Below, piece by piece: positions 1 through 63,936 of a stretch of DNA of 63,936 nucleotides. The stretch lies in contig NC_069006.1 of NCBI RefSeq assembly GCF_001194135.2, positions 25,409,096 through 25,473,031 on the forward strand, read 5' to 3'. Both the position numbers and the translations under genes were made by a program. Numbering within the stretch: position 1 is the first letter of the stretch; every line of letters starts with the position of its first letter. This stretch comes from Octopus bimaculoides (lineage: Eukaryota). A model generated the notes under the pieces. That model was given only the letters and a program-made list of their open reading frames with translations. It had not been told where the DNA came from and did not search any database.

Positions 1-744
1 GGAAACAAGGAAAGTTCAAAGAAGGGAAAAACGGAGAAAGAAAACATCGCCACCGATGTCCACGAGGAAGGACCGGAAGAGGAAGTGGTGGAGGAAAAGT
101 TCTTTCTAAGACAGGAGAGTGAAAAAGGGATGTGAATATGTGTGCGTGCGCGAGGGTCTGCGTGTATATGTAATAACAGAACGTGTGTGTGCGTAGTTTG
201 GCTGTTTATTTGTTAGTGTGTGTGTGTGTGTGTGACGTAGTGGATATATATTTCTGCAACAAATGTAACGAAGAGACAAATGTTTATTTTCCGTTAATAA
301 ATTTCAAGACAAGATGTCGTTTTGTTATTTTTCTCCTAAAACTCTTGAAAGCAAATAAAAAAGAAACAACAACGTCCACTGCCATATTGTATATGCCATG
401 TATTTCAAAGATTGCTTCCAACATCGTCTGATTGTCCAGGGTTCTCCAATTTTAGATATTTATTCATTTATTTATTTATTTATTTATTTCTATGATGGCA
501 ATATTTATGGTTTTTAGAAATTTCCTATCAACTTTCGTGTTGTGAATAATGGCAAAATGTGAGAAATGATCGAAGAAAGAATGTGGCTTTGATTGTTCTT
601 TGTTGGAAAGAAGTTCGTAAGCCTTCATAAAAGATTTGGGAAGCAAACTTCTTACCACATAGCCTCATCTGTGCTTGTATGTATATATATATAAAAGTTG
701 TTGACTCTCTATATATTTCGTGTGTGTGTGTGTGTGTGTGCGTG

Positions 745-950
745 TTCGTGTTAACTCCAGGTCAAAACTGACTGAAGAAACTTATGGTGAAAGACTTTCC
801 AGTCGTGGCCATGGCCTCATTTTAAAACTCTCTCGGACTACATTATCTAATGTTAACCCTTTCTGTAAAGACTGCTGGCTGTTTGTGCAAGGGAGATTTA
901 GCTGCTATTTCTAGCAGATACAACGAGCAACGCGAGAGGCTTTTCTCTGC
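745..950 (+). mobile_element. Interspersed repeat family H fragment (SINE-like)
   Basis: ggtcaaaactgactga…gagatttagctgctatttctagcag; related sequence occurs inverted at 25165-25345 and as a fragment near 63065-63095. Confidence 0.5.
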
Positions 951-1099
951 TCTCTCGCTATAACGATGTGATTGTATTTAGGTGTGTGTGTGTATATTAT
1001 TGGTCGTGTGTGTTCGTGTGTTCGTGTACGAGTGTGGGTGCAGAACTATCATATCTCGTTTCCATGTCGTGAGTGAAACACCCAAAGTAACATTCTAAT

Positions 1100-2408
1100 G
1101 ACACATACTTACACACACACACACATACATGTATACACCTACACACACGCGCGCGCGGTCACGTACAGCTCCTCCTTCGTACATTGGTGAAAGACTCAGA
1201 TTGTTCACTCATACAGAGATACTATTACACTTACACACACAAACATACACACAGGTACTGTCACACGCTCACAGACACACACACACACACGTACACACAT
1301 ACACAAACATACTATTACATATACACAAATCTGCACTCACAGACACACACACACACACATGTACACACGCATACACAAGTTAACACAAACACGTACACAC
1401 AGACGTATTATTACATAGTCACACAGACACAGCAATATACTGTTACATACACAAATCTCCTTCACACACACATACTATTACATAGTCCCCCACACACACA
1501 CATCCTCTCTCTCTCCCTCCCTGCTGTGTCTGTGTGTGGTATATCCCCAATCTCCCTCCCTCTCTCTCTCTCTCCGTCTTTATGTCTTCTTCTCCACCAC
1601 CACCACCACCCCCGCTCCCATTAAAACCTGCTGACAAAACACCTCTTTTCTTCCGTTACACATGTTTAGTCTTCTTCTTCTTCGTTTCTCTTCTTCTTTT
1701 AAACCAAACACTAACCCTACTCCTCTTTCAGCCACTCACTCATTCACCGCCCTCCCTCTCATACCTTTCGTTCCTTAGTCTTTCTCCCCTTCTTCTTTTT
1801 TTACACTCATTCACATCGCTGCTCTCTACCTTATATATTCTTCACACACACTCACTCTCTCTCTCTCTCTCTTTCACACATTCATTCAATCATTTCCCCT
1901 TTACAACTTTTACACTTTCATCCTGCTTTTATCGTTTTTCTTTCACACATTCATTCAAATCGTTTCCCCATTACTTTTACACTTTTACTCTGCTTTTATA
2001 ATATATCTCTCCCCGTCTCTCTCTCTCTCTCTCTCTCTGACTCATTCATTCTTCATTTCTGCCTCTTTCACACTCGTCCCGTCTTCAAAACTCTCCCCCC
2101 CTCTCTCTCTCACACACCCTCACTAACTTTCTGACACTCTTTCACTTTCCCTCTCTTCCTTTCATTCTTTTCTTCTCTCCGTCTCCTTCTCATTCTTTTA
2201 TTCCTTTTTTTGCTCTCTCTCTCTCTCTCTCTCTCCCACACACTCCTTTTTTTCTCTCTTGTTTCTCCTTCACATTATCTTGTCCTTTCTCTTTAATTGT
2301 CACTCTCTCCTCTCCTTCTCACTTCTCTTTTCAGTCAATAGCCTGCTTTTTCATTCGTTTTTTCCTTCTCTACCTGATTTTCAATATCTATCTATCTATC
2401 TGCCTGTC

Positions 2409-2453
<45 letters not shown>

Positions 2454-2700
2454 ATCTATCTACCTATTTCTCTCTCTCTCTATCTATCTATCTGCCTGTC
2501 TGTTTTTCTCTTTCTCTATCTATGTATCTATCACTTCCTTTCCTTCCTCGCCCTACCCTTCCTATCAATCTCTTCCTTCCCTTCACCTTCCTCTTCCTGT
2601 CTAACTTTTCTCCTCTACTTTCACTTCCCCTTTTCCTCTCATACTCTCTTTTTCATTAAAAAAAAAAAAATTTTCTACTCTGTCTTCCTCGACAACCATA
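1100..2700. repeat. Compound (CA)n then (CT)n/pyrimidine-rich low-complexity tract
   Basis: Directly visible AC-rich then CT/CTAT-rich runs; explains the T/H/Y- and L/S/F-rich ORFs. Confidence 0.9.
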
Positions 2701-3084
2701 TCTGTAAAACTTTGCAGAAGTTTATCATTAAAATGTGCCGAGTCATTTCAGAATTAACAATCAAATGAAATAAAGGAAGAATGAGATTAACAAACAACAA
2801 CAAAAGACGACGCGCACAAGAAATATATTTGTTTGATTCTCAGTAAAAAGAGAGATTTTGACGTTTTTAGCATAGGTCTTCATCAGAAAGAGGAAAAGAA
2901 ATCGTAGTTACATTTTGATCATAGAATTTGTTCCAGAACTATCCGGGAAGATAGCATTATGCACAACGTATATAAATTTATAACCCTTCAGTTTCTAACA
3001 CACGAAACCCTCGGCCCTTGAGTCACTCTAGTATTTCTTACATATTACTTTGATCACCTTGGTCTCCTTGACCGATCGGACTGT

Positions 3085-3420
3085 TGGGTGTTGTTTTGAC
3101 ACTGCTGACCATCGCATGCCGTCCATTCCTCTCTGGATGGATCCTACCTTCCTCATCCGTGTAGCTCCAGAAGCTTGTCTTATTTCGTCAACCCACTGTT
3201 TTGGAGGCCTTTCGAGCGGCCTCTTCTGCTTGCAGATATCACTCGACAACTGTGTCAGTCCACTGATTGTCGGCAAACTGAGAGTCATGTCCGACTCATC
3301 TCAACTACTCTGCCTTCTGTATTCTGTGGTAATGTCCCTCACGCCAGATTTCTCTCTGACTGCTTCACTCCAGATGTGTTCTTTCATCAACACTCCCACC
3401 ACCGATCTTTCCACAGTTTT
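3085..3420 (-). mobile_element. RTE-clade LINE 3' fragment (decayed)
   Basis: Minus translation ERSVVGVLMKEHIWSEAVREKSGVRDI…KRPLERPPKQWVDEIRQASGATRMR matches the RTE ORF2 C-terminus pattern (ERxMLG…NEEIR…GVxD…GRPPxRWxD). Contains stops and frameshifts; truncated by a gap. Confidence 0.75.
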
Positions 3421-4009
3421 NNNNNNNNNNNNNNNNNNNNNNNNNNNNNNNNNNNNNNNNNNNNNNNNNNNNNNNNNNNNNNNNNNNNNNNNNNNNNNNN
3501 NNNNNNNNNNNNNNNNNNNNNNNNNNNNNNNNNNNNNNNNNNNNNNNNNNNNNNNNNNNNNNNNNNNNNNNNNNNNNNNNNNNNNNNNNNNNNNNNNNNN
3601 NNNNNNNNNNNNNNNNNNNNNNNNNNNNNNNNNNNNNNNNNNNNNNNNNNNNNNNNNNNNNNNNNNNNNNNNNNNNNNNNNNNNNNNNNNNNNNNNNNNN
3701 NNNNNNNNNNNNNNNNNNNNNNNNNNNNNNNNNNNNNNNNNNNNNNNNNNNNNNNNNNNNNNNNNNNNNNNNNNNNNNNNNNNNNNNNNNNNNNNNNNNN
3801 NNNNNNNNNNNNNNNNNNNNNNNNNNNNNNNNNNNNNNNNNNNNNNNNNNNNNNNNNNNNNNNNNNNNNNNNNNNNNNNNNNNNNNNNNNNNNNNNNNNN
3901 NNNNNNNNNNNNNNNNNNNNNNNNNNNNNNNNNNNNNNNNNNNNNNNNNNNNNNNNNNNNNNNNNNNNNNNNNNNNNNNNNNNNNNNNNNNNNNNNNNNN
4001 NNNNNNNNN
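3421..4009. other. Assembly gap (N). Other gaps: 10418-10503, 14111-14354, 20398-20754, 23418-23427, 24726-25038, 28649-29149, 41047-41625, 44174-44376, 59356-59365, 61144-61965
   Basis: Runs of n; most abut microsatellites or SINEs. Confidence 1.
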
Positions 4010-4714
4010 ATGTGTATATATATATAGAGAGAGAGAGAGAGAGTGAAAGACGCACAAACACAGAAACACGCATACGCACACACACACACACACACATATA
4101 TATATCACATATACATACACTATTTGTGTATCAATCTATCTACAAACGTTTGTGTATGTATCTGTGTGTTGAGAGCGAGAGACAAACAGACAGAGAGAGG
4201 GGAGTTGTAACTTAACCCAATACATACTACACACACACACATATATACACGCGTGCGCGCTAATTACTATTTGTTAGTGTAAGGAGCGATGACAAGGTGG
4301 GAGGCGAAGGTGAAGAAGGAGGAATAGGAGGAGGAGGAGGAGGTGGTGATGATGATAACTGGTTAAAGATTTCCACATGACTTCTTGCCTTTTAGCAGAC
4401 ATCGTCAGATAACCGAGGTCCTTCAGGGCGAATGTGTTTCCATTAAAAGCCTCTTGCCTCTCTGTCAATGACCCTTCACCCCTTCCCCTGTCGCTATCAG
4501 TGACACAATTACCCTCTCCCTTATACACCTTACGACTCTTTTGCTTGTACCCCCCCCCTAATAATAATCAACGCGGTGATGAACAGATAACAAAAATAAC
4601 ATCGGACAGAGCACGGCCCACCCTCACGACATACGCTCACGACGCACACACAAACATGCATGCTAACATAAGAATTAGTGGGATACAAGAGTCCCAAAAT
4701 ATTATTTTCTACCC

Positions 4715-4849
4715 CAGGCACAAGGCCCGAAGTTTTTGGAGGAGGGAGCCAATCGATTAGATCGACCCCGTACGCAACTGGTACTTGATTTATCGACTTC
4801 GAAAGGATGAAAGGCAAAGTCGACCTCGGCTGAATTTGAACTCAGAACA
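4715..4849 (-). mobile_element. tRNA-derived SINE family B (partial)
   Basis: Reverse complement of B-box gagttcaaatt, then gaggtcgactttgcctttcatcctttcg…aagtaccagttg, shared with more than 10 other copies. Confidence 0.85.
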
Positions 4850-4857
4850 TTTATTTG

Positions 4858-5157
4858 GTAAAATAACTTTGTCATAATTAGAACGGTGTTTGGAATATAA
4901 ATTAACCTGAAATTTTGATGGAAGGTTTTAATTTAGATCACTTTAACTCTTTTGTTACCATATTTCTACTGAAATACACTGCATTTGTTTCAATTACTTT
5001 AAAAAATAATGAAGAATTTCGTAAAATATAACCAAAATTATTAAGCTGGAGATTGGAACATATATCAACGTGAAATTCTGATGGAAGGTTTCAATTTAGA
5101 TCCCTTTAAAACAACAAGTTTGTATCAGAGAATCAGGAACAGTCTAAAAGGGGTTAA
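4858..5157 (+). mobile_element. piggyBac-type MITE (TTAA-CCC…GGG-TTAA), head-to-tail doublet
   Basis: Ends in gggttaa (5151-5157); internal restart ttaactcttttgttaccatatttc at 4943. Homologues at 48010-48243 (-) and 49896-50110 (+). Confidence 0.6.
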
Positions 5158-5183
5158 AGCATGGAACAAAAATAAAGTGCCTT

Positions 5184-5300
5184 GTGGTATTTGTTCTGGC
5201 TTTCTTCATTCTGAGTTCAAAACCATATGAGGGTTAATTTTGCCCTTCATCCTTTAAAGGGTCAATAAAATAAAATACTAGTCTCTGGGTTTCGATAGAA
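5184..5300 (+). mobile_element. SINE family B, diverged
   Basis: ttctgagttcaaa…ttttgcccttcatcctttaaagggtcaataaaataaaatactag. Confidence 0.65.
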
Positions 5301-5513
5301 TTATTAAAGCATTAAATATTCTCTTGCTTTTTCTTCTAATCCATTTCGATATCATTTCTTTCTCCTTTACTCCAATTCCCCTCCTTGGTCACTCTCCGTA
5401 CTTACAAGATGCATTCCAGAGAAGTTTAGGGGTTTTTACAGGAGAGATCTATTTCACACAGGTACAAAACTCTAAATCTCCTTCAAAGTTAAATCTGACA
5501 AAGTGTCAGTATT

Positions 5514-5830
5514 CATCATCATCATCATTTAACGTCCGTTGTCCATGCTGGCATGGGTTGGACAGTTTGACCAGGACTGGCAAGCTGGAAGGCTGCACCA
5601 GACTCCAGTCTGATTTGGCATCATTTTCTACGGCTGGATGCCCTTCCTAGCACCAGCCACTCCGAGAGTGCAATGGGTGCTTTCCCATGACACTGGTATC
5701 TGCCATGACTGCGATTTTACTTGGCTTCATGGGTCTTCTTCTCAAGCACAGCATAATGCCAAAGGTCTTGGTCATTGCCTTGGTGAGGCCCAACACTCGA
5801 AAGGAACTCAACCACTTTGCCTCCATGAGA
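5514..5830 (-). mobile_element. SINE/LINE-tail family D (ends ggacgttaaatgatgatg)
   Basis: Reverse complement of gaagggcatccagccgtagaaa…ccagcatggacaacggacgttaaa(tga)n; same tail at 16545-16838, 17830-17998 and 60515-60725. Confidence 0.8.
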
Positions 5831-6439
5831 TATAGTTTTACCTAGGCCAGTCCAGTGGCTTTTTTCCATATGTGTGTGTGTGTGTGTGAGTGTATAATTG
5901 TATTATTTTCAATGCCCATGTGTACTTTTAGAGAGAGAGAGAGAGAGACGAAGAAGAGCGAGGTGATGTTGAAGTAGATATCACCAGTGAAAAGACTAAG
6001 CTCCGACTGCTTATATTACATATAAATACTTGCTAATTATTGACAAAACATACAAAACGTGACACCGGCACCGGCACCACCCTCGACACCGCCACCACCT
6101 CCACCATATTTATATTTATTAAGGTTTTCAGTTTTAAAAGCAAATGTTTCTCATTCAATCAATGTTATTTTAAACTATATATATACATTTTTCACCTTTC
6201 TTTTTTCCCCTTCACATTGCAGTTATCAATATTAATATTATTATTATCGTTATTATTATTATTATTATTATTGTTGTTGTTGTTGTTATTATTATTGGTA
6301 TTGTTATTCGCTTATTTGTTTTATTAACTCTTTTGCAACCACAACTCGTAGAATAATTCTATTGGAATTCAGAAATATAACGGACTTAATCAATATCAAA
6401 AACCACCGTTTCTTAGCCAAGAATTTCTTCACTTGACAT

Positions 6440-6900
6440 TTTCTACATTTCTAAAGATTCTTCCTCTCTTTCACTCTCTCTCCCACACGCTCATTTACTC
6501 TCTCTCTCTCTCTCTCTCTCCTACACACACTTATTCTATCTTTCTCTCTCTCTCCCTTTTTACTCACTCTTTATGTTGTTCACTCTCTCTCTCCTTCTCC
6601 CACTCTCTCTCTTTTTACTCTTCCTGTTGTTCATTCTCTCTTTCCCTCTCCCACTCTTTCTCACTGTCTCTGTCTCTCCTACACACACTCTCTCTCTCTC
6701 TTCCAAACACTCTCTTTCATGCTACCCACAATCTCTTTTTCCTCTCTCCCTCTTTCTCACCTACAAAATCTCTCTTTTTCCTCTCTTTCTCTCTTTCTCA
6801 CCTACACAATCTTTTCCCTTCTCTCTCTCTCTCTCCCTTTCTCTACCTCTCTACATTCATCTCATTATACACACACAAACACACACACACACACATAATA
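6440..6900. repeat. (CT)n-rich low-complexity tract
   Basis: Directly visible. Confidence 0.9.
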
Positions 6901-7139
6901 TATATAATAACATTATTTTTTAAATAGTTTTCTCTTTTCCTTGCCAGTTTTCCTCCTGTTATTCTTCTATTTGTTGCTGCTGCTGCTGCTGCTGTTGTTG
7001 TTGTTATTCCTGTCTTTGAGGCTTACTTTATTGACTATCTTTTAATATGGTAAAAAGTTCCAAACAGATAGGAATTCCTTTGATGTGTTCAATGTCTTTG
7101 AAATCAGATCAGTCGTAATACAGCGTTCAATTGACATTT

Positions 7140-7218
7140 ACCTAACGCTTACACACACACATACTAACACACTGACACACAGATATATGTATATGTATGT
7201 GTGTATGTAGGTACACGT

Positions 7219-7249
<31 letters not shown>

Positions 7250-7346
7250 GTGTGTACGTGGAGGGTGTATGTGTGTGTATGTATGTATACATATCTATAT
7301 ATATATATAGATAGATATGTATATTTATGTATCTATATGTATGATG

Positions 7347-7381
<35 letters not shown>

Positions 7382-7600
7382 GATATATATGTATGTGTAT
7401 ATATATATGTAGATATATAAATGTATGTGTATGTACATGTGTGTATATATGTGTATATATGTATGTAAGTATACATAAATTTGTATATATATGTGTGTGT
7501 ATATATGTATATGTGTGTCTGACTGTCTATATAAATGTATGTGTATATGTGTATGTGTTTCTGTATGTGTGTGTGTGTATGTTTGTATTTGTGTGTGTGT
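7140..7600. repeat. (TA)n/(TG)n/(TATG)n compound microsatellite
   Basis: Directly visible. Confidence 0.9.
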
Positions 7601-8279
7601 GTAGGGAGTTAGAACTTTCACTCTATTGACATTAGCAAATACCAAATGCTCCTCATGGCCAAGGAACTAAAAAAAAACGGTTTTGGATATCGGTGGAAAC
7701 AGGAGAACATTGTAAAATAATTCTTAATTGACAGACCATATGGTGCCAAAGTTGCCATAAACCATAATGCCACAAAACAAATTCTGAAACTTGGTTCTCT
7801 CTTCATCATCAGACTTTTTAAGCCACAGTTTTTTTATTTGGACGTTAACACTTGTCTTTTGACAACAAACATTTTAGTGGGGGTGTTTGTTATTGTTGCT
7901 GTTGTTGTTTAGCTTGTAGCAAATACATACACAAGGATACACACATAGATATATACATACATACTTATATATATATATATGAGCAGAGGTGGGTGGGGGT
8001 GGAGGAGGAGGAGCAGATTGGAGGAGGTAGCAAAAGAAGGCACAGCCACCAATTGTGAAGGCAGAGGGGAAAGAAATCCATCAGAAGTGAACAAATGTTG
8101 AGAAATTAATTTGTTTTAATAATGTCAGATAATTAGTTTAATATTAGAAATATAAGGAGTGAAATATGGTAAGGAAACGGTCAAAGGAATATGCCATTAT
8201 TGGCTGCGTCGATGGTGCTTTAAATGGATTACTTTTCTATACGGATCCATCGATCCCACTTGACTTCATTCTGTGATTC

Positions 8280-8860
8280 TCCAAAATGTCTTCATCCAAG
8301 AATGAAAACGATGTTGATGAATGACGATGAATTATCGAATGATGACAATAACCAACACCGTGTCAACGTAGAGGAATAGAATCACATGTATGAGATTGTG
8401 TGGTCACATGTAGTGACGCCTCTCAGAATGGCAGAGACTTGGAGATAATAATTCTTTTCACAAAAGGCAGAGAGAATACGATGGATCCAAACCAATTCAG
8501 AAAATATAATTATCAGAAATATAATTATCAGAAACAGCTTTATCCTTATCGGGATCAAATGATAGTTAGTGTAACAGAATGGTTTTATATAATTGGCCGA
8601 TTCCAGGGAGATCTTTTATCACAATTAATAGAAGTTTTGTACGATCTAACAGCCGTTTAGATTTGAAGAAATAAAATGAAACAGAGGAGATGGGATTTGT
8701 AACACAGAATTTTGTATTCTGTAGCTCGAAGGTAAGGAGTACATAAAACGAAGTGAGTTCAGAAGACTACATGTGATATGTAAAGAATGACAGCGCTATT
8801 GCTAGAGGCATTTGGTAAATGCCTATCTTGGAAGCGCACAATGAAAGCCAAACCATTTAA
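8280..8860 (+). mobile_element. Possible heavily decayed piggyBac-like transposase relic
   Basis: Acidic start (MSSSKNENDVDE), RFEEIK (cf. piggyBac MSRNRFEEI) near 8660, and a Cys-pattern relic CKE*QRYC near 8780. Many stops; weak motif-level match only. Confidence 0.25.
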
Positions 8861-9606
8861 ATGTGTAACGTTGACAATGAAAGTTATGCCAGATACTTAA
8901 TTGGTCTTGTGTTTGTGACTGTTTACGCTGTGAGCTATTTCCAAGAATATATAGTGACGCTAAATTTCTGATTTCCTATCAGTACATCAGTGATTCAACA
9001 TGAAACTGTTTGTACAGTCAACTCGAGAGCGGCGGCGGCGGTTTGCGTTTTTGTTTTGTGCTTGCGGTGCACTTCACAGCAAATGAATATATTTTGGTGC
9101 ACCTTGGGCAGAAAATAAAAACGTAAACGAAAACAACAAAAATTAAGCAAAAATGTTTTAAAGTGTATTTATATATTTTGGTTTAAAATACGCATTATTT
9201 AAACTCCAGAAAATTATTAATTAATTATATTCTTCTTTATTTAATTATTATATGTGTACTTGTTCGTTTAATAGATGAAACCTAATTATCAACATATTAA
9301 AATTGTTTTAGTTTATTTTCTCTCTTTCTCTTCTTAATTGTCTGTCTCTCTCTTGTCTATCTCTCTGTCTATCTTCCTTTTTCTCTCTCTCTGCCTCTCT
9401 CTTTTTCTCTCACTCTGTCTTTTCCTTAGTCACTGTCTCTCTATATCTCTCTCTGTTTTTCTTTTTCTCTTGTGTGTGTGTCTATCACTATCAATTCCTC
9501 TTTATCTATCTACCAATCAATCTATCTAGCTGTCTTTCTCTCTCTTTCCTTCTGTCTGTGTTTGCCTCTCTTTCTCTCTCTCTCTCTCTTTCTCAGTTTA
9601 CTTGTA

Positions 9607-9786
9607 CAGGATGAGGATCAGTTAATTATGATTTCATTCAAAATATTCCCCTCCTCTCAGATTCACACACTTATTGCAGGGGTCCTTCAGTTTTTCTAAG
9701 CCCTGTAAAAGAACTCGGAAGGTTGGGCCTTCAACCGGGCCTTTCATGAAAACCTTAAAGCTGGGAACTTTTCAACAACCTCCCTC
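9607..9786 (+). mobile_element. Short non-autonomous DNA element (Tc1/mariner-type MITE), copy 1
   Basis: TA-cagg start; ~180 bp shared with 50995-51173 (+) and 34496-34669 (-). Confidence 0.65.
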
Positions 9787-9807
9787 GGACAGATATATAT
9801 ATATATG

Positions 9808-10240
9808 TTCTTTTATTCTTTTACTTGTTTCAGTCATTTGACTGTGGCCATGCTGGAGCACCACCTTTAGTCGAGCAAATCGACCCCAGGAATTATTCTT
9901 TGTAAGCCTAGCACTTATTCTATCGGTCTCACACCAACATCGGTTGTCAAGCGATGTTGGGGGGGGGGGGACAAACATTCACAAGGCTTTGATTATTTAT
10001 TATTTTATAATAGCCTTTATTTATTCATTTATAAAATAAATCTAATTTTGTACCTCTATAAATTCATATTTAGTTTATATATAACAATACCGGGATCTTC
10101 ACAACTTAAAATAAACTGCTTAGATTATAATCTAATTAATATATCGTTAGCATGTTTTTTTGCCTCTGTACTCCTTTATTAAGTACCAGTAAATGCCAAT
10201 TGGTCAATTTTTATAGATACCATCTGATAAGTTAGTATTT

Positions 10241-10273
<33 letters not shown>

Positions 10274-10334
10274 TGAGGAGCCACACAGTGGGATTGAGCC
10301 TGGAACTGTGTGGTTGGGAAGCAAACTTCTTACC
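9808..10334 (-). mobile_element. SINE family A, split (3' part 9808-9991; head 10279-10334)
   Basis: Reverse complement of ggtgctccagcatggccacagtcaaatgactgaaacaagtaaaaga tail and of gtaagaagtttgcttcccaaccacac head. Confidence 0.8.
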
Positions 10335-11008
10335 GTGCAGGCATGCCTACACATTTATAGATATATATAGTTGATGATGATGATGATATATGTACATGAA
10401 GATACAGGTCAATATATNNNNNNNNNNNNNNNNNNNNNNNNNNNNNNNNNNNNNNNNNNNNNNNNNNNNNNNNNNNNNNNNNNNNNNNNNNNNNNNNNNN
10501 NNNTATATATATATATATATTATATATATATATTGCATTGTGTTTATATATGTAACATAATAACACAATAATGAAAGAACAGTTACAATAAACAAAAAGT
10601 CAAGCTGGAAAAATGTCTATCTGCTTTTTGTTGTGTTTTTGTTGATTGTGTGTTCTAACGTGATTTCCCATGAGGCTTTGCAACAAATGAAATATGGCCT
10701 CCTCTGATTCACAAGTTCAGATGTAAATCTCTTCGCAAAATATTAAAATGATGGCTGATCTAAAACAATCATTTTAGCAGCTTGTCAGTTTAGATATCAA
10801 ACAATAATATTGGTTCGGCTATTGATAAGGAACGAGAAAAATCTCTGTTCCACCCTCACCACCATCACCATCACCACACACACAAACACACACGCACCTT
10901 CTGGAACATTCTGGAAAGTGATATTTGAAATGATATCCAATTATTCTCATTCAGGTTTATCTCCATCTCTTCCATATACATACGCATATATATATACATA
11001 TACATATG

Positions 11009-11057
<49 letters not shown>

Positions 11058-11092
11058 TTGTATTTGTGGGTGTGCGTATTTATTTATATATA

Positions 11093-11146
<54 letters not shown>

Positions 11147-11855
11147 TTCTGGTGCTTATCTCCTTCACTTCATTTATATCTCTCACTTCACCTTCAATAC
11201 AATTCTTGTACAAATTCTGTGATTTTCTCGTAGCTGTAACATATCCATGTTTTCTTTTTTTCCTTCTCACTTTTCTGTTGCAACACATCTCTCAGTTTGT
11301 TAATATAATTTCTTACTTACCTATCTGCTCACCCACCTACCCACCAACCTACCCACCTGTTTCTATCCATCCATCCATTCACCCACCCATCCTACCGATA
11401 TGTTTGTAGTCTTATTTTCTCTCCCTACATGTTTTCTCTATCTGACTGCTCCGTTAAACAACTCCTTCTCCATCATTCCTCCATCAATAAAACTATTTTC
11501 CTTGCTTTATACATGTTTGTCTCACTGAGTAAATATTAATCTTATCGTCCTATCTATTCTCCATCCATGTCCTACATCAAATGGCCCTCCATGGATCTCG
11601 CATGTCCCTCACTCACACCCTCTCTCATACATATTTTACACACACACACACACTAATAGACACATGCTTACATGCATATATACACACACGTGTGTGCATG
11701 CATATGTATACTCACACACACACACACACATAAAAACACACATGTATACATCTATGCACAGGCACATACACATGCACACATATATATACATACAGACACA
11801 CACATATATATATATATATACACAGACACACACACACACACATATATATATATAG

Positions 11856-12014
11856 GATGGGCTTCTTTCAGTTTCCATCTACCAAATCCACTCACAAGGC
11901 TTTGGTCGGGTCCGAGGCTATAGTAGAAGTCACTTGCCCAAGGTGCCATGCAGTGGGACTGAACCTGGAACCATGTGGTTGAGAAGCCCTTTACCACCCA
12001 GCCACTCCTGTGCC
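11856..12014 (-). mobile_element. SINE family A, 5' half
   Basis: Reverse complement of tRNA-like head (tggctgggtggtaa…ggttcagtcccactgc) plus ccttgggcaagt. Confidence 0.9.
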
Positions 12015-12644
12015 TGTCATCACCATTCTCTATCTCCCCCCACCCCGTTTCATCAACCTCATCCTCCAGCACTGCCATCTCTGCTCCATTCACACCTCTC
12101 TCCTTATTTTATACTCTCCCTTCTCCTCCCTTCCATTCCTCCCACCCCTCTCTCATGTTTCTTCATGTTTCTCTCTACATTCTCTCCCCCCACCACCCCT
12201 TTATTTTCTCATGGCTTCCATTCCCCACCCTCCCACTGGACACAACCTCTCCACAGTTTAATACATCTCTTCTTTCTTTCTTTCTTTCTTTCTTCCCCTC
12301 TTTAATTTACAAATTTGTAAATCTAATCTCGGTCTTTCAACCATGAAACAATTGATGAAAAATCAATCACACACAAACACATGTGCACACATGCAGTCAT
12401 GCACATACAAACATGTGTGTGCACACATGCACATACACGAACACGCAGACACAGACACACACACACGAACACGCAGACACACACATGCCTATGTACACAG
12501 AGACGCACACACTTCCCATCGCCATCATTGTCATGGTTTCCATCTTCACTCGGATCAGACAAACTTCATTCGGCCAGATGCTTCTCCTCTTGCTCCAACC
12601 CTGTTTCCAAGCAAGATAATATTTCCCTTCTTCTCCAAGTTGTG

Positions 12645-12895
12645 CACTGGGCAGAATCATTAGCCTGCCAGGCAAAATCCTTACTCACTTTCATCCATCT
12701 TGACATTCTGAGTTCAAATCCTGTTGAGGTCGTCTTTACCTTTTATCCTTTCAGGGTCACTAAAATAGGCAACACTTGAATATTTGCTGTAGGCCATCTT
12801 TTATACCAAGACAAAACAATGTCCATGATAACACTTCCAATCAGTTAGGATGAGAAGTCATGAGAGCCACTGCCTGGTACTGCATCAGGGCATTT
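12645..12895 (+). mobile_element. SINE family B variant with a different 3' tail
   Basis: B-type head (ggcagaatcattagc…ttctgagttcaaatcc) joined to tail gataacacttccaatcagtt…ctggtactgcatcagggca, then (TTA)n. Confidence 0.7.
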
Positions 12896-13019
12896 TTTAT
12901 TATTATTATTATTATTATTGTTGTTCAACATTTGGTAGTTTCAGGTAAATTCCTATTACGCCACCTGCTACACGTCATTGTTGCTACTCACACCTACCCT
13001 ACAATGTCTTTCTAAAAAA

Positions 13020-13128
13020 AAAACGATCACATCATTGAAATCTCAAAGCTATGAGATAATTCAGGATTAATTGAAAACAATGTGAATAAATAAGGATTAC
13101 ATTCAACAGAGTAATCTGTCAGAATAAT
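13020..13128 (-). mobile_element. AT-rich MITE fragment
   Basis: catcattgaaatctcaaagctatgagata is repeated at 27275-27306. Confidence 0.5.
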
Positions 13129-13601
13129 GCCAAAGGTCTAATGCCAAAGATCTCTTTCAATGAAATCCAGTTAGAGAGGTTACACAACTTTGGCAGTCAT
13201 TGTAGAACAACAGCAGACCCCCCCCCCTCCTGAGCAAAACAGGAAAGAAAAGGACGCTAATCCTCTTTGCAACTTTACACAGATTAATTCTATTATTACC
13301 GTATTTCCATTTGTCAAATCTATCTGCAAGATAAACAATATTTGAAGGTTTAATGCTGAAATCAGTTGCCAAAGGAAGATTCCATAAATTTGATCCCATC
13401 GTTAAATATTTCAAAAGGGCATATTCAATATTTCATGTGTGTGGCTGTGTGCTAAGAAGCTTCTCATGGGTTCAGTCTCATTGTATGGCACCTTGCGCAA
13501 GTGTCTCTTTTTATAGCCTCAGGATGATGATGATGATGATGTATATATATATATACACACACAGAAATGCATATACACACACATATGTATACACACATAT
13601 G

Positions 13602-14043
13602 TGGGCTGTGTGGTAAGTAGCTTGCTTTCCAGCCACATGATTCCAGGTTCAGTCCCACTGCATGGCACCTTGGGCAAGTGTCTTCTACTATAGCCTCAGG
13701 CCTACAAAAGCCTTGTGAGTGGATTTGGCAGACGGAATCTGTAAGAATCCTGTTGCGTGTGTGTGTGTGTTTGTATATATGAATATATGTATTGATATAT
13801 GTACATGTATGTGTGTGTAAGTATATCTTTGTGTCTGTATTTGTCCCCCACCACCACTCGACAACTGGTGTTGGTGTGTTTACATCCCCATAACTTGGCA
13901 GTTCAGCAAAATAGACTGATAAAGCAAGCGCCAGGCTTAAAAAACAAATAAGAACTGGCACTGATTCATTCGCCTGAAAATTCTTCAATGCAGTGCTCCA
14001 GCATGACCACTGTCTAATGCCAAAAACAAGTAAAAAATAAAAG
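13602..14043 (+). mobile_element. SINE family A, full length with internal (TG/TA) microsatellite
   Basis: A-box-like ggctgtgtggtaag, B-box-like ggttcagtcc, ccttgggcaagt, internal microsatellite, tail gtgctccagcatg…aaacaagtaaaa. A head fragment also lies at 13441-13522. Confidence 0.9.
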
Positions 14044-14354
14044 ATATATACACACATATACATAAAGCTGTATAATACACACATACATACACAAAATACA
14101 TATGTATATANNNNNNNNNNNNNNNNNNNNNNNNNNNNNNNNNNNNNNNNNNNNNNNNNNNNNNNNNNNNNNNNNNNNNNNNNNNNNNNNNNNNNNNNNN
14201 NNNNNNNNNNNNNNNNNNNNNNNNNNNNNNNNNNNNNNNNNNNNNNNNNNNNNNNNNNNNNNNNNNNNNNNNNNNNNNNNNNNNNNNNNNNNNNNNNNNN
14301 NNNNNNNNNNNNNNNNNNNNNNNNNNNNNNNNNNNNNNNNNNNNNNNNNNNNNN

Positions 14355-14697
14355 GGTTCAGTCCCACTGCGTGGCATCTTGGGCAAGTGTCTTCTACTAT
14401 AGCCTCGGGCCGACCAAAGCCTTGTGAGTGGATTTGGTAGATGGAAACTGAAAGAAGCCCATCGTATATATGTATGTGTGTGTGTGTTTGTGTGTCTGTG
14501 TTTGTCCCCCCAACATCGCTTGACAACCGATGCTGGTGTGTTTACGTCCCCGTAACTTAGCGGTTTGGCAAACGAGATCGATAGAATAAGTACTAGGCTT
14601 ACAAAGAATAAGTCCTGGGGTCGATTTGCTTGACTAAAGGCGGTGCTCCAGCATGGCCGCAGTCAAATGACTGAAACCAGTAAAAAAAGAGTAAAAG
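14355..14697 (+). mobile_element. SINE family A, near-consensus (5' cut by gap)
   Basis: Least diverged copy in the window; CpGs retained. Confidence 0.92.
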
Positions 14698-15089
14698 AAT
14701 ATATATATACTCACACATAAATACACACACACAAACACATGCATGTACACGTACACACATATATGTATATCTCTATATTCACACGCAAACCCTTTAGTTC
14801 AATTGCCATTAAGGGCTTCTGTTTTTTTACCCCATAAGAGGTACTTTTAGAGGAGACAGCTGCTGCCTTCTCTCTTTTCTATGACTCATATCCCATCATG
14901 CACCACTCATCACCTCGGACCCTTTTATCAGATCTTCTCATCAATGGAATATTTTTACAAGATACCTTTTTTTTTTCCTTTCTTCAAAATAAAAATATAT
15001 TAAACATAAATTTCTCTTCACATTAACAAAACATTATGCATATTTACATACATATACATATATATGTGTATGTGTGTATATATTACATC

Positions 15090-15142
<53 letters not shown>

Positions 15143-16058
15143 GTATCTATAAATTATATAAATATGAGTGCTTGTGTACATAATATAAATAAATATGAAT
15201 GTGCTTATTGTAAGCGTGAGTGTATGTGTGTCTGTGTGCATGTGTGAGTGTGTGTGTGTGTGTGTGAAATACATAGCATTTCAAAAACTATTACATCACT
15301 TCCCCACCATCACCGATTTCTTCAAGCATTAAACCTCCAATGCCACCACATCCCCACCAACAACAAAATTCCAAACCTTTTGTGCAATTTTAGCAAAGAG
15401 AAAGAAAGGGGGAAAGGGAGACAACCCCCTCTGCTGTTCCCTTCATTTTTTAAACCATTTCTTTTTGTTGTTCAATAGAAACATTTTAAACTCCATCTTG
15501 TATTCCTGTATCTTCTTCCATTCTTTTACCAGACGTCTTTAATGATTTCTCACCAAGTATTTCAATATTTTGATTATTTCTGGAGCAAAACTATTTCCCT
15601 CTTCCATTTCCGATGGAATATCTTTAATGCCAGGTTTTCTTATGAGTCTCAAACAAATAAAAGAATTGCTCCCTTCCCCTGTCATGAAGCTAATATTATT
15701 TTTATTTTTTCCTTTCCATATTTCTTCTGACTTTTGTGTTCCTGTTTTTTTATATCATTATTTTATTTCAAAGGATTTCTGTTAAATATTCAATTATCGT
15801 TAGTAGTTTACCCAGCATCGTTAACAAAATATATCCTTTATTCCTATTAAAGTTTTTTCATCAGAAGCAATGCTGGAATCAGGCAACGTTTTGTGGGTTA
15901 AATGGCTGGCACTGGAACTGTGGCAGATTAAAGATTTTGCTCTGAAAAACACTGATTTTAGCGCCACTGGCTATATATGGCTGTGTTTCTGTGTGTATAT
16001 ATATATGAGTGTATGTATGCGTATATATGGGTTTGAGCATGTGTATGTATTTATATTA

Positions 16059-16106
<48 letters not shown>

Positions 16107-16108
<2 letters not shown>

Positions 16109-16502
16109 TCTTTACTCTTTTATTTGTTTCAGTCATTTGACTGCGGCCATGCTGGAGCACGGCCTGTAGTCAAACAAACCGACCCCAGGACTTATTCTCT
16201 GTAATCTTAGTACTTATTCTATTGGCCTCTATTGCCGAACCACTAAGTTACAGGGACATAAACACACCAACATTGGTTGTCAAGCAATGGTGGGGGGGAC
16301 AAACACAGACACACAAATACATACATACAAACAAACACACATATATATATGTATATATATGTATGAGGGGCTTCTCTCAGTTTCCATCTAACAAATCCAT
16401 TCATAAGGCTTTGACTGGCCTAAGACTATAGCAGAAGACACTTGCCCAAGATGCCACACAGTGGGACCGAACCTGGAACCATGTGGTTGGGAAGCAAGCT
16501 TC
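16107..16502 (-). mobile_element. SINE family A, full length
   Basis: Complete reverse complement of the head-to-tail consensus. Confidence 0.92.
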
Positions 16503-16544
16503 TTGTGTGTGTGTGTGTACTGGGGTGGCCAAGTATCTCCTATC

Positions 16545-16838
16545 ATAGTAAGACACCTATCTCTGTCGCTCTGTTATACTCTCACCTGGCTCACAGCCAC
16601 CCACCTCGTTTCCACTCCCTCTCTCACCTGAGAGATCTTTGTCTTGCAAGGTACTTGGTAACTCCACTGGTGCCACATAAAAAGCACACAGTCTACTCCT
16701 TAAATTGGTTGGCATTAGGAAAGGCATCCAGCCATACAAATGGAACCTGGTGCAGCTCTCCAGCCTTGCCATCCTCTGGTGAAACCATGCCACCCATGCC
16801 AGCATGGAAAATGAACGTTAAATGATGATGACGATGAT
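16545..16838 (+). mobile_element. Family D
   Basis: ggaaaggcatccagcc…ccagcatggaaaatgaacgttaaatgatgatg. Confidence 0.8.
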
Positions 16839-17486
16839 GATGTGTGCATGTGAGCATGTGTGTGTGTGTGTGTGTCTTTCGACACCTTCTCCTACCCTCG
16901 AGAGACGTAAAGACAATGATATGAGTTTTAAGACCTGAAGTAGTCGTGTCTAAGTCGCCCGTTAATGTAACGAACATTCCAGCAACTAATTAGTGGGCGT
17001 TATTGATGACTGACACAACAAATATTAAGACATTGTAGGATTGAGGTTAAGCGTGGGAGTAGGGAAGCCGGGGGGGGGCAGTTACATTCATTTATTAGTC
17101 TTTATTCATCTCTATCATTAAACACCATCAACCATTTTGCAACATCACTTTCCAATTAATGCCTTTATCTGTCTGTTTGTCTAAGGCTATCCATATCTTT
17201 ATGTCTATAGGTCTGTATGTCAGTCACTGTATGTCCGCCTAACCCTGTAGGTCTGTTTTTCTCTCTCTCTCAGTATGTCTATCTGGCTGTGTGTCTATCT
17301 ATCTATCTCTCTATCTTTTCATCTATCTATATTTATTGATCTTTCTGTCTTCCTACCTATATATCTATCCATACCACAGTCTCTCTCTCTCTCTCTCAAA
17401 CAATAATTCTCTCTTTCTATATTCTCCTTCTCTGAAGCTATCTTTGTTTACAACTCCCTGTCTCTCTGTCTCTCCTTCTCTATCTA

Positions 17487-17523
<37 letters not shown>

Positions 17524-17829
17524 GTATGTCCCTACGTTAATGTCTATCCATCAATCAGTTAAATATCCATTAATAACCCATAATTAAATCACTTCAATCT
17601 CTGACAAGCAAATCATTGATTACCAATTGATTGATTATCAACAAACTTCTAATTTTCAAATCTTCTATCCATCTTGACAACTTCGTCATTGTCTTTCCTA
17701 CCATGGCTGTCACCATTGACCTCCTTATTCTTCTTGTCTCCTCCTTGCCATTCTCATCATCATTATTGTCGTCGTCATCGTCATCATCGTCGTCATCACT
17801 CTTGTTGTTCATCGCAAACTTCACACAAC

Positions 17830-17998
17830 CACCTTATATGTCTGTTTTCCATATTGGCATCGGTTGGACAGTTTGACAAGAACTGGTAAGGCCAGAGGCA
17901 GCACCAGGTTCCATTGGTCTGTTTTGGAATGGTTTTCCTAACAGCAATGACTAGACAGTGTGTTCTGGATGCTTGTAACATGGTACCATCAGCAGAGT
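17830..17998 (-). mobile_element. Family D, diverged
   Basis: tgtctgttttccatattggcatcggttggacagtttgac matches the D tail reverse complement. Confidence 0.65.
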
Positions 17999-17999
17999 G

Positions 18000-18356
18000 A
18001 AGGCGCATGGTGCAGTGCTTAGAGCATCGGACTCACAACCATGAGGTAGTGAGTTCAATTTCCAGACTGAGCTATGTGTAGTATTCTTGAGCAAGACACT
18101 TTATTTCACATGGCTCCAGTTCACTCATCTGTAGAAATGAGTTGTGATGTCACTGGTGCCAAGCTGTATCAACCCCCTTTGCTTTTCTCTTGGATAAAAT
18201 AAATGGTGTGAAGAAGGGGGAGGCTGGTAGGCATGGGTGACTGCTGGTCTTCCATAAAACAACCTTGCTTGGACCGGACTTGTGCCTGGGAGGGGAACTT
18301 TCTAGGTGCAATCCCATGGTCATTAAATGATTGAAGGGGGTCTTTACCCTTTATCC
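18000..18356 (+). mobile_element. tRNA-derived CORE-SINE (family C)
   Basis: Head ggcgcatggtgcagtgcttagag…gagttcaatt, followed by ttcttgagcaagacacttt…cagttcactcatctgtagaaatg, which aligns to the MIR/CORE consensus ccttgggcaagtcactt…cagtttcctcatctgtaaaatg. Confidence 0.75.
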
Positions 18357-18479
18357 TATCACCATATAGGGAACCATCATCAATGATGTCTCTAAATAAC
18401 CAATTATTGGCGCTGTGATTTTAGAAATGGTTTCTGAACCTCAGAGGCACAGAATTTCTGAAATTAATTCCATCATCAA

Positions 18480-18481
18480 CA

Positions 18482-18536
<55 letters not shown>

Positions 18537-18812
18537 TGGTAACAATTTTAGAACATCTGTCTATGGGAATGCGTGTGTGTTGTGTGCCTGAATTGTGTTC
18601 AGCATCTCTTTTCACCTGTAGGTCAACACTATCTTCAATACAGCTGTTTGTCTGAACATAAGCTTTAAATACATTAAAAATTACATACATAAATATATAT
18701 ATATGTATGTACATATATATATATATAAATATATATATATGTATGTACATATATATATATAAATATATATATATGTTTATCTATGTATGTATCTCTCTCT
18801 CTCTCTCTCTCT

Positions 18813-18858
<46 letters not shown>

Positions 18859-19140
18859 GTATGTATGTATGTATGTATATATATATATGTATGCATGTAT
18901 GTATATGCATATATATATATGTATGCATGTATGTATATATATATATATAATTATGCATGTATGTATATATATTTATGTATGTGTATATATTATTTATGTA
19001 TGTAAGTATATTTATATATGTATGTAAGTATATATATACATATATATTTATGTGTGTGTGTATATATATGTGTGTGTGTGTGTATGTGTGTGTCCACATA
19101 TATGTATGTATGTATATTTACACATACATATACACACACG
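18480..19140. repeat. (CA)n and long (TA/TATG)n microsatellites
   Basis: Directly visible. Confidence 0.9.
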
Positions 19141-19337
19141 CTCACTTTTGTTTTTTATTGTTTTTTTTTATTCTTAATCTCTTCTGAATCAGTTTAAAAC
19201 ACAATTTTTTTTTCTATGGAAAATAAAATTATAATTCCAGTCTTTCAATTTGTATTTTTGCAAATTTGCCTTCAGACACTTTCCCAAGTCACCAAAGAGT
19301 AGCTACGACAACAACAATGACAACAACCATGACAATT

Positions 19338-19686
19338 GGTTTCAATTCTGGCACAAGGCCAGCAATTTTGGGGGAGGGTGTAAGTCAATTAAATGGACCC
19401 CAGTGCATGACTGGTACTTATTTTATTGAACCTGAAGGGATGAAAGACAAATTCGACCTCAGCAGGAATTGAACACAAAATGTAAAGATGGAAGATATGC
19501 CACAAAGCATTTTGGGATAGTCTATTACATCGACCCCAGTACACAACTGGTACTTGTTTAATTGACCCCGAGAGGATGAAAGGCAAAATCTACCTCGACG
19601 GGATTTGAACTCAGAACGTAACAGCAGACGAAATACTGCTAAGCATTTTGTTCAGTGTGCTAACCATTCTACCAGCTCCCTACCTT
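19338..19686 (-). mobile_element. SINE family B, two copies in tandem
   Basis: Two successive actggtactt…tgaaagg/acaaa…gacctc…ttgaac units; the second ends in the head taaccattctaccagctc. Confidence 0.85.
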
Positions 19687-19799
19687 ATTTAACAACAACA
19701 ACAATAATAATAATAATAATAACATTACCTTACGTTAATTTATGAGAGACAAGAGTTTGCCTAGAAACTCTGATAGTAACAGCAAAAATGAGGCTGGAC

Positions 19800-19965
19800 T
19801 GTTAACAAGTGCTCTTGCTCAGCAGTGTTTCAGAAGAGATGGAGACCGACCACAGCTGTTATCCTAAGACAGCATCAGTAGATAATAGAGTAAGGAGGAA
19901 GAAATGGACAGCCCCAGAAAACAGTGTTATTAGGGACAGCTAGGATACGCAGGAAGGTCACTTGT
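19800..19965 (+). mobile_element. R4/Dong-like (RLE) LINE C-terminal relic
   Basis: QKTVLLGTARIRRKV at 19915-19959 matches the QKxxLLGTARILRKVL terminus of R4-clade ORFs. Confidence 0.5.
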
Positions 19966-20959
19966 TATAGCCCAACGTTAGGAATTTTACTTTTTATAAC
20001 AGTCTAATCTGTTGAGTGTATATGAAATAATACAAAAAAGAAAACTGAATTTCAAAAAACTAAACTAAAATAAACTAAACAAAAGTTGTTTGATCTGATT
20101 AAACAAAAATAATCTAAAAAACAGAAAACTGAGAATGATTTTTAACAGAATCAAGTCTGAAGAATTTGGTAGAATTAACAGCAAAATGGAATGGTTTAAG
20201 ATGTCAATCAGATGGAAAGTTTCAAAAAAATTTTGGTTTTCTTTTTTTTTCTGTTTTGTTCCAAATTTTGATTGGTTTTTTTGACTGGAGACAATTGAAG
20301 AATTAGATAATAAGCTATTTTCGGTTTTACATTGCTATTCTTTGGTGCCATTCATGGCAATATAATTGTCATCAAGGTAGAGTTGATGTCATGGGGGNNN
20401 NNNNNNNNNNNNNNNNNNNNNNNNNNNNNNNNNNNNNNNNNNNNNNNNNNNNNNNNNNNNNNNNNNNNNNNNNNNNNNNNNNNNNNNNNNNNNNNNNNNN
20501 NNNNNNNNNNNNNNNNNNNNNNNNNNNNNNNNNNNNNNNNNNNNNNNNNNNNNNNNNNNNNNNNNNNNNNNNNNNNNNNNNNNNNNNNNNNNNNNNNNNN
20601 NNNNNNNNNNNNNNNNNNNNNNNNNNNNNNNNNNNNNNNNNNNNNNNNNNNNNNNNNNNNNNNNNNNNNNNNNNNNNNNNNNNNNNNNNNNNNNNNNNNN
20701 NNNNNNNNNNNNNNNNNNNNNNNNNNNNNNNNNNNNNNNNNNNNNNNNNNNNNNTATATATATCGCTTAGGCTAGTGATACTAATAACATGTTGTTAGAA
20801 CTCCATATACACATGTTTCAGAATGAATTGTCAGTCAACTATAGAACAGTAATAAGAAATTAAAATGACAACAGAATAAAATATTATGTCATAAACTTCA
20901 ATATATTACACCTGTTTCTGCTCATAGTGGAATGCTTAGATATCACTCTATAGTATCAT

Positions 20960-21300
20960 CAGAGCTTCAGTATAAACACACACATTTAACTATGAGCACA
21001 TTGCATCTTATAGCAGAAACAGTTGTAGGCTAATGATGTAATTTCTTATGCCCTTGTCATTTTAATTTCTCACACACACACGTGTCTTGACTGATGATTG
21101 CATGTAACAATACAGTCTTTCTTTATATCTTTAAGCATGTGAAATGGAAGCTGTCCATTGTCTTCTTTTCCATTTCTTTTTTCTTTTTTTTTTCCCCCAC
21201 TTTCCACTTTTCACATCCGTAGAGTAAATGGTTAAGGAGAACACTTGACAACAAGTGGCTGCAAAGAGTCCGAAATGACACAATTGAGACGACAACAAGC
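20960..21300 (-). mobile_element. RTE LINE relic
   Basis: LLYGCEKW…KTMDSFHFTCL resembles RTE LLYGCETW…KLDAFHxRCL. Confidence 0.45.
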
Positions 21301-21959
21301 ATCAACAGAATCAGTGATGGAAGAAAATACAGATGCTGGAAGTGGATCGGACATGTCCTCAGACAAGATCGTAAAAGCAGTTGAAGGATGGCACCAATGT
21401 GGAAGAAAAACAATTTATTTAGTTTGTTAGTTAGTCAGCCTTGGCAGAATTTGAACTTAAAATGGAAAGGGTGAAACGCCACAAAGCAGTGTGCTCATGA
21501 TTCTACCAATTCTACTTTGCATAATGGTTATTTTTGAGAAGAATGTGTGGCAAATTTTTTTTAAATAATGGTTATTGTTCAGATGTGAAACTTTGCTCGA
21601 CAGGGTTTCAGGTGGGCCTTTTTATGTGACCCCAGCCCAGCACCACTTCTTTTTATGTTGTACAAGCACCAGTGCCTTTTACATGGCACCAGCACCAGTG
21701 CCCTTCATGGGCGAGTATTAGCAAAGTTATTTTAGGTCATCAATTCTGTTCTGGAAGTACGAAGTAGTTTTTAGACACTGAATGGTTATGAGGGTCCTTC
21801 CACGGCAGTGGTGGTGGTGTTTGTGGTGGTGACGACTACAGCGGTGGTGGTGGTGGTGGTGGTTGTGGAAATGGTGAATAGGCAGTGGTCGATGTGGAGG
21901 CACAATGTAAACTAATTAAAGACAGAATCAATTAATGGATGACTCTGGCTGCCATTGAC

Positions 21960-22075
21960 AGAAATGGCTGAGAACCACTGGTGTAGATGGAGTTATGTTC
22001 CATACTGCAAAGCTGTGGTTGGTGACAGGAAGAGCATCCAGCCATTTAAGAAGACCAACGTCAAAAGCAAGGAAT
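21960..22075 (+). mobile_element. Family D fragment
   Basis: ggttggtgacaggaagagcatccagcc. Confidence 0.5.
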
Positions 22076-23163
22076 AAATAAAGCACATGTGGATTCCACA
22101 AGCAACCAAGATTGGTATTTTGGTTGTCTCTGCTGTGGCAGAGTGAGACACTCTGAGATGAAGATGGCCAGCACCAGTATGGGAGAACAAATAGAAGATG
22201 ATAATGATGATGATGATGGTAGTGGTGGTGGTGGTGGTGGTTGCAATGATGAAGGTGGTGGCAGTGGCAGTGACAGCAGCGGTGGTAGTGGTGGTAGCAG
22301 ACATCATCAGATGATGATGATTGTGACAGTGAGAAGAGTAAGGAAGAAGAGGAGGAGGTGAGTGTGATGTCAGTATGCAAGAAGATGAAGGGGAGGAGGG
22401 AGAAGTTGTGTTGGTGTGGGAGGAGGAGGTGATGTCCTGATTAGGGTGAACTTCTTTGGTAAGCAAGACCTTGTTGAGTCTAGGATAATTGGGTTTATGA
22501 AATTGGAAATATCTTGTAGTGGGCAGGTGGAGGTGGTGGTGGTGGAGATGTTGGAGATGGTGGTAGTAGTGGTAGTGAAGGTGATTGTGATGGTGGTGGA
22601 GGTAGTCATGGTGAAGGTGGTGATGTTGGAGATAGTGGTAGTGGTGGTAGTAATGGTGGTGGTTGTAGCAGTGGTAGTAGTAATGGTGGTGGTGGTGGTG
22701 TTTGCGGTGGTGGTGGTTGTGGTGGTAGCGACAATCATGATTGCCAAGATGGTTGGGGTGGTAGTAGTGATGGTTGCGGTTAGGGTGGTGGTAGTTGTGG
22801 TAATGACGACTATGGTGGTGGTGGTGGTGGTGGTTGTTGTTGTGGCAATGGTGGTATAGGCAGTGGTCGATGTGGAGGCACAGTGTAAACTAATTAAAGA
22901 CAGAATCAATTAATGGATGACTCTGGCTGCCATTGACACTAACTTAATAACCAGTCATTGATATATATGCACACGGCTATATATATACAAACACACACAC
23001 ACACACACACATATACATACATATACGTCTATATAATGTTTATTCATACACAGACCTATGTTTGCATGAGAGAGAGATATAGAGAAAGAGAGGGAGAAAG
23101 AGGGAGAGTGTGTGTGTGTGTGTGTGTGTATGCATTGTTTGTATGTATGTATGTATATATATA

Positions 23164-23197
<34 letters not shown>

Positions 23198-25085
23198 TTG
23201 CCTGTGTACTTCAATACAAAGATTGTTAAATATATTTATATACATGCACACACACATATACATACATGCATCCATATACGTACACACACATTTACACACA
23301 CACATATATAAATACAAACAGACATAAGCATAGATATATATATCTATATCTATATAGATATAGATATAGATATAGACACATTCAAACATATACACCTATA
23401 TACACATACAGACATAGNNNNNNNNNNTGTACTTCAATACAAAGATTGTTAAATATATTTATATACATGCACACACACACATATACATACATGCATCCAT
23501 ATACGTACACACACATTCACACACACACATATATAAATACAAACAGACATAAGCATAGATATCTATATCTATATCTATATAGATATAGATATAGATATAG
23601 ACACATTCAAACATATACACCTATATACACATACAGACATAGGCATATATATATATATACACATATATATATATATATACACACACACACCCCTATACCC
23701 ACTCTCCGCCCCCACAGAGCTATGTATGCTGAAGATGGTATGGTAAGGACAAGAGTAGGAAGAACTGGATGTTAAAGTCTTGCTGTAATAATTTGTAAAA
23801 CAGACACATCAGCTGGAGGAGACATAATTATAACCACCACCACCACCACCGCTGCTGCTACTACTACCACTACTACTACTACTTGCTCACCACCAGTCTC
23901 CACCACCACCACTCACTGGCATAGTCTCTGTTAACAAAGATACCATCATGTTTAACAGACAACGCTATCAGCAGCACCACCACCGCCGCCACCATCGCTA
24001 CTACCACTGCCACAACCACCACCACCATCACCAGTCATCATCATTATCGGTCTCATCACTGCCACCATTACCTCCCTCGTCTCCCCTGCTACCAACGTCG
24101 TCATCATCATCATCATCATCATCATTGCTATCATCATCATCATCATTGCTATCATCATCATCATCATCATCGTCCTTATCATCCATCTCACCACCACCAC
24201 CACCATTATCAACATCTCCAACACCATCATCATAATCATCAGTTTCCCCACCACCGCCATCACAAATTCCACTACCACCACTATCATCGTTATCATCATC
24301 ATCATCATCACCACCATCGTCGTCATCATCATTATCATTGTCATCACCACCACCACTACCGCCCTTACTGTCACCCCCACCAACATCCGTATTGTTGACT
24401 GTACCATCATGTTTAACAGACGACACCACCACCACCACCACCACCGTCTCCATCTCCATTATCATTATAATTATTATTTCTGTCATTACACTAATAATTA
24501 TCTGATGCACACATTATCAGGGCTTGAAGAAGAACTGCCATCATCTTTGCCATCAGCAGCAGCCATACCACCACTACCACCACCGGCATCGTCGCCACCA
24601 TCACTGTGACCACTACCACCACCTTCCTCCTCCTCCTCATGATCACAACCACCATCATTAAGATCAGCACAATTATTACCACCACCACCAGCAGCATCAC
24701 TGCCATCACTGTGACCACTACCACCNNNNNNNNNNNNNNNNNNNNNNNNNNNNNNNNNNNNNNNNNNNNNNNNNNNNNNNNNNNNNNNNNNNNNNNNNNN
24801 NNNNNNNNNNNNNNNNNNNNNNNNNNNNNNNNNNNNNNNNNNNNNNNNNNNNNNNNNNNNNNNNNNNNNNNNNNNNNNNNNNNNNNNNNNNNNNNNNNNN
24901 NNNNNNNNNNNNNNNNNNNNNNNNNNNNNNNNNNNNNNNNNNNNNNNNNNNNNNNNNNNNNNNNNNNNNNNNNNNNNNNNNNNNNNNNNNNNNNNNNNNN
25001 NNNNNNNNNNNNNNNNNNNNNNNNNNNNNNNNNNNNNNCCAGCCAACATCACTTATCTTGCTATCTGACCACCACCACCACCACC

Positions 25086-25117
<32 letters not shown>

Positions 25118-25164
25118 CAACAACAACCACCACCACCACAGTTGAGCTTGTATGTGGTCACTGT

Positions 25165-25345
25165 ACATGCTAGAAATAACAACAGAAACCTCTCTCAGCT
25201 TTCTGAAATGAAACTGGCTAAGAATACGTTGTATGATGTAGTGCTAGATGTACAAATAGCCGGAATTCAGATGGGACTGTCATAGCTGGAGAGCCTTTTT
25301 ATTGTCAATCTGCTCAGTCAGGGCTGACCTGGGACTAAACAGTCA
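25165..25345 (-). mobile_element. Family H fragment
   Basis: gctagaaataacaac…atctgctcagtcagggctgacc is the reverse complement of the 745-950 motifs. Confidence 0.45.
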
Positions 25346-25435
25346 AACAAGTTCTACCTGCTCCCCCCACAACCACCCCCACCACAGAAAAACCCAAAGT
25401 ATAAGGCCTGTGTTATTCTTATATGTATGTGTGTA

Positions 25436-25490
<55 letters not shown>

Positions 25491-25498
25491 TTGCCATC

Positions 25499-25836
25499 AT
25501 GGCTGTGTGGTAAGAAGCTTGCTTCCCAACCACATGGTTCCAGGTTCAGTCCCACTGCATGGCACCTTAAGCAAGTGTCTTCTACTCTAGCCTCGGGCTG
25601 ACCAAAGCCATGTGAATGGATTTGGTAGACAAAAACTGAAAGAAGCCCATCGTATATATATATATATATATATATATAGATATATGTATGTATGTATGTG
25701 TGTGTATATGTTTGTGTGTCTGTGTTTGTCCGCTACCATCGCTTGACAACCGATGTTGGTGTGTTTACGTCCCTTTAACCTAGCAGTTCAGCAAAAGAAA
25801 CCAATAGAATAAGTATTAGGCTTGCAAGGAATAAGT
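25499..25836 (+). mobile_element. SINE family A (3' truncated)
   Basis: Head, body and internal (TA)n all match the consensus. Confidence 0.9.
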
Positions 25837-26915
25837 GATGGTGATGATAGTGGTAGTGGCTGTTGAGGCTGCTGTGGTGGTGGTGGTGGTGGTTCACCAA
25901 CACAATGTCACAATCGACTTCCAACCCTAACTGCGCCACCATCAAGCTGTCAGCAATCTCTCGTGTCATGTGACTGCACTTGGTGCAGTCTTGCACATTG
26001 AACGAGCATTTGATGCATCTCTACAAGTGAGTGTGCATATCGGAAATTATATTGCATATTCACCTGCTGAAGTGGGTGGACGTGCGAGTGTGTGTGTGTG
26101 TGTGTGTGTTGAAATGAGAATGTGCGTAAATAATTGAGTAAAATGAGCGTGGCAGGAGCTGAGAGGAGGTGGTGGGGGTGGGGGGTCGTCGTCGTCGTGA
26201 TGAGGGTGATGACAATGATGATGGTGATGATTATGATGACGATGACGACAATAGAGATGATGATGCTGATGGCAGTGGTGGTGGTGGTGGTGGTAGTGGT
26301 GGTGATGACGACGATGGTGGTGATGATACTTTTGGTGATCGGAATAAACAACAATTACGACAAAGACGTGAAAGAGGATAAAGGAAAAGGAGGGGGAGGG
26401 GAGGATGTGATTGGAGGAGGTGGATTAATTAATTAATTACAAGATGGTTTAGATCGAGTTTCATTAGCAAGATAGACAAATAACATCACAAAAGATTTAC
26501 TATTTATACATCAGTGTCAAAGATATAACTAACTGCTAACGGCAAGGATCGTTAGCTGCCTGGTGCTGTTCATTATCTAAGGAAATCGTCAGCCAACGGT
26601 GGCCCTCACCAGCGATGGATTAACCATTAAGCAAAATATGCATGTGCTTAGGGTATCAAGGAGAGTGGGGGGGGCACCACAGAAATGGTAAATGGTTTAC
26701 GGCACAAAAGAAATCACTTTAAACTTGCTATAATAAACAAACAATAATGTGTGAGTTAGTGTGTGAATGCTTTGCATATACAGAGGTATGTGTGTGTGTG
26801 TGTGTTTAATAGTAGCTGTGTGTGTGTGTGTGTGTGTATTGAGAGATTGCATCACTGACCGAATTAACGAATATCAATGTAGCGCATCATTTTAATTGAA
26901 GAGTCTTTAAAATAG

Positions 26916-26960
<45 letters not shown>

Positions 26961-27307
26961 TGGATGTTAATGGAGTGTAAGGGTGATCTTGAGAAGAGGT
27001 GACAGATGTGGTGTGTAGGGGTAGGGGTAGGCGGTGGGAGGGGTTACAGGTTGTAATGGCAGGGGTTGTGGTGGTGTATAGCATGCGTGTGTGTATTGCA
27101 GTGTGTGTAATAGTGTGTGTGTGGGGGGGGGAGTATTGTATGCATGATAATGTGTGTATGTGACAGTGTGTGTGTGTGTACATGCGACAGAATGGTGTGA
27201 CAGTGTATACGTGGCACAACTGTCTCCAGCCCAGTTCAGTCAAAATTCCTGACTTGATGAATGAGGTGACATGGTTCGCATCATTGAAATCTCAAAGCTA
27301 TGAGATA

Positions 27308-27410
27308 GGATAAGTACTAAGCTCACAAAGAATAAGTCCTGGGGTCAATTTGTTCGACTAAAGACGGTGCTCCAGCATGGCCACAGTCAAATGACTGAAA
27401 CAAAGAATAA
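27308..27410 (+). mobile_element. SINE family A, 3' tail
   Basis: gaataagtcctggggtc…ggtgctccagcatggccacagtcaaatgactgaaaca. Confidence 0.85.
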
Positions 27411-28394
27411 ATGGAAAAAAAGAATATTAACGAAAGACACATCGGAAGTCACTTAAAACTGTGTGCCACGTCCACCTTGTCATCTTTGGCAATAGTGACC
27501 CAAAAGAAAATGATTCCATTAGCTTCTGGTAGAATGCTGAGAAGAAGGAAAGACAAAGAATGTAAAATAAAATTTGGTCTGTAATTTTTGGCTGAATCGG
27601 TACCTCTGTGTGTGTTTTGGTAACAAAATCTGGTTACATGAAATTTATTGACATTCATAGCTTATTCAAACTAATTAGTAGTAATTTAAGACTGATTAAT
27701 ACTAAATTGATTGCTACTAATTAATAGTGGAGTTGTTTTGTATAGATTGAAAATATCAATGCTGGGACAGCAAACATTGCTCTGTGTGTGTGTGAGAGAG
27801 AGAGAGAGAGTTTGTACGTGTGTGTATGTGTGTATATACCTGCATACATAAAATCAAATATATATGTATATGTATATATATATACACACACACACATGCA
27901 TACATTCAAATACACATCTACATACATACATAAAAACATTCTCATACACACACACATCACCAGAATGCACATACACCAGCAATTACATATACACCAATAT
28001 AACTGGAATACACATGTAAGCATATATACACATATATACACTCACATGCATATATATATGCACATGTATGTATAGCTATACACACACACACATATGCATA
28101 CGCATACTCATTTATACACATATTCAACAGGAATGCACACACACACACACACACATATATATACACACATGTACACATACATATAACAAAAAATGCTCAT
28201 ATACACACACATACATAACAACAAGCTTCCATACATACATATGCACAAACATGTACACACACATACATGCACATATGCACACACAAACACATATTGACCA
28301 ATTCCAGTATTTATTGATTCTTAGGTCTGAACTAACACAAAAACAAAAAAATAAATAAATTAAATTAAAAGAAGATAAAATATATGAAGTTTGG

Positions 28395-28510
28395 TAAAAA
28401 AAGCAAAATCGATTTCTGCAAAGACTACGACCGTTTATTCAAAGTATCTACCATGTGATGTTGTGCCATTCAAGCCTTTCCGAAGAACCATTCATAGAGC
28501 AAACCTCTGT
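28395..28510 (-). mobile_element. Possible mariner transposase C-terminal relic
   Basis: Minus frame ends …TSHGRYFE*, like the mariner CxxxxGxYFE* terminus; short match. Confidence 0.35.
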
Positions 28511-29489
28511 TGAAGTGCTGAAATAATGAAGATCTTTTTAAAACGAGATTACTCGTTCCATACCACCACCACCACTCCACCCTCCTACGCCACCGATTCC
28601 AATAAAAGGTCACCCATCTGGAAACGTGTTATCTTTGATGGAAGATTCNNNNNNNNNNNNNNNNNNNNNNNNNNNNNNNNNNNNNNNNNNNNNNNNNNNN
28701 NNNNNNNNNNNNNNNNNNNNNNNNNNNNNNNNNNNNNNNNNNNNNNNNNNNNNNNNNNNNNNNNNNNNNNNNNNNNNNNNNNNNNNNNNNNNNNNNNNNN
28801 NNNNNNNNNNNNNNNNNNNNNNNNNNNNNNNNNNNNNNNNNNNNNNNNNNNNNNNNNNNNNNNNNNNNNNNNNNNNNNNNNNNNNNNNNNNNNNNNNNNN
28901 NNNNNNNNNNNNNNNNNNNNNNNNNNNNNNNNNNNNNNNNNNNNNNNNNNNNNNNNNNNNNNNNNNNNNNNNNNNNNNNNNNNNNNNNNNNNNNNNNNNN
29001 NNNNNNNNNNNNNNNNNNNNNNNNNNNNNNNNNNNNNNNNNNNNNNNNNNNNNNNNNNNNNNNNNNNNNNNNNNNNNNNNNNNNNNNNNNNNNNNNNNNN
29101 NNNNNNNNNNNNNNNNNNNNNNNNNNNNNNNNNNNNNNNNNNNNNNNNNTTGTGGTTATTCTGAAGAATTCCTTTTGCTTGGCAAATTTTAAGAAAGTCT
29201 ATTTATTATTTCTGCTATATGGCTTCAATAACCACTCGATTCTTTCGAGGTTTCCCTCCCCCAGACCCACCACCACCACCACCACCACCCGCCTGCACAT
29301 CTCTCTTCTCAAGAAACAATGCTTGTTTTTGTTTTTTGTCTGTTGGATAGACATGAAATACAGATGTCGAATGGAGAGACAGACACTGTGGAAATGGCGA
29401 TTGCGAACATACATTAATGTGTGTGTGTGTGTGTGTACATACACACATATATATATATATGCGCACACATATTTAGTATGTAGGTGTCT

Positions 29490-29790
29490 AGAATATAAAT
29501 GTTGGCTGGATAGATAGACAGAGTTTGTAGATGTTGGCTAGATGCAAATAGTGTGTAGATGTTGACTGGACAGATGGACACAGTGTGTAGATATTGACTG
29601 GATAGATAGGTGGATAGATAGGTAGATAGATAGATAGATCGATAGATAGGCAGGCAGACAGACAGACAGGTTGATAGATAGATTGACAGGCAGATGCGTG
29701 GATAAAAAGACAAGGTACATCAATAGTTAGATAGATAAATAGATGCATAAATGGATGACCAAACAGATGGATGGCTACATTCACACACAC
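29490..29790. repeat. (GATA/GACA)n tetranucleotide region
   Basis: Directly visible. Confidence 0.85.
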
Positions 29791-30024
29791 ACAGAAGAGC
29801 TAACCTTTTAATATCGTTTCTTGCACAATTTCCAATCATTTCCTCTTCTCATATGGCTAATCAATAATCAATACTGAACCAATTTCTCATGATCTCCTTC
29901 ACTTCAGTATTTCTTTCTCTCTTTTTTTCCCCCTTTTTTCTCAGTTACGACCCTTACTGTTCCCCATCACCATCTATTCTGTGGTTCCTCAAGTTAATAT
30001 TTGGGAAATTTTCCTCATAAGATT

Positions 30025-30560
30025 TTGGTCAAGGTAGAAGACACTTGTCCAATGGTAGAAGACGCGGTCCAAGAAGTGCCACACACACACACTGGGATTG
30101 AACCGAAATCCATGTAGTTGGGAAGCCAACTTCTAAACCACATGACCATACTTGTGCTCTCTCCAGCCTTTAAGGACTGTGGTCGATTAAATTCATCAGC
30201 ACCATTCCACCAAAGTGCAATCATGACAGCTTGGTGTCTAAGAAGCCAGGCAGTGGAACTGAACCCAGAACCATGTGGTTACCACACAGCCTCGCCTGCA
30301 CCTATGAGTGGATGTGGTAGATGGAAACTGAAAGAAGCCCATTTCATGTGTGCGTGCATGTCTTTCTGCTTGTCCCACACCACTGCTTGACAACCGATGC
30401 TGGTTTGTTTATGTCCCCGTAACTTGGCACCGATAGAATAAGTGTTGGGGTTTTAAAAGAGAATACCAAGTACTGTAGTCAATTCATTCAACTAAAAACT
30501 CTTTGAGGCAGTGCCGTAGCATGGCCACAGTCTAATGACTGACACAAAAAAATATAAGAT
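30025..30560. mobile_element. SINE family A pieces: head on - (30025-30145), body and tail on + (30305-30560)
   Basis: Consensus motifs present in both orientations. Confidence 0.75.
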
Positions 30561-30572
30561 AAAATATAAACA

Positions 30573-30605
<33 letters not shown>

Positions 30606-31419
30606 TACACCTACATACATGCATATATGCAGACATTTGCACCTTTGTGTGTGTGTGTGTGTGTGTGTGCTAGGTTTATTTTACCTGCGTATTCATTATG
30701 TGGCTACCATTTCACATTCACTCTACCATTTTACACACACACACACGATTTATCCATTATTCACCAATAAAAGTATAAATAAAAATAGTAAGTAAAAAGA
30801 CATTTTATATCGTGCAACATAAAAAAATAAAGATACATCAATTTAATACCTGATAAAACATTTAGTTTTCTTCTATTTTTGTTTTTTTTAATTTTCTCTC
30901 TAAGTTGTCAAGTGAAAAAGTAATGAGATGACAGCACAAACTGAAGGATTTTAACAGAAAAAAAAAAGAGTACGGTCGTATTTTAAAACAGGAAGAAATG
31001 TTGCTGAGATATATCAATAGTCGAGTAGCAACAAATGTTAGAGCAAAATATTTTGAGTTCTTCATGTTTGTAGCTATTCTATTCTTTATTTTTGGTTGAC
31101 AAAATAACAGTATAAGTATAAATAGTTACCTCTCCTTCTGTAGCATCATTGTGTGGTTATGTCTGATTCTCAACAGCATACTTCTCAGTCAGACTGTTAC
31201 TACATGTGTAACAACCTGGAGAAGTATTTTTACCACAGTATCAGGTTGATTGTATCAAATTCCATTCATGAGCAGAATTTGGTTGGAAGTAAAAGTAACT
31301 GTACAGAAGATCTATACACACACACATATATAAACGTTTGGAGTAATCCCTTACTATTTACAAATATATATATATTAGGTTGTCGTCAAGTATGAAATTT
31401 GATAAATAGAGTACCAATC

Positions 31420-31720
31420 CCAAGTGGGCAGACTGATAGGATTCCTTGTGGTGTTTGTTCCACCCCATTGCTAACTTTCAGGCCAGATTTCCAGTTTGAG
31501 AACGCCTTCCCTCTCTCCCCTCTTCTCTCCCGGAGGTTCTGAAAATGGCCATGGCCACTGCCTCTCCACCCTAACCAAAAGAAACCATTCCATCTTCAGT
31601 TTCCATAGAATTCAGAAGACAAGAGAGAATTTATTTTGTGGTAAGGATGTCTATTGCAGGAAGAATCCCAGAATGCATTGCAAAAATATAAATAGACAGA
31701 ATTTCATTGATATGTATGAA
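31420..31720 (-). mobile_element. Probable RTE LINE relic
   Basis: Minus translation CILG…EWFLLVRVERQWPWPFSEPPGEKRG resembles RTE ILG…RWxGHVxRMExxRxPK…GKR. Confidence 0.35.
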
Positions 31721-32599
31721 CGTAATTTAAATCTTCAAGTGAAGTTAGGCCCAGGAGGGATATTTTCTCGAAGGGTGATAGAGATGAAATTTGAAGTGAC
31801 TTCTGTAATTGCTGGTTAACCATTCCTCAGGCTCTTCTCACCTCTCTCTCTCTTTCATATGATACCAACTATAATTAACTGAAGGCTAATTATTAAAATG
31901 TAATCAAAAAGGTGTCTAGACACAAACTAATTTACATAACACCAAAGTGGACTGCTGACTAAGCAGCAGTGTCGGTTAAAGAAGACAGCTTATAATAACA
32001 TGGATGGAGTCCGGAACATTCATTTATAAACTGAGACTGAATACACACACACACATTTTCACATACATACAAACATATTCACATACACACACACACACAC
32101 TCACATACACATATATTCACATACACATACACTGAAATTGGTGTTGAGACTCCTTTGTTATTACATATTTATTCAAGTCCCTCTTTCTGCCTATACTTTC
32201 ACTGTTTCTTCCTTTTACCTATACTTTCACTGTTTCTGCTCCTGCCAATGCTAAAGGATTAAATATACAAAATATGTATAGGGGCCAGACCCCTTCTGAG
32301 TCTGGTATGCCTTAGACAGAGGGATTCTCTTCAGCTTTTTTATCCATATCTGGGGGCCTTGACAGGTCCTACCACTCAGTGCAGACCAGGAAACTGTGGT
32401 GACTACGGAGTATCTCTATACTCCCCAAAACTCCTGGATGCCCATGCTGGAGCTTCCCCATCAGATGTAGTTTAATGTTTGACCCCCATTTTCGTATTTT
32501 CTTTAAAGGGCTGCATTTTCTATTGAAAGAATAAGAATATTTTCTCAAGATAACCATTTTTGTTTATTATTTCTCAAAGAGAAATAAAAACCTAATGTT

Positions 32600-32830
32600 G
32601 GGCCAATTCAGACTTGAGAGCTCTCTTAAAAACAGAGAGAGAGAGAGATGGGGCAGAAAGAAAGAGAGAGAGGAGCAGAAAGAGAGAGAGAGAGAGGCAG
32701 AAAGAAAGAGAGAGAGAGAGAGGTGCAGAAAGAAAGAGAAAGAGAGACAGACAGAAAGAGAGAGTAAGAGAGAAAGAGAGAGTAAGAGAGAAAGAGAGGG
32801 TAAGAGAGAAAGAGAGAGGTTTGTGTTTTT
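32600..32830. repeat. (GA)n region with 18-bp unit aaagagagagtaagagag x3
   Basis: Directly visible. Confidence 0.85.
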
Positions 32831-33455
32831 GGCAGAGAAGTTTTATGCTTAAGGGGGTACAAAACAAGAGCAAGAAAAAAAAAGGCAGAAAATAATAACA
32901 ACAACAACACCAAGCAAACAGAGAAGAAACAAAGAAAGGTCGATAAACTGAAGAAATCTAATATTATTTGGCAAAGTGACCAAAAGAAAACATTGAAAGA
33001 TGGTTTGTGTCCTGTCAGATCTTTGCTGCTTTAAATGAAGGCCAAACACAAAAAATAAACACTCATTTTCTCTCGCCATATAATCTACTCTTAAATACTA
33101 ATAATAATAATTACACCACACTCCGCAGCTAGATTATCATCATCGTCGTCATCATTATTATTATTACTATGCTGTTGGTGTTGTTGTTGTGAAACCAAGG
33201 TTATTTTGAGGGGGGGGGGTTGTATTTTGTTTCAGTGAATTTTTTTTTCGATAATTTTTAGATTGATGTCTTTAGATTCCAACGTAAATATTTGTAATGG
33301 CTTTTATCAGGCTAAAATAGACAAGTCTTCATTCTTACAACACTTAATGATAAAATAATAATAATAATAATAATGGTAATAATGATGATGATGATGACGA
33401 AGATGGCGAACAATATTTTCTTCCACTAGTAACTATTAACAACTACTACTACTAC

Positions 33456-33486
<31 letters not shown>

Positions 33487-34427
33487 CCTTTCTATTACTA
33501 TTAACTGTGAAGGTGGATGGCTTAATGGTTTGCGTATTCGGCTTGCAATCGTAAGGTCGTGAGTTTGATTCTTGGTGAAGCACTGTCTTTTTTTTATATA
33601 CATACATACCTACATGTGTATAGTTTCGTTCACAATTGTCCAACAAATGGGAACATGAAACTCTGAGTAACTGTTCTCTGAAAATTTTGCAACTTTAATA
33701 AAAGCATATTTCTCTACCTTTGGTATTCGAGTACTATTTTCCCCCCACCTTGTTTTGCACTTATATATGTGTATATACATACACACACACACACACACAT
33801 CTATATATATATAAAACATATATATGTATGTATATATGAGTCTATGTATCATGCAACTGTTCAGAGGAAATAAAAAAATAAAAACTTCTTTGGGTTGCAG
33901 AATACAGATGGTTTCCACTTTAATTCCATGATGTTAGTTACATCAGTGATGTGGCCCTTTATGATTTCAGTAACATAGAAAGAAACAAACAAAAAGCCCT
34001 ACCAAAATCCTAGAATATCAGAGCAAATCATAAAAAAAAGTGCTTTCGGCAAGCTATTTCCACGTCCTCTCCGCCCCTCCCTCAGCATACATGAAAGGCA
34101 AGGCTGTTCTCGTGATATAAACATCTATATCTCTTTATCCGTGTCATAACTTGATTCCAAAGTTGTCTCTTAACCTCAATGTGATAAATCTTTCTCAACA
34201 TATATTATTGGCTTGCATCAATAAAAAAAGCATATATATATATATAAATAAAACCACCGTTTTTGTATGCTTTCTGCCAATAGATAATATCGGTAAAGTC
34301 TTTGACAGTATTCCCCATTACCTGGTCTTCAATAATTTCTTTACTGGAGACATTAAATGATGATGATGATGTGTGTGATTGTGTCTATATCTATCTATCT
34401 ATCTATGTCTCTATATCTATAGATCTA

Positions 34428-34464
<37 letters not shown>

Positions 34465-34495
34465 TAGTATATAAATATATTTATGGGTTTATATA

Positions 34496-34669
34496 CAAGG
34501 GAGAGCAGATAAGTTTCTAGCTTTAAGGGTATCGCGAAAGGCCTGGTTGGAGGCTCAATCTTCTGACTTCTTTTACAGGGCTTACAAAAACTGAAAGACT
34601 GCTGCAATAAATGCGTGAATCTGAAGAGGGGAATATGCTGCATAAAATTATCATTAATTGATCCTCCTG
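34496..34669 (-). mobile_element. Tc1/mariner-type MITE, copy 2 (TA-flanked on both sides)
   Basis: ta|caagg…cctg|ta; reverse complement of the 9607 and 50995 copies. Confidence 0.7.
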
Positions 34670-34914
34670 TAGTCTCTTTTGCCTAAAGCCAGAAACTTTT
34701 TAGCACCCCGTGGTTAATAAAGAAAGGTTAACTATCTATCGATCAATCAGCCAATCTGTCTATCTATCTATCTATCAATCAATCTATCTATTTATCTTCC
34801 TCCTCCTCCCTTCCCCATTCCTCCTCTATCTACCTGTTTCTATCTATCTATCAAGCTAGCTAGCTAGCTATCTATCAATATATACATACATGCGTAAATA
34901 TATATATATATATA

Positions 34915-35129
34915 GGTAATCTTCAAGTTTAGGGGGGTAAACTGAACGACTTACCAGTATTATCCGTTTTCTTCTAGCTGTTTATAAATAAATCACACCC
35001 TAACCCTAACGTCAATCAAATCACGTGTGTGATTTATTTATAAACAGAGATGTACGGAGAATACTGGTAAGACGTTCAGTTACTTCCCTTGAATATTTTT
35101 TTTTTATCCCCCTAAACTTGAAGATTACC
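34915..35129. mobile_element. Foldback MITE with GGTA termini and a CCCTAA core
   Basis: Outer TIR ggtaatcttcaagtttaggggg (34915) / cccctaaacttgaagattacc (ends 35129); inner ~65-bp inverted arms; centre ccctaaccctaac; inserted in (TA)n. Confidence 0.85.
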
Positions 35130-35150
35130 ATATATATATATATATATATA

Positions 35151-35256
35151 TACTCTTACTCTTTTACACTTTTACTTGTTTCAGTCATTTCACTGCGGCC
35201 ATGCTGGAGCACCACCTTTAGTCGAGCAAATCGACTGTGGGACTTATTCTATCGGT
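35151..35256 (-). mobile_element. SINE family A, 3' tail
   Basis: cttgtttcagtcattt…ccatgctggagcaccacctttagtcgagc. Confidence 0.85.
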
Positions 35257-35324
35257 ATCATAAGGATTTCAAGGTCCAACTCTACAAAAGAATTAGGTGA
35301 TACGGTTGACATAATAACTCACTG

Positions 35325-35455
35325 GTTCTGTATTTTAACGAACCCTGGAAAGATAGAAAACAAGACTGACCTCTGGCAGGATTTGAACTCGGAACATAAA
35401 CAGCCTGAAAGAATTCTGCAAAGTATTTTCTCCAAAGCTGTCATGATTCTACTGA
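35325..35455 (-). mobile_element. SINE family B, diverged
   Basis: gacctctggcaggatttgaactcggaac. Confidence 0.55.
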
Positions 35456-35559
35456 CATCCTTTCTTTATATAAAATATTAAATAATATCTTTCGTTTCAG
35501 AAAAAAAACACATTAAAGACTGCCATGTGTACGATAAATGTCATAATCCACATATCGCA

Positions 35560-35880
35560 GCGAATAACAACCGCCTCTCTCGCTCTTTCTCTCTCTCTCT
35601 TTCTCACTGTCTCCCTCACACTCTCTCTCTTTCTCTTACACACTCTTTCTCTCTCTCTCTTAGTGTCTCGCTGTCGCTTTTTCCCCTACTACTCTCACTT
35701 TTCTCTCTCTTTCTCACTGTCTCTCTTTTTCTCACTCTCTCTTGCTGTCTTTCTCTCTTTTTCTCTCTCTCTCCCTTGCTGTGTCTTGCTTTCTCTCTCT
35801 CTGGCTTTCTGTGTCTCACTTTTCCCCCTCTCTTTGTCTCTCCTCTCTCTCTCCTTCTCTCTCTCCCACTCTCTAGACAT
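35560..35880. repeat. (CT)n low-complexity tract
   Basis: Directly visible. Confidence 0.9.
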
Positions 35881-36437
35881 ATCAGTAAGGACTGACATAT
35901 ATCTCAGCAAGAAAATATTTCGTAAATAAACAATAAAACTGACATTTCGTTTTATACCTCAAAATAAAACATTAAAACGAAAAAAAAAAAAAAAATACAG
36001 ATACATAAAACAACATAACTCTATAAACCCGACTCCCACCAAAGATAAAAGATGGCAGCAGGGGTGCGGTGTGAGGAAGAGCCATTTACATATGTATATA
36101 CACATCTATATTAGATTATAACGCGAGATATATTAAGCTGTATTGGGTAATAAAACTCTCAAGGAATATCTATATATATAGATATATCTGTTGCGGTATT
36201 TCTGAGCTGATATTGGAAAACATGGCTAGTTTTTAGAGATGTTTAGAGATAATTTTATAACTGAGCTTATTTGATAAGACCCAACAATTTTAATTGCTTC
36301 CATTTCACCCTTGTTTTTAGGAGGGGGTGGTGGCCTTTATTTTGTTATCTTTGCTTGATTGTTTGTTTACACTGTGACCATTTTGGTAGCAGCATTTTCA
36401 AATATTTTCATTGTTATTATTATTATTGTTGTTCTTG

Positions 36438-36658
36438 TTAAGGCAGCGGGCTGGTAGAATCGTTAGCATGCCAGGTGAAATGCTTCGCGGTATTTTGCCC
36501 GTTGCTACATTCTGAGTTCAAATTCCGGTGAGGTCGACTTTACCTTTCATCCTTTTGGGGTCGATAAATCAAGTACCAGTTGAGTACTGGGGGTTGATCT
36601 AATCGACTGGCCCCCTCCCCCAAATACAGGCCTTGTGCCTATAATGGAAAGGATTATT
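36438..36658 (+). mobile_element. SINE family B, full length
   Basis: aaggcagcgggctggtagaatcgttagc (A-box)…gagttcaaatt (B-box)…ggccttgtgcct…(TTA)n tail. Confidence 0.92.
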
Positions 36659-37039
36659 ATTATTGTTATTATTATTATAGTTAAGGCAGAATCCTGTTTA
36701 TATTAACCCTGCACAAAACACAATACAACAATATTACTAGCTGTTTCGTAACATCCTGCATAATTAATAAACTCAATATATTGAATAACCAAATGGCCTT
36801 TACATAATACAATGATCTTTAAAACTAGTTTATCATAACATCCGCCCTCTTCCATCGCACACCTGTCACCCCCTGTTCCAGTACCCACATTAACCCACTG
36901 GGGTACTGCAGTGTTCAGGGTGTTAAAGTATTGAGAGAAATGGTTAATTAGTTGTGGGATTGACTTAGCTTTTTAATTGAGTGGTAATAGCTTTTAATGT
37001 AATAAACGAATTAAAAATATATTTTCAGTTAACGAAACA

Positions 37040-37245
37040 ATGGAAGACTGCGCCTGCATCTGGGGCAGTGCTGCTGTTGTTACAGTTGCACCCATCACTG
37101 CTGCTTCCCCCACCTCCATCACCACTTTTATCACTGCTGGCGCTGCTGCTCTCGCAGTCACCACTGTTGCTGTGCATATTGACATCCTGGACTGCATCCA
37201 GAAAAGGGCCACTTGACTGATTAACATTCAGTCACTAACGAATAG
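37040..37245 (+). mobile_element. CR1/L2-group LINE relic (post-RT region)
   Basis: MEDCACIWGSA…ILDCIQKRAT*LIN, cf. MEYCSHIWG…LDRIQKRAxRLI. Confidence 0.6.
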
Positions 37246-37350
37246 AATTTGCTGTAAACAATTGAAACATTAATAAATAAAAATAGCCATCTATGTATCA
37301 TACCTAATGTATAAAAACAAACTAGCACTTTGTCAGTTATGAAGAGTGCT

Positions 37351-37545
37351 AGTACTCAGCCACATGTATGTTAATTTCTTGAGCAGGTTGTTCCATTGAT
37401 CAACCTGCTCAAGAAATTAACATACATGTGGCTGAGTACTCCACAGACATGTATACCCTTAATGTAGTTCTCAGGGTGATTCAGCATGGCACACCAAATG
37501 TGACAAGGTTGGCCCCCTTGAAACACAGATACTATTCATTCTTTC
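37351..37545 (-). mobile_element. Family G repeat carrying an inverted duplication
   Basis: ctgagtactccacagacat…gtagttctcaggg…ttcagc is the reverse complement of 55860-56020. Confidence 0.75.
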
Positions 37546-38175
37546 AGATGGCTTCCAGCCCTCCTTTTTCTCATCTACAACTTTGATCTCTATGCTCCCC
37601 GATAAAATTGCCTGTTCACCCATATATCAAGTAATTCCTGAAAAACAGAGACATAAAAATAATCATCGAATATAGTCTGAACACCCTGTAATGTTAAGCT
37701 GTCACATCGTACCCTCTTGTGGGTGATGGTTAAACAAAGCAGTGATGGAAATGAAATGGAGTGTTTATGGCAACCTAGAACTGAAACCACAGACTGCACA
37801 TTTGGCTTTTCAAGAAAGTAAGAGCCATATTACATGTTCAAAATGATTAATTTATCCATCTTTTGTTTAAAAAATGGAAGAAACTAAAAAATCGAGTCAA
37901 GGAGAAAAAAATTTCCTGATGTTTTACAGGAAACTTCCTTCCTTCATCAATAATTGCCATTATGATTTCGGAAATTTAATTATTTCAAGTATCGTTAGCT
38001 CCAATGAACAATTTCTTGAGGACAAAGGAGAAAGAAAACTGAAGCCAGTTATTGTAGGGGAATCAATTAGATGAATCAATTCTCCGATAGAACAATTAGT
38101 CTCAGAAGGACCATTCATTAGAAACAAGAAAGAAAAAAATTTGAAAAAAATAAAAATGAACATGCATAGGAGCCA

Positions 38176-38457
38176 GTGTGGGTGTGTGGTAAGATGTTTG
38201 GTTCTCAACTACATGGTTCTAGGTTCAGTCCCACAGTGTGGCACCTTGGGCTACCCACAGCCTGGTCAGTGGATTTGATAATGGAAACTGAAAGAGGCCC
38301 ATCCTTTATATATATATATAGGCGCAGATATGTCTGTGAGGTAAGAAGCTTACTTCCCAACCACATGATTCTAGGTTCAGTCCCACTGCGTGGCACCTTG
38401 AGCAAGTGTCTTCTACTATAACCCCAGGCCAACCAAAGCTTTGTCAGTGGATTTGGT
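38176..38457 (+). mobile_element. Two SINE family A 5' halves in tandem (38176-38305, 38336-38457)
   Basis: Two ggttcagtcccac…ggcaccttg heads. Confidence 0.85.
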
Positions 38458-39155
38458 ATATATATAAACTTTAGTTTTTGAATGGTATTTACTTTATTGA
38501 AGCACACGAGAAAATTCAATCTCTAATATTCAACAAAATAAATCTGTAGATTTTATCTGGCTCCACCTCAGTAAATTTAAATACACCGGACAATCGTAAA
38601 CAAAGGTAACCGATCTAATTTCACCAGTGGACAAAAAAAAAAAAATACGGGGATCGGCCGGATTATAATTTCAGTGATTCTTAAGATCTCATCAGTAACT
38701 GCTAGAGATATATATTTTTTTTCTCCTTTATCAATTAACCAAGAGAGCGACTAAAGTATATTTCGCTCAGGTGTGATTATTGAGACGGTAGAAAGAGTAA
38801 ACGATTGCCAATAAAGTGAAATATATCAACAGCTTGTTGTAGTAGGATTTTTTTTCGTTAAGTATTTTAATCGGAAGTCAATGTTGTTACAGCCACCATC
38901 TTTGATTACAACAGCGCAACTGTCTAACGTCTTGGCTTCGTGGAATTCAAACGCTTTTGTTAAGTGTTTGTACTCGTTCATCCACAAGGCAGACTTCGTT
39001 CGTGACACAGACTTCGACGCTGGAGGCGGTTTATAGATTGTATTTATTCCTAGGTGTGTTTGGGGGTTGCTCGGCAACAACTATTTGTAAACTACCGTTG
39101 TAAAGGAGGAAAGAGGAAAATGTGAAGAGTAATGTGGTGTGAAAGAGAGACAGAG

Positions 39156-39198
<43 letters not shown>

Positions 39199-40474
39199 TC
39201 GAAAGTAACTATGAAAAGCAGTACAAATGTAAAAAAAAAAAAAAAACAAAGATTTGCAGACAAATACGAAGTCACGCAGGAAGTCGTATAGGCAGACAGT
39301 CAAACGGACAGACGGACACAAACATGTCTTCCAAATTTTTTTTTTATTATTTCAGCGTAGCCTTTAGGTAATTAGTTATCAACTTTCATTGTATTGAAAT
39401 ATTGTAATAACAGTTGTAAACCTAAATAGATAAAATAAATAAACAATAATAATAATAATAATATCGACAACAATAGAACAAAGTATTCGACGAAACCCGT
39501 ATATATATATATTTCCATGTAATGGCTTCCCGCTTCCTGTTGTGTGTTTTGTTAGAATGCCAAAACAGGCCATGGATGTTTGTATATATATGTGTGTGTA
39601 CGTGGAGGGAAACCATCGAGGCATTGGGTCGAATACATACATGTATGTACGAGTATAAGTGTATACGTATGTATATTCTTATATATATATATATATAAAT
39701 GTAGTGTGTGTGTGTGTGTTTGCAATATGGCTGACCTTTCACTCTTATTTGCTCGACCTTTCCCTCTGCTCCAGCAAAATAGTAACATGCAACAATAACT
39801 ATTTCTGAAGGCTTTTGATGTGGGCCAACGCTGGTTTGGTGAACAAGGCCGAGAGAAGGGGAAAAAAAGGGAGGAAATAAAAAGATAAGGAGAGAGAGAG
39901 AGCTATACACTTATTTCTCTTTATAAAGAGAGAGAGAGAGAGAGTATGTGAATGAATGAGTGGGTGAGAGTAGTCTTTGATGAATTCCGCCATTTAAGCA
40001 GTGTATCATTTAATGTGCCGATAAATAATAAATGCTGAAACGATAATAACCACTATTGGAATGTGATGATGTTTTCGTGTTATTTGAGGTTTTCCATTTT
40101 TTTTCTTTCTTTTCTCTCTCTCTCTCTCTCTCTTACCTTCTCTCTCTCCCTCTATTTTATTTTTGGTCTTTTCGTTATTTCCTCAATTTGCTTTTTTAGT
40201 TATGAATATATTTTTACTTATTTATTTTATACAAATGTTTGTGTGCGGAGTTGTAGAGCAGGAAAGGTTTCACTTAATGTTTTATTTTATTAATGCGATA
40301 TTACGTATGTTACGCACACACACACACGTGTGTGTGTGTGTGTGATTAAAAACACTTCAAAAGTTTCGAGTGGTTAATAGAAAAAAAAAAAGTAGGAATT
40401 CACCAAGAGCTGAATGATCAATAAGTGTTCAATCGCAGCCATTAATATTTCATTGATGATTTATACAAACATAC

Positions 40475-40515
<41 letters not shown>

Positions 40516-40669
40516 TTCTGTATGTATATACACGCGCGTGTGCGGCTGTGTACTTAGTTATTCTAGTAGCAAAGTCGTTCTACTGGGTTATTGAATCCAA
40601 TTTTGTACTGCTACAAATAATGGCTTCAAATTCCGGCACAAGGCCAGCAAGTTCGGTGAGATGGAGCAA

Positions 40670-40916
40670 AGTCGGTTTCGTTGGCATATAGGTTCCCCAC
40701 CTGGACAGGACGCCGGTCCATCTCAGGTGAGCTGCTAGATGCAGGAGGAAAGAGTGAGAGAAAGTTGTGTCAAAAGAGTCAGCAGAAGTTCACCATTGCC
40801 TTCTGCCAGAACCGCGTGGAGCTTAGGTGTTTCACTCATAAACACACACATCGCCCGGTCTGAGATTCGAACCCGCGATCCCTCGACCACTGCTCTAACC
40901 ACCAGGCCATGTGCAT
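40670..40916 (-). mobile_element. tRNA-derived SINE family F with V-domain-like 3' block
   Basis: Minus strand: gcacatggcctggtggttagag (A-box)…gggttcgaatc (B-box)…gatggaccggcgtcctgtccagg, resembling the V-SINE motif gatggactggcgacctgtccagg. A B-family tail abuts at 40630-40670. Confidence 0.7.
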
Positions 40917-42899
40917 CCATGAGTTCAATAATAATGGTTAATTTACTAAGTTCTTCATTATCTTCAAAATCAATTGAAAGAAAGGCAGGGTGATACAATT
41001 GTGATACGATAAAGGAAAGGCTAATAGGCAGATAACTAAACTGAGANNNNNNNNNNNNNNNNNNNNNNNNNNNNNNNNNNNNNNNNNNNNNNNNNNNNNN
41101 NNNNNNNNNNNNNNNNNNNNNNNNNNNNNNNNNNNNNNNNNNNNNNNNNNNNNNNNNNNNNNNNNNNNNNNNNNNNNNNNNNNNNNNNNNNNNNNNNNNN
41201 NNNNNNNNNNNNNNNNNNNNNNNNNNNNNNNNNNNNNNNNNNNNNNNNNNNNNNNNNNNNNNNNNNNNNNNNNNNNNNNNNNNNNNNNNNNNNNNNNNNN
41301 NNNNNNNNNNNNNNNNNNNNNNNNNNNNNNNNNNNNNNNNNNNNNNNNNNNNNNNNNNNNNNNNNNNNNNNNNNNNNNNNNNNNNNNNNNNNNNNNNNNN
41401 NNNNNNNNNNNNNNNNNNNNNNNNNNNNNNNNNNNNNNNNNNNNNNNNNNNNNNNNNNNNNNNNNNNNNNNNNNNNNNNNNNNNNNNNNNNNNNNNNNNN
41501 NNNNNNNNNNNNNNNNNNNNNNNNNNNNNNNNNNNNNNNNNNNNNNNNNNNNNNNNNNNNNNNNNNNNNNNNNNNNNNNNNNNNNNNNNNNNNNNNNNNN
41601 NNNNNNNNNNNNNNNNNNNNNNNNNTCTTTTCCTCTTTCCCCTATTTTGTTGCCAAAAATTTCCATAACTTCACCGTCTTTCACCTTTTTTTCCCCTGAA
41701 TTTTCTGGTTTTCATTTTTACCGAATTCTTATGTTTGAAGCATCGACATTAAAATTCTGAAAAGAGGGAGGTGGGGGGAAAATAATAAATAAATCCTTTT
41801 CTTGTCTTTCGTTCCTGATTTTTTTTTCTTTTACTTCACATTTTTATCCTGCAAATTTTTACCAAAATAATAATAATAATAAAAATAATGATGATGATGA
41901 TGATGATGATAATAATAATAATCAAAGAAATATATATTCAATAATTAATCATTAGCGACAGATGCAGTATAAATACCAAGTGGTAATCTTTATATCCAAC
42001 TTAACGTGGATGTCATGTTAGAACACCAAGTACTGCGTTGTGAGCTGTAAGAGATCCTCTCATATAAGTGCTTGATGCATAAAAGCGCACACATAGATCG
42101 TAGTGGATGAAATTTGTTTGTCACGGGGACCAGAATTCCTATATCATGTCATTTCGGTCTATTGGACTTCATCAGTGGAAAGCACCGATCACCGCATGCC
42201 AATCAAATCTTGCCGTCATGACGCATAGAATATCACACCTACTAAACTGTATTAGTTATGCGTAACCATCGCCCCCAAAGCGATGTCACCTCTTTTAGCG
42301 TACATTTATATATACATATATATGCATGTATGTATATATGTTAGGAGTGGATATTATATGTTCGATATTGCTTTTATATTAACTATTAATGCGTTGATAT
42401 GAGAAAGTAACACACACACACATCCCCTCTCTCTCTCTCTCTCTCTTTCTTTCTCTCTTTCTTTCTCTCTCTCACACGCATTTCGGAATTTATTCTAGTT
42501 TGGTGCAACTTTGTTAAAATTGATTTTATTTCTTAGTTTTGGTTTTTGAATCTAAATTCTTAGTCATTCTTTTGAACTCAATCAAAGACTGCACAGTCAC
42601 ACACGCATCTGCAATATTATACAAGCACATACATACAGACAGTAAGAAACACACATATACATACGAACAGAGGCAAACACGCACTCAAACACATGGACAC
42701 ACATATACATACACATATAGACGTATATATATATATATATATATGTATAATATTGCATGTGTGTGTGTATAAATATATGCGAGGCTAAGTCTGTAACATA
42801 TATTGCATAAATCTGTTCGTGTAGATTCGGTAAATTGCTGGGAGGATAAAGAAGGGGGGAACTCAAAATATGGAGGGGGAAAAATGAGAGGAAGATAAC

Positions 42900-43240
42900 G
42901 TATGTAAAAACAGACGGTCGGAAACGAAAAGAAGATTGAGAGAGAGAGAGAGACAAAGATATTGTGCGCGCGTGTGTGAGGGAGAGAGAACGAGAGAGAG
43001 ACAGAGAATATGTGGATGAGAGAGAGACAGAATGTGTGCGCGCGCGTATGAGACAGGGAGAAAGAGAGAACGTCCGAGAGAAAGAGATACAGAATGTGTG
43101 AAAGAGAAGAGAATGAGTGCATGTGGGTGCTTGCGGGAGAGAGAGAGAGAACGAGAGGGAGACAGAGAGAAAAACAAAGAGCAAGACGGAGAGAGTGTGT
43201 GCGTGAGTGTGCTGATGAAAGTGAGAGAGAGAGAGAGAGA
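42900..43240. repeat. (GA)n/(GT)n-rich tract
   Basis: Directly visible. Confidence 0.85.
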
Positions 43241-43413
43241 GTATGTGTTGATCCATGTATTAATTTTATAACCTTCAGATAACAGATCATCTCTCCTCCC
43301 CTTCTCTCTCTCTCGCTTTCTTTCTTTCTCCTCGTCTATTCCTTATAATTTACTCTTAATCAGGAATTTTATACATACATAATTATGTCAGTGCGGGGGT
43401 GTATATATTTATA

Positions 43414-43472
<59 letters not shown>

Positions 43473-43954
43473 ATATTTATATATATATATATATATCGGC
43501 TGATTAACTTCAAAAGAATAGTGACTAACGTTTCAAATTAACATTGATGAATGCAGCAGCAGTCGGGACCCGTTCACGCAGGAAACACGAGCTATGAAAA
43601 AAGGGCTCGCACGAAGGGTTGGTACACACATAGGTATAGAAAAGCAAATGGCAGAACGAGGATCTTACGCAACCCCCGCCCACTCTCTCTCTCTCTCTCT
43701 CTCTCACGCACACACACACACACTCACTCTCACACATACGTACACACGTACACGCATTAAAATTTGTTACATTTACTGAATGGATAAGTTTCGGTAATCT
43801 TTCGATATCAGTGGATGATGTCATTCACCCTCAGAACTTTCCCTCGTGACGTAGATGAAGTGGTTAGGCGAGGAAAAAGACGGTGAATGATGTTGTCTTC
43901 TCATAACCGACCCTCTGCAGACCAAATTTAACGATAATTTTTTTTCGTTGTAGT

Positions 43955-44090
43955 TATGTGGTAAGAAGTTTATTTCCCAATCACTTGGTCCCAGGTTCAG
44001 TCCTACTGCGTGGCACCTTGGGCAAGTGTCTTCTACTAGAGCCTTGGGCTGACTGAAACCTTTAGTAGAAGGAAACTAAAGGAAATCGTT
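43955..44090 (+). mobile_element. SINE family A, 5' half
   Basis: ggttcagtcctactgcgtggcaccttgggcaagtg. Confidence 0.85.
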
Positions 44091-44376
44091 CGTGTGTATG
44101 TGTATATATATATATAGAGAGAGAGAGGGGTGAGACTGAGATAGATATGGATATATATATATATATATATATANNNNNNNNNNNNNNNNNNNNNNNNNNN
44201 NNNNNNNNNNNNNNNNNNNNNNNNNNNNNNNNNNNNNNNNNNNNNNNNNNNNNNNNNNNNNNNNNNNNNNNNNNNNNNNNNNNNNNNNNNNNNNNNNNNN
44301 NNNNNNNNNNNNNNNNNNNNNNNNNNNNNNNNNNNNNNNNNNNNNNNNNNNNNNNNNNNNNNNNNNNNNNNNNNNN

Positions 44377-44431
<55 letters not shown>

Positions 44432-44454
44432 ATATTTATGTATATATTGTTTAG

Positions 44455-44822
44455 ATAAGAAGCTTGCTTCCCAACCACATAGTTCCGGGTTCAGTCCCAC
44501 TGAGTGGCACCTTGGGCAAGTGTCTTCTACTATAGCCCCAAGCTCACCAAACACTTGCAAGTGTATTTGGTAAACAGAAACTGAAAGAAGCCCATCATGT
44601 ATGTGTGTATATGTGTTGTGTAACGTGGTGTGTTTGTGTTTGTCGCCCACCACAGCTTGATAACCGGTGTTGGTGTGTTTATGTCCCCGAAAGCTAGCAG
44701 TTCAACAAAGGATACCGATAGAATAAATACTAGGTCCGATTCATTCAATTAAAAAATTCTTCAAGATGGTGCCCCAGCATGGCCTGCAATCTAACGACAG
44801 AAACAAGTACAAGATGAAAGCT
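44455..44822 (+). mobile_element. SINE family A, full length
   Basis: Head-to-tail consensus match. Confidence 0.9.
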
Positions 44823-45064
44823 AAACTATAAAAGATGCCACATATATCGTTAATAATTGACTGAGTTATTTAAGACTCTTGGAGAAAACTTTAAAGAGAT
44901 TTACCAAAATGATTAGAGAGAATTCAAACAGAGAATTCACTTTGTTCAGAGACAGCTTTTGTGCTTGTTTATGGCTAACACACTCTTTTGTCACCTGGGG
45001 ATCTCTCCATCCCCACCACATGAAACCACGAGAGACTTGTCTAAGAGTTTGATATTTATCTTTA

Positions 45065-45282
45065 ATCTTTAATCGTTTATCTTTTTATTTGTTTCAGTTT
45101 TTGGACTGCGGCCATGCTGGAGCACCGCCTTGAAGAATGTTTAGTCAAATGAATCAACCCTCTAGTATTCTTTAATTTTTCAAAACCCGCTACTTATTCT
45201 ATCGATCTCATTTTGCTCAACTGCTAAGTTACAAGGATGTAAACATTCCAGCACCGATTGTCAAGTGATGGTGGGGGACAGA
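45065..45282 (-). mobile_element. SINE family A, 3' half
   Basis: tgtttcagt…ccatgctggagcaccgcc…cttattctatcg. Confidence 0.85.
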
Positions 45283-45409
45283 CACCATCCATTAATGATC
45301 AAACCAGCCTGTGACATAGAGTTTTGGACTGTTCCATTGTCACAGAAAGGGGATTCCACCATTATGTCCCTCTGTCACACCGGTGTCTGTGATTGAACCA
45401 AATCCTATA

Positions 45410-45770
45410 CAGAATTAATTAAACATTTCCATTCCTTCCGGTGTGAGCACAAAACCCTTTGACAAGTTTCTCTGCCAGTTCCATCTTCATGTCTGACCTC
45501 AGTGGAATATTTACCATTCTTTCCTTCCATAATTGTTTGTTGGAAATGTCTACAGGAATGGTAGATTTTATGAAATTTTCTCAGTTCCAATCATCTCCGT
45601 GTTTATTGATATTCATATCAGGAACGGCCTTCATTAAGCATCTGGTTTTGGTTTTCCGTCATTGTTAGCAACATTCTTCCATCAGACATCAGATAAACCA
45701 ATTCCAGGCAATATGTTATAAAGATTATTGAAGTTAGTGGGTCTGAGACAATCAATAATGAACCAGCACT
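45410..45770 (-). mobile_element. Possible RTE LINE 3' relic
   Basis: Fragments MSDGRM, GR and TCQRVLCSH in the expected order; very decayed. Confidence 0.3.
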
Positions 45771-45809
45771 GGAATTGAGATGAATGGAAGGTAAAAATGA
45801 TTAAGTAGG

Positions 45810-46205
45810 CACAGACGTGGCTGTGGCGTCCTTTTCCAACCTAATGATTCCAGGTTCAGTCCCACTGCGTGATACCTTGGGCAAATGTCTTCTACTATAG
45901 CCTCAGGCCGACCAAAGCCATGGGAGTGGATTTGGTAGAAGGAAACTGAAAGAATGCATTTGTATATCTATCTATCTGTGTGTCTATCTGTCTATCTAGC
46001 TGTCTGTCTGTCCATCTGTCTCTGTCTCTCTCTCTCTAATGTATATATATATATACACATTAGAGAAAGAGAGGCACTTACATGTAAGTGTGTGTTTGTG
46101 TCCATGTTTGTCCCCCTACCACTGCTTGACAACCAGTGTTGGTGTGTTTATGTCCCCATAACATAGTGGCTCAGCAAAAGAGACTGGTAAAATAAGTACT
46201 GGGTT
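45810..46205 (+). mobile_element. SINE family A with internal (TCTA/TCTG) microsatellite
   Basis: Consensus head and body separated by a different simple repeat. A separate tail lies at 46894-46983. Confidence 0.85.
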
Positions 46206-47879
46206 TGATTCACATGGCTACATTCATATCACATAATTATATCATGTGATATTGCTACATTCACATCACATCACTGTATTCATGTCACATCACATGGTTA
46301 CGTTCACACCATGTGGCTACATTCACCTCACATTGCTACATTCACACCACATGACTATATTCACACCATATCACTACATTCACAACACACAAATACATCA
46401 CATCACTGAAAAAAAAACCTTCCCATTTCAAATGAACACACATGTATCCTACATGTGTATACAATAACAACAAGCTATAAAACGCTAGCCATATGAGATA
46501 TTTATTCATGGTTGACCCAGCCTCACCAATAAAACAATAATTTAATAACCATTGTCGCCTCTAATATAAACACACACAACACAATATATCAAAACAAGCC
46601 AGACACATTCAGAGCTATATTACAATAAGCCAGACATCTTTCAAACAATAAGTCTTGTAACATATTGCTCTCATCGTAAATCAGATTCCCACTCTAAAAC
46701 AATACTTCAATGTGAATGTCAGTATGTATTTGAGGAATGCAAAATATATTACACACACACACACACATACGTGTGTGTGTGTTTATCAAATTTTGATGAG
46801 TGCCAGTGCACGAAACTGTCAGTCCTTAAGTCACTCTGTTGCTTCTGCTAAATATTAATGAAAATAGACACACACTCATGTTTTGAGTTCTATTACTGGA
46901 TTCAATTCATTTGACTCCAAATTCTTCAAAGTGGTGCTCCAGCATGGTCGCAGCCTAATGACTGAAACAAGTAGACTGTAAAAAGGTAAAATGCAAATAT
47001 TCTGATTCGAAATGGCAGGAATTTTCATGGAAACAATGAAAACTAAGATGTAAACAGTTAGAATTTTCACTCGGTTTTTCTAACCTTTGTTACAAGGAGA
47101 ATATTTAATTTGCTAAATTTATTTATTCTAAATTGGATTTCATAAACAAAAGCAATTGTCTGGCTTCTACAGTTTATCAAATTTGTTCTACAAGATAATG
47201 GGATGCAGAGTGTACTGAAGAAATTATTCCAGAGAAATGCCCAAATTTCAAATTTCATAGACTCCCTGTTTTATCTAAAAGCAAGGATAAACATTAACAC
47301 AACATAAATTTTGGTAAAATAGGTAAGAACTTTTGCTTTTGTTTATTCGTTTATCTATTTATCTATTTATTTTTCTCCAATAATTTAATTGATCTGAATT
47401 GGTAAACAACTCTTTGAGTGGAAGAATCATGTGAATTCCCTAACAGGAATCAAATCACGTATATTTTACCGATTAAACAAGTATAAATGCAGAGGATGAA
47501 CATTTCTGCAATATAAATATTTATTAGCTTCACAAATCATTTAATACTTAGGAAATTGCTTAGGAAGCAAACGTAGTCAAAACCGAACTCTGATTTAACC
47601 ATTTTTAAAAATTTTCAATTCGTTTTTTTTTTTAAAGTTTTAAATGAATTTCTGTCGCCATTCTTCTTCCATAATAATCACATTCACATTGAGAATGGTT
47701 TTACAGGAATATTAACATGTTAACTGCCACATATATCGCTGGTAGCTCATCACAAACTTCACACAACCGCTATATGCAACCCCACCGGTGGCACACGTTC
47801 ATAATTTGAGAAAATATTTTATTCTGTATCTTTGAAAATGGTTTCAAGGATTTTTAAATAAACTTGAGTGCTAAATATC

Positions 47880-48007
47880 GGTTTCATATTTTAGCACAAG
47901 GCCAGCAGTTTGCGGGGAAGGGGTAAGTCGATTACATTGACCTGAGTGACCAACTGGTACTTGTATTATCAACCCCGAAATGATGAAAGGCAAAATTGAC
48001 CTCGGTG
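47880..48007 (-). mobile_element. SINE family B (partial)
   Basis: gcacaaggcc…caactggtactt…gatgaaaggcaaaattgacctcgg. Confidence 0.85.
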
Positions 48008-48009
48008 GT

Positions 48010-48243
48010 CATTATTTTCAAAATTAATTGAAATGAAGGCAGTGTAATTTCAACAGAAATATGGTAACAAAAGGGTTAAAGTGATCTAAACTAAAATCTT
48101 TCATAAAAATTTCATGCCAATTCATGTTCTAAACACCAGTTTAAAAACGACAAATTATTTTGCTAAATTCTTCATTATTTTCAAAATTAATTGGAACAAA
48201 GTCCATGTATTTCAGCAGAAATATAGTAACTTAAGGGTTAGAT
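48010..48243 (-). mobile_element. piggyBac-type MITE doublet
   Basis: Reverse complement of taaccctt…ttagatcactttaa|cccttttgttaccatatttc. Confidence 0.65.
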
Positions 48244-49895
48244 GTAAGGAAAGACTTGAAATTTTAAGGATACTTGAGTTTGAAAGGGTTAAGATATTGG
48301 TAACAGAGTTTTTAGTTAGAATAATTAACTATAATAGCCTATTTCACAGAACTGTTGACATGAATTTCAAAATTGGCTATGAAGTTTAAAAGACAAATAT
48401 GGATTTAAAAGGAAACAAAAGTGGAAGCATGTGTTGTTGTGTTGCCTTTTCTTTCTTTGGTAAGCAGACATTTTGGTTGAAGCTAAATAAAGCCAAAATT
48501 CTATGAACTAAATAACCAAATTTTTATTTTAAATTTGAAAATTTGCTCAAGTTAGTAAACTTAAATATCTGCTATGGCAAAACTAACAAACCAGCCGTAT
48601 TTCTAAATCTGTCATTTTAAACAAATTTACGGCACTTCCAGTGATTTTTATGAGCAAACAATGAGGAAATATCAAAAATTTATTTCTTCAAACTTGATGT
48701 GTTTGTCATTTTAATTGGGAATCGGTTATTTTTCAATGGAAACTAATAAATCAAGCAAGAATAAACATCACCAACAAGAAATTCACAAGTAATTGGAACA
48801 AAATGGCCAGGAACCATCGTTAAATTTACATTGCAAATTTCATTTGATTTCATGAGTTATTAGGAAAATTGTTTCGTTTTTTTCCAGACAGTTTAACTTC
48901 ATCATCCTCATCTTCATCTTCGTCGATTCTGGTTTGTTTCATTGATTTTTGATCAATAATGTTTCCTTGATTATCTTCAGGTGATTATTTTTTTACACAC
49001 ACACACACACACACATTGACATTATTGTCATCATTATAATCATCGTCATCATAATTAACATCATTATTTTCACTGTTGTCTTCGTCATCATCATCAAACA
49101 TCATCTCTATTATCAATCGTCATTCATCAGCATCATCACCATCCTCCTCCTCCTCCTCAACATCATCATCATTCGAAATGGCAGAGTCATCACTGATATA
49201 CATATATATACTCCTATATATATATACACACACACATAAACACATATACATATATATATATATACATGCACACACACGTGAGTCTGTATAAATATGTATG
49301 TATATAGTTTACTGTTTCTAACAAATTCCACCAGCTTATTGTAGAAGTTGCTACGTGGCTACTGTACCAGAATGGGTTTGAACCTGGATCCACATGCTTG
49401 AGAAACAAGCAATTCTTTTAACCAACTACTTATGCCTGAGGACATAAAAGAAATACAATAAAATCGGTAAGATGTGCGAGATGATTGAGTTGGCGTTTGG
49501 CCCAAAGCAGACTGTACAACATCAGTTCCCCACTAAAAGGTTATGGCCTGGTGCCAAAGTGAGAAATCAATAGATGTGCACTGGAATATATATATATATT
49601 GATACCTATCAAAAATGATTTGATATTAACCAGGCATTGATGCTATAAAACAGGGCAGGATTAAAAGACAAATTCTTTGGGCTAATTAACACTGGAAGCG
49701 CCAAACTAACATGCAAACAACATTAAAAGTTGGCATGTTGGAGTTTTATGACTTTGCAAGAATTTTCGGTATCAGGTATTGGTCAGTATTCTTTTTTTAT
49801 TTCTTCACTTGTTTTGGTCATGGCACCACAGCTATGCTGTGGCACTGTCTTGTAGTGTTTTGGGAAACAAATCTATTCAAGTGCTTTTTCTTTTT

Positions 49896-50110
49896 AACCC
49901 TTTAGCATCTTATCCTTTTGTTACCATATTCCTGTTGAGATGCTCTGGGTTTCTTTCAATTCATTCTAAATATAACAAAGAATTTAGTCAAATAACTTCA
50001 TTATCATTAAGCTAGTGTTAGGAACCTAAATTGTGACTAAGATTTGGTGGAAGATTTTAATTTGGTGGAAGATTTTAATTTGGTGGAAGATTTTAATTTA
50101 GTGGAAGATG
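49896..50110 (+). mobile_element. Related TTAA-CCC MITE ending in an 18-bp tandem array (tttggtggaagattttaa x3.7, 50043-50109)
   Basis: ttaacccttt start; cttttgttaccatatt shared with the 4943 copy. Confidence 0.55.
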
Positions 50111-50199
50111 ACAACAACGATGACAACAATGACGATGACAATGATGTTGATGAAACAAGACTAGGTGTGGCTGCTATGTCCCGTTAATGCCTCACTCGA

Positions 50200-50430
50200 T
50201 CAGACCTGGTGGGGCAAATAACCAACTTTAACAGATCAACATACTGACTTCTGGGCCCCACAGACATGACTCCTCCTTCAGCCTTTCCTGCCACTACTAT
50301 AATGGCTTTTGCTCCTCAGAGCTGGCCGGCCTCATCCCACCTTCACTCAAGTACTTACTCTCACTCATTGCTCCCACTCTTTCCAACCATGCTGTGTCTA
50401 AGATCTCAGTCATCACACTGACTCCAACAC
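50200..50430 (+). mobile_element. CR1/L2-group LINE 3' relic
   Basis: PHRHDSSFSLSCHYYNGFCSSELAGLIPP, cf. HRRxVSSLSLFYRYYNGxCSSELAxLIPP. Confidence 0.65.
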
Positions 50431-50589
50431 CCAATCCAGCAGCAGCAGCAACAACAACAACAGCAGCAGCAGCAACAATAACAACAACAGAGGCAGCAGC
50501 AGCAGCGACAACCACAGAACTGTGTCACAATCCTAAAACCTTTTTTTTTTGCTTCAAATTCCATTTTCGGTTTGTATAATTCTTGACAA

Positions 50590-50890
50590 CTTCCACCTGC
50601 ATGGAAACTTCAAGAGTCAACAGAGCAAGCTCTGTCTTTGACAGAATCGGAACCTGACATCTCTCAAGTTACAGATTTCCTCAGGCATTACCAATTCTTG
50701 ACGCCAACATGGTTTACACCATTAAACAAGCCAGGGTTTGTCTGCAAGTATAACATCATGCTTCGTGGTTTCATATCGTACCAGAATCTCCAAGAATATG
50801 GTCGTACTGATGAGTTCTTTGATAAGAAGCTGGTGATTCAGGAAAGGGAGGTGGGGGTGTCTTGACTCTGCTTAAGACAGTTTCTCTCAT
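50590..50890 (-). mobile_element. Probable RTE reverse-transcriptase relic
   Basis: In order: *AE (YADD position), QLLIKEL…TTK, then after a frameshift NGVNHVGVKNW*CLRKSVT…VKDR, cf. NGxxLExVxxFxYLG…RI. Confidence 0.4.
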
Positions 50891-50994
50891 ATTTCCTTTC
50901 ACTGTTCTACTCTCTACTCACACACACATGTATGTATGTATACATACACAGGAAAGGATGGTGAAAAGCTCCTGGCTTTGGGTAAAAGAAAATA

Positions 50995-51173
50995 CAGGAT
51001 GAGGATCTGTTAATTATGATTTCATTCAAAATATTCCCCTCCTCTCAGATTCACACACTTATCGCAGGGGTCCTTCAGTATTTCTAAGCCCTGTAAAAGA
51101 ACTCGGAAGGTTGGGCTGCCAACCAGGCCTTTCATGATACCCTTAAAGCCAGGAACTTTACAGTAACCCCTTG
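50995..51173 (+). mobile_element. Tc1/mariner-type MITE, copy 3
   Basis: ta|cagg…ccttg|ta; high identity to 9607-9786. Confidence 0.7.
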
Positions 51174-51366
51174 TATATATATATATATATATATACACAC
51201 ATGCATATAGTCGAATGATAGTTTAGCTGGTCGAAACTTCGAAGTTACTGTCAACAACAGTCTTGTATAAGAATAATATATTCGTACTCTACAAAAGTAT
51301 AGAGTAACCCATCAGATTGATGTAAGATTGTTTTTATTAAAATGGAACGTAAAAATGAACATTAAT

Positions 51367-51422
<56 letters not shown>

Positions 51423-51804
51423 ATATATATATATATATATCCACACGGGTATCTTTTTAATCTTTATATCATTCTTTTGAAATGTTCTTTTCTCTGCCAT
51501 TACCTCTCTTTTTCTCATTTTCTGTTCACTGCATCCTCTCTATCGCTTTCTCTCCCCTCTCCCTTATCATGTCTCTCTTTAGTTCTTTCTTTCATCCTCT
51601 CTGATATTCTCTCTCTCTCTCTTTCTCTTTACACTTACGCACAAACATACTCAGATATTCACACACAGAAATCAAACTCTAGCCATTTCATCAAATGAAC
51701 TAACAGAACTGTATTTGATTTCAAAATACTGAACAGAAGATAACCGATATCCTGTTCTAATGAGAGTAACAGAAGATAGAGATTTAGACAGACGCACACA
51801 CAGA

Positions 51805-51813
51805 TAGACAGAT

Positions 51814-51895
<82 letters not shown>

Positions 51896-51907
51896 CGAGA
51901 GAGAGAG
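51805..51907. repeat. Long (GA)n microsatellite
   Basis: Directly visible. Confidence 0.95.
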
Positions 51908-51909
51908 AT

Positions 51910-52110
51910 GAAGCTGAGAGATCTAACATCATGTGCTTATCAGACAGACTTGTCTAAGTCATGCAAGCATGAAGAGGGGAAAACATTAGAAAGGATAATT
52001 AAAGAGGATATAAAAAGAGAAGAGGAAAGCCAAAAGAACTGGAAGAGCTGGATTATGGCAGAGAAAATGGCAGGAGCCATACCGATTATTGCTTTCAAGA
52101 TGCTGTAGGC
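51910..52110 (+). mobile_element. RTE LINE 3' relic
   Basis: LERIIKEDI then, after a frameshift, KRRGKPK…W, cf. LEKxIMxGKIEGKRRRGRP…W. Confidence 0.4.
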
Positions 52111-52872
52111 TGTAACCCTATTGCATAGTTTTTTACATATTGCACTCAAAACGGTTAAAAGAACAGTTCTAAAATGTTTATTAAGAGAAGGAAATGAAGG
52201 AGATTTCTTTAGTATCGCATTGCATTTCATTTTCATTCAAATTCTAAATCGGTTACATTTTATTTTCCTTCCCATCATCTACACCATCCTTTCTCCAAAA
52301 TATCATCTGCTCTTCCACCATTTTTTTTCTTCTCTTCTTCCCTTTCTCCTTCTTGAACTAATTATGCTCCAAAGATGATGCTGTCACTACGATCTCATTA
52401 CTTCCATGTGGTGTTAAATAAATATTTATGTTGGTCACAAGTGAATATCTTGTGATATTTCAGTGTTTTCTCTCAAATCCTCCTTCTCTATGCCAATTCA
52501 TAATAAAGCACAGATGCTGTTATATTTTGTGTAAATCTCTCTGAAAAACAGCCAGTTTTACAGAAAGTCATTATCTTTATTAGGTATGCCTCACCCATCT
52601 TGTAAAAACATTTTATATTACTTTACCGAAGAACTTAACCCATCAACTTGAAATTGCAATGGCGAACCTCTCTAGCAGTGGAAACAAAATATTTTTTTTA
52701 ATATTAGTTTGACATTTACAGTGTTTTCATATTTATTTCAAATAAAAATTGAAACAATTTAATGACAAGCCTGATTTAGCTGTCATACACAACACAGGCC
52801 ATAAGCCATAACAGGCACCAGAGCTGCGCTCGGTAGTGCAGTGAAAGCATGTGACAAGAATAAGACGACTGA

Positions 52873-53095
52873 ATAATAATAATACTTTCTACTATAGGCA
52901 CAAGGCCTGAAATTTTGGGGAAGGGGACTACTCAATTATATCGACCCCAGTGTTTCACTGGTACTTGTTTTATCAACATCGAAAGATGAAAGGCAAAGTC
53001 AACGTTGGTGGAATTTGAACTCAGAACGTAGCAGCAGACGAAATACAGCGAAGCATTTCGCCCAGCGTGCTAACCATTCTGCCAGCTCGCTGCCT
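52873..53095 (-). mobile_element. SINE family B, full length
   Basis: Complete reverse complement of the consensus. Confidence 0.92.
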
Positions 53096-53939
53096 CAAAG
53101 ATAATGATCACTTGTTAATGCAATCTATTTTGTGTTGGTTAGTCACAGGAGGTTTACATATGTGTATATATGTTGGTATATGCATTTGTATGTATGTATG
53201 CAGGTATATATATATCTGTATTTGTATATATATGTATGTATGCATACGCATTTGTATGCACGAATGTATATATATATGTAATATATGTATGTACGTGTTG
53301 TTATACATACATGCAAATATGTACGTGTGCATTTCAGAGTGCACGATCATGCTTATCTATACACCTGTGTGTGTGTATATAATGTGCAATATGCATTTAT
53401 AAAACAGCATTAATGTAAATCCAATAGAGCTTACGAGGTTGTTTACCCCCGCCCTTTTGTGCCAAACACTTTCTTTTCTTGTTTCTTTCGTTGAATTCCA
53501 ACCGAAATTTTTTTTTTAAAAGCACAAAAACACAAAAAAAAAAATTCAAAAGAAATCCACAGAAATAAAACATAAAAAGAACTAAAAAACAACAGACAAA
53601 ATAAATGCTAAATTTGTTGCTGATTTCGTTTCAATCTCCAGCTTAATCACTTCATATATAAAGAAAAAAGAAAAAAAGAAACTTGACTGCTGCCGCCCTT
53701 TAAAATTATACATCGTTGTTGTCATTATATTCATAAATCTCACTCACGCGCTAACATAGGCTATTTTTGTTCTGCTGGTTGTTTTTCGCATGTTTTTCTT
53801 TTTTATTGGTTTTTCTTATTTAATGTTATTTTCCCCTTTCATTAATACGGACGCGTTTCTGCTTACCTCCCCTTCCTTTTCTCCCCGTTATTTAACGTTG
53901 TTTATCCCATGTCACTTTTCCATTTTTTTAATTGTCTTA

Positions 53940-54220
53940 TCTGCCTCGCTCTCTCTCTCTGTCTTTCACTCTCACTCTCTCTAACTGTTTATGCATCTGT
54001 CTATCTGTCTCTCTCCCCCTCTCTCTGTGTTTCTCCCTCTGTCTCTTTCTAATTGTGTCTGTCTGTCTTTCTCTCTCTCTCTGTCTCTGTCTGTCTGTCT
54101 GTCTATCTATCTCAGTCTTTCTCTCTGAGTCTCACTTTCTCTTTCTACGTCCTTTTCTGCCTCTCTCTCTCTCTCTAATTGTGTCTGTCTATCTCGGTCT
54201 TTCTCTGAATCTCTCTTTTT
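53940..54220. repeat. (CT/CTGT)n tract
   Basis: Directly visible. Confidence 0.85.
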
Positions 54221-54234
54221 CAAGAGAGAGAAAT

Positions 54235-54460
54235 TAATTTATCGACTCCGAAAGGTTGAAAGGCAACGTCAACCTCGACAGAATTTGAACTCGGAACGTA
54301 AAGACAAACAAAATACCGCTAACCATTTCACGCCTTACTAGTCATTTATATCAACTCCAGAATGTAACTGGTATTTATTTCATTGACCCCCGAATGGATG
54401 AAAGGCAAAGTGAACCTCGGTGGAATTCGAACTCAGAACGTAAGAAGGAATGAAATGCTG
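54235..54460 (-). mobile_element. SINE family B, two partial copies in tandem
   Basis: Two gaaaggcaa…acctcg…aatttgaactc units. Confidence 0.8.
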
Positions 54461-55199
54461 CTAAACAACAATGACGAAAAGAATAAAACGACAGCAATTT
54501 GTAAACTCCTTAGAATATCAAAATATAAACCGTCAACAAAAGAAGGTAAAAATATCGAAAAGAAAAAGAAATAGAAAAAAAATAATACAAAAAGCAATCA
54601 AAAAAGTCTGTGAATGCTTTTCTTTCATTCCATAAAAGCGACCGTTTCGCAGAACTGCAATTCCAAACATTGTTTTACTGCAATGAAATCAGAATGTTAT
54701 TTTACTGCATCTTACAATCTGGTGTTTTTATTTAATGGTTTTTGCTTTTGCTATTTTAAAAAATGTATTCTTCTATTTCTTAGTTTTTATTTTTATTTGT
54801 AATTTTTCTTTCAGTAAATTATTATTATTATTATTGTCTTCCAATTACATTTCATACCTGATTCTAATGAGTTGTTAATCACCTGACACCCGAAGGCTAC
54901 AAAGAAACGGAGGAAGGGTGGAATTGTGGGTAATAATAATAATCAGAATGATGATGATGATGATGAAAAAGTTAAGGGAGAGGGGTGTGTGAAGCAAAGA
55001 GAATAATAAAATAGATATCAGAAGAAACAAGAGAGAAACGAGGGGGTGGGTGAAGAAAACACACATATACACACACATACACAAACGTGGATCAACTTTG
55101 ATATTCTTGTCGGAAGGAGCCTGAACACAAAGTGTTAAATTTGGGGCACTTCCTATTATCATCATTGAAAACATTGAATTCACCACCACCACCACCATT

Positions 55200-55645
55200 A
55201 TTAAGGCAGCAAGCTTGTAGAATCGTTAGCACATCGGGTGAAATGCTCAGTGACATTTTGTCTGACTTTATGTTCTGAGTTCAAATTCTGCTGAAGTCGA
55301 CTTTGCCTTTCATCCTTTCGGGGTCGATAACTTAAGTACCAGTTGAGTACTAGGGTCGATGCAGTTGACTAGCCCCTTCTCCCAAATTTCAGGCTATCTG
55401 CTTATAATAGAAAGGATTATTATTGTTAAAATTGATAAGGTGTTGAGCTGGCAAAATCGTTAGCACACCGGGCGAAATGCTTAACCGTATGTCGTCTGCT
55501 GCTACGTTCTGAGTTCAAATTTCGTTGAGGTCGACTTTGCCTTTCGGGGGTCAATTAAATAAATACCAGTTACGCATTAGGGTCGGTGTAAGCGATTTAA
55601 TCCCATCCCCCAAATTTGAGGACTTGTGCTTCCAGTAGAGAGAAT
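55200..55645 (+). mobile_element. SINE family B, two full copies in tandem (55200-55420, 55435-55645)
   Basis: Two complete head-to-tail copies separated by (TTA)n. Confidence 0.92.
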
Positions 55646-55859
55646 TATTATTGTTGATGTTGTCACTAAATGCTTGGTAAATCTATTGACTGATGTTCTT
55701 TTACTGAATTTCTTGTTATATCAGATCGCCCACCTCCACCCCGCCGCAGAGAGTGAATTAAAACGGCAGAAAATTTTGGAGGAAAACAAGTAAATGTGTT
55801 AGGTTGCATCTCCTGCCATCCCTGCTGATTAATTTTAGTAGCTGTTGGGGGCCTGGCGG

Positions 55860-56020
55860 TGGTGGTGTCACATTCTGTGTCACGCTGAATCTCCCTGAGA
55901 ACTACATAAAGAGTATGCATGTCTGTGGAGTACTCAGCCACTTGCACCATTAATTTCATGCGCAGGCTGTTCTGTTGAATGGATCAACTGGAACCTGGGT
56001 CGTCGTAACCGACTGAAGGC
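55860..56020 (+). mobile_element. Family G repeat
   Basis: gtcacattctgtgtcacgctgaatctccctgagaactac…gagtactcagccacttgc. Confidence 0.7.
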
Positions 56021-56858
56021 TACTTTCACATCTATGTATGTGTAATATGATTAAACTTTTCCTGTTTTTTTTTTAGCATCAATCTCTAATCAAAACTAAA
56101 TTAGCCTTAAATAAGCTGCAAACGAGAAACAGATATTTTTCTTTCCGCTTGCCTCTTTACAATTTATTCGTCAAAGAGAAAACGGTGGAGATGCAGAGCT
56201 GAAACAGTTCGTTTACGTTAACATATCTCGTTACACAAAACAACAGCCAGTAATTTAAAACAAAAAGTGTTTCTCTTACAATGTCTATATTTTATTACTA
56301 CAACAAAACTCGAAGTCTCAGGGGTCTTTCACCAGGAAAGAATACGCCATCTTTATTTCGACTTCCTTTTGATGGTGGTGACGACGAGGGCGGACTTGCT
56401 TTATTTGTATATTTAAATACAATCTGTTTAGCTTAGCAAGATCAACAGTGACGATGAACACAATATATAAACATTATATTGATTGCTATTTGAAGTGTAA
56501 CACCCTGTCATTGCTTCTAGTTTACCGTCGCCGCCATTACGACGCTGTTCCTCTGATATTTGTATCACCATTCTACATAAACATCGCATGCTGCTCTCAG
56601 TGTGTGTCGGTGTTGTTAGTTGATACAGGGGGATTTTAGTTAGATTCTTTCTTTACTTCTCTTATTATTTCACTTTATTTTATGGTATTTTTCTGCTTTT
56701 TTTTTCTGTAGTCGGAATCAAAAGAAACTTTTATCTTCTGCCCCTCTTTTACTCGAACAAACCTTTTTTCTTCCTCTCTCGACAAAAGAAGGAAAAGAAT
56801 AACATGGTTTCACTTTCTAGATCAGTTCCTTTCTATAAATATTCTCCTTAATCCCCCT

Positions 56859-56921
<63 letters not shown>

Positions 56922-57789
56922 ATATAAATATTTTTATATACACACGCACATTTAAATGTACATACAAGCATACACACACACGTTTTACATGTATAAATAA
57001 ATAAGTATATAATATATATATTGCGTGTGCAAATATCCTTAGTTGGTGTACTTTGCAAGGAAACCAAAAGGTCAGCACTCAAGCCCCTTGAGATATTTGT
57101 TCCCAAGCAAGTTATAAACACTCCTTTGTCCGTCCTTGTTACCAGTGTTACAAGCCTGTAACCCATAGCAACATGTAACCGATTGCAACATGAAAATATA
57201 TAAATTACATAAAATAAAACAAGCAAAGAATCTAATATCTGGTAGAAAGACATAAGTTTATCCCCTTCCCTTCGCCGCCCCCTTGTGGAATAACGAAGTC
57301 GTGTCAATTAAAAGAACCATCTTTTAACAATTAATATATCTTTATCGTCCATGTTTCTATCGACATAATTTACGGTCGACATAAACGTTTGTTCGTTTAT
57401 TTTTCGTGTTTGAACTTTTAAAAATCTTCGCAATCGTTATCTTGTTGCAACAAAACCATTTAACGTTATCGTCTACATCAGATACCAGCACACAAACACC
57501 TGATGGCTAAGTCTATCTTGTCAACAAGCAGTTTTCTCCATCGACTGGCGCCTGCTTCTCTGCTGTTTCCAAAACACGACTTGCTTTAAATTGCTTGATT
57601 TCGTTACAGACGTTTGTTACTCTTTTGATTTTTTTTTTTTTTTTTTAAATATCTTTCATTTGAAGAGAAGGTTGACATGATAGTCTTTGATCAATATTAA
57701 AGCCTGGTTCTATCATGATAAAGAAGGTTAATTGATTGGTCACCAGACTATGGCCGGCTTACTTCAGTAACAACACAAATCAACTTGTG

Positions 57790-58062
57790 CAATCATCATC
57801 ATCATTGTCGTCATCATTATTTTAACGTTCACTTTTCCATGCTTGTATGCGTCGGAAAGAATTCGCTGAGAGAAATTTTTCTGTGGCCGGACGCCCTTCC
57901 TGTCACCAACCCTCACCTGTTTCCCCCATGCTAAGGCACCAACCAAGCTGGCAGAATCTTTCCCACGTTGGGAAAAATGCTTAGCAGCATTTCGTCCGTC
58001 TTCACGATCTGAGTTCAAGATAAAATAAGTACCAGTTGAATACTGGGGATCGATGTAATCGA

Positions 58063-58065
<3 letters not shown>
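57790..58065. mobile_element. Family D variant (-, 57790-57940) abutting internally deleted SINE B (+, 57945-58065)
   Basis: ttaacgttcacttttccatgc…gacgcccttcctg; gctggcagaatc…gagttcaa|gataaaataagtaccag. Confidence 0.75.
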
Positions 58066-58095
<30 letters not shown>

Positions 58096-60063
58096 TCATC
58101 ATCATCATCATCGTTCAACATATATACATACATGCACCCCCCCCCCCATATTAATGTATAAAATATTATATATTCATTGCGGCTAATCTCACCAATTGGT
58201 TTCACACTAGGGGTTCAACAGAATGTAAAGTAACAGTCCGATTATGTAACCCTGCACTCATCAGGGGTAGCAAAAGGTGAGAGCTGGAGATGCTCAATGT
58301 AGAAAATACATAGTGGTGTTCAAATGATTTGAACTTAAACTGCCACTTCTTTATTGAGGACTTGGTCCACGAGGCAAGAGTGACTATAAAGAGAAATCCA
58401 GAGGAGTTGAAATGAAGATAATGATGTGGATAAACAGGATTAAATATAGATGAAGCTTAGTCATGTTTATCTGCATCACTATCTCTATATACACATGCAT
58501 GCACACACACATTGATATATATATATATATATAGATAGATAGATAGATAGATAGATATATGCGCATATACATACACACATCAGCACACGAGTGTGTATGT
58601 GTGTGTTTGTACGTGTTCCTTGTAAATATAACATTGACGATGAAGCCATAAATGGTACGATATAGCCATGTTAATAACCGATAACGAGAAAAACTCACAG
58701 AAGCAAATTAGTATCTAAATACAGGGGGTGGGGGTGGGGTAGCGGGTGATGGTGGTGGTGTGTGGAGGGAACAACAGGTTTGAACGAACGGCCAAAATTA
58801 ATTCTATTTCAACAATCAAATGTTTAGCCGGCACCTTATCACCCCCACTATTCCGCCCCCATCACTCTCCCCCTCCCCCATCAACCTCCTCGACACAGAG
58901 AGATCAAATCTCAACATTTTTCTCGACATAAACTATTGAATCAAAGAGACCTGATCAAAGAATTCGGTTCAAGTTGATTGAAAGGCCATTAGTCAATGGT
59001 AAGTAACAGTTGATTTTTTTTCTTTTCTTTTTTTTTTTCCCCTGGAATAGGAAAAACCTGAATGAAAAGAAAAAAAAATCAACCAAATTTTGGTCAGCGC
59101 CGCCACCATTGCTGCCTCTGTTGTGGTTGTTGTTGTTTAATGAAATAAAAATACAAGACTTTATATTCAGATTAGTGCTTAATGGTAATTTGGAATTGGA
59201 GGTTCTTGTTTTTACATAAACGATATTTCTTTAAATTACCATTGACGTCATCATCACCATAACCATCACCATCATCGTAATCATCACCATATATACAAAT
59301 TATATATATACAAATTATAAAAAAAAAGCATATGCAATACCATACTTTGTCCGCTNNNNNNNNNNGGGGGGGGGGGATGTAACACTCGTGATCGTTGAGA
59401 GATTACACATACACACATATTTATGCATGTATGTGTATAGAATAATGGCAAAACCAAGTGTTATTTTGAATGCATTTAATTCACGTTTTTCAAGTAATTA
59501 CAAAGAAGTTTTCAGTGAGGAAAGTATAATGTACAAAATTTCTTACATAACTACTCAAAATGTGTGTACAAAACGCATTCAGAATATCAATATTTGGTTT
59601 TGCTTTGTTACATATTATAATAAAGCCATGCCATTACAATCTAGCCTAGCCTTGTTTTATTTGCATGGTTAATGTAATTTCAAAGTAGAATCACAGAATT
59701 ACCAATATCATTAAAGAGAATTTCCATCCTGAAGGAATCTATGAACATCCGTAACAGATCAATCAATCAATCAATATAGAACTATAATTGCCTGTTTCTT
59801 AACAATCATCATTAAATGAATTCTTAATAACCATTCTTAGCCAATTATTAGTGAATTCTTTGAGAATTCTGCTATAAATTCTCCAGGAATGTGATTCTTG
59901 TGGTAATTAGATTAAATATTATTAAAGCAGGATCCCATCGTTAACATATGTATTTGTTTATCTGTCATAAAATAATGTAACGTGGATTTGAACTTGCATT
60001 GCCACATTATCAATTTTAAATTACGACTTAACTCCGGCTTAATCCTATGTATGGTTGAGTTAC

Positions 60064-60118
60064 TGTCCAGTTGGCAGCTGGTGTTCACATTGTCGTTTCT
60101 CACTTCTTCAAGAAGCCT
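60064..60118 (-). CDS. Candidate next exon of the minus-strand gene
   Basis: Acceptor tatatttgtag| followed by phase-0 RLLEEVRNDNVNTSCQLD, phase-compatible with the 62199 donor (…EEELRNE|RLLEE…). The donor is uncertain (a|gtaact at 60064; alternatives exist). Confidence 0.3.
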
Positions 60119-60274
60119 CTACAAATATAGCCTATAAACAGAGTCCTTTTGGTGCCAATCTTAGTGTGCCTCTGGAATTGGTACCAAATACAAACCCTGC
60201 TTTAGTCATTCTAATGACTACATACTTAACCGAAATGCAATGGTAGTAGAAGACAATCAAATGGTAATATATAG

Positions 60275-60975
60275 AAGATGGCGAGCTGGCAGAAAACGTT
60301 AGCACGCAACCGGGCGAAATGCTTAGCGATATTTCGTCTGCCTTTAAGTTCTGAGTTCAAATTCTGCTGAGGTCGACTTTGCCTTTCATTCTTCTGGGGT
60401 CGAAAAATTAAGTACCAGTTGCGTACTAGGGTTGATCTAATTGACTGCCCCCCCCCCCACAAAAAAAAAACAATTTTGGGCATTGTGCCTAGAGTAGAAA
60501 AGAATATATACAAGGGAGTAAGGGAGTGCTGAAAAGTGTGCGTGTGTGTGAAAGCACCTTCTTGGAGTGGTTGATGTTAGGAAGGGTATCCAGCTGTAGA
60601 AACCATGCCACAACAGACTGGGGTCTGGGGCAGCCTCCCCCAACCCAGCTTGCCAGCTGTGGTCAAACCATCTGACCCCTGCAAGCGTGGACAACGGACG
60701 TTAAATGATGATGATGATGATGATGGTGTGTGCGCGTATGTATGTATGTGTTTATGCCTGTGTTTTGTACCTCGCCACCCGCTTGACAACCAGTGTTGGT
60801 GTGTTTATGTACACATAACTTAGCAGTTTAGCAGGAAGGAACTGATAGAATAAGTATGAGGCCTAAAAACAAAAAAAATGAAAATCAAATAAGTACCCAG
60901 GCCAATTCTTCAAGGCGGTGTGGTGCTCCAGCATGGCCACGATCTAATGCCTGAAACAAGTAACAGATAAAACAT
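60275..60975 (+). mobile_element. SINE cluster: B full (60275-60505), D (60515-60725), A 3' half (60745-60975)
   Basis: Each matches its family motifs. Confidence 0.88.
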
Positions 60976-61965
60976 AGAAAGATATATACACTAACATGCA
61001 CACATACGTGCTTGCATACGTACATACATAAGTATATATATATATTTATATACATACTTATACACATATATATTTATATATATATATGTTTATACATACA
61101 TACATATATATACATATACATATACATACATACAAAAGTGTATNNNNNNNNNNNNNNNNNNNNNNNNNNNNNNNNNNNNNNNNNNNNNNNNNNNNNNNNN
61201 NNNNNNNNNNNNNNNNNNNNNNNNNNNNNNNNNNNNNNNNNNNNNNNNNNNNNNNNNNNNNNNNNNNNNNNNNNNNNNNNNNNNNNNNNNNNNNNNNNNN
61301 NNNNNNNNNNNNNNNNNNNNNNNNNNNNNNNNNNNNNNNNNNNNNNNNNNNNNNNNNNNNNNNNNNNNNNNNNNNNNNNNNNNNNNNNNNNNNNNNNNNN
61401 NNNNNNNNNNNNNNNNNNNNNNNNNNNNNNNNNNNNNNNNNNNNNNNNNNNNNNNNNNNNNNNNNNNNNNNNNNNNNNNNNNNNNNNNNNNNNNNNNNNN
61501 NNNNNNNNNNNNNNNNNNNNNNNNNNNNNNNNNNNNNNNNNNNNNNNNNNNNNNNNNNNNNNNNNNNNNNNNNNNNNNNNNNNNNNNNNNNNNNNNNNNN
61601 NNNNNNNNNNNNNNNNNNNNNNNNNNNNNNNNNNNNNNNNNNNNNNNNNNNNNNNNNNNNNNNNNNNNNNNNNNNNNNNNNNNNNNNNNNNNNNNNNNNN
61701 NNNNNNNNNNNNNNNNNNNNNNNNNNNNNNNNNNNNNNNNNNNNNNNNNNNNNNNNNNNNNNNNNNNNNNNNNNNNNNNNNNNNNNNNNNNNNNNNNNNN
61801 NNNNNNNNNNNNNNNNNNNNNNNNNNNNNNNNNNNNNNNNNNNNNNNNNNNNNNNNNNNNNNNNNNNNNNNNNNNNNNNNNNNNNNNNNNNNNNNNNNNN
61901 NNNNNNNNNNNNNNNNNNNNNNNNNNNNNNNNNNNNNNNNNNNNNNNNNNNNNNNNNNNNNNNNN

Positions 61966-62078
61966 GTCTTCCTGGGCCTACCTCTTCCACAGGTTCCCTC
62001 AACTGTTAGGGTGTGGCACTTTTTCACGCAGCTATCCTCATCCATTCTCACCACATGTCCATACCAGCGCAATCACAT
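61966..62078 (-). mobile_element. RTE-clade LINE fragment, well preserved
   Basis: RLRWYGHVVRMDEDSCVKKCHTLTVEGTCGRGRPRK, the classic RTE RWxGHVxRM…GRGRP motif; runs into a gap. Confidence 0.9.
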
Positions 62079-62198
62079 GATCATTCATGACCAAAGGGGG
62101 TCCTTACCCTTTACCCTTTTTGTATCATGGAACCAGGGGTGGTTCAAGGATGAGAGGAGGAGAGGAAGAATGGAAAATTAAAAATTAAAAACACTGAC

Positions 62199-62507
62199 CT
62201 CATTTCTCAGTTCTTCCTCGAGACCCAGTTCAAAACCGATATCACTGTCCTCAACTTGACTCTCTGACAGCTCTGATTGTGAAACCGTCACTTGTTCCTG
62301 TTGGATGACATCTGATAATATGTCGTTCATGTCGTTCACCATCATGGTCACCATGTCCAGCATCGAAGACAAGACGCCGACACTGCTGTAGTTGTTGCGG
62401 CAGTCTTCCTCCAGTTCATGTTCATTAAGTCTTTGGAGTTGACTTACAAAGTTTCCCACCAGGTCTTGCAGATGGCACGATCTTTCATGCACCGAGCCTG
62501 AAAACAT
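62199..62507 (-). CDS. Coding exon of an unidentified protein (acidic, predicted helical/coiled-coil)
   Basis: Non-repetitive 103-codon reading frame MFSGSVHERSCHLQDLVGNFVSQLQRLNEHELEEDC...ELGLEEELRNE ends at a strong phase-0 donor GAG|gtcagt (62199/62198). Upstream acceptors: ttttgtcttttaatatcag (exon from 62558, ATG at 62507 in accATG context), ccacag (62524) or ttttcag (62497). No family recognised. Confidence 0.65.
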
Positions 62508-62714
62508 GGTTCGTTGCTGATCATCTGTGGACGTTATTGGGTAGGGATGAAGTTATGCCTGATATTAAAAGACAAAATAGAATAATAATAATAATATGTT
62601 TAAGCCTCATACTTACTCTGTGTTTAAAAAGCCGAAAGAGCTATGTTACTAAGACATAAACAAATCAACAACGGATGTCAAGCAGTTGAGGACAAATACA
62701 CGTGTGGGGGATAT

Positions 62715-62838
62715 CTAGATATCCCACACACACGTTGGGCTTCTTTCAGTTCCCGTCAGTCGAATAGATTCCCAATGCATTCGTTGGCCCGAGTCTATAG
62801 AGGAAGACACCCGAAACCATGTGGTTGGGTAGCAAGCT
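62715..62838 (-). mobile_element. SINE family A 5' half, diverged
   Basis: gggcttctttcagtt…gaaaccatgtggttggg. Confidence 0.7.
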
Positions 62839-63791
62839 ACTTTATTTCATAAATATTTGCCATAAAGGCATTACAAATTACAAAGAGGGGACGAACAAGG
62901 ACAGACAAACATAAAAGAGGTGAAGTAGCTGTATCGATTAAATATTTACAATTTTTAATACACAATAAAAATTGGATTATATAGCAAGCTTCTTATCACA
63001 CAGCCAAGCTTGCCCCTGTATACTTTAGAACAACATTACAAACCCTGTCTTTCCTTTCAGATACCCGAGGGAGATTTCACTGCTATTTCTCTTATTTTGT
63101 AAGAGTTTCGTATCACTCTTCCGCCTCCCGAATTTGTTTCCTCATAATTGTTTAAAATGCTTGCTTTTAAATGACATTTGGCAGTAATACGTTTTCGAGA
63201 GTGTAGATTACGTAATGTTCATGTTGCGAACATTAAGCGTTTGGAAAAAATATGAAAAATGTTGAAATTAGAAATGACGACATCGGTGAAAACGTTCCGG
63301 AAATACTGAAAAAAACGTTTTTCTATATAAAATTTATCGACATAATCATAATGTACACCCTTGATAATCCACCTCTGCTAGGATTTATTTTAAAATATGT
63401 AATTTTCAGGATGTTATGATGAAAAAGATCGATGGGGCGCTAAACTGTAGTTATGCCTACAATAGTAGTAACTATGTCTATGTTTACAAACATAACATGG
63501 TCAGTATAAAAAGGACATTATAATATTATAATAATGACTATCTCGACAGTAATGACGATAACAATAAATGAATTAAAATATAAATTACGTGAAGATGAAG
63601 GAAATATGACAAAAATTGCAAAAAGACATACGCAAGAATTATAAGACAGGAATTGCGGGAGAGATCTTCAAAGGTAGAATAGAAACAACACAACAAACGG
63701 AAACTGTCAAAATACAACATGCGGGGAAAAAGGATGATAGCACGACAAAGGCAAACAGGATGTGCATGTATTTAAATGTATATCATATATA

Positions 63792-63936
63792 GGTACTACT
63801 AAAGCAGCACGGCCCCGAACGCGCAGTCGCGCGTCCGGGCTAGCTAGTCGTGAGTGGTCGATCCTAACCCTAACTCTAAACACGTATTCATTTGCACACG
63901 CGGGTTAGGGATAGGGTTAGGGTTAGGGTTAGGATC
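63792..63936. mobile_element. Second GGTA-start element with inverted telomeric hexamers (cut by window end)
   Basis: tata|ggtactactaaagc…; gatcctaaccctaactctaa (63860-63879) vs ttagggttagggttaggatc (63917-63936), 19/20 inverted match. Confidence 0.6.

What the first reader, a model, noticed from the sequence alone, without database searches (positions are those of the whole stretch)
37351..37440. Perfect 40-bp-stem, 10-nt-loop hairpin created by inverted duplication inside a SINE
Seen: 37351-37390 is the exact reverse complement of 37401-37440 (40/40), with loop ttccattgat. Both arms carry the same differences from the family-G copy at 55860-56020 (acatgtatg vs acttgcacc; cttgagcaggttg vs catgcgcaggctg). 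Inference: the palindrome arose after this copy diverged, e.g. by template switching, or has been homogenised. At 90 nt it is pre-miRNA/endo-siRNA sized. Established: coleoids have very high ADAR A-to-I editing of dsRNA, and TE-derived hairpins are a known route to new small-RNA loci.
Basis: partly seen in the sequence, partly recalled or inferred. Interest (0 to 1): 0.7.

Follow-up and report, generated by a model that had tools for sequence, protein, structure and literature searches.

The report
Template-switch hairpin in an octopus repeat
A perfect 40-bp hairpin in an Octopus bimaculoides interspersed repeat is real in the assembly and most likely arose when DNA copying folded back at the repeat's small native hairpin and inserted a 33-nt inverted copy; this kind of mutation is known, and nothing here shows the hairpin has a function.

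Summary
37351-37390 is the exact reverse complement of 37401-37440, with a 10-nt loop. It is the only long perfect inverted repeat in the window that is not simple sequence, and about 1e-17 are expected by chance.

The window is Octopus bimaculoides. The repeat copy is not truncated at the palindrome: it continues on both sides. Removing 33-36 nt (37348/37351-37383) restores colinearity with the only other copy (55836-56040, opposite orientation). What remains is a native 7-bp stem-loop, CAGGTTG-TTCCATTGAT-CAACCTG, and the other copy has a short hairpin at the same spot.

So the outer left arm is a templated insertion, the reverse complement of 37408-37440. It extended a 7-bp stem to 40 bp. 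This is the "stem extension" class of template-switch mutation described in primates and in rRNA. The arms show 0/33 differences, against 17% divergence between the two copies (P≈0.002), so the event is younger than the copies' split.

Function is unsupported. There is no Rfam family match, and published surveys find no endo-siRNA pathway in molluscs. Transcription, small RNAs and editing could not be tested here. An assembly artefact is unlikely but not excluded. This is an ordinary, tidy example of a known mechanism.

The parts
37299..37347 (.). Left part of the repeat copy, lying beyond the palindrome. It is homologous to the other copy's sequence 5' of its native hairpin (55992-56040, reverse complement).
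   Evidence: Colinear match of 19/30 at a 3-nt offset; 4 of 36,529 genomic controls do as well. In a gap-tolerant extension test the true flank adds +13 or +16 to the score; 0.6% or 0.15% of 4000 random flanks do as well. Alignment.
37348..37350 (.). Three bases (GCT) between the repeat's left part and the templated insertion. They are not templated by the right arm. They could be filler or an ordinary indel.
   Evidence: Removing 36 nt (37348-37383) gives the best, gapless junction with the other copy: score 167, against 164 for removing 33 nt. Not resolved.
37351..37383 (.). Templated insertion forming the outer 33 nt of the left arm. It is the exact reverse complement of 37408-37440.
   Evidence: Exact match. 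It is absent from the other copy, and removing it restores colinearity.
37384..37390 (.). Native left half-stem, CAGGTTG.
   Evidence: Matches CAGGTT in the other copy at the homologous position. The sequence with the insertion removed still folds into this 7-bp hairpin.
37391..37400 (.). Apical loop TTCCATTGAT, which is native repeat sequence (compare GATCCATT in the other copy).
37401..37407 (.). Native right half-stem, CAACCTG.
   Evidence: Aligns to CAGCCTG in the other copy; fold.
37408..37440 (.). Source (template) of the inverted copy. It is the outer 33 nt of the right arm and is contiguous with the repeat body.
37441..37534 (.). Rest of the repeat copy. The core is 82.7% identical to the other copy.
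55836..56040 (.). The only other copy of the family in the window, in the opposite orientation. It has no 33-nt inversion. It carries a short native hairpin (GTTGA/TCAAC, flanked by CAGG...CCTG) at the homologous site. It has 6 CpGs, against 0 in the hairpin copy.
41834..41851 (-). Last coding exon (DKNVK, stop) of LOC106871850 isoform X5, with a tttgcag acceptor. It is the nearest mapped transcribed feature on the minus strand, about 4.4 kb upstream of the hairpin in the gene's direction.

Best explanation
The palindrome is a genuine genomic feature made by one short template-switch mutation inside an old copy of an interspersed repeat of about 200 nt. The repeat family has a small native stem-loop at this site. 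In this copy it is CAGGTTG-TTCCATTGAT-CAACCTG. During DNA synthesis (replication or repair) the growing strand either folded back on this 7-bp stem or jumped briefly to the opposite strand. It copied the 33 nt next to the stem in reverse (source 37408-37440) and then returned to its original template. The result was a 33-nt inverted insertion (37351-37383, perhaps with 3 extra bases) that lengthened the stem from 7 to 40 perfect base pairs in one step. Shown: the exact symmetry about the native hairpin, the continuation of the repeat on both sides, the absence of the 33 nt from the paralogous copy, and the youth of the arms relative to the split between the two copies. Inferred: the polymerase mechanism itself, and that the event happened at this locus and not in a source element. 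On function, the most likely state is none. If a long minus-strand transcript of LOC106871850 or any read-through transcript covers the site, the RNA would form a 40-bp perfect duplex. That would probably be a routine ADAR substrate and not a small-RNA gene.
For: The palindrome is exact, unique in the window and impossible by chance. The repeat continues to the left of the palindrome (about 1e-4, 0.0015-0.006). Deleting 37351-37383 or 37348-37383 raises the alignment score to the other copy from 151 to 164 or 167 and makes it colinear through the junction. With the 33 nt removed the sequence still folds into the 7-bp native hairpin, and the other copy has a 5-bp hairpin at the homologous spot. 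The arms differ at 0 of 33 positions although the two copies differ at 17.3%, so P(0) is 0.0019 if the arms were as old as the split. The host copy has lost all 6 CpGs that the other copy keeps, which suggests it is old. The mechanism and this exact outcome are described in the literature: a stem extended by a template-switch mutation has source and target on different stem halves with one half gaining an insertion, and existing hairpins may trigger intra-strand switches (bioRxiv 10.1101/2021.04.15.439925 = PMC8794818; PMC5453318; PMC10710096).
Against: The stand-in for the ancestral state is a paralogous copy only 83% identical, not an orthologous locus. The insertion boundaries (33 or 36 nt) and the polarity therefore rest on one comparison. 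An unconstrained local alignment of the left flank alone is not significant (276 of 2000 shuffles do as well), and the parameters of the constrained test were chosen after I had seen the match. The outer junction shows no clear microhomology, and 3 bases (GCT) are unexplained. I could examine no reads and no independent assembly. The v2 chromosome assembly reuses the same shotgun contigs (PMC9068888). I could not count other family copies, so the event could have occurred in a source element.
Confidence: 0.7

Rival explanations
1. Assembly or library artefact. The genome has only the native 7-bp hairpin, and the 33-nt inverted segment came from chimeric snap-back reads or a mis-traversal of the assembly graph.
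For: The window comes from a gapped short-read shotgun assembly with 11 N runs. The v2 assembly is the same contigs re-scaffolded (L001 is identical). I could not reach any independent sequence of the locus. Six exact-ORF look-ups around it found nothing.
Against: No gap lies within 3.6 kb. The inversion is short and returns precisely to the correct flank, so an artefact would need two chimeric junctions carried into the consensus. Graph fold-backs usually run on along the reverse strand and do not return after 33 nt (own knowledge). The event is anchored on a native hairpin, as expected for a biological template switch.
Confidence: 0.1
2. Inherited subfamily feature. The template switch or some other inversion happened in a source element, and this locus is one of many copies that were born with the long hairpin.
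For: Only two family copies could be examined. Part of the 17% divergence between them could reflect subfamily differences.
Against: The host copy looks old, with 0 CpG against 6 in the other copy and a diverged head, yet the arms are identical. A hairpin as old as the insertion should have picked up mismatches. The only other copy lacks the insertion.
Confidence: 0.1
3. A functional small-RNA locus. Whatever its origin, the hairpin is now processed by Drosha and Dicer-1 into a young, species-specific miRNA. The endo-siRNA version of this idea is less likely still.
For: The stem (40 bp) and loop (10 nt) are close to the pri-miRNA preference of about 35 bp with a loop of 10 nt or more (PMC10710096). 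Template-switch hairpins have given rise to real miRNA genes in primates and rodents. The octopus miRNA annotation excluded species-specific candidates by design (PMC9699675).
Against: No Rfam family reaches its gathering score, and the sub-threshold hits are generic, to unrelated families and on both strands. In primates only 18 of more than 6,000 suitable template-switch hairpins are miRNA genes. No promoter or host transcript has been shown to cover the site. Perfect, bulge-free 40-bp stems are atypical of established miRNAs (own knowledge). Molluscs lack DICER2 and siAGO and show no endo-siRNA signature.
Confidence: 0.03
4. An inversion made during retrotransposition (twin priming or cDNA snap-back). 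On this view the element is 5'-truncated at the hairpin and the left arm was made at insertion.
For: Before the left flank was analysed, homology to the other copy appeared to stop at the palindrome.
Against: The element's sequence continues on the far side of the palindrome, colinear with the other copy. So there is no truncation, and the inverted piece is an insertion within the element.
Confidence: 0.03
5. Two independent events: a fragment of a second family copy inserted head-to-head.
For: Repeats are dense in this genome (PMC9068888).
Against: The inverted piece carries all of this copy's private differences. It starts exactly where the native stem ends, so the helix is continuous. That register would not be expected from an unrelated insertion.
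Confidence: 0.02

Closest known systems
Template-switch mutations (TSMs), 'stem extension' class, under the four-point model (Löytynoja & Goldman 2017, PMC5453318; Mönttinen & Löytynoja 2022, PMC8794818)
   Same: A reverse-complement copy of adjacent sequence is written in one event. Source and target sit on opposite halves of the same stem at equal distance from the loop. One half gains an insertion. A pre-existing hairpin nucleates the switch. The stem is perfect at birth.
   Different: Published cases were inferred from orthologous parent-child comparisons in primates, rodents and rRNA trees. Here the ancestral state is inferred from one paralogous repeat copy in a cephalopod. My search of the held library found no paper combining template switch, inverted repeat and octopus.
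De novo miRNA genes generated by TSMs (Mönttinen, Frilander & Löytynoja 2023, PMC10710096)
   Same: The way the hairpin arose, and its geometry, are near pri-miRNA dimensions. The hairpin lies near or inside a transposable element and possibly inside a host gene's transcription unit.
   Different: Those loci have small-RNA read evidence and miRBase entries. This one has no evidence of expression or processing. More than 99% of such hairpins in primates are not miRNA genes.
Correction of quasi-palindromes to perfect palindromes (Ripley 1982, as cited in PMC5453318 and PMC10710096)
   Same: Intra- or inter-strand template switching at an inverted repeat.
   Different: The classic model turns an existing near-perfect repeat into a perfect one. 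Here only 7 bp existed beforehand and 33 nt of new inverted sequence were added.
ADAR-edited dsRNA from inverted repeats (Alu pairs in primates; repeat-derived dsRNA in octopus, PMC5625713)
   Same: A transcript covering the site would form a long perfect duplex in a repeat-rich, heavily editing species.
   Different: Typical substrates are pairs of separate inverted repeat copies hundreds of bp long. This is a 40-bp fold-back within one element, and I could not check editing.
LINE-mediated twin-priming 5' inversions (Ostertag & Kazazian 2001; own knowledge)
   Same: An inverted segment inside a retroposon-like repeat.
   Different: Twin priming gives a 5'-truncated element with an inverted 5' piece. 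Here the element is intact on both sides and the inverted piece is an internal duplication.

Membership tests
Template-switch mutation, stem-extension class | An inverted fragment of 15 nt or more that is an exact reverse complement of nearby sequence | tested here: met
   33 nt (37351-37383) is the reverse complement of 37408-37440, 33/33. The threshold is from PMC10710096.
Template-switch mutation, stem-extension class | Source and target on different halves of the same stem, at equal distance from the loop | tested here: met
   Both directly abut the native 7-bp stem, CAGGTTG/CAACCTG.
Template-switch mutation, stem-extension class | One stem half has gained an insertion relative to the ancestral sequence | tested here: met
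   Compared with the paralogous copy, removing 33-36 nt restores colinearity (score 151 to 164 or 167), and the left flank is homologous. Caveat: the outgroup is a paralogue, not an orthologue.
Template-switch mutation, stem-extension class | Parent-child comparison at the orthologous locus shows a single-step change | not testable with these tools
   I could not reach any other octopus genome or any reads.
Animal miRNA gene | Match to a curated miRNA family | tested here: not met
   No Rfam hit reaches its gathering score. Sub-threshold hits of 15-45 bits, against cut-offs of 48-142, go to unrelated plant and animal miRNA models on both strands.
Animal miRNA gene | Hairpin with a stem of about 35 bp and an apical loop of 10 nt or more | tested here: inconclusive
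   The stem is 40 bp and perfect, and the loop is 10 nt. That is close to the preferred size but longer, and it has no bulges.
Animal miRNA gene | Two discrete arms of about 22-nt reads with 2-nt 3' overhangs and uniform 5' ends | not testable with these tools
   No small-RNA read data were available. The held supplements of PMC9699675 contain no precursor sequences.
Animal miRNA gene | Lies within a transcribed region or has a promoter | tested here: inconclusive
   The hairpin is about 4.4 kb beyond the last mapped LOC106871850 exon on the minus strand. The last exons of isoforms X2-X4 are not in the window and could lie beyond the hairpin.
Endo-siRNA hairpin (hpRNA) locus | The organism has a dedicated siRNA pathway (Dicer-2 and siAGO) | not testable with these tools
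   Published surveys report it absent in Mollusca, and O. bimaculoides libraries show no siRNA signature (PMC11114477, PMC12479628).
Endo-siRNA hairpin (hpRNA) locus | A long inverted repeat (hundreds of bp) that yields phased siRNAs | tested here: not met
   The stem is 40 bp and does not extend.
ADAR hyper-editing substrate | A stable, long, near-perfect RNA duplex | tested here: met
   -75.8 and -77.2 kcal/mol, 40 perfect base pairs, 24 adenosines in the stem on either strand.
ADAR hyper-editing substrate | Clustered A-to-G mismatches in RNA-seq | not testable with these tools
   No RNA-seq data were available.
tRNA-derived SINE | A tRNA-like head with pol III A and B boxes | tested here: not met
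   ARAGORN finds nothing. Rfam in permissive mode finds no tRNA hit in either copy. The only hint is a resemblance, by eye, of TAGCCTTCAGTCGGTTA to a tRNA D-arm.
tRNA-derived SINE | Many dispersed copies with a 3' tail and target-site duplications | tested here: inconclusive
   Two copies in about 72 kb. I recognised no tail or duplication. Scans of public contig collections found no further copies.
Twin-priming 5' inversion | A 5'-truncated element whose 5' segment is inverted | tested here: not met
   Element sequence is present and colinear on the far side of the inverted piece.

The most novel reading that the evidence does not exclude
The hairpin is a very young, O. bimaculoides-specific miRNA gene, or a regulated ADAR/Dicer-1 substrate, born in a single template-switch step inside a repeat and expressed from a long isoform of LOC106871850. 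That would be the first documented de novo small-RNA gene of this origin in a cephalopod, a lineage known for miRNA expansion and heavy RNA editing.
Probability: 0.03. Interest if true: 0.6.

Novelty: new member of a known kind. Interest (0 to 1): 0.25.

Why it matters
This is a clean, single-locus example outside vertebrates of how a template switch can turn a 7-bp native hairpin in a repeat into a 40-bp perfect stem in one step. Octopus genomes are packed with SINE-like repeats, edit dsRNA heavily and have expanded their miRNA repertoire. A genome-wide census of such events could therefore show how much of the raw material for editing substrates and new miRNAs comes from this mechanism. This one locus, without expression data, does not change what is known.

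Tried and rejected
(1) Exact-sequence look-ups of six window ORFs spanning or flanking the hairpin, to find an independent assembly: none is on record. P0003 (isoform X1) is also not on record.

(2) A protein search with concatenated stop-free translations of the repeat core, to collect more family copies: 0 hits. The search with the coding-looking block at 37025-37225 also gave 0 hits, so that block is not a known exon.

(3) Scans of public contig collections for the invariant repeat core: metagenome contigs twice and prokaryotic genome contigs once, all 0 hits. No octopus genome is reachable with these tools.

(4) L001, from the v2 chromosome assembly, covers only LOC106871850 plus 10 kb on each side. 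It does not reach the hairpin, is built from the same contigs, and adds no new family copy.

(5) Searching the octopus miRNA paper's supplements for the arm sequence was uninformative. The held files are k-mer tables, not precursor sequences.

(6) Twin priming or 5' truncation was my first reading. I dropped it once the left-flank homology was shown.

(7) The unconstrained local alignment of the left flank alone was not significant. Only the colinear, anchored tests are.

(8) I looked for microhomology at the outer junction. AGTGCT|AGTACT and a GTG/CAC pairing are suggestive, but neither predicts the observed junction, so I make no claim.

(9) I read the pri-miRNA motifs (UG, UGU, CNNC) by eye. 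They are too short to mean anything on one sequence and I did not use them.

Full report
1. OBSERVATION. Bases 37351-37390 are the exact reverse complement of 37401-37440 (40/40), separated by TTCCATTGAT. The match cannot be extended by a single base outward or inward. Every other perfect inverted repeat of 24 bp or more in the window is TA or TATAGA simple sequence. From the window's base composition, about 1.3e-17 such repeats are expected by chance. The transcript of either strand would fold into an uninterrupted 40-bp helix, at -75.8 or -77.2 kcal/mol with z about -14. As single-stranded DNA the energy is -49.9 kcal/mol. The window has 11 runs of N, but the nearest are 28649-29149 and 41047-41625.

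2. SOURCE AND CONTEXT. The ORF at 62178-62507(-) is exon 1 of Octopus bimaculoides LOC106871850, an uncharacterised protein of 108-127 aa with several isoforms. Its alternative last exons map on the minus strand at 60888-60950, 52523-52540 and 41834-41848. The last of these has a clean tttgcag acceptor. The last exons of isoforms X2-X4 are not in the window. The hairpin therefore lies about 4.4 kb beyond the last mapped exon on the gene's strand. It could be intronic in the longer isoforms, but that is not shown. The coding-looking, GC-rich block at 37025-37225 has no protein homologue.

3. ANATOMY. The window, plus 8.5 kb of extra sequence in L001, holds only two copies of the repeat. One contains the hairpin. 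The other is at 55836-56040 in the opposite orientation. Their core is 82.7% identical.

At first the homology seems to stop at the palindrome, which would suggest a truncated element with an inverted end. It does not stop there. The 30 nt to the left of the palindrome (CAAACTAGCACTTTGTCAGTTATGAAGAGT) match the other copy's sequence just 5' of its own short hairpin (GAAAGTAGCCTTCAGTCGGTTACGACGACC). The match is 19/30 and colinear with a 3-nt offset, and only 4 of 36,529 genomic control segments do as well. In a gap-tolerant test, joining the true left flank directly to 37384 raises the alignment score from 151 to 164, or to 167 if 36 nt are removed. Only 0.6% or 0.15% of 4000 random genomic flanks give as large a gain. 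With the 33 nt left in place the flank adds nothing. An unconstrained local alignment of the flank alone is not significant, so this conclusion depends on colinearity with the anchored core.

Between the two homologous flanks, this copy reads CAGGTTG-TTCCATTGAT-CAACCTG and the other copy reads CAGGTT-ccagtt-GATCCATT-CAAC-agaacag-CCTG. Both fold into a short hairpin at this spot: 7 bp here once the insertion is removed, and 5 bp (GTTGA/TCAAC) in the other copy.

So the inner 7 bp of each arm and the loop are native repeat sequence. The outer 33 nt of the right arm (37408-37440) are native repeat body. The outer 33 nt of the left arm (37351-37383) are an insertion that is the exact reverse complement of that body. 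Three bases (GCT, 37348-37350) remain unassigned.

4. MECHANISM. This is the signature of a short template-switch mutation. A growing DNA strand that has just copied the native stem-loop folds back on the 7-bp stem, or jumps to the opposite strand. It copies the adjacent 33 nt in reverse and then returns to its template. The same 7-bp repeat can serve as the homology for the first switch if synthesis runs leftward, or for the return if it runs rightward, so the direction cannot be decided. [quoted passage not shown] It also proposes that existing hairpins trigger intra-strand switches (PMC8794818 and its bioRxiv version). The steps shown here are the symmetry, the insertion and the native hairpin. 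The polymerase events are inferred.

5. TIMING. The 33-nt template differs from the other copy at 6 positions plus one gap, yet the two arms are identical. If the arms had been diverging for as long as the two copies (p-distance 0.173), 5.7 mismatches would be expected, and the probability of seeing none is 0.0019. The 95% upper bound on divergence between the arms is about half the divergence between the copies. The host copy has no CpG where the other keeps six, consistent with an old, decayed copy. The alternative, that the event happened in a source element and is shared by a subfamily, could not be tested because I could reach no further copies.

6. ARTEFACT? I could not examine reads. 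The v2 chromosome assembly only re-scaffolds the same shotgun contigs (PMC9068888; L001 is identical where it overlaps). Three things argue against an artefact: no scaffold gap is nearby, two precise chimeric junctions would be needed for a 33-nt excursion that returns to the right flank, and the event is anchored on a native hairpin. A HiFi assembly from another individual exists (PRJNA1076263, PMC10925132) and would settle the matter.

7. FUNCTION. Nothing I could test supports a function. No Rfam family is matched at its gathering score anywhere in the window. The permissive scan gives 15-45-bit hits to a mix of unrelated plant and animal miRNA models on both strands, all far below their cut-offs, as any long perfect hairpin would. 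The dimensions are close to the pri-miRNA preference of about 35 bp with a loop of 10 nt or more (PMC10710096). However, the same paper reports more than 6,000 suitable template-switch hairpins in primates against 18 miRNA genes, so the prior is well under 1% before any expression evidence. The octopus miRNA catalogue required presence in two octopus species, so a young locus would have been excluded by design (PMC9699675). Its absence from that catalogue is therefore uninformative, and the held supplements contain no precursor sequences in any case. The endo-siRNA suggestion is weakened by two surveys that find no DICER2, no siAGO and no endo-siRNA signature in molluscs, one of which used O. 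bimaculoides libraries (PMC11114477, PMC12479628). ADAR editing is the most plausible fate if the site is transcribed. Octopus shows exceptionally high hyper-editing, concentrated in repeat-derived near-perfect dsRNA (PMC5625713). That would make this an ordinary substrate.

8. COMPARISON AND VERDICT. By mechanism the feature meets the testable criteria of the stem-extension class of template-switch mutation, with the caveat that the outgroup is a paralogue. It fails the one testable miRNA-family criterion, and it fails the criteria for an hpRNA locus and for a twin-priming inversion. The SINE label is unverified: ARAGORN and Rfam see no tRNA-like head, and I found no tail or target-site duplication. 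My search of the held library found no paper combining template switch, inverted repeat and octopus. The case may therefore be new for cephalopods, but it is a new member of a well-described kind.

Confidence that this is a real template-switch stem extension with no demonstrated function: about 0.7. Artefact: about 0.1. Subfamily feature: about 0.1. Functional small-RNA gene: about 0.03. Interest: 0.25.

Noticed in passing
window 60888-60950 (-); compare 35176-35481 (+) and 13985-14386 (-): The last coding exon of LOC106871850 isoform X1/XP_014774053.2 (ALDRGHAGAPHRLEELAWVLI) looks repeat-derived. Similar GHAGAP/GHAGAL peptides occur in unrelated ORFs elsewhere in the window, which suggests a repeat has been exonised as an alternative 3' exon.
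   Followed up: no
window 38205-38519, 16442-16825, 11934-12305, 13985-14386, 44036-44653: A different and much more abundant repeat family recurs across the window. It shows up as ORFs containing MPKMPRSGTEPGTMWLGSKLL-like peptides and is probably one of the dominant octopus SINEs.
   Followed up: no
window 61966-62072 (-), next to the gap at 61144-61965: The ORF fragment MRWYGHVVRMDEDSCVKK...GRGRPRK resembles the conserved C-terminal motif of invertebrate LINE reverse transcriptases (own knowledge). It is probably a LINE remnant cut by the assembly gap, just downstream of LOC106871850 exon 1.
   Followed up: no
window 37025-37225: A GC-rich block of GCT/GCA-type repeats, 130 nt from the hairpin, is open in several frames on both strands and looks like a Ser/Gly-rich terminal exon. 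It has no homologue among 5.8 billion proteins.
   Followed up: partly
window 37348-37350: Three bases (GCT) lie between the repeat's left part and the templated insertion. Neither the right arm nor the other copy explains them. They may be untemplated filler at the switch point or an unrelated indel.
   Followed up: partly
window 41834-41851 (-), 52523-52540 (-): The 2015 RefSeq isoforms of LOC106871850 use alternative last exons spread over more than 20 kb. The current annotation on the v2 assembly keeps one 1.6-kb isoform. The last exons of isoforms X2, X3 and X4 are not found anywhere in the window.
   Followed up: partly
window 23339-23593 and 11015-11147: Microsatellite-based inverted repeats ((TATAGA)n facing (TCTATA)n 185 nt apart, and TA-rich palindromes) are the only other long perfect inverted repeats. 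One of the window's 11 N gaps lies beside the first (23418-23427).
   Followed up: no
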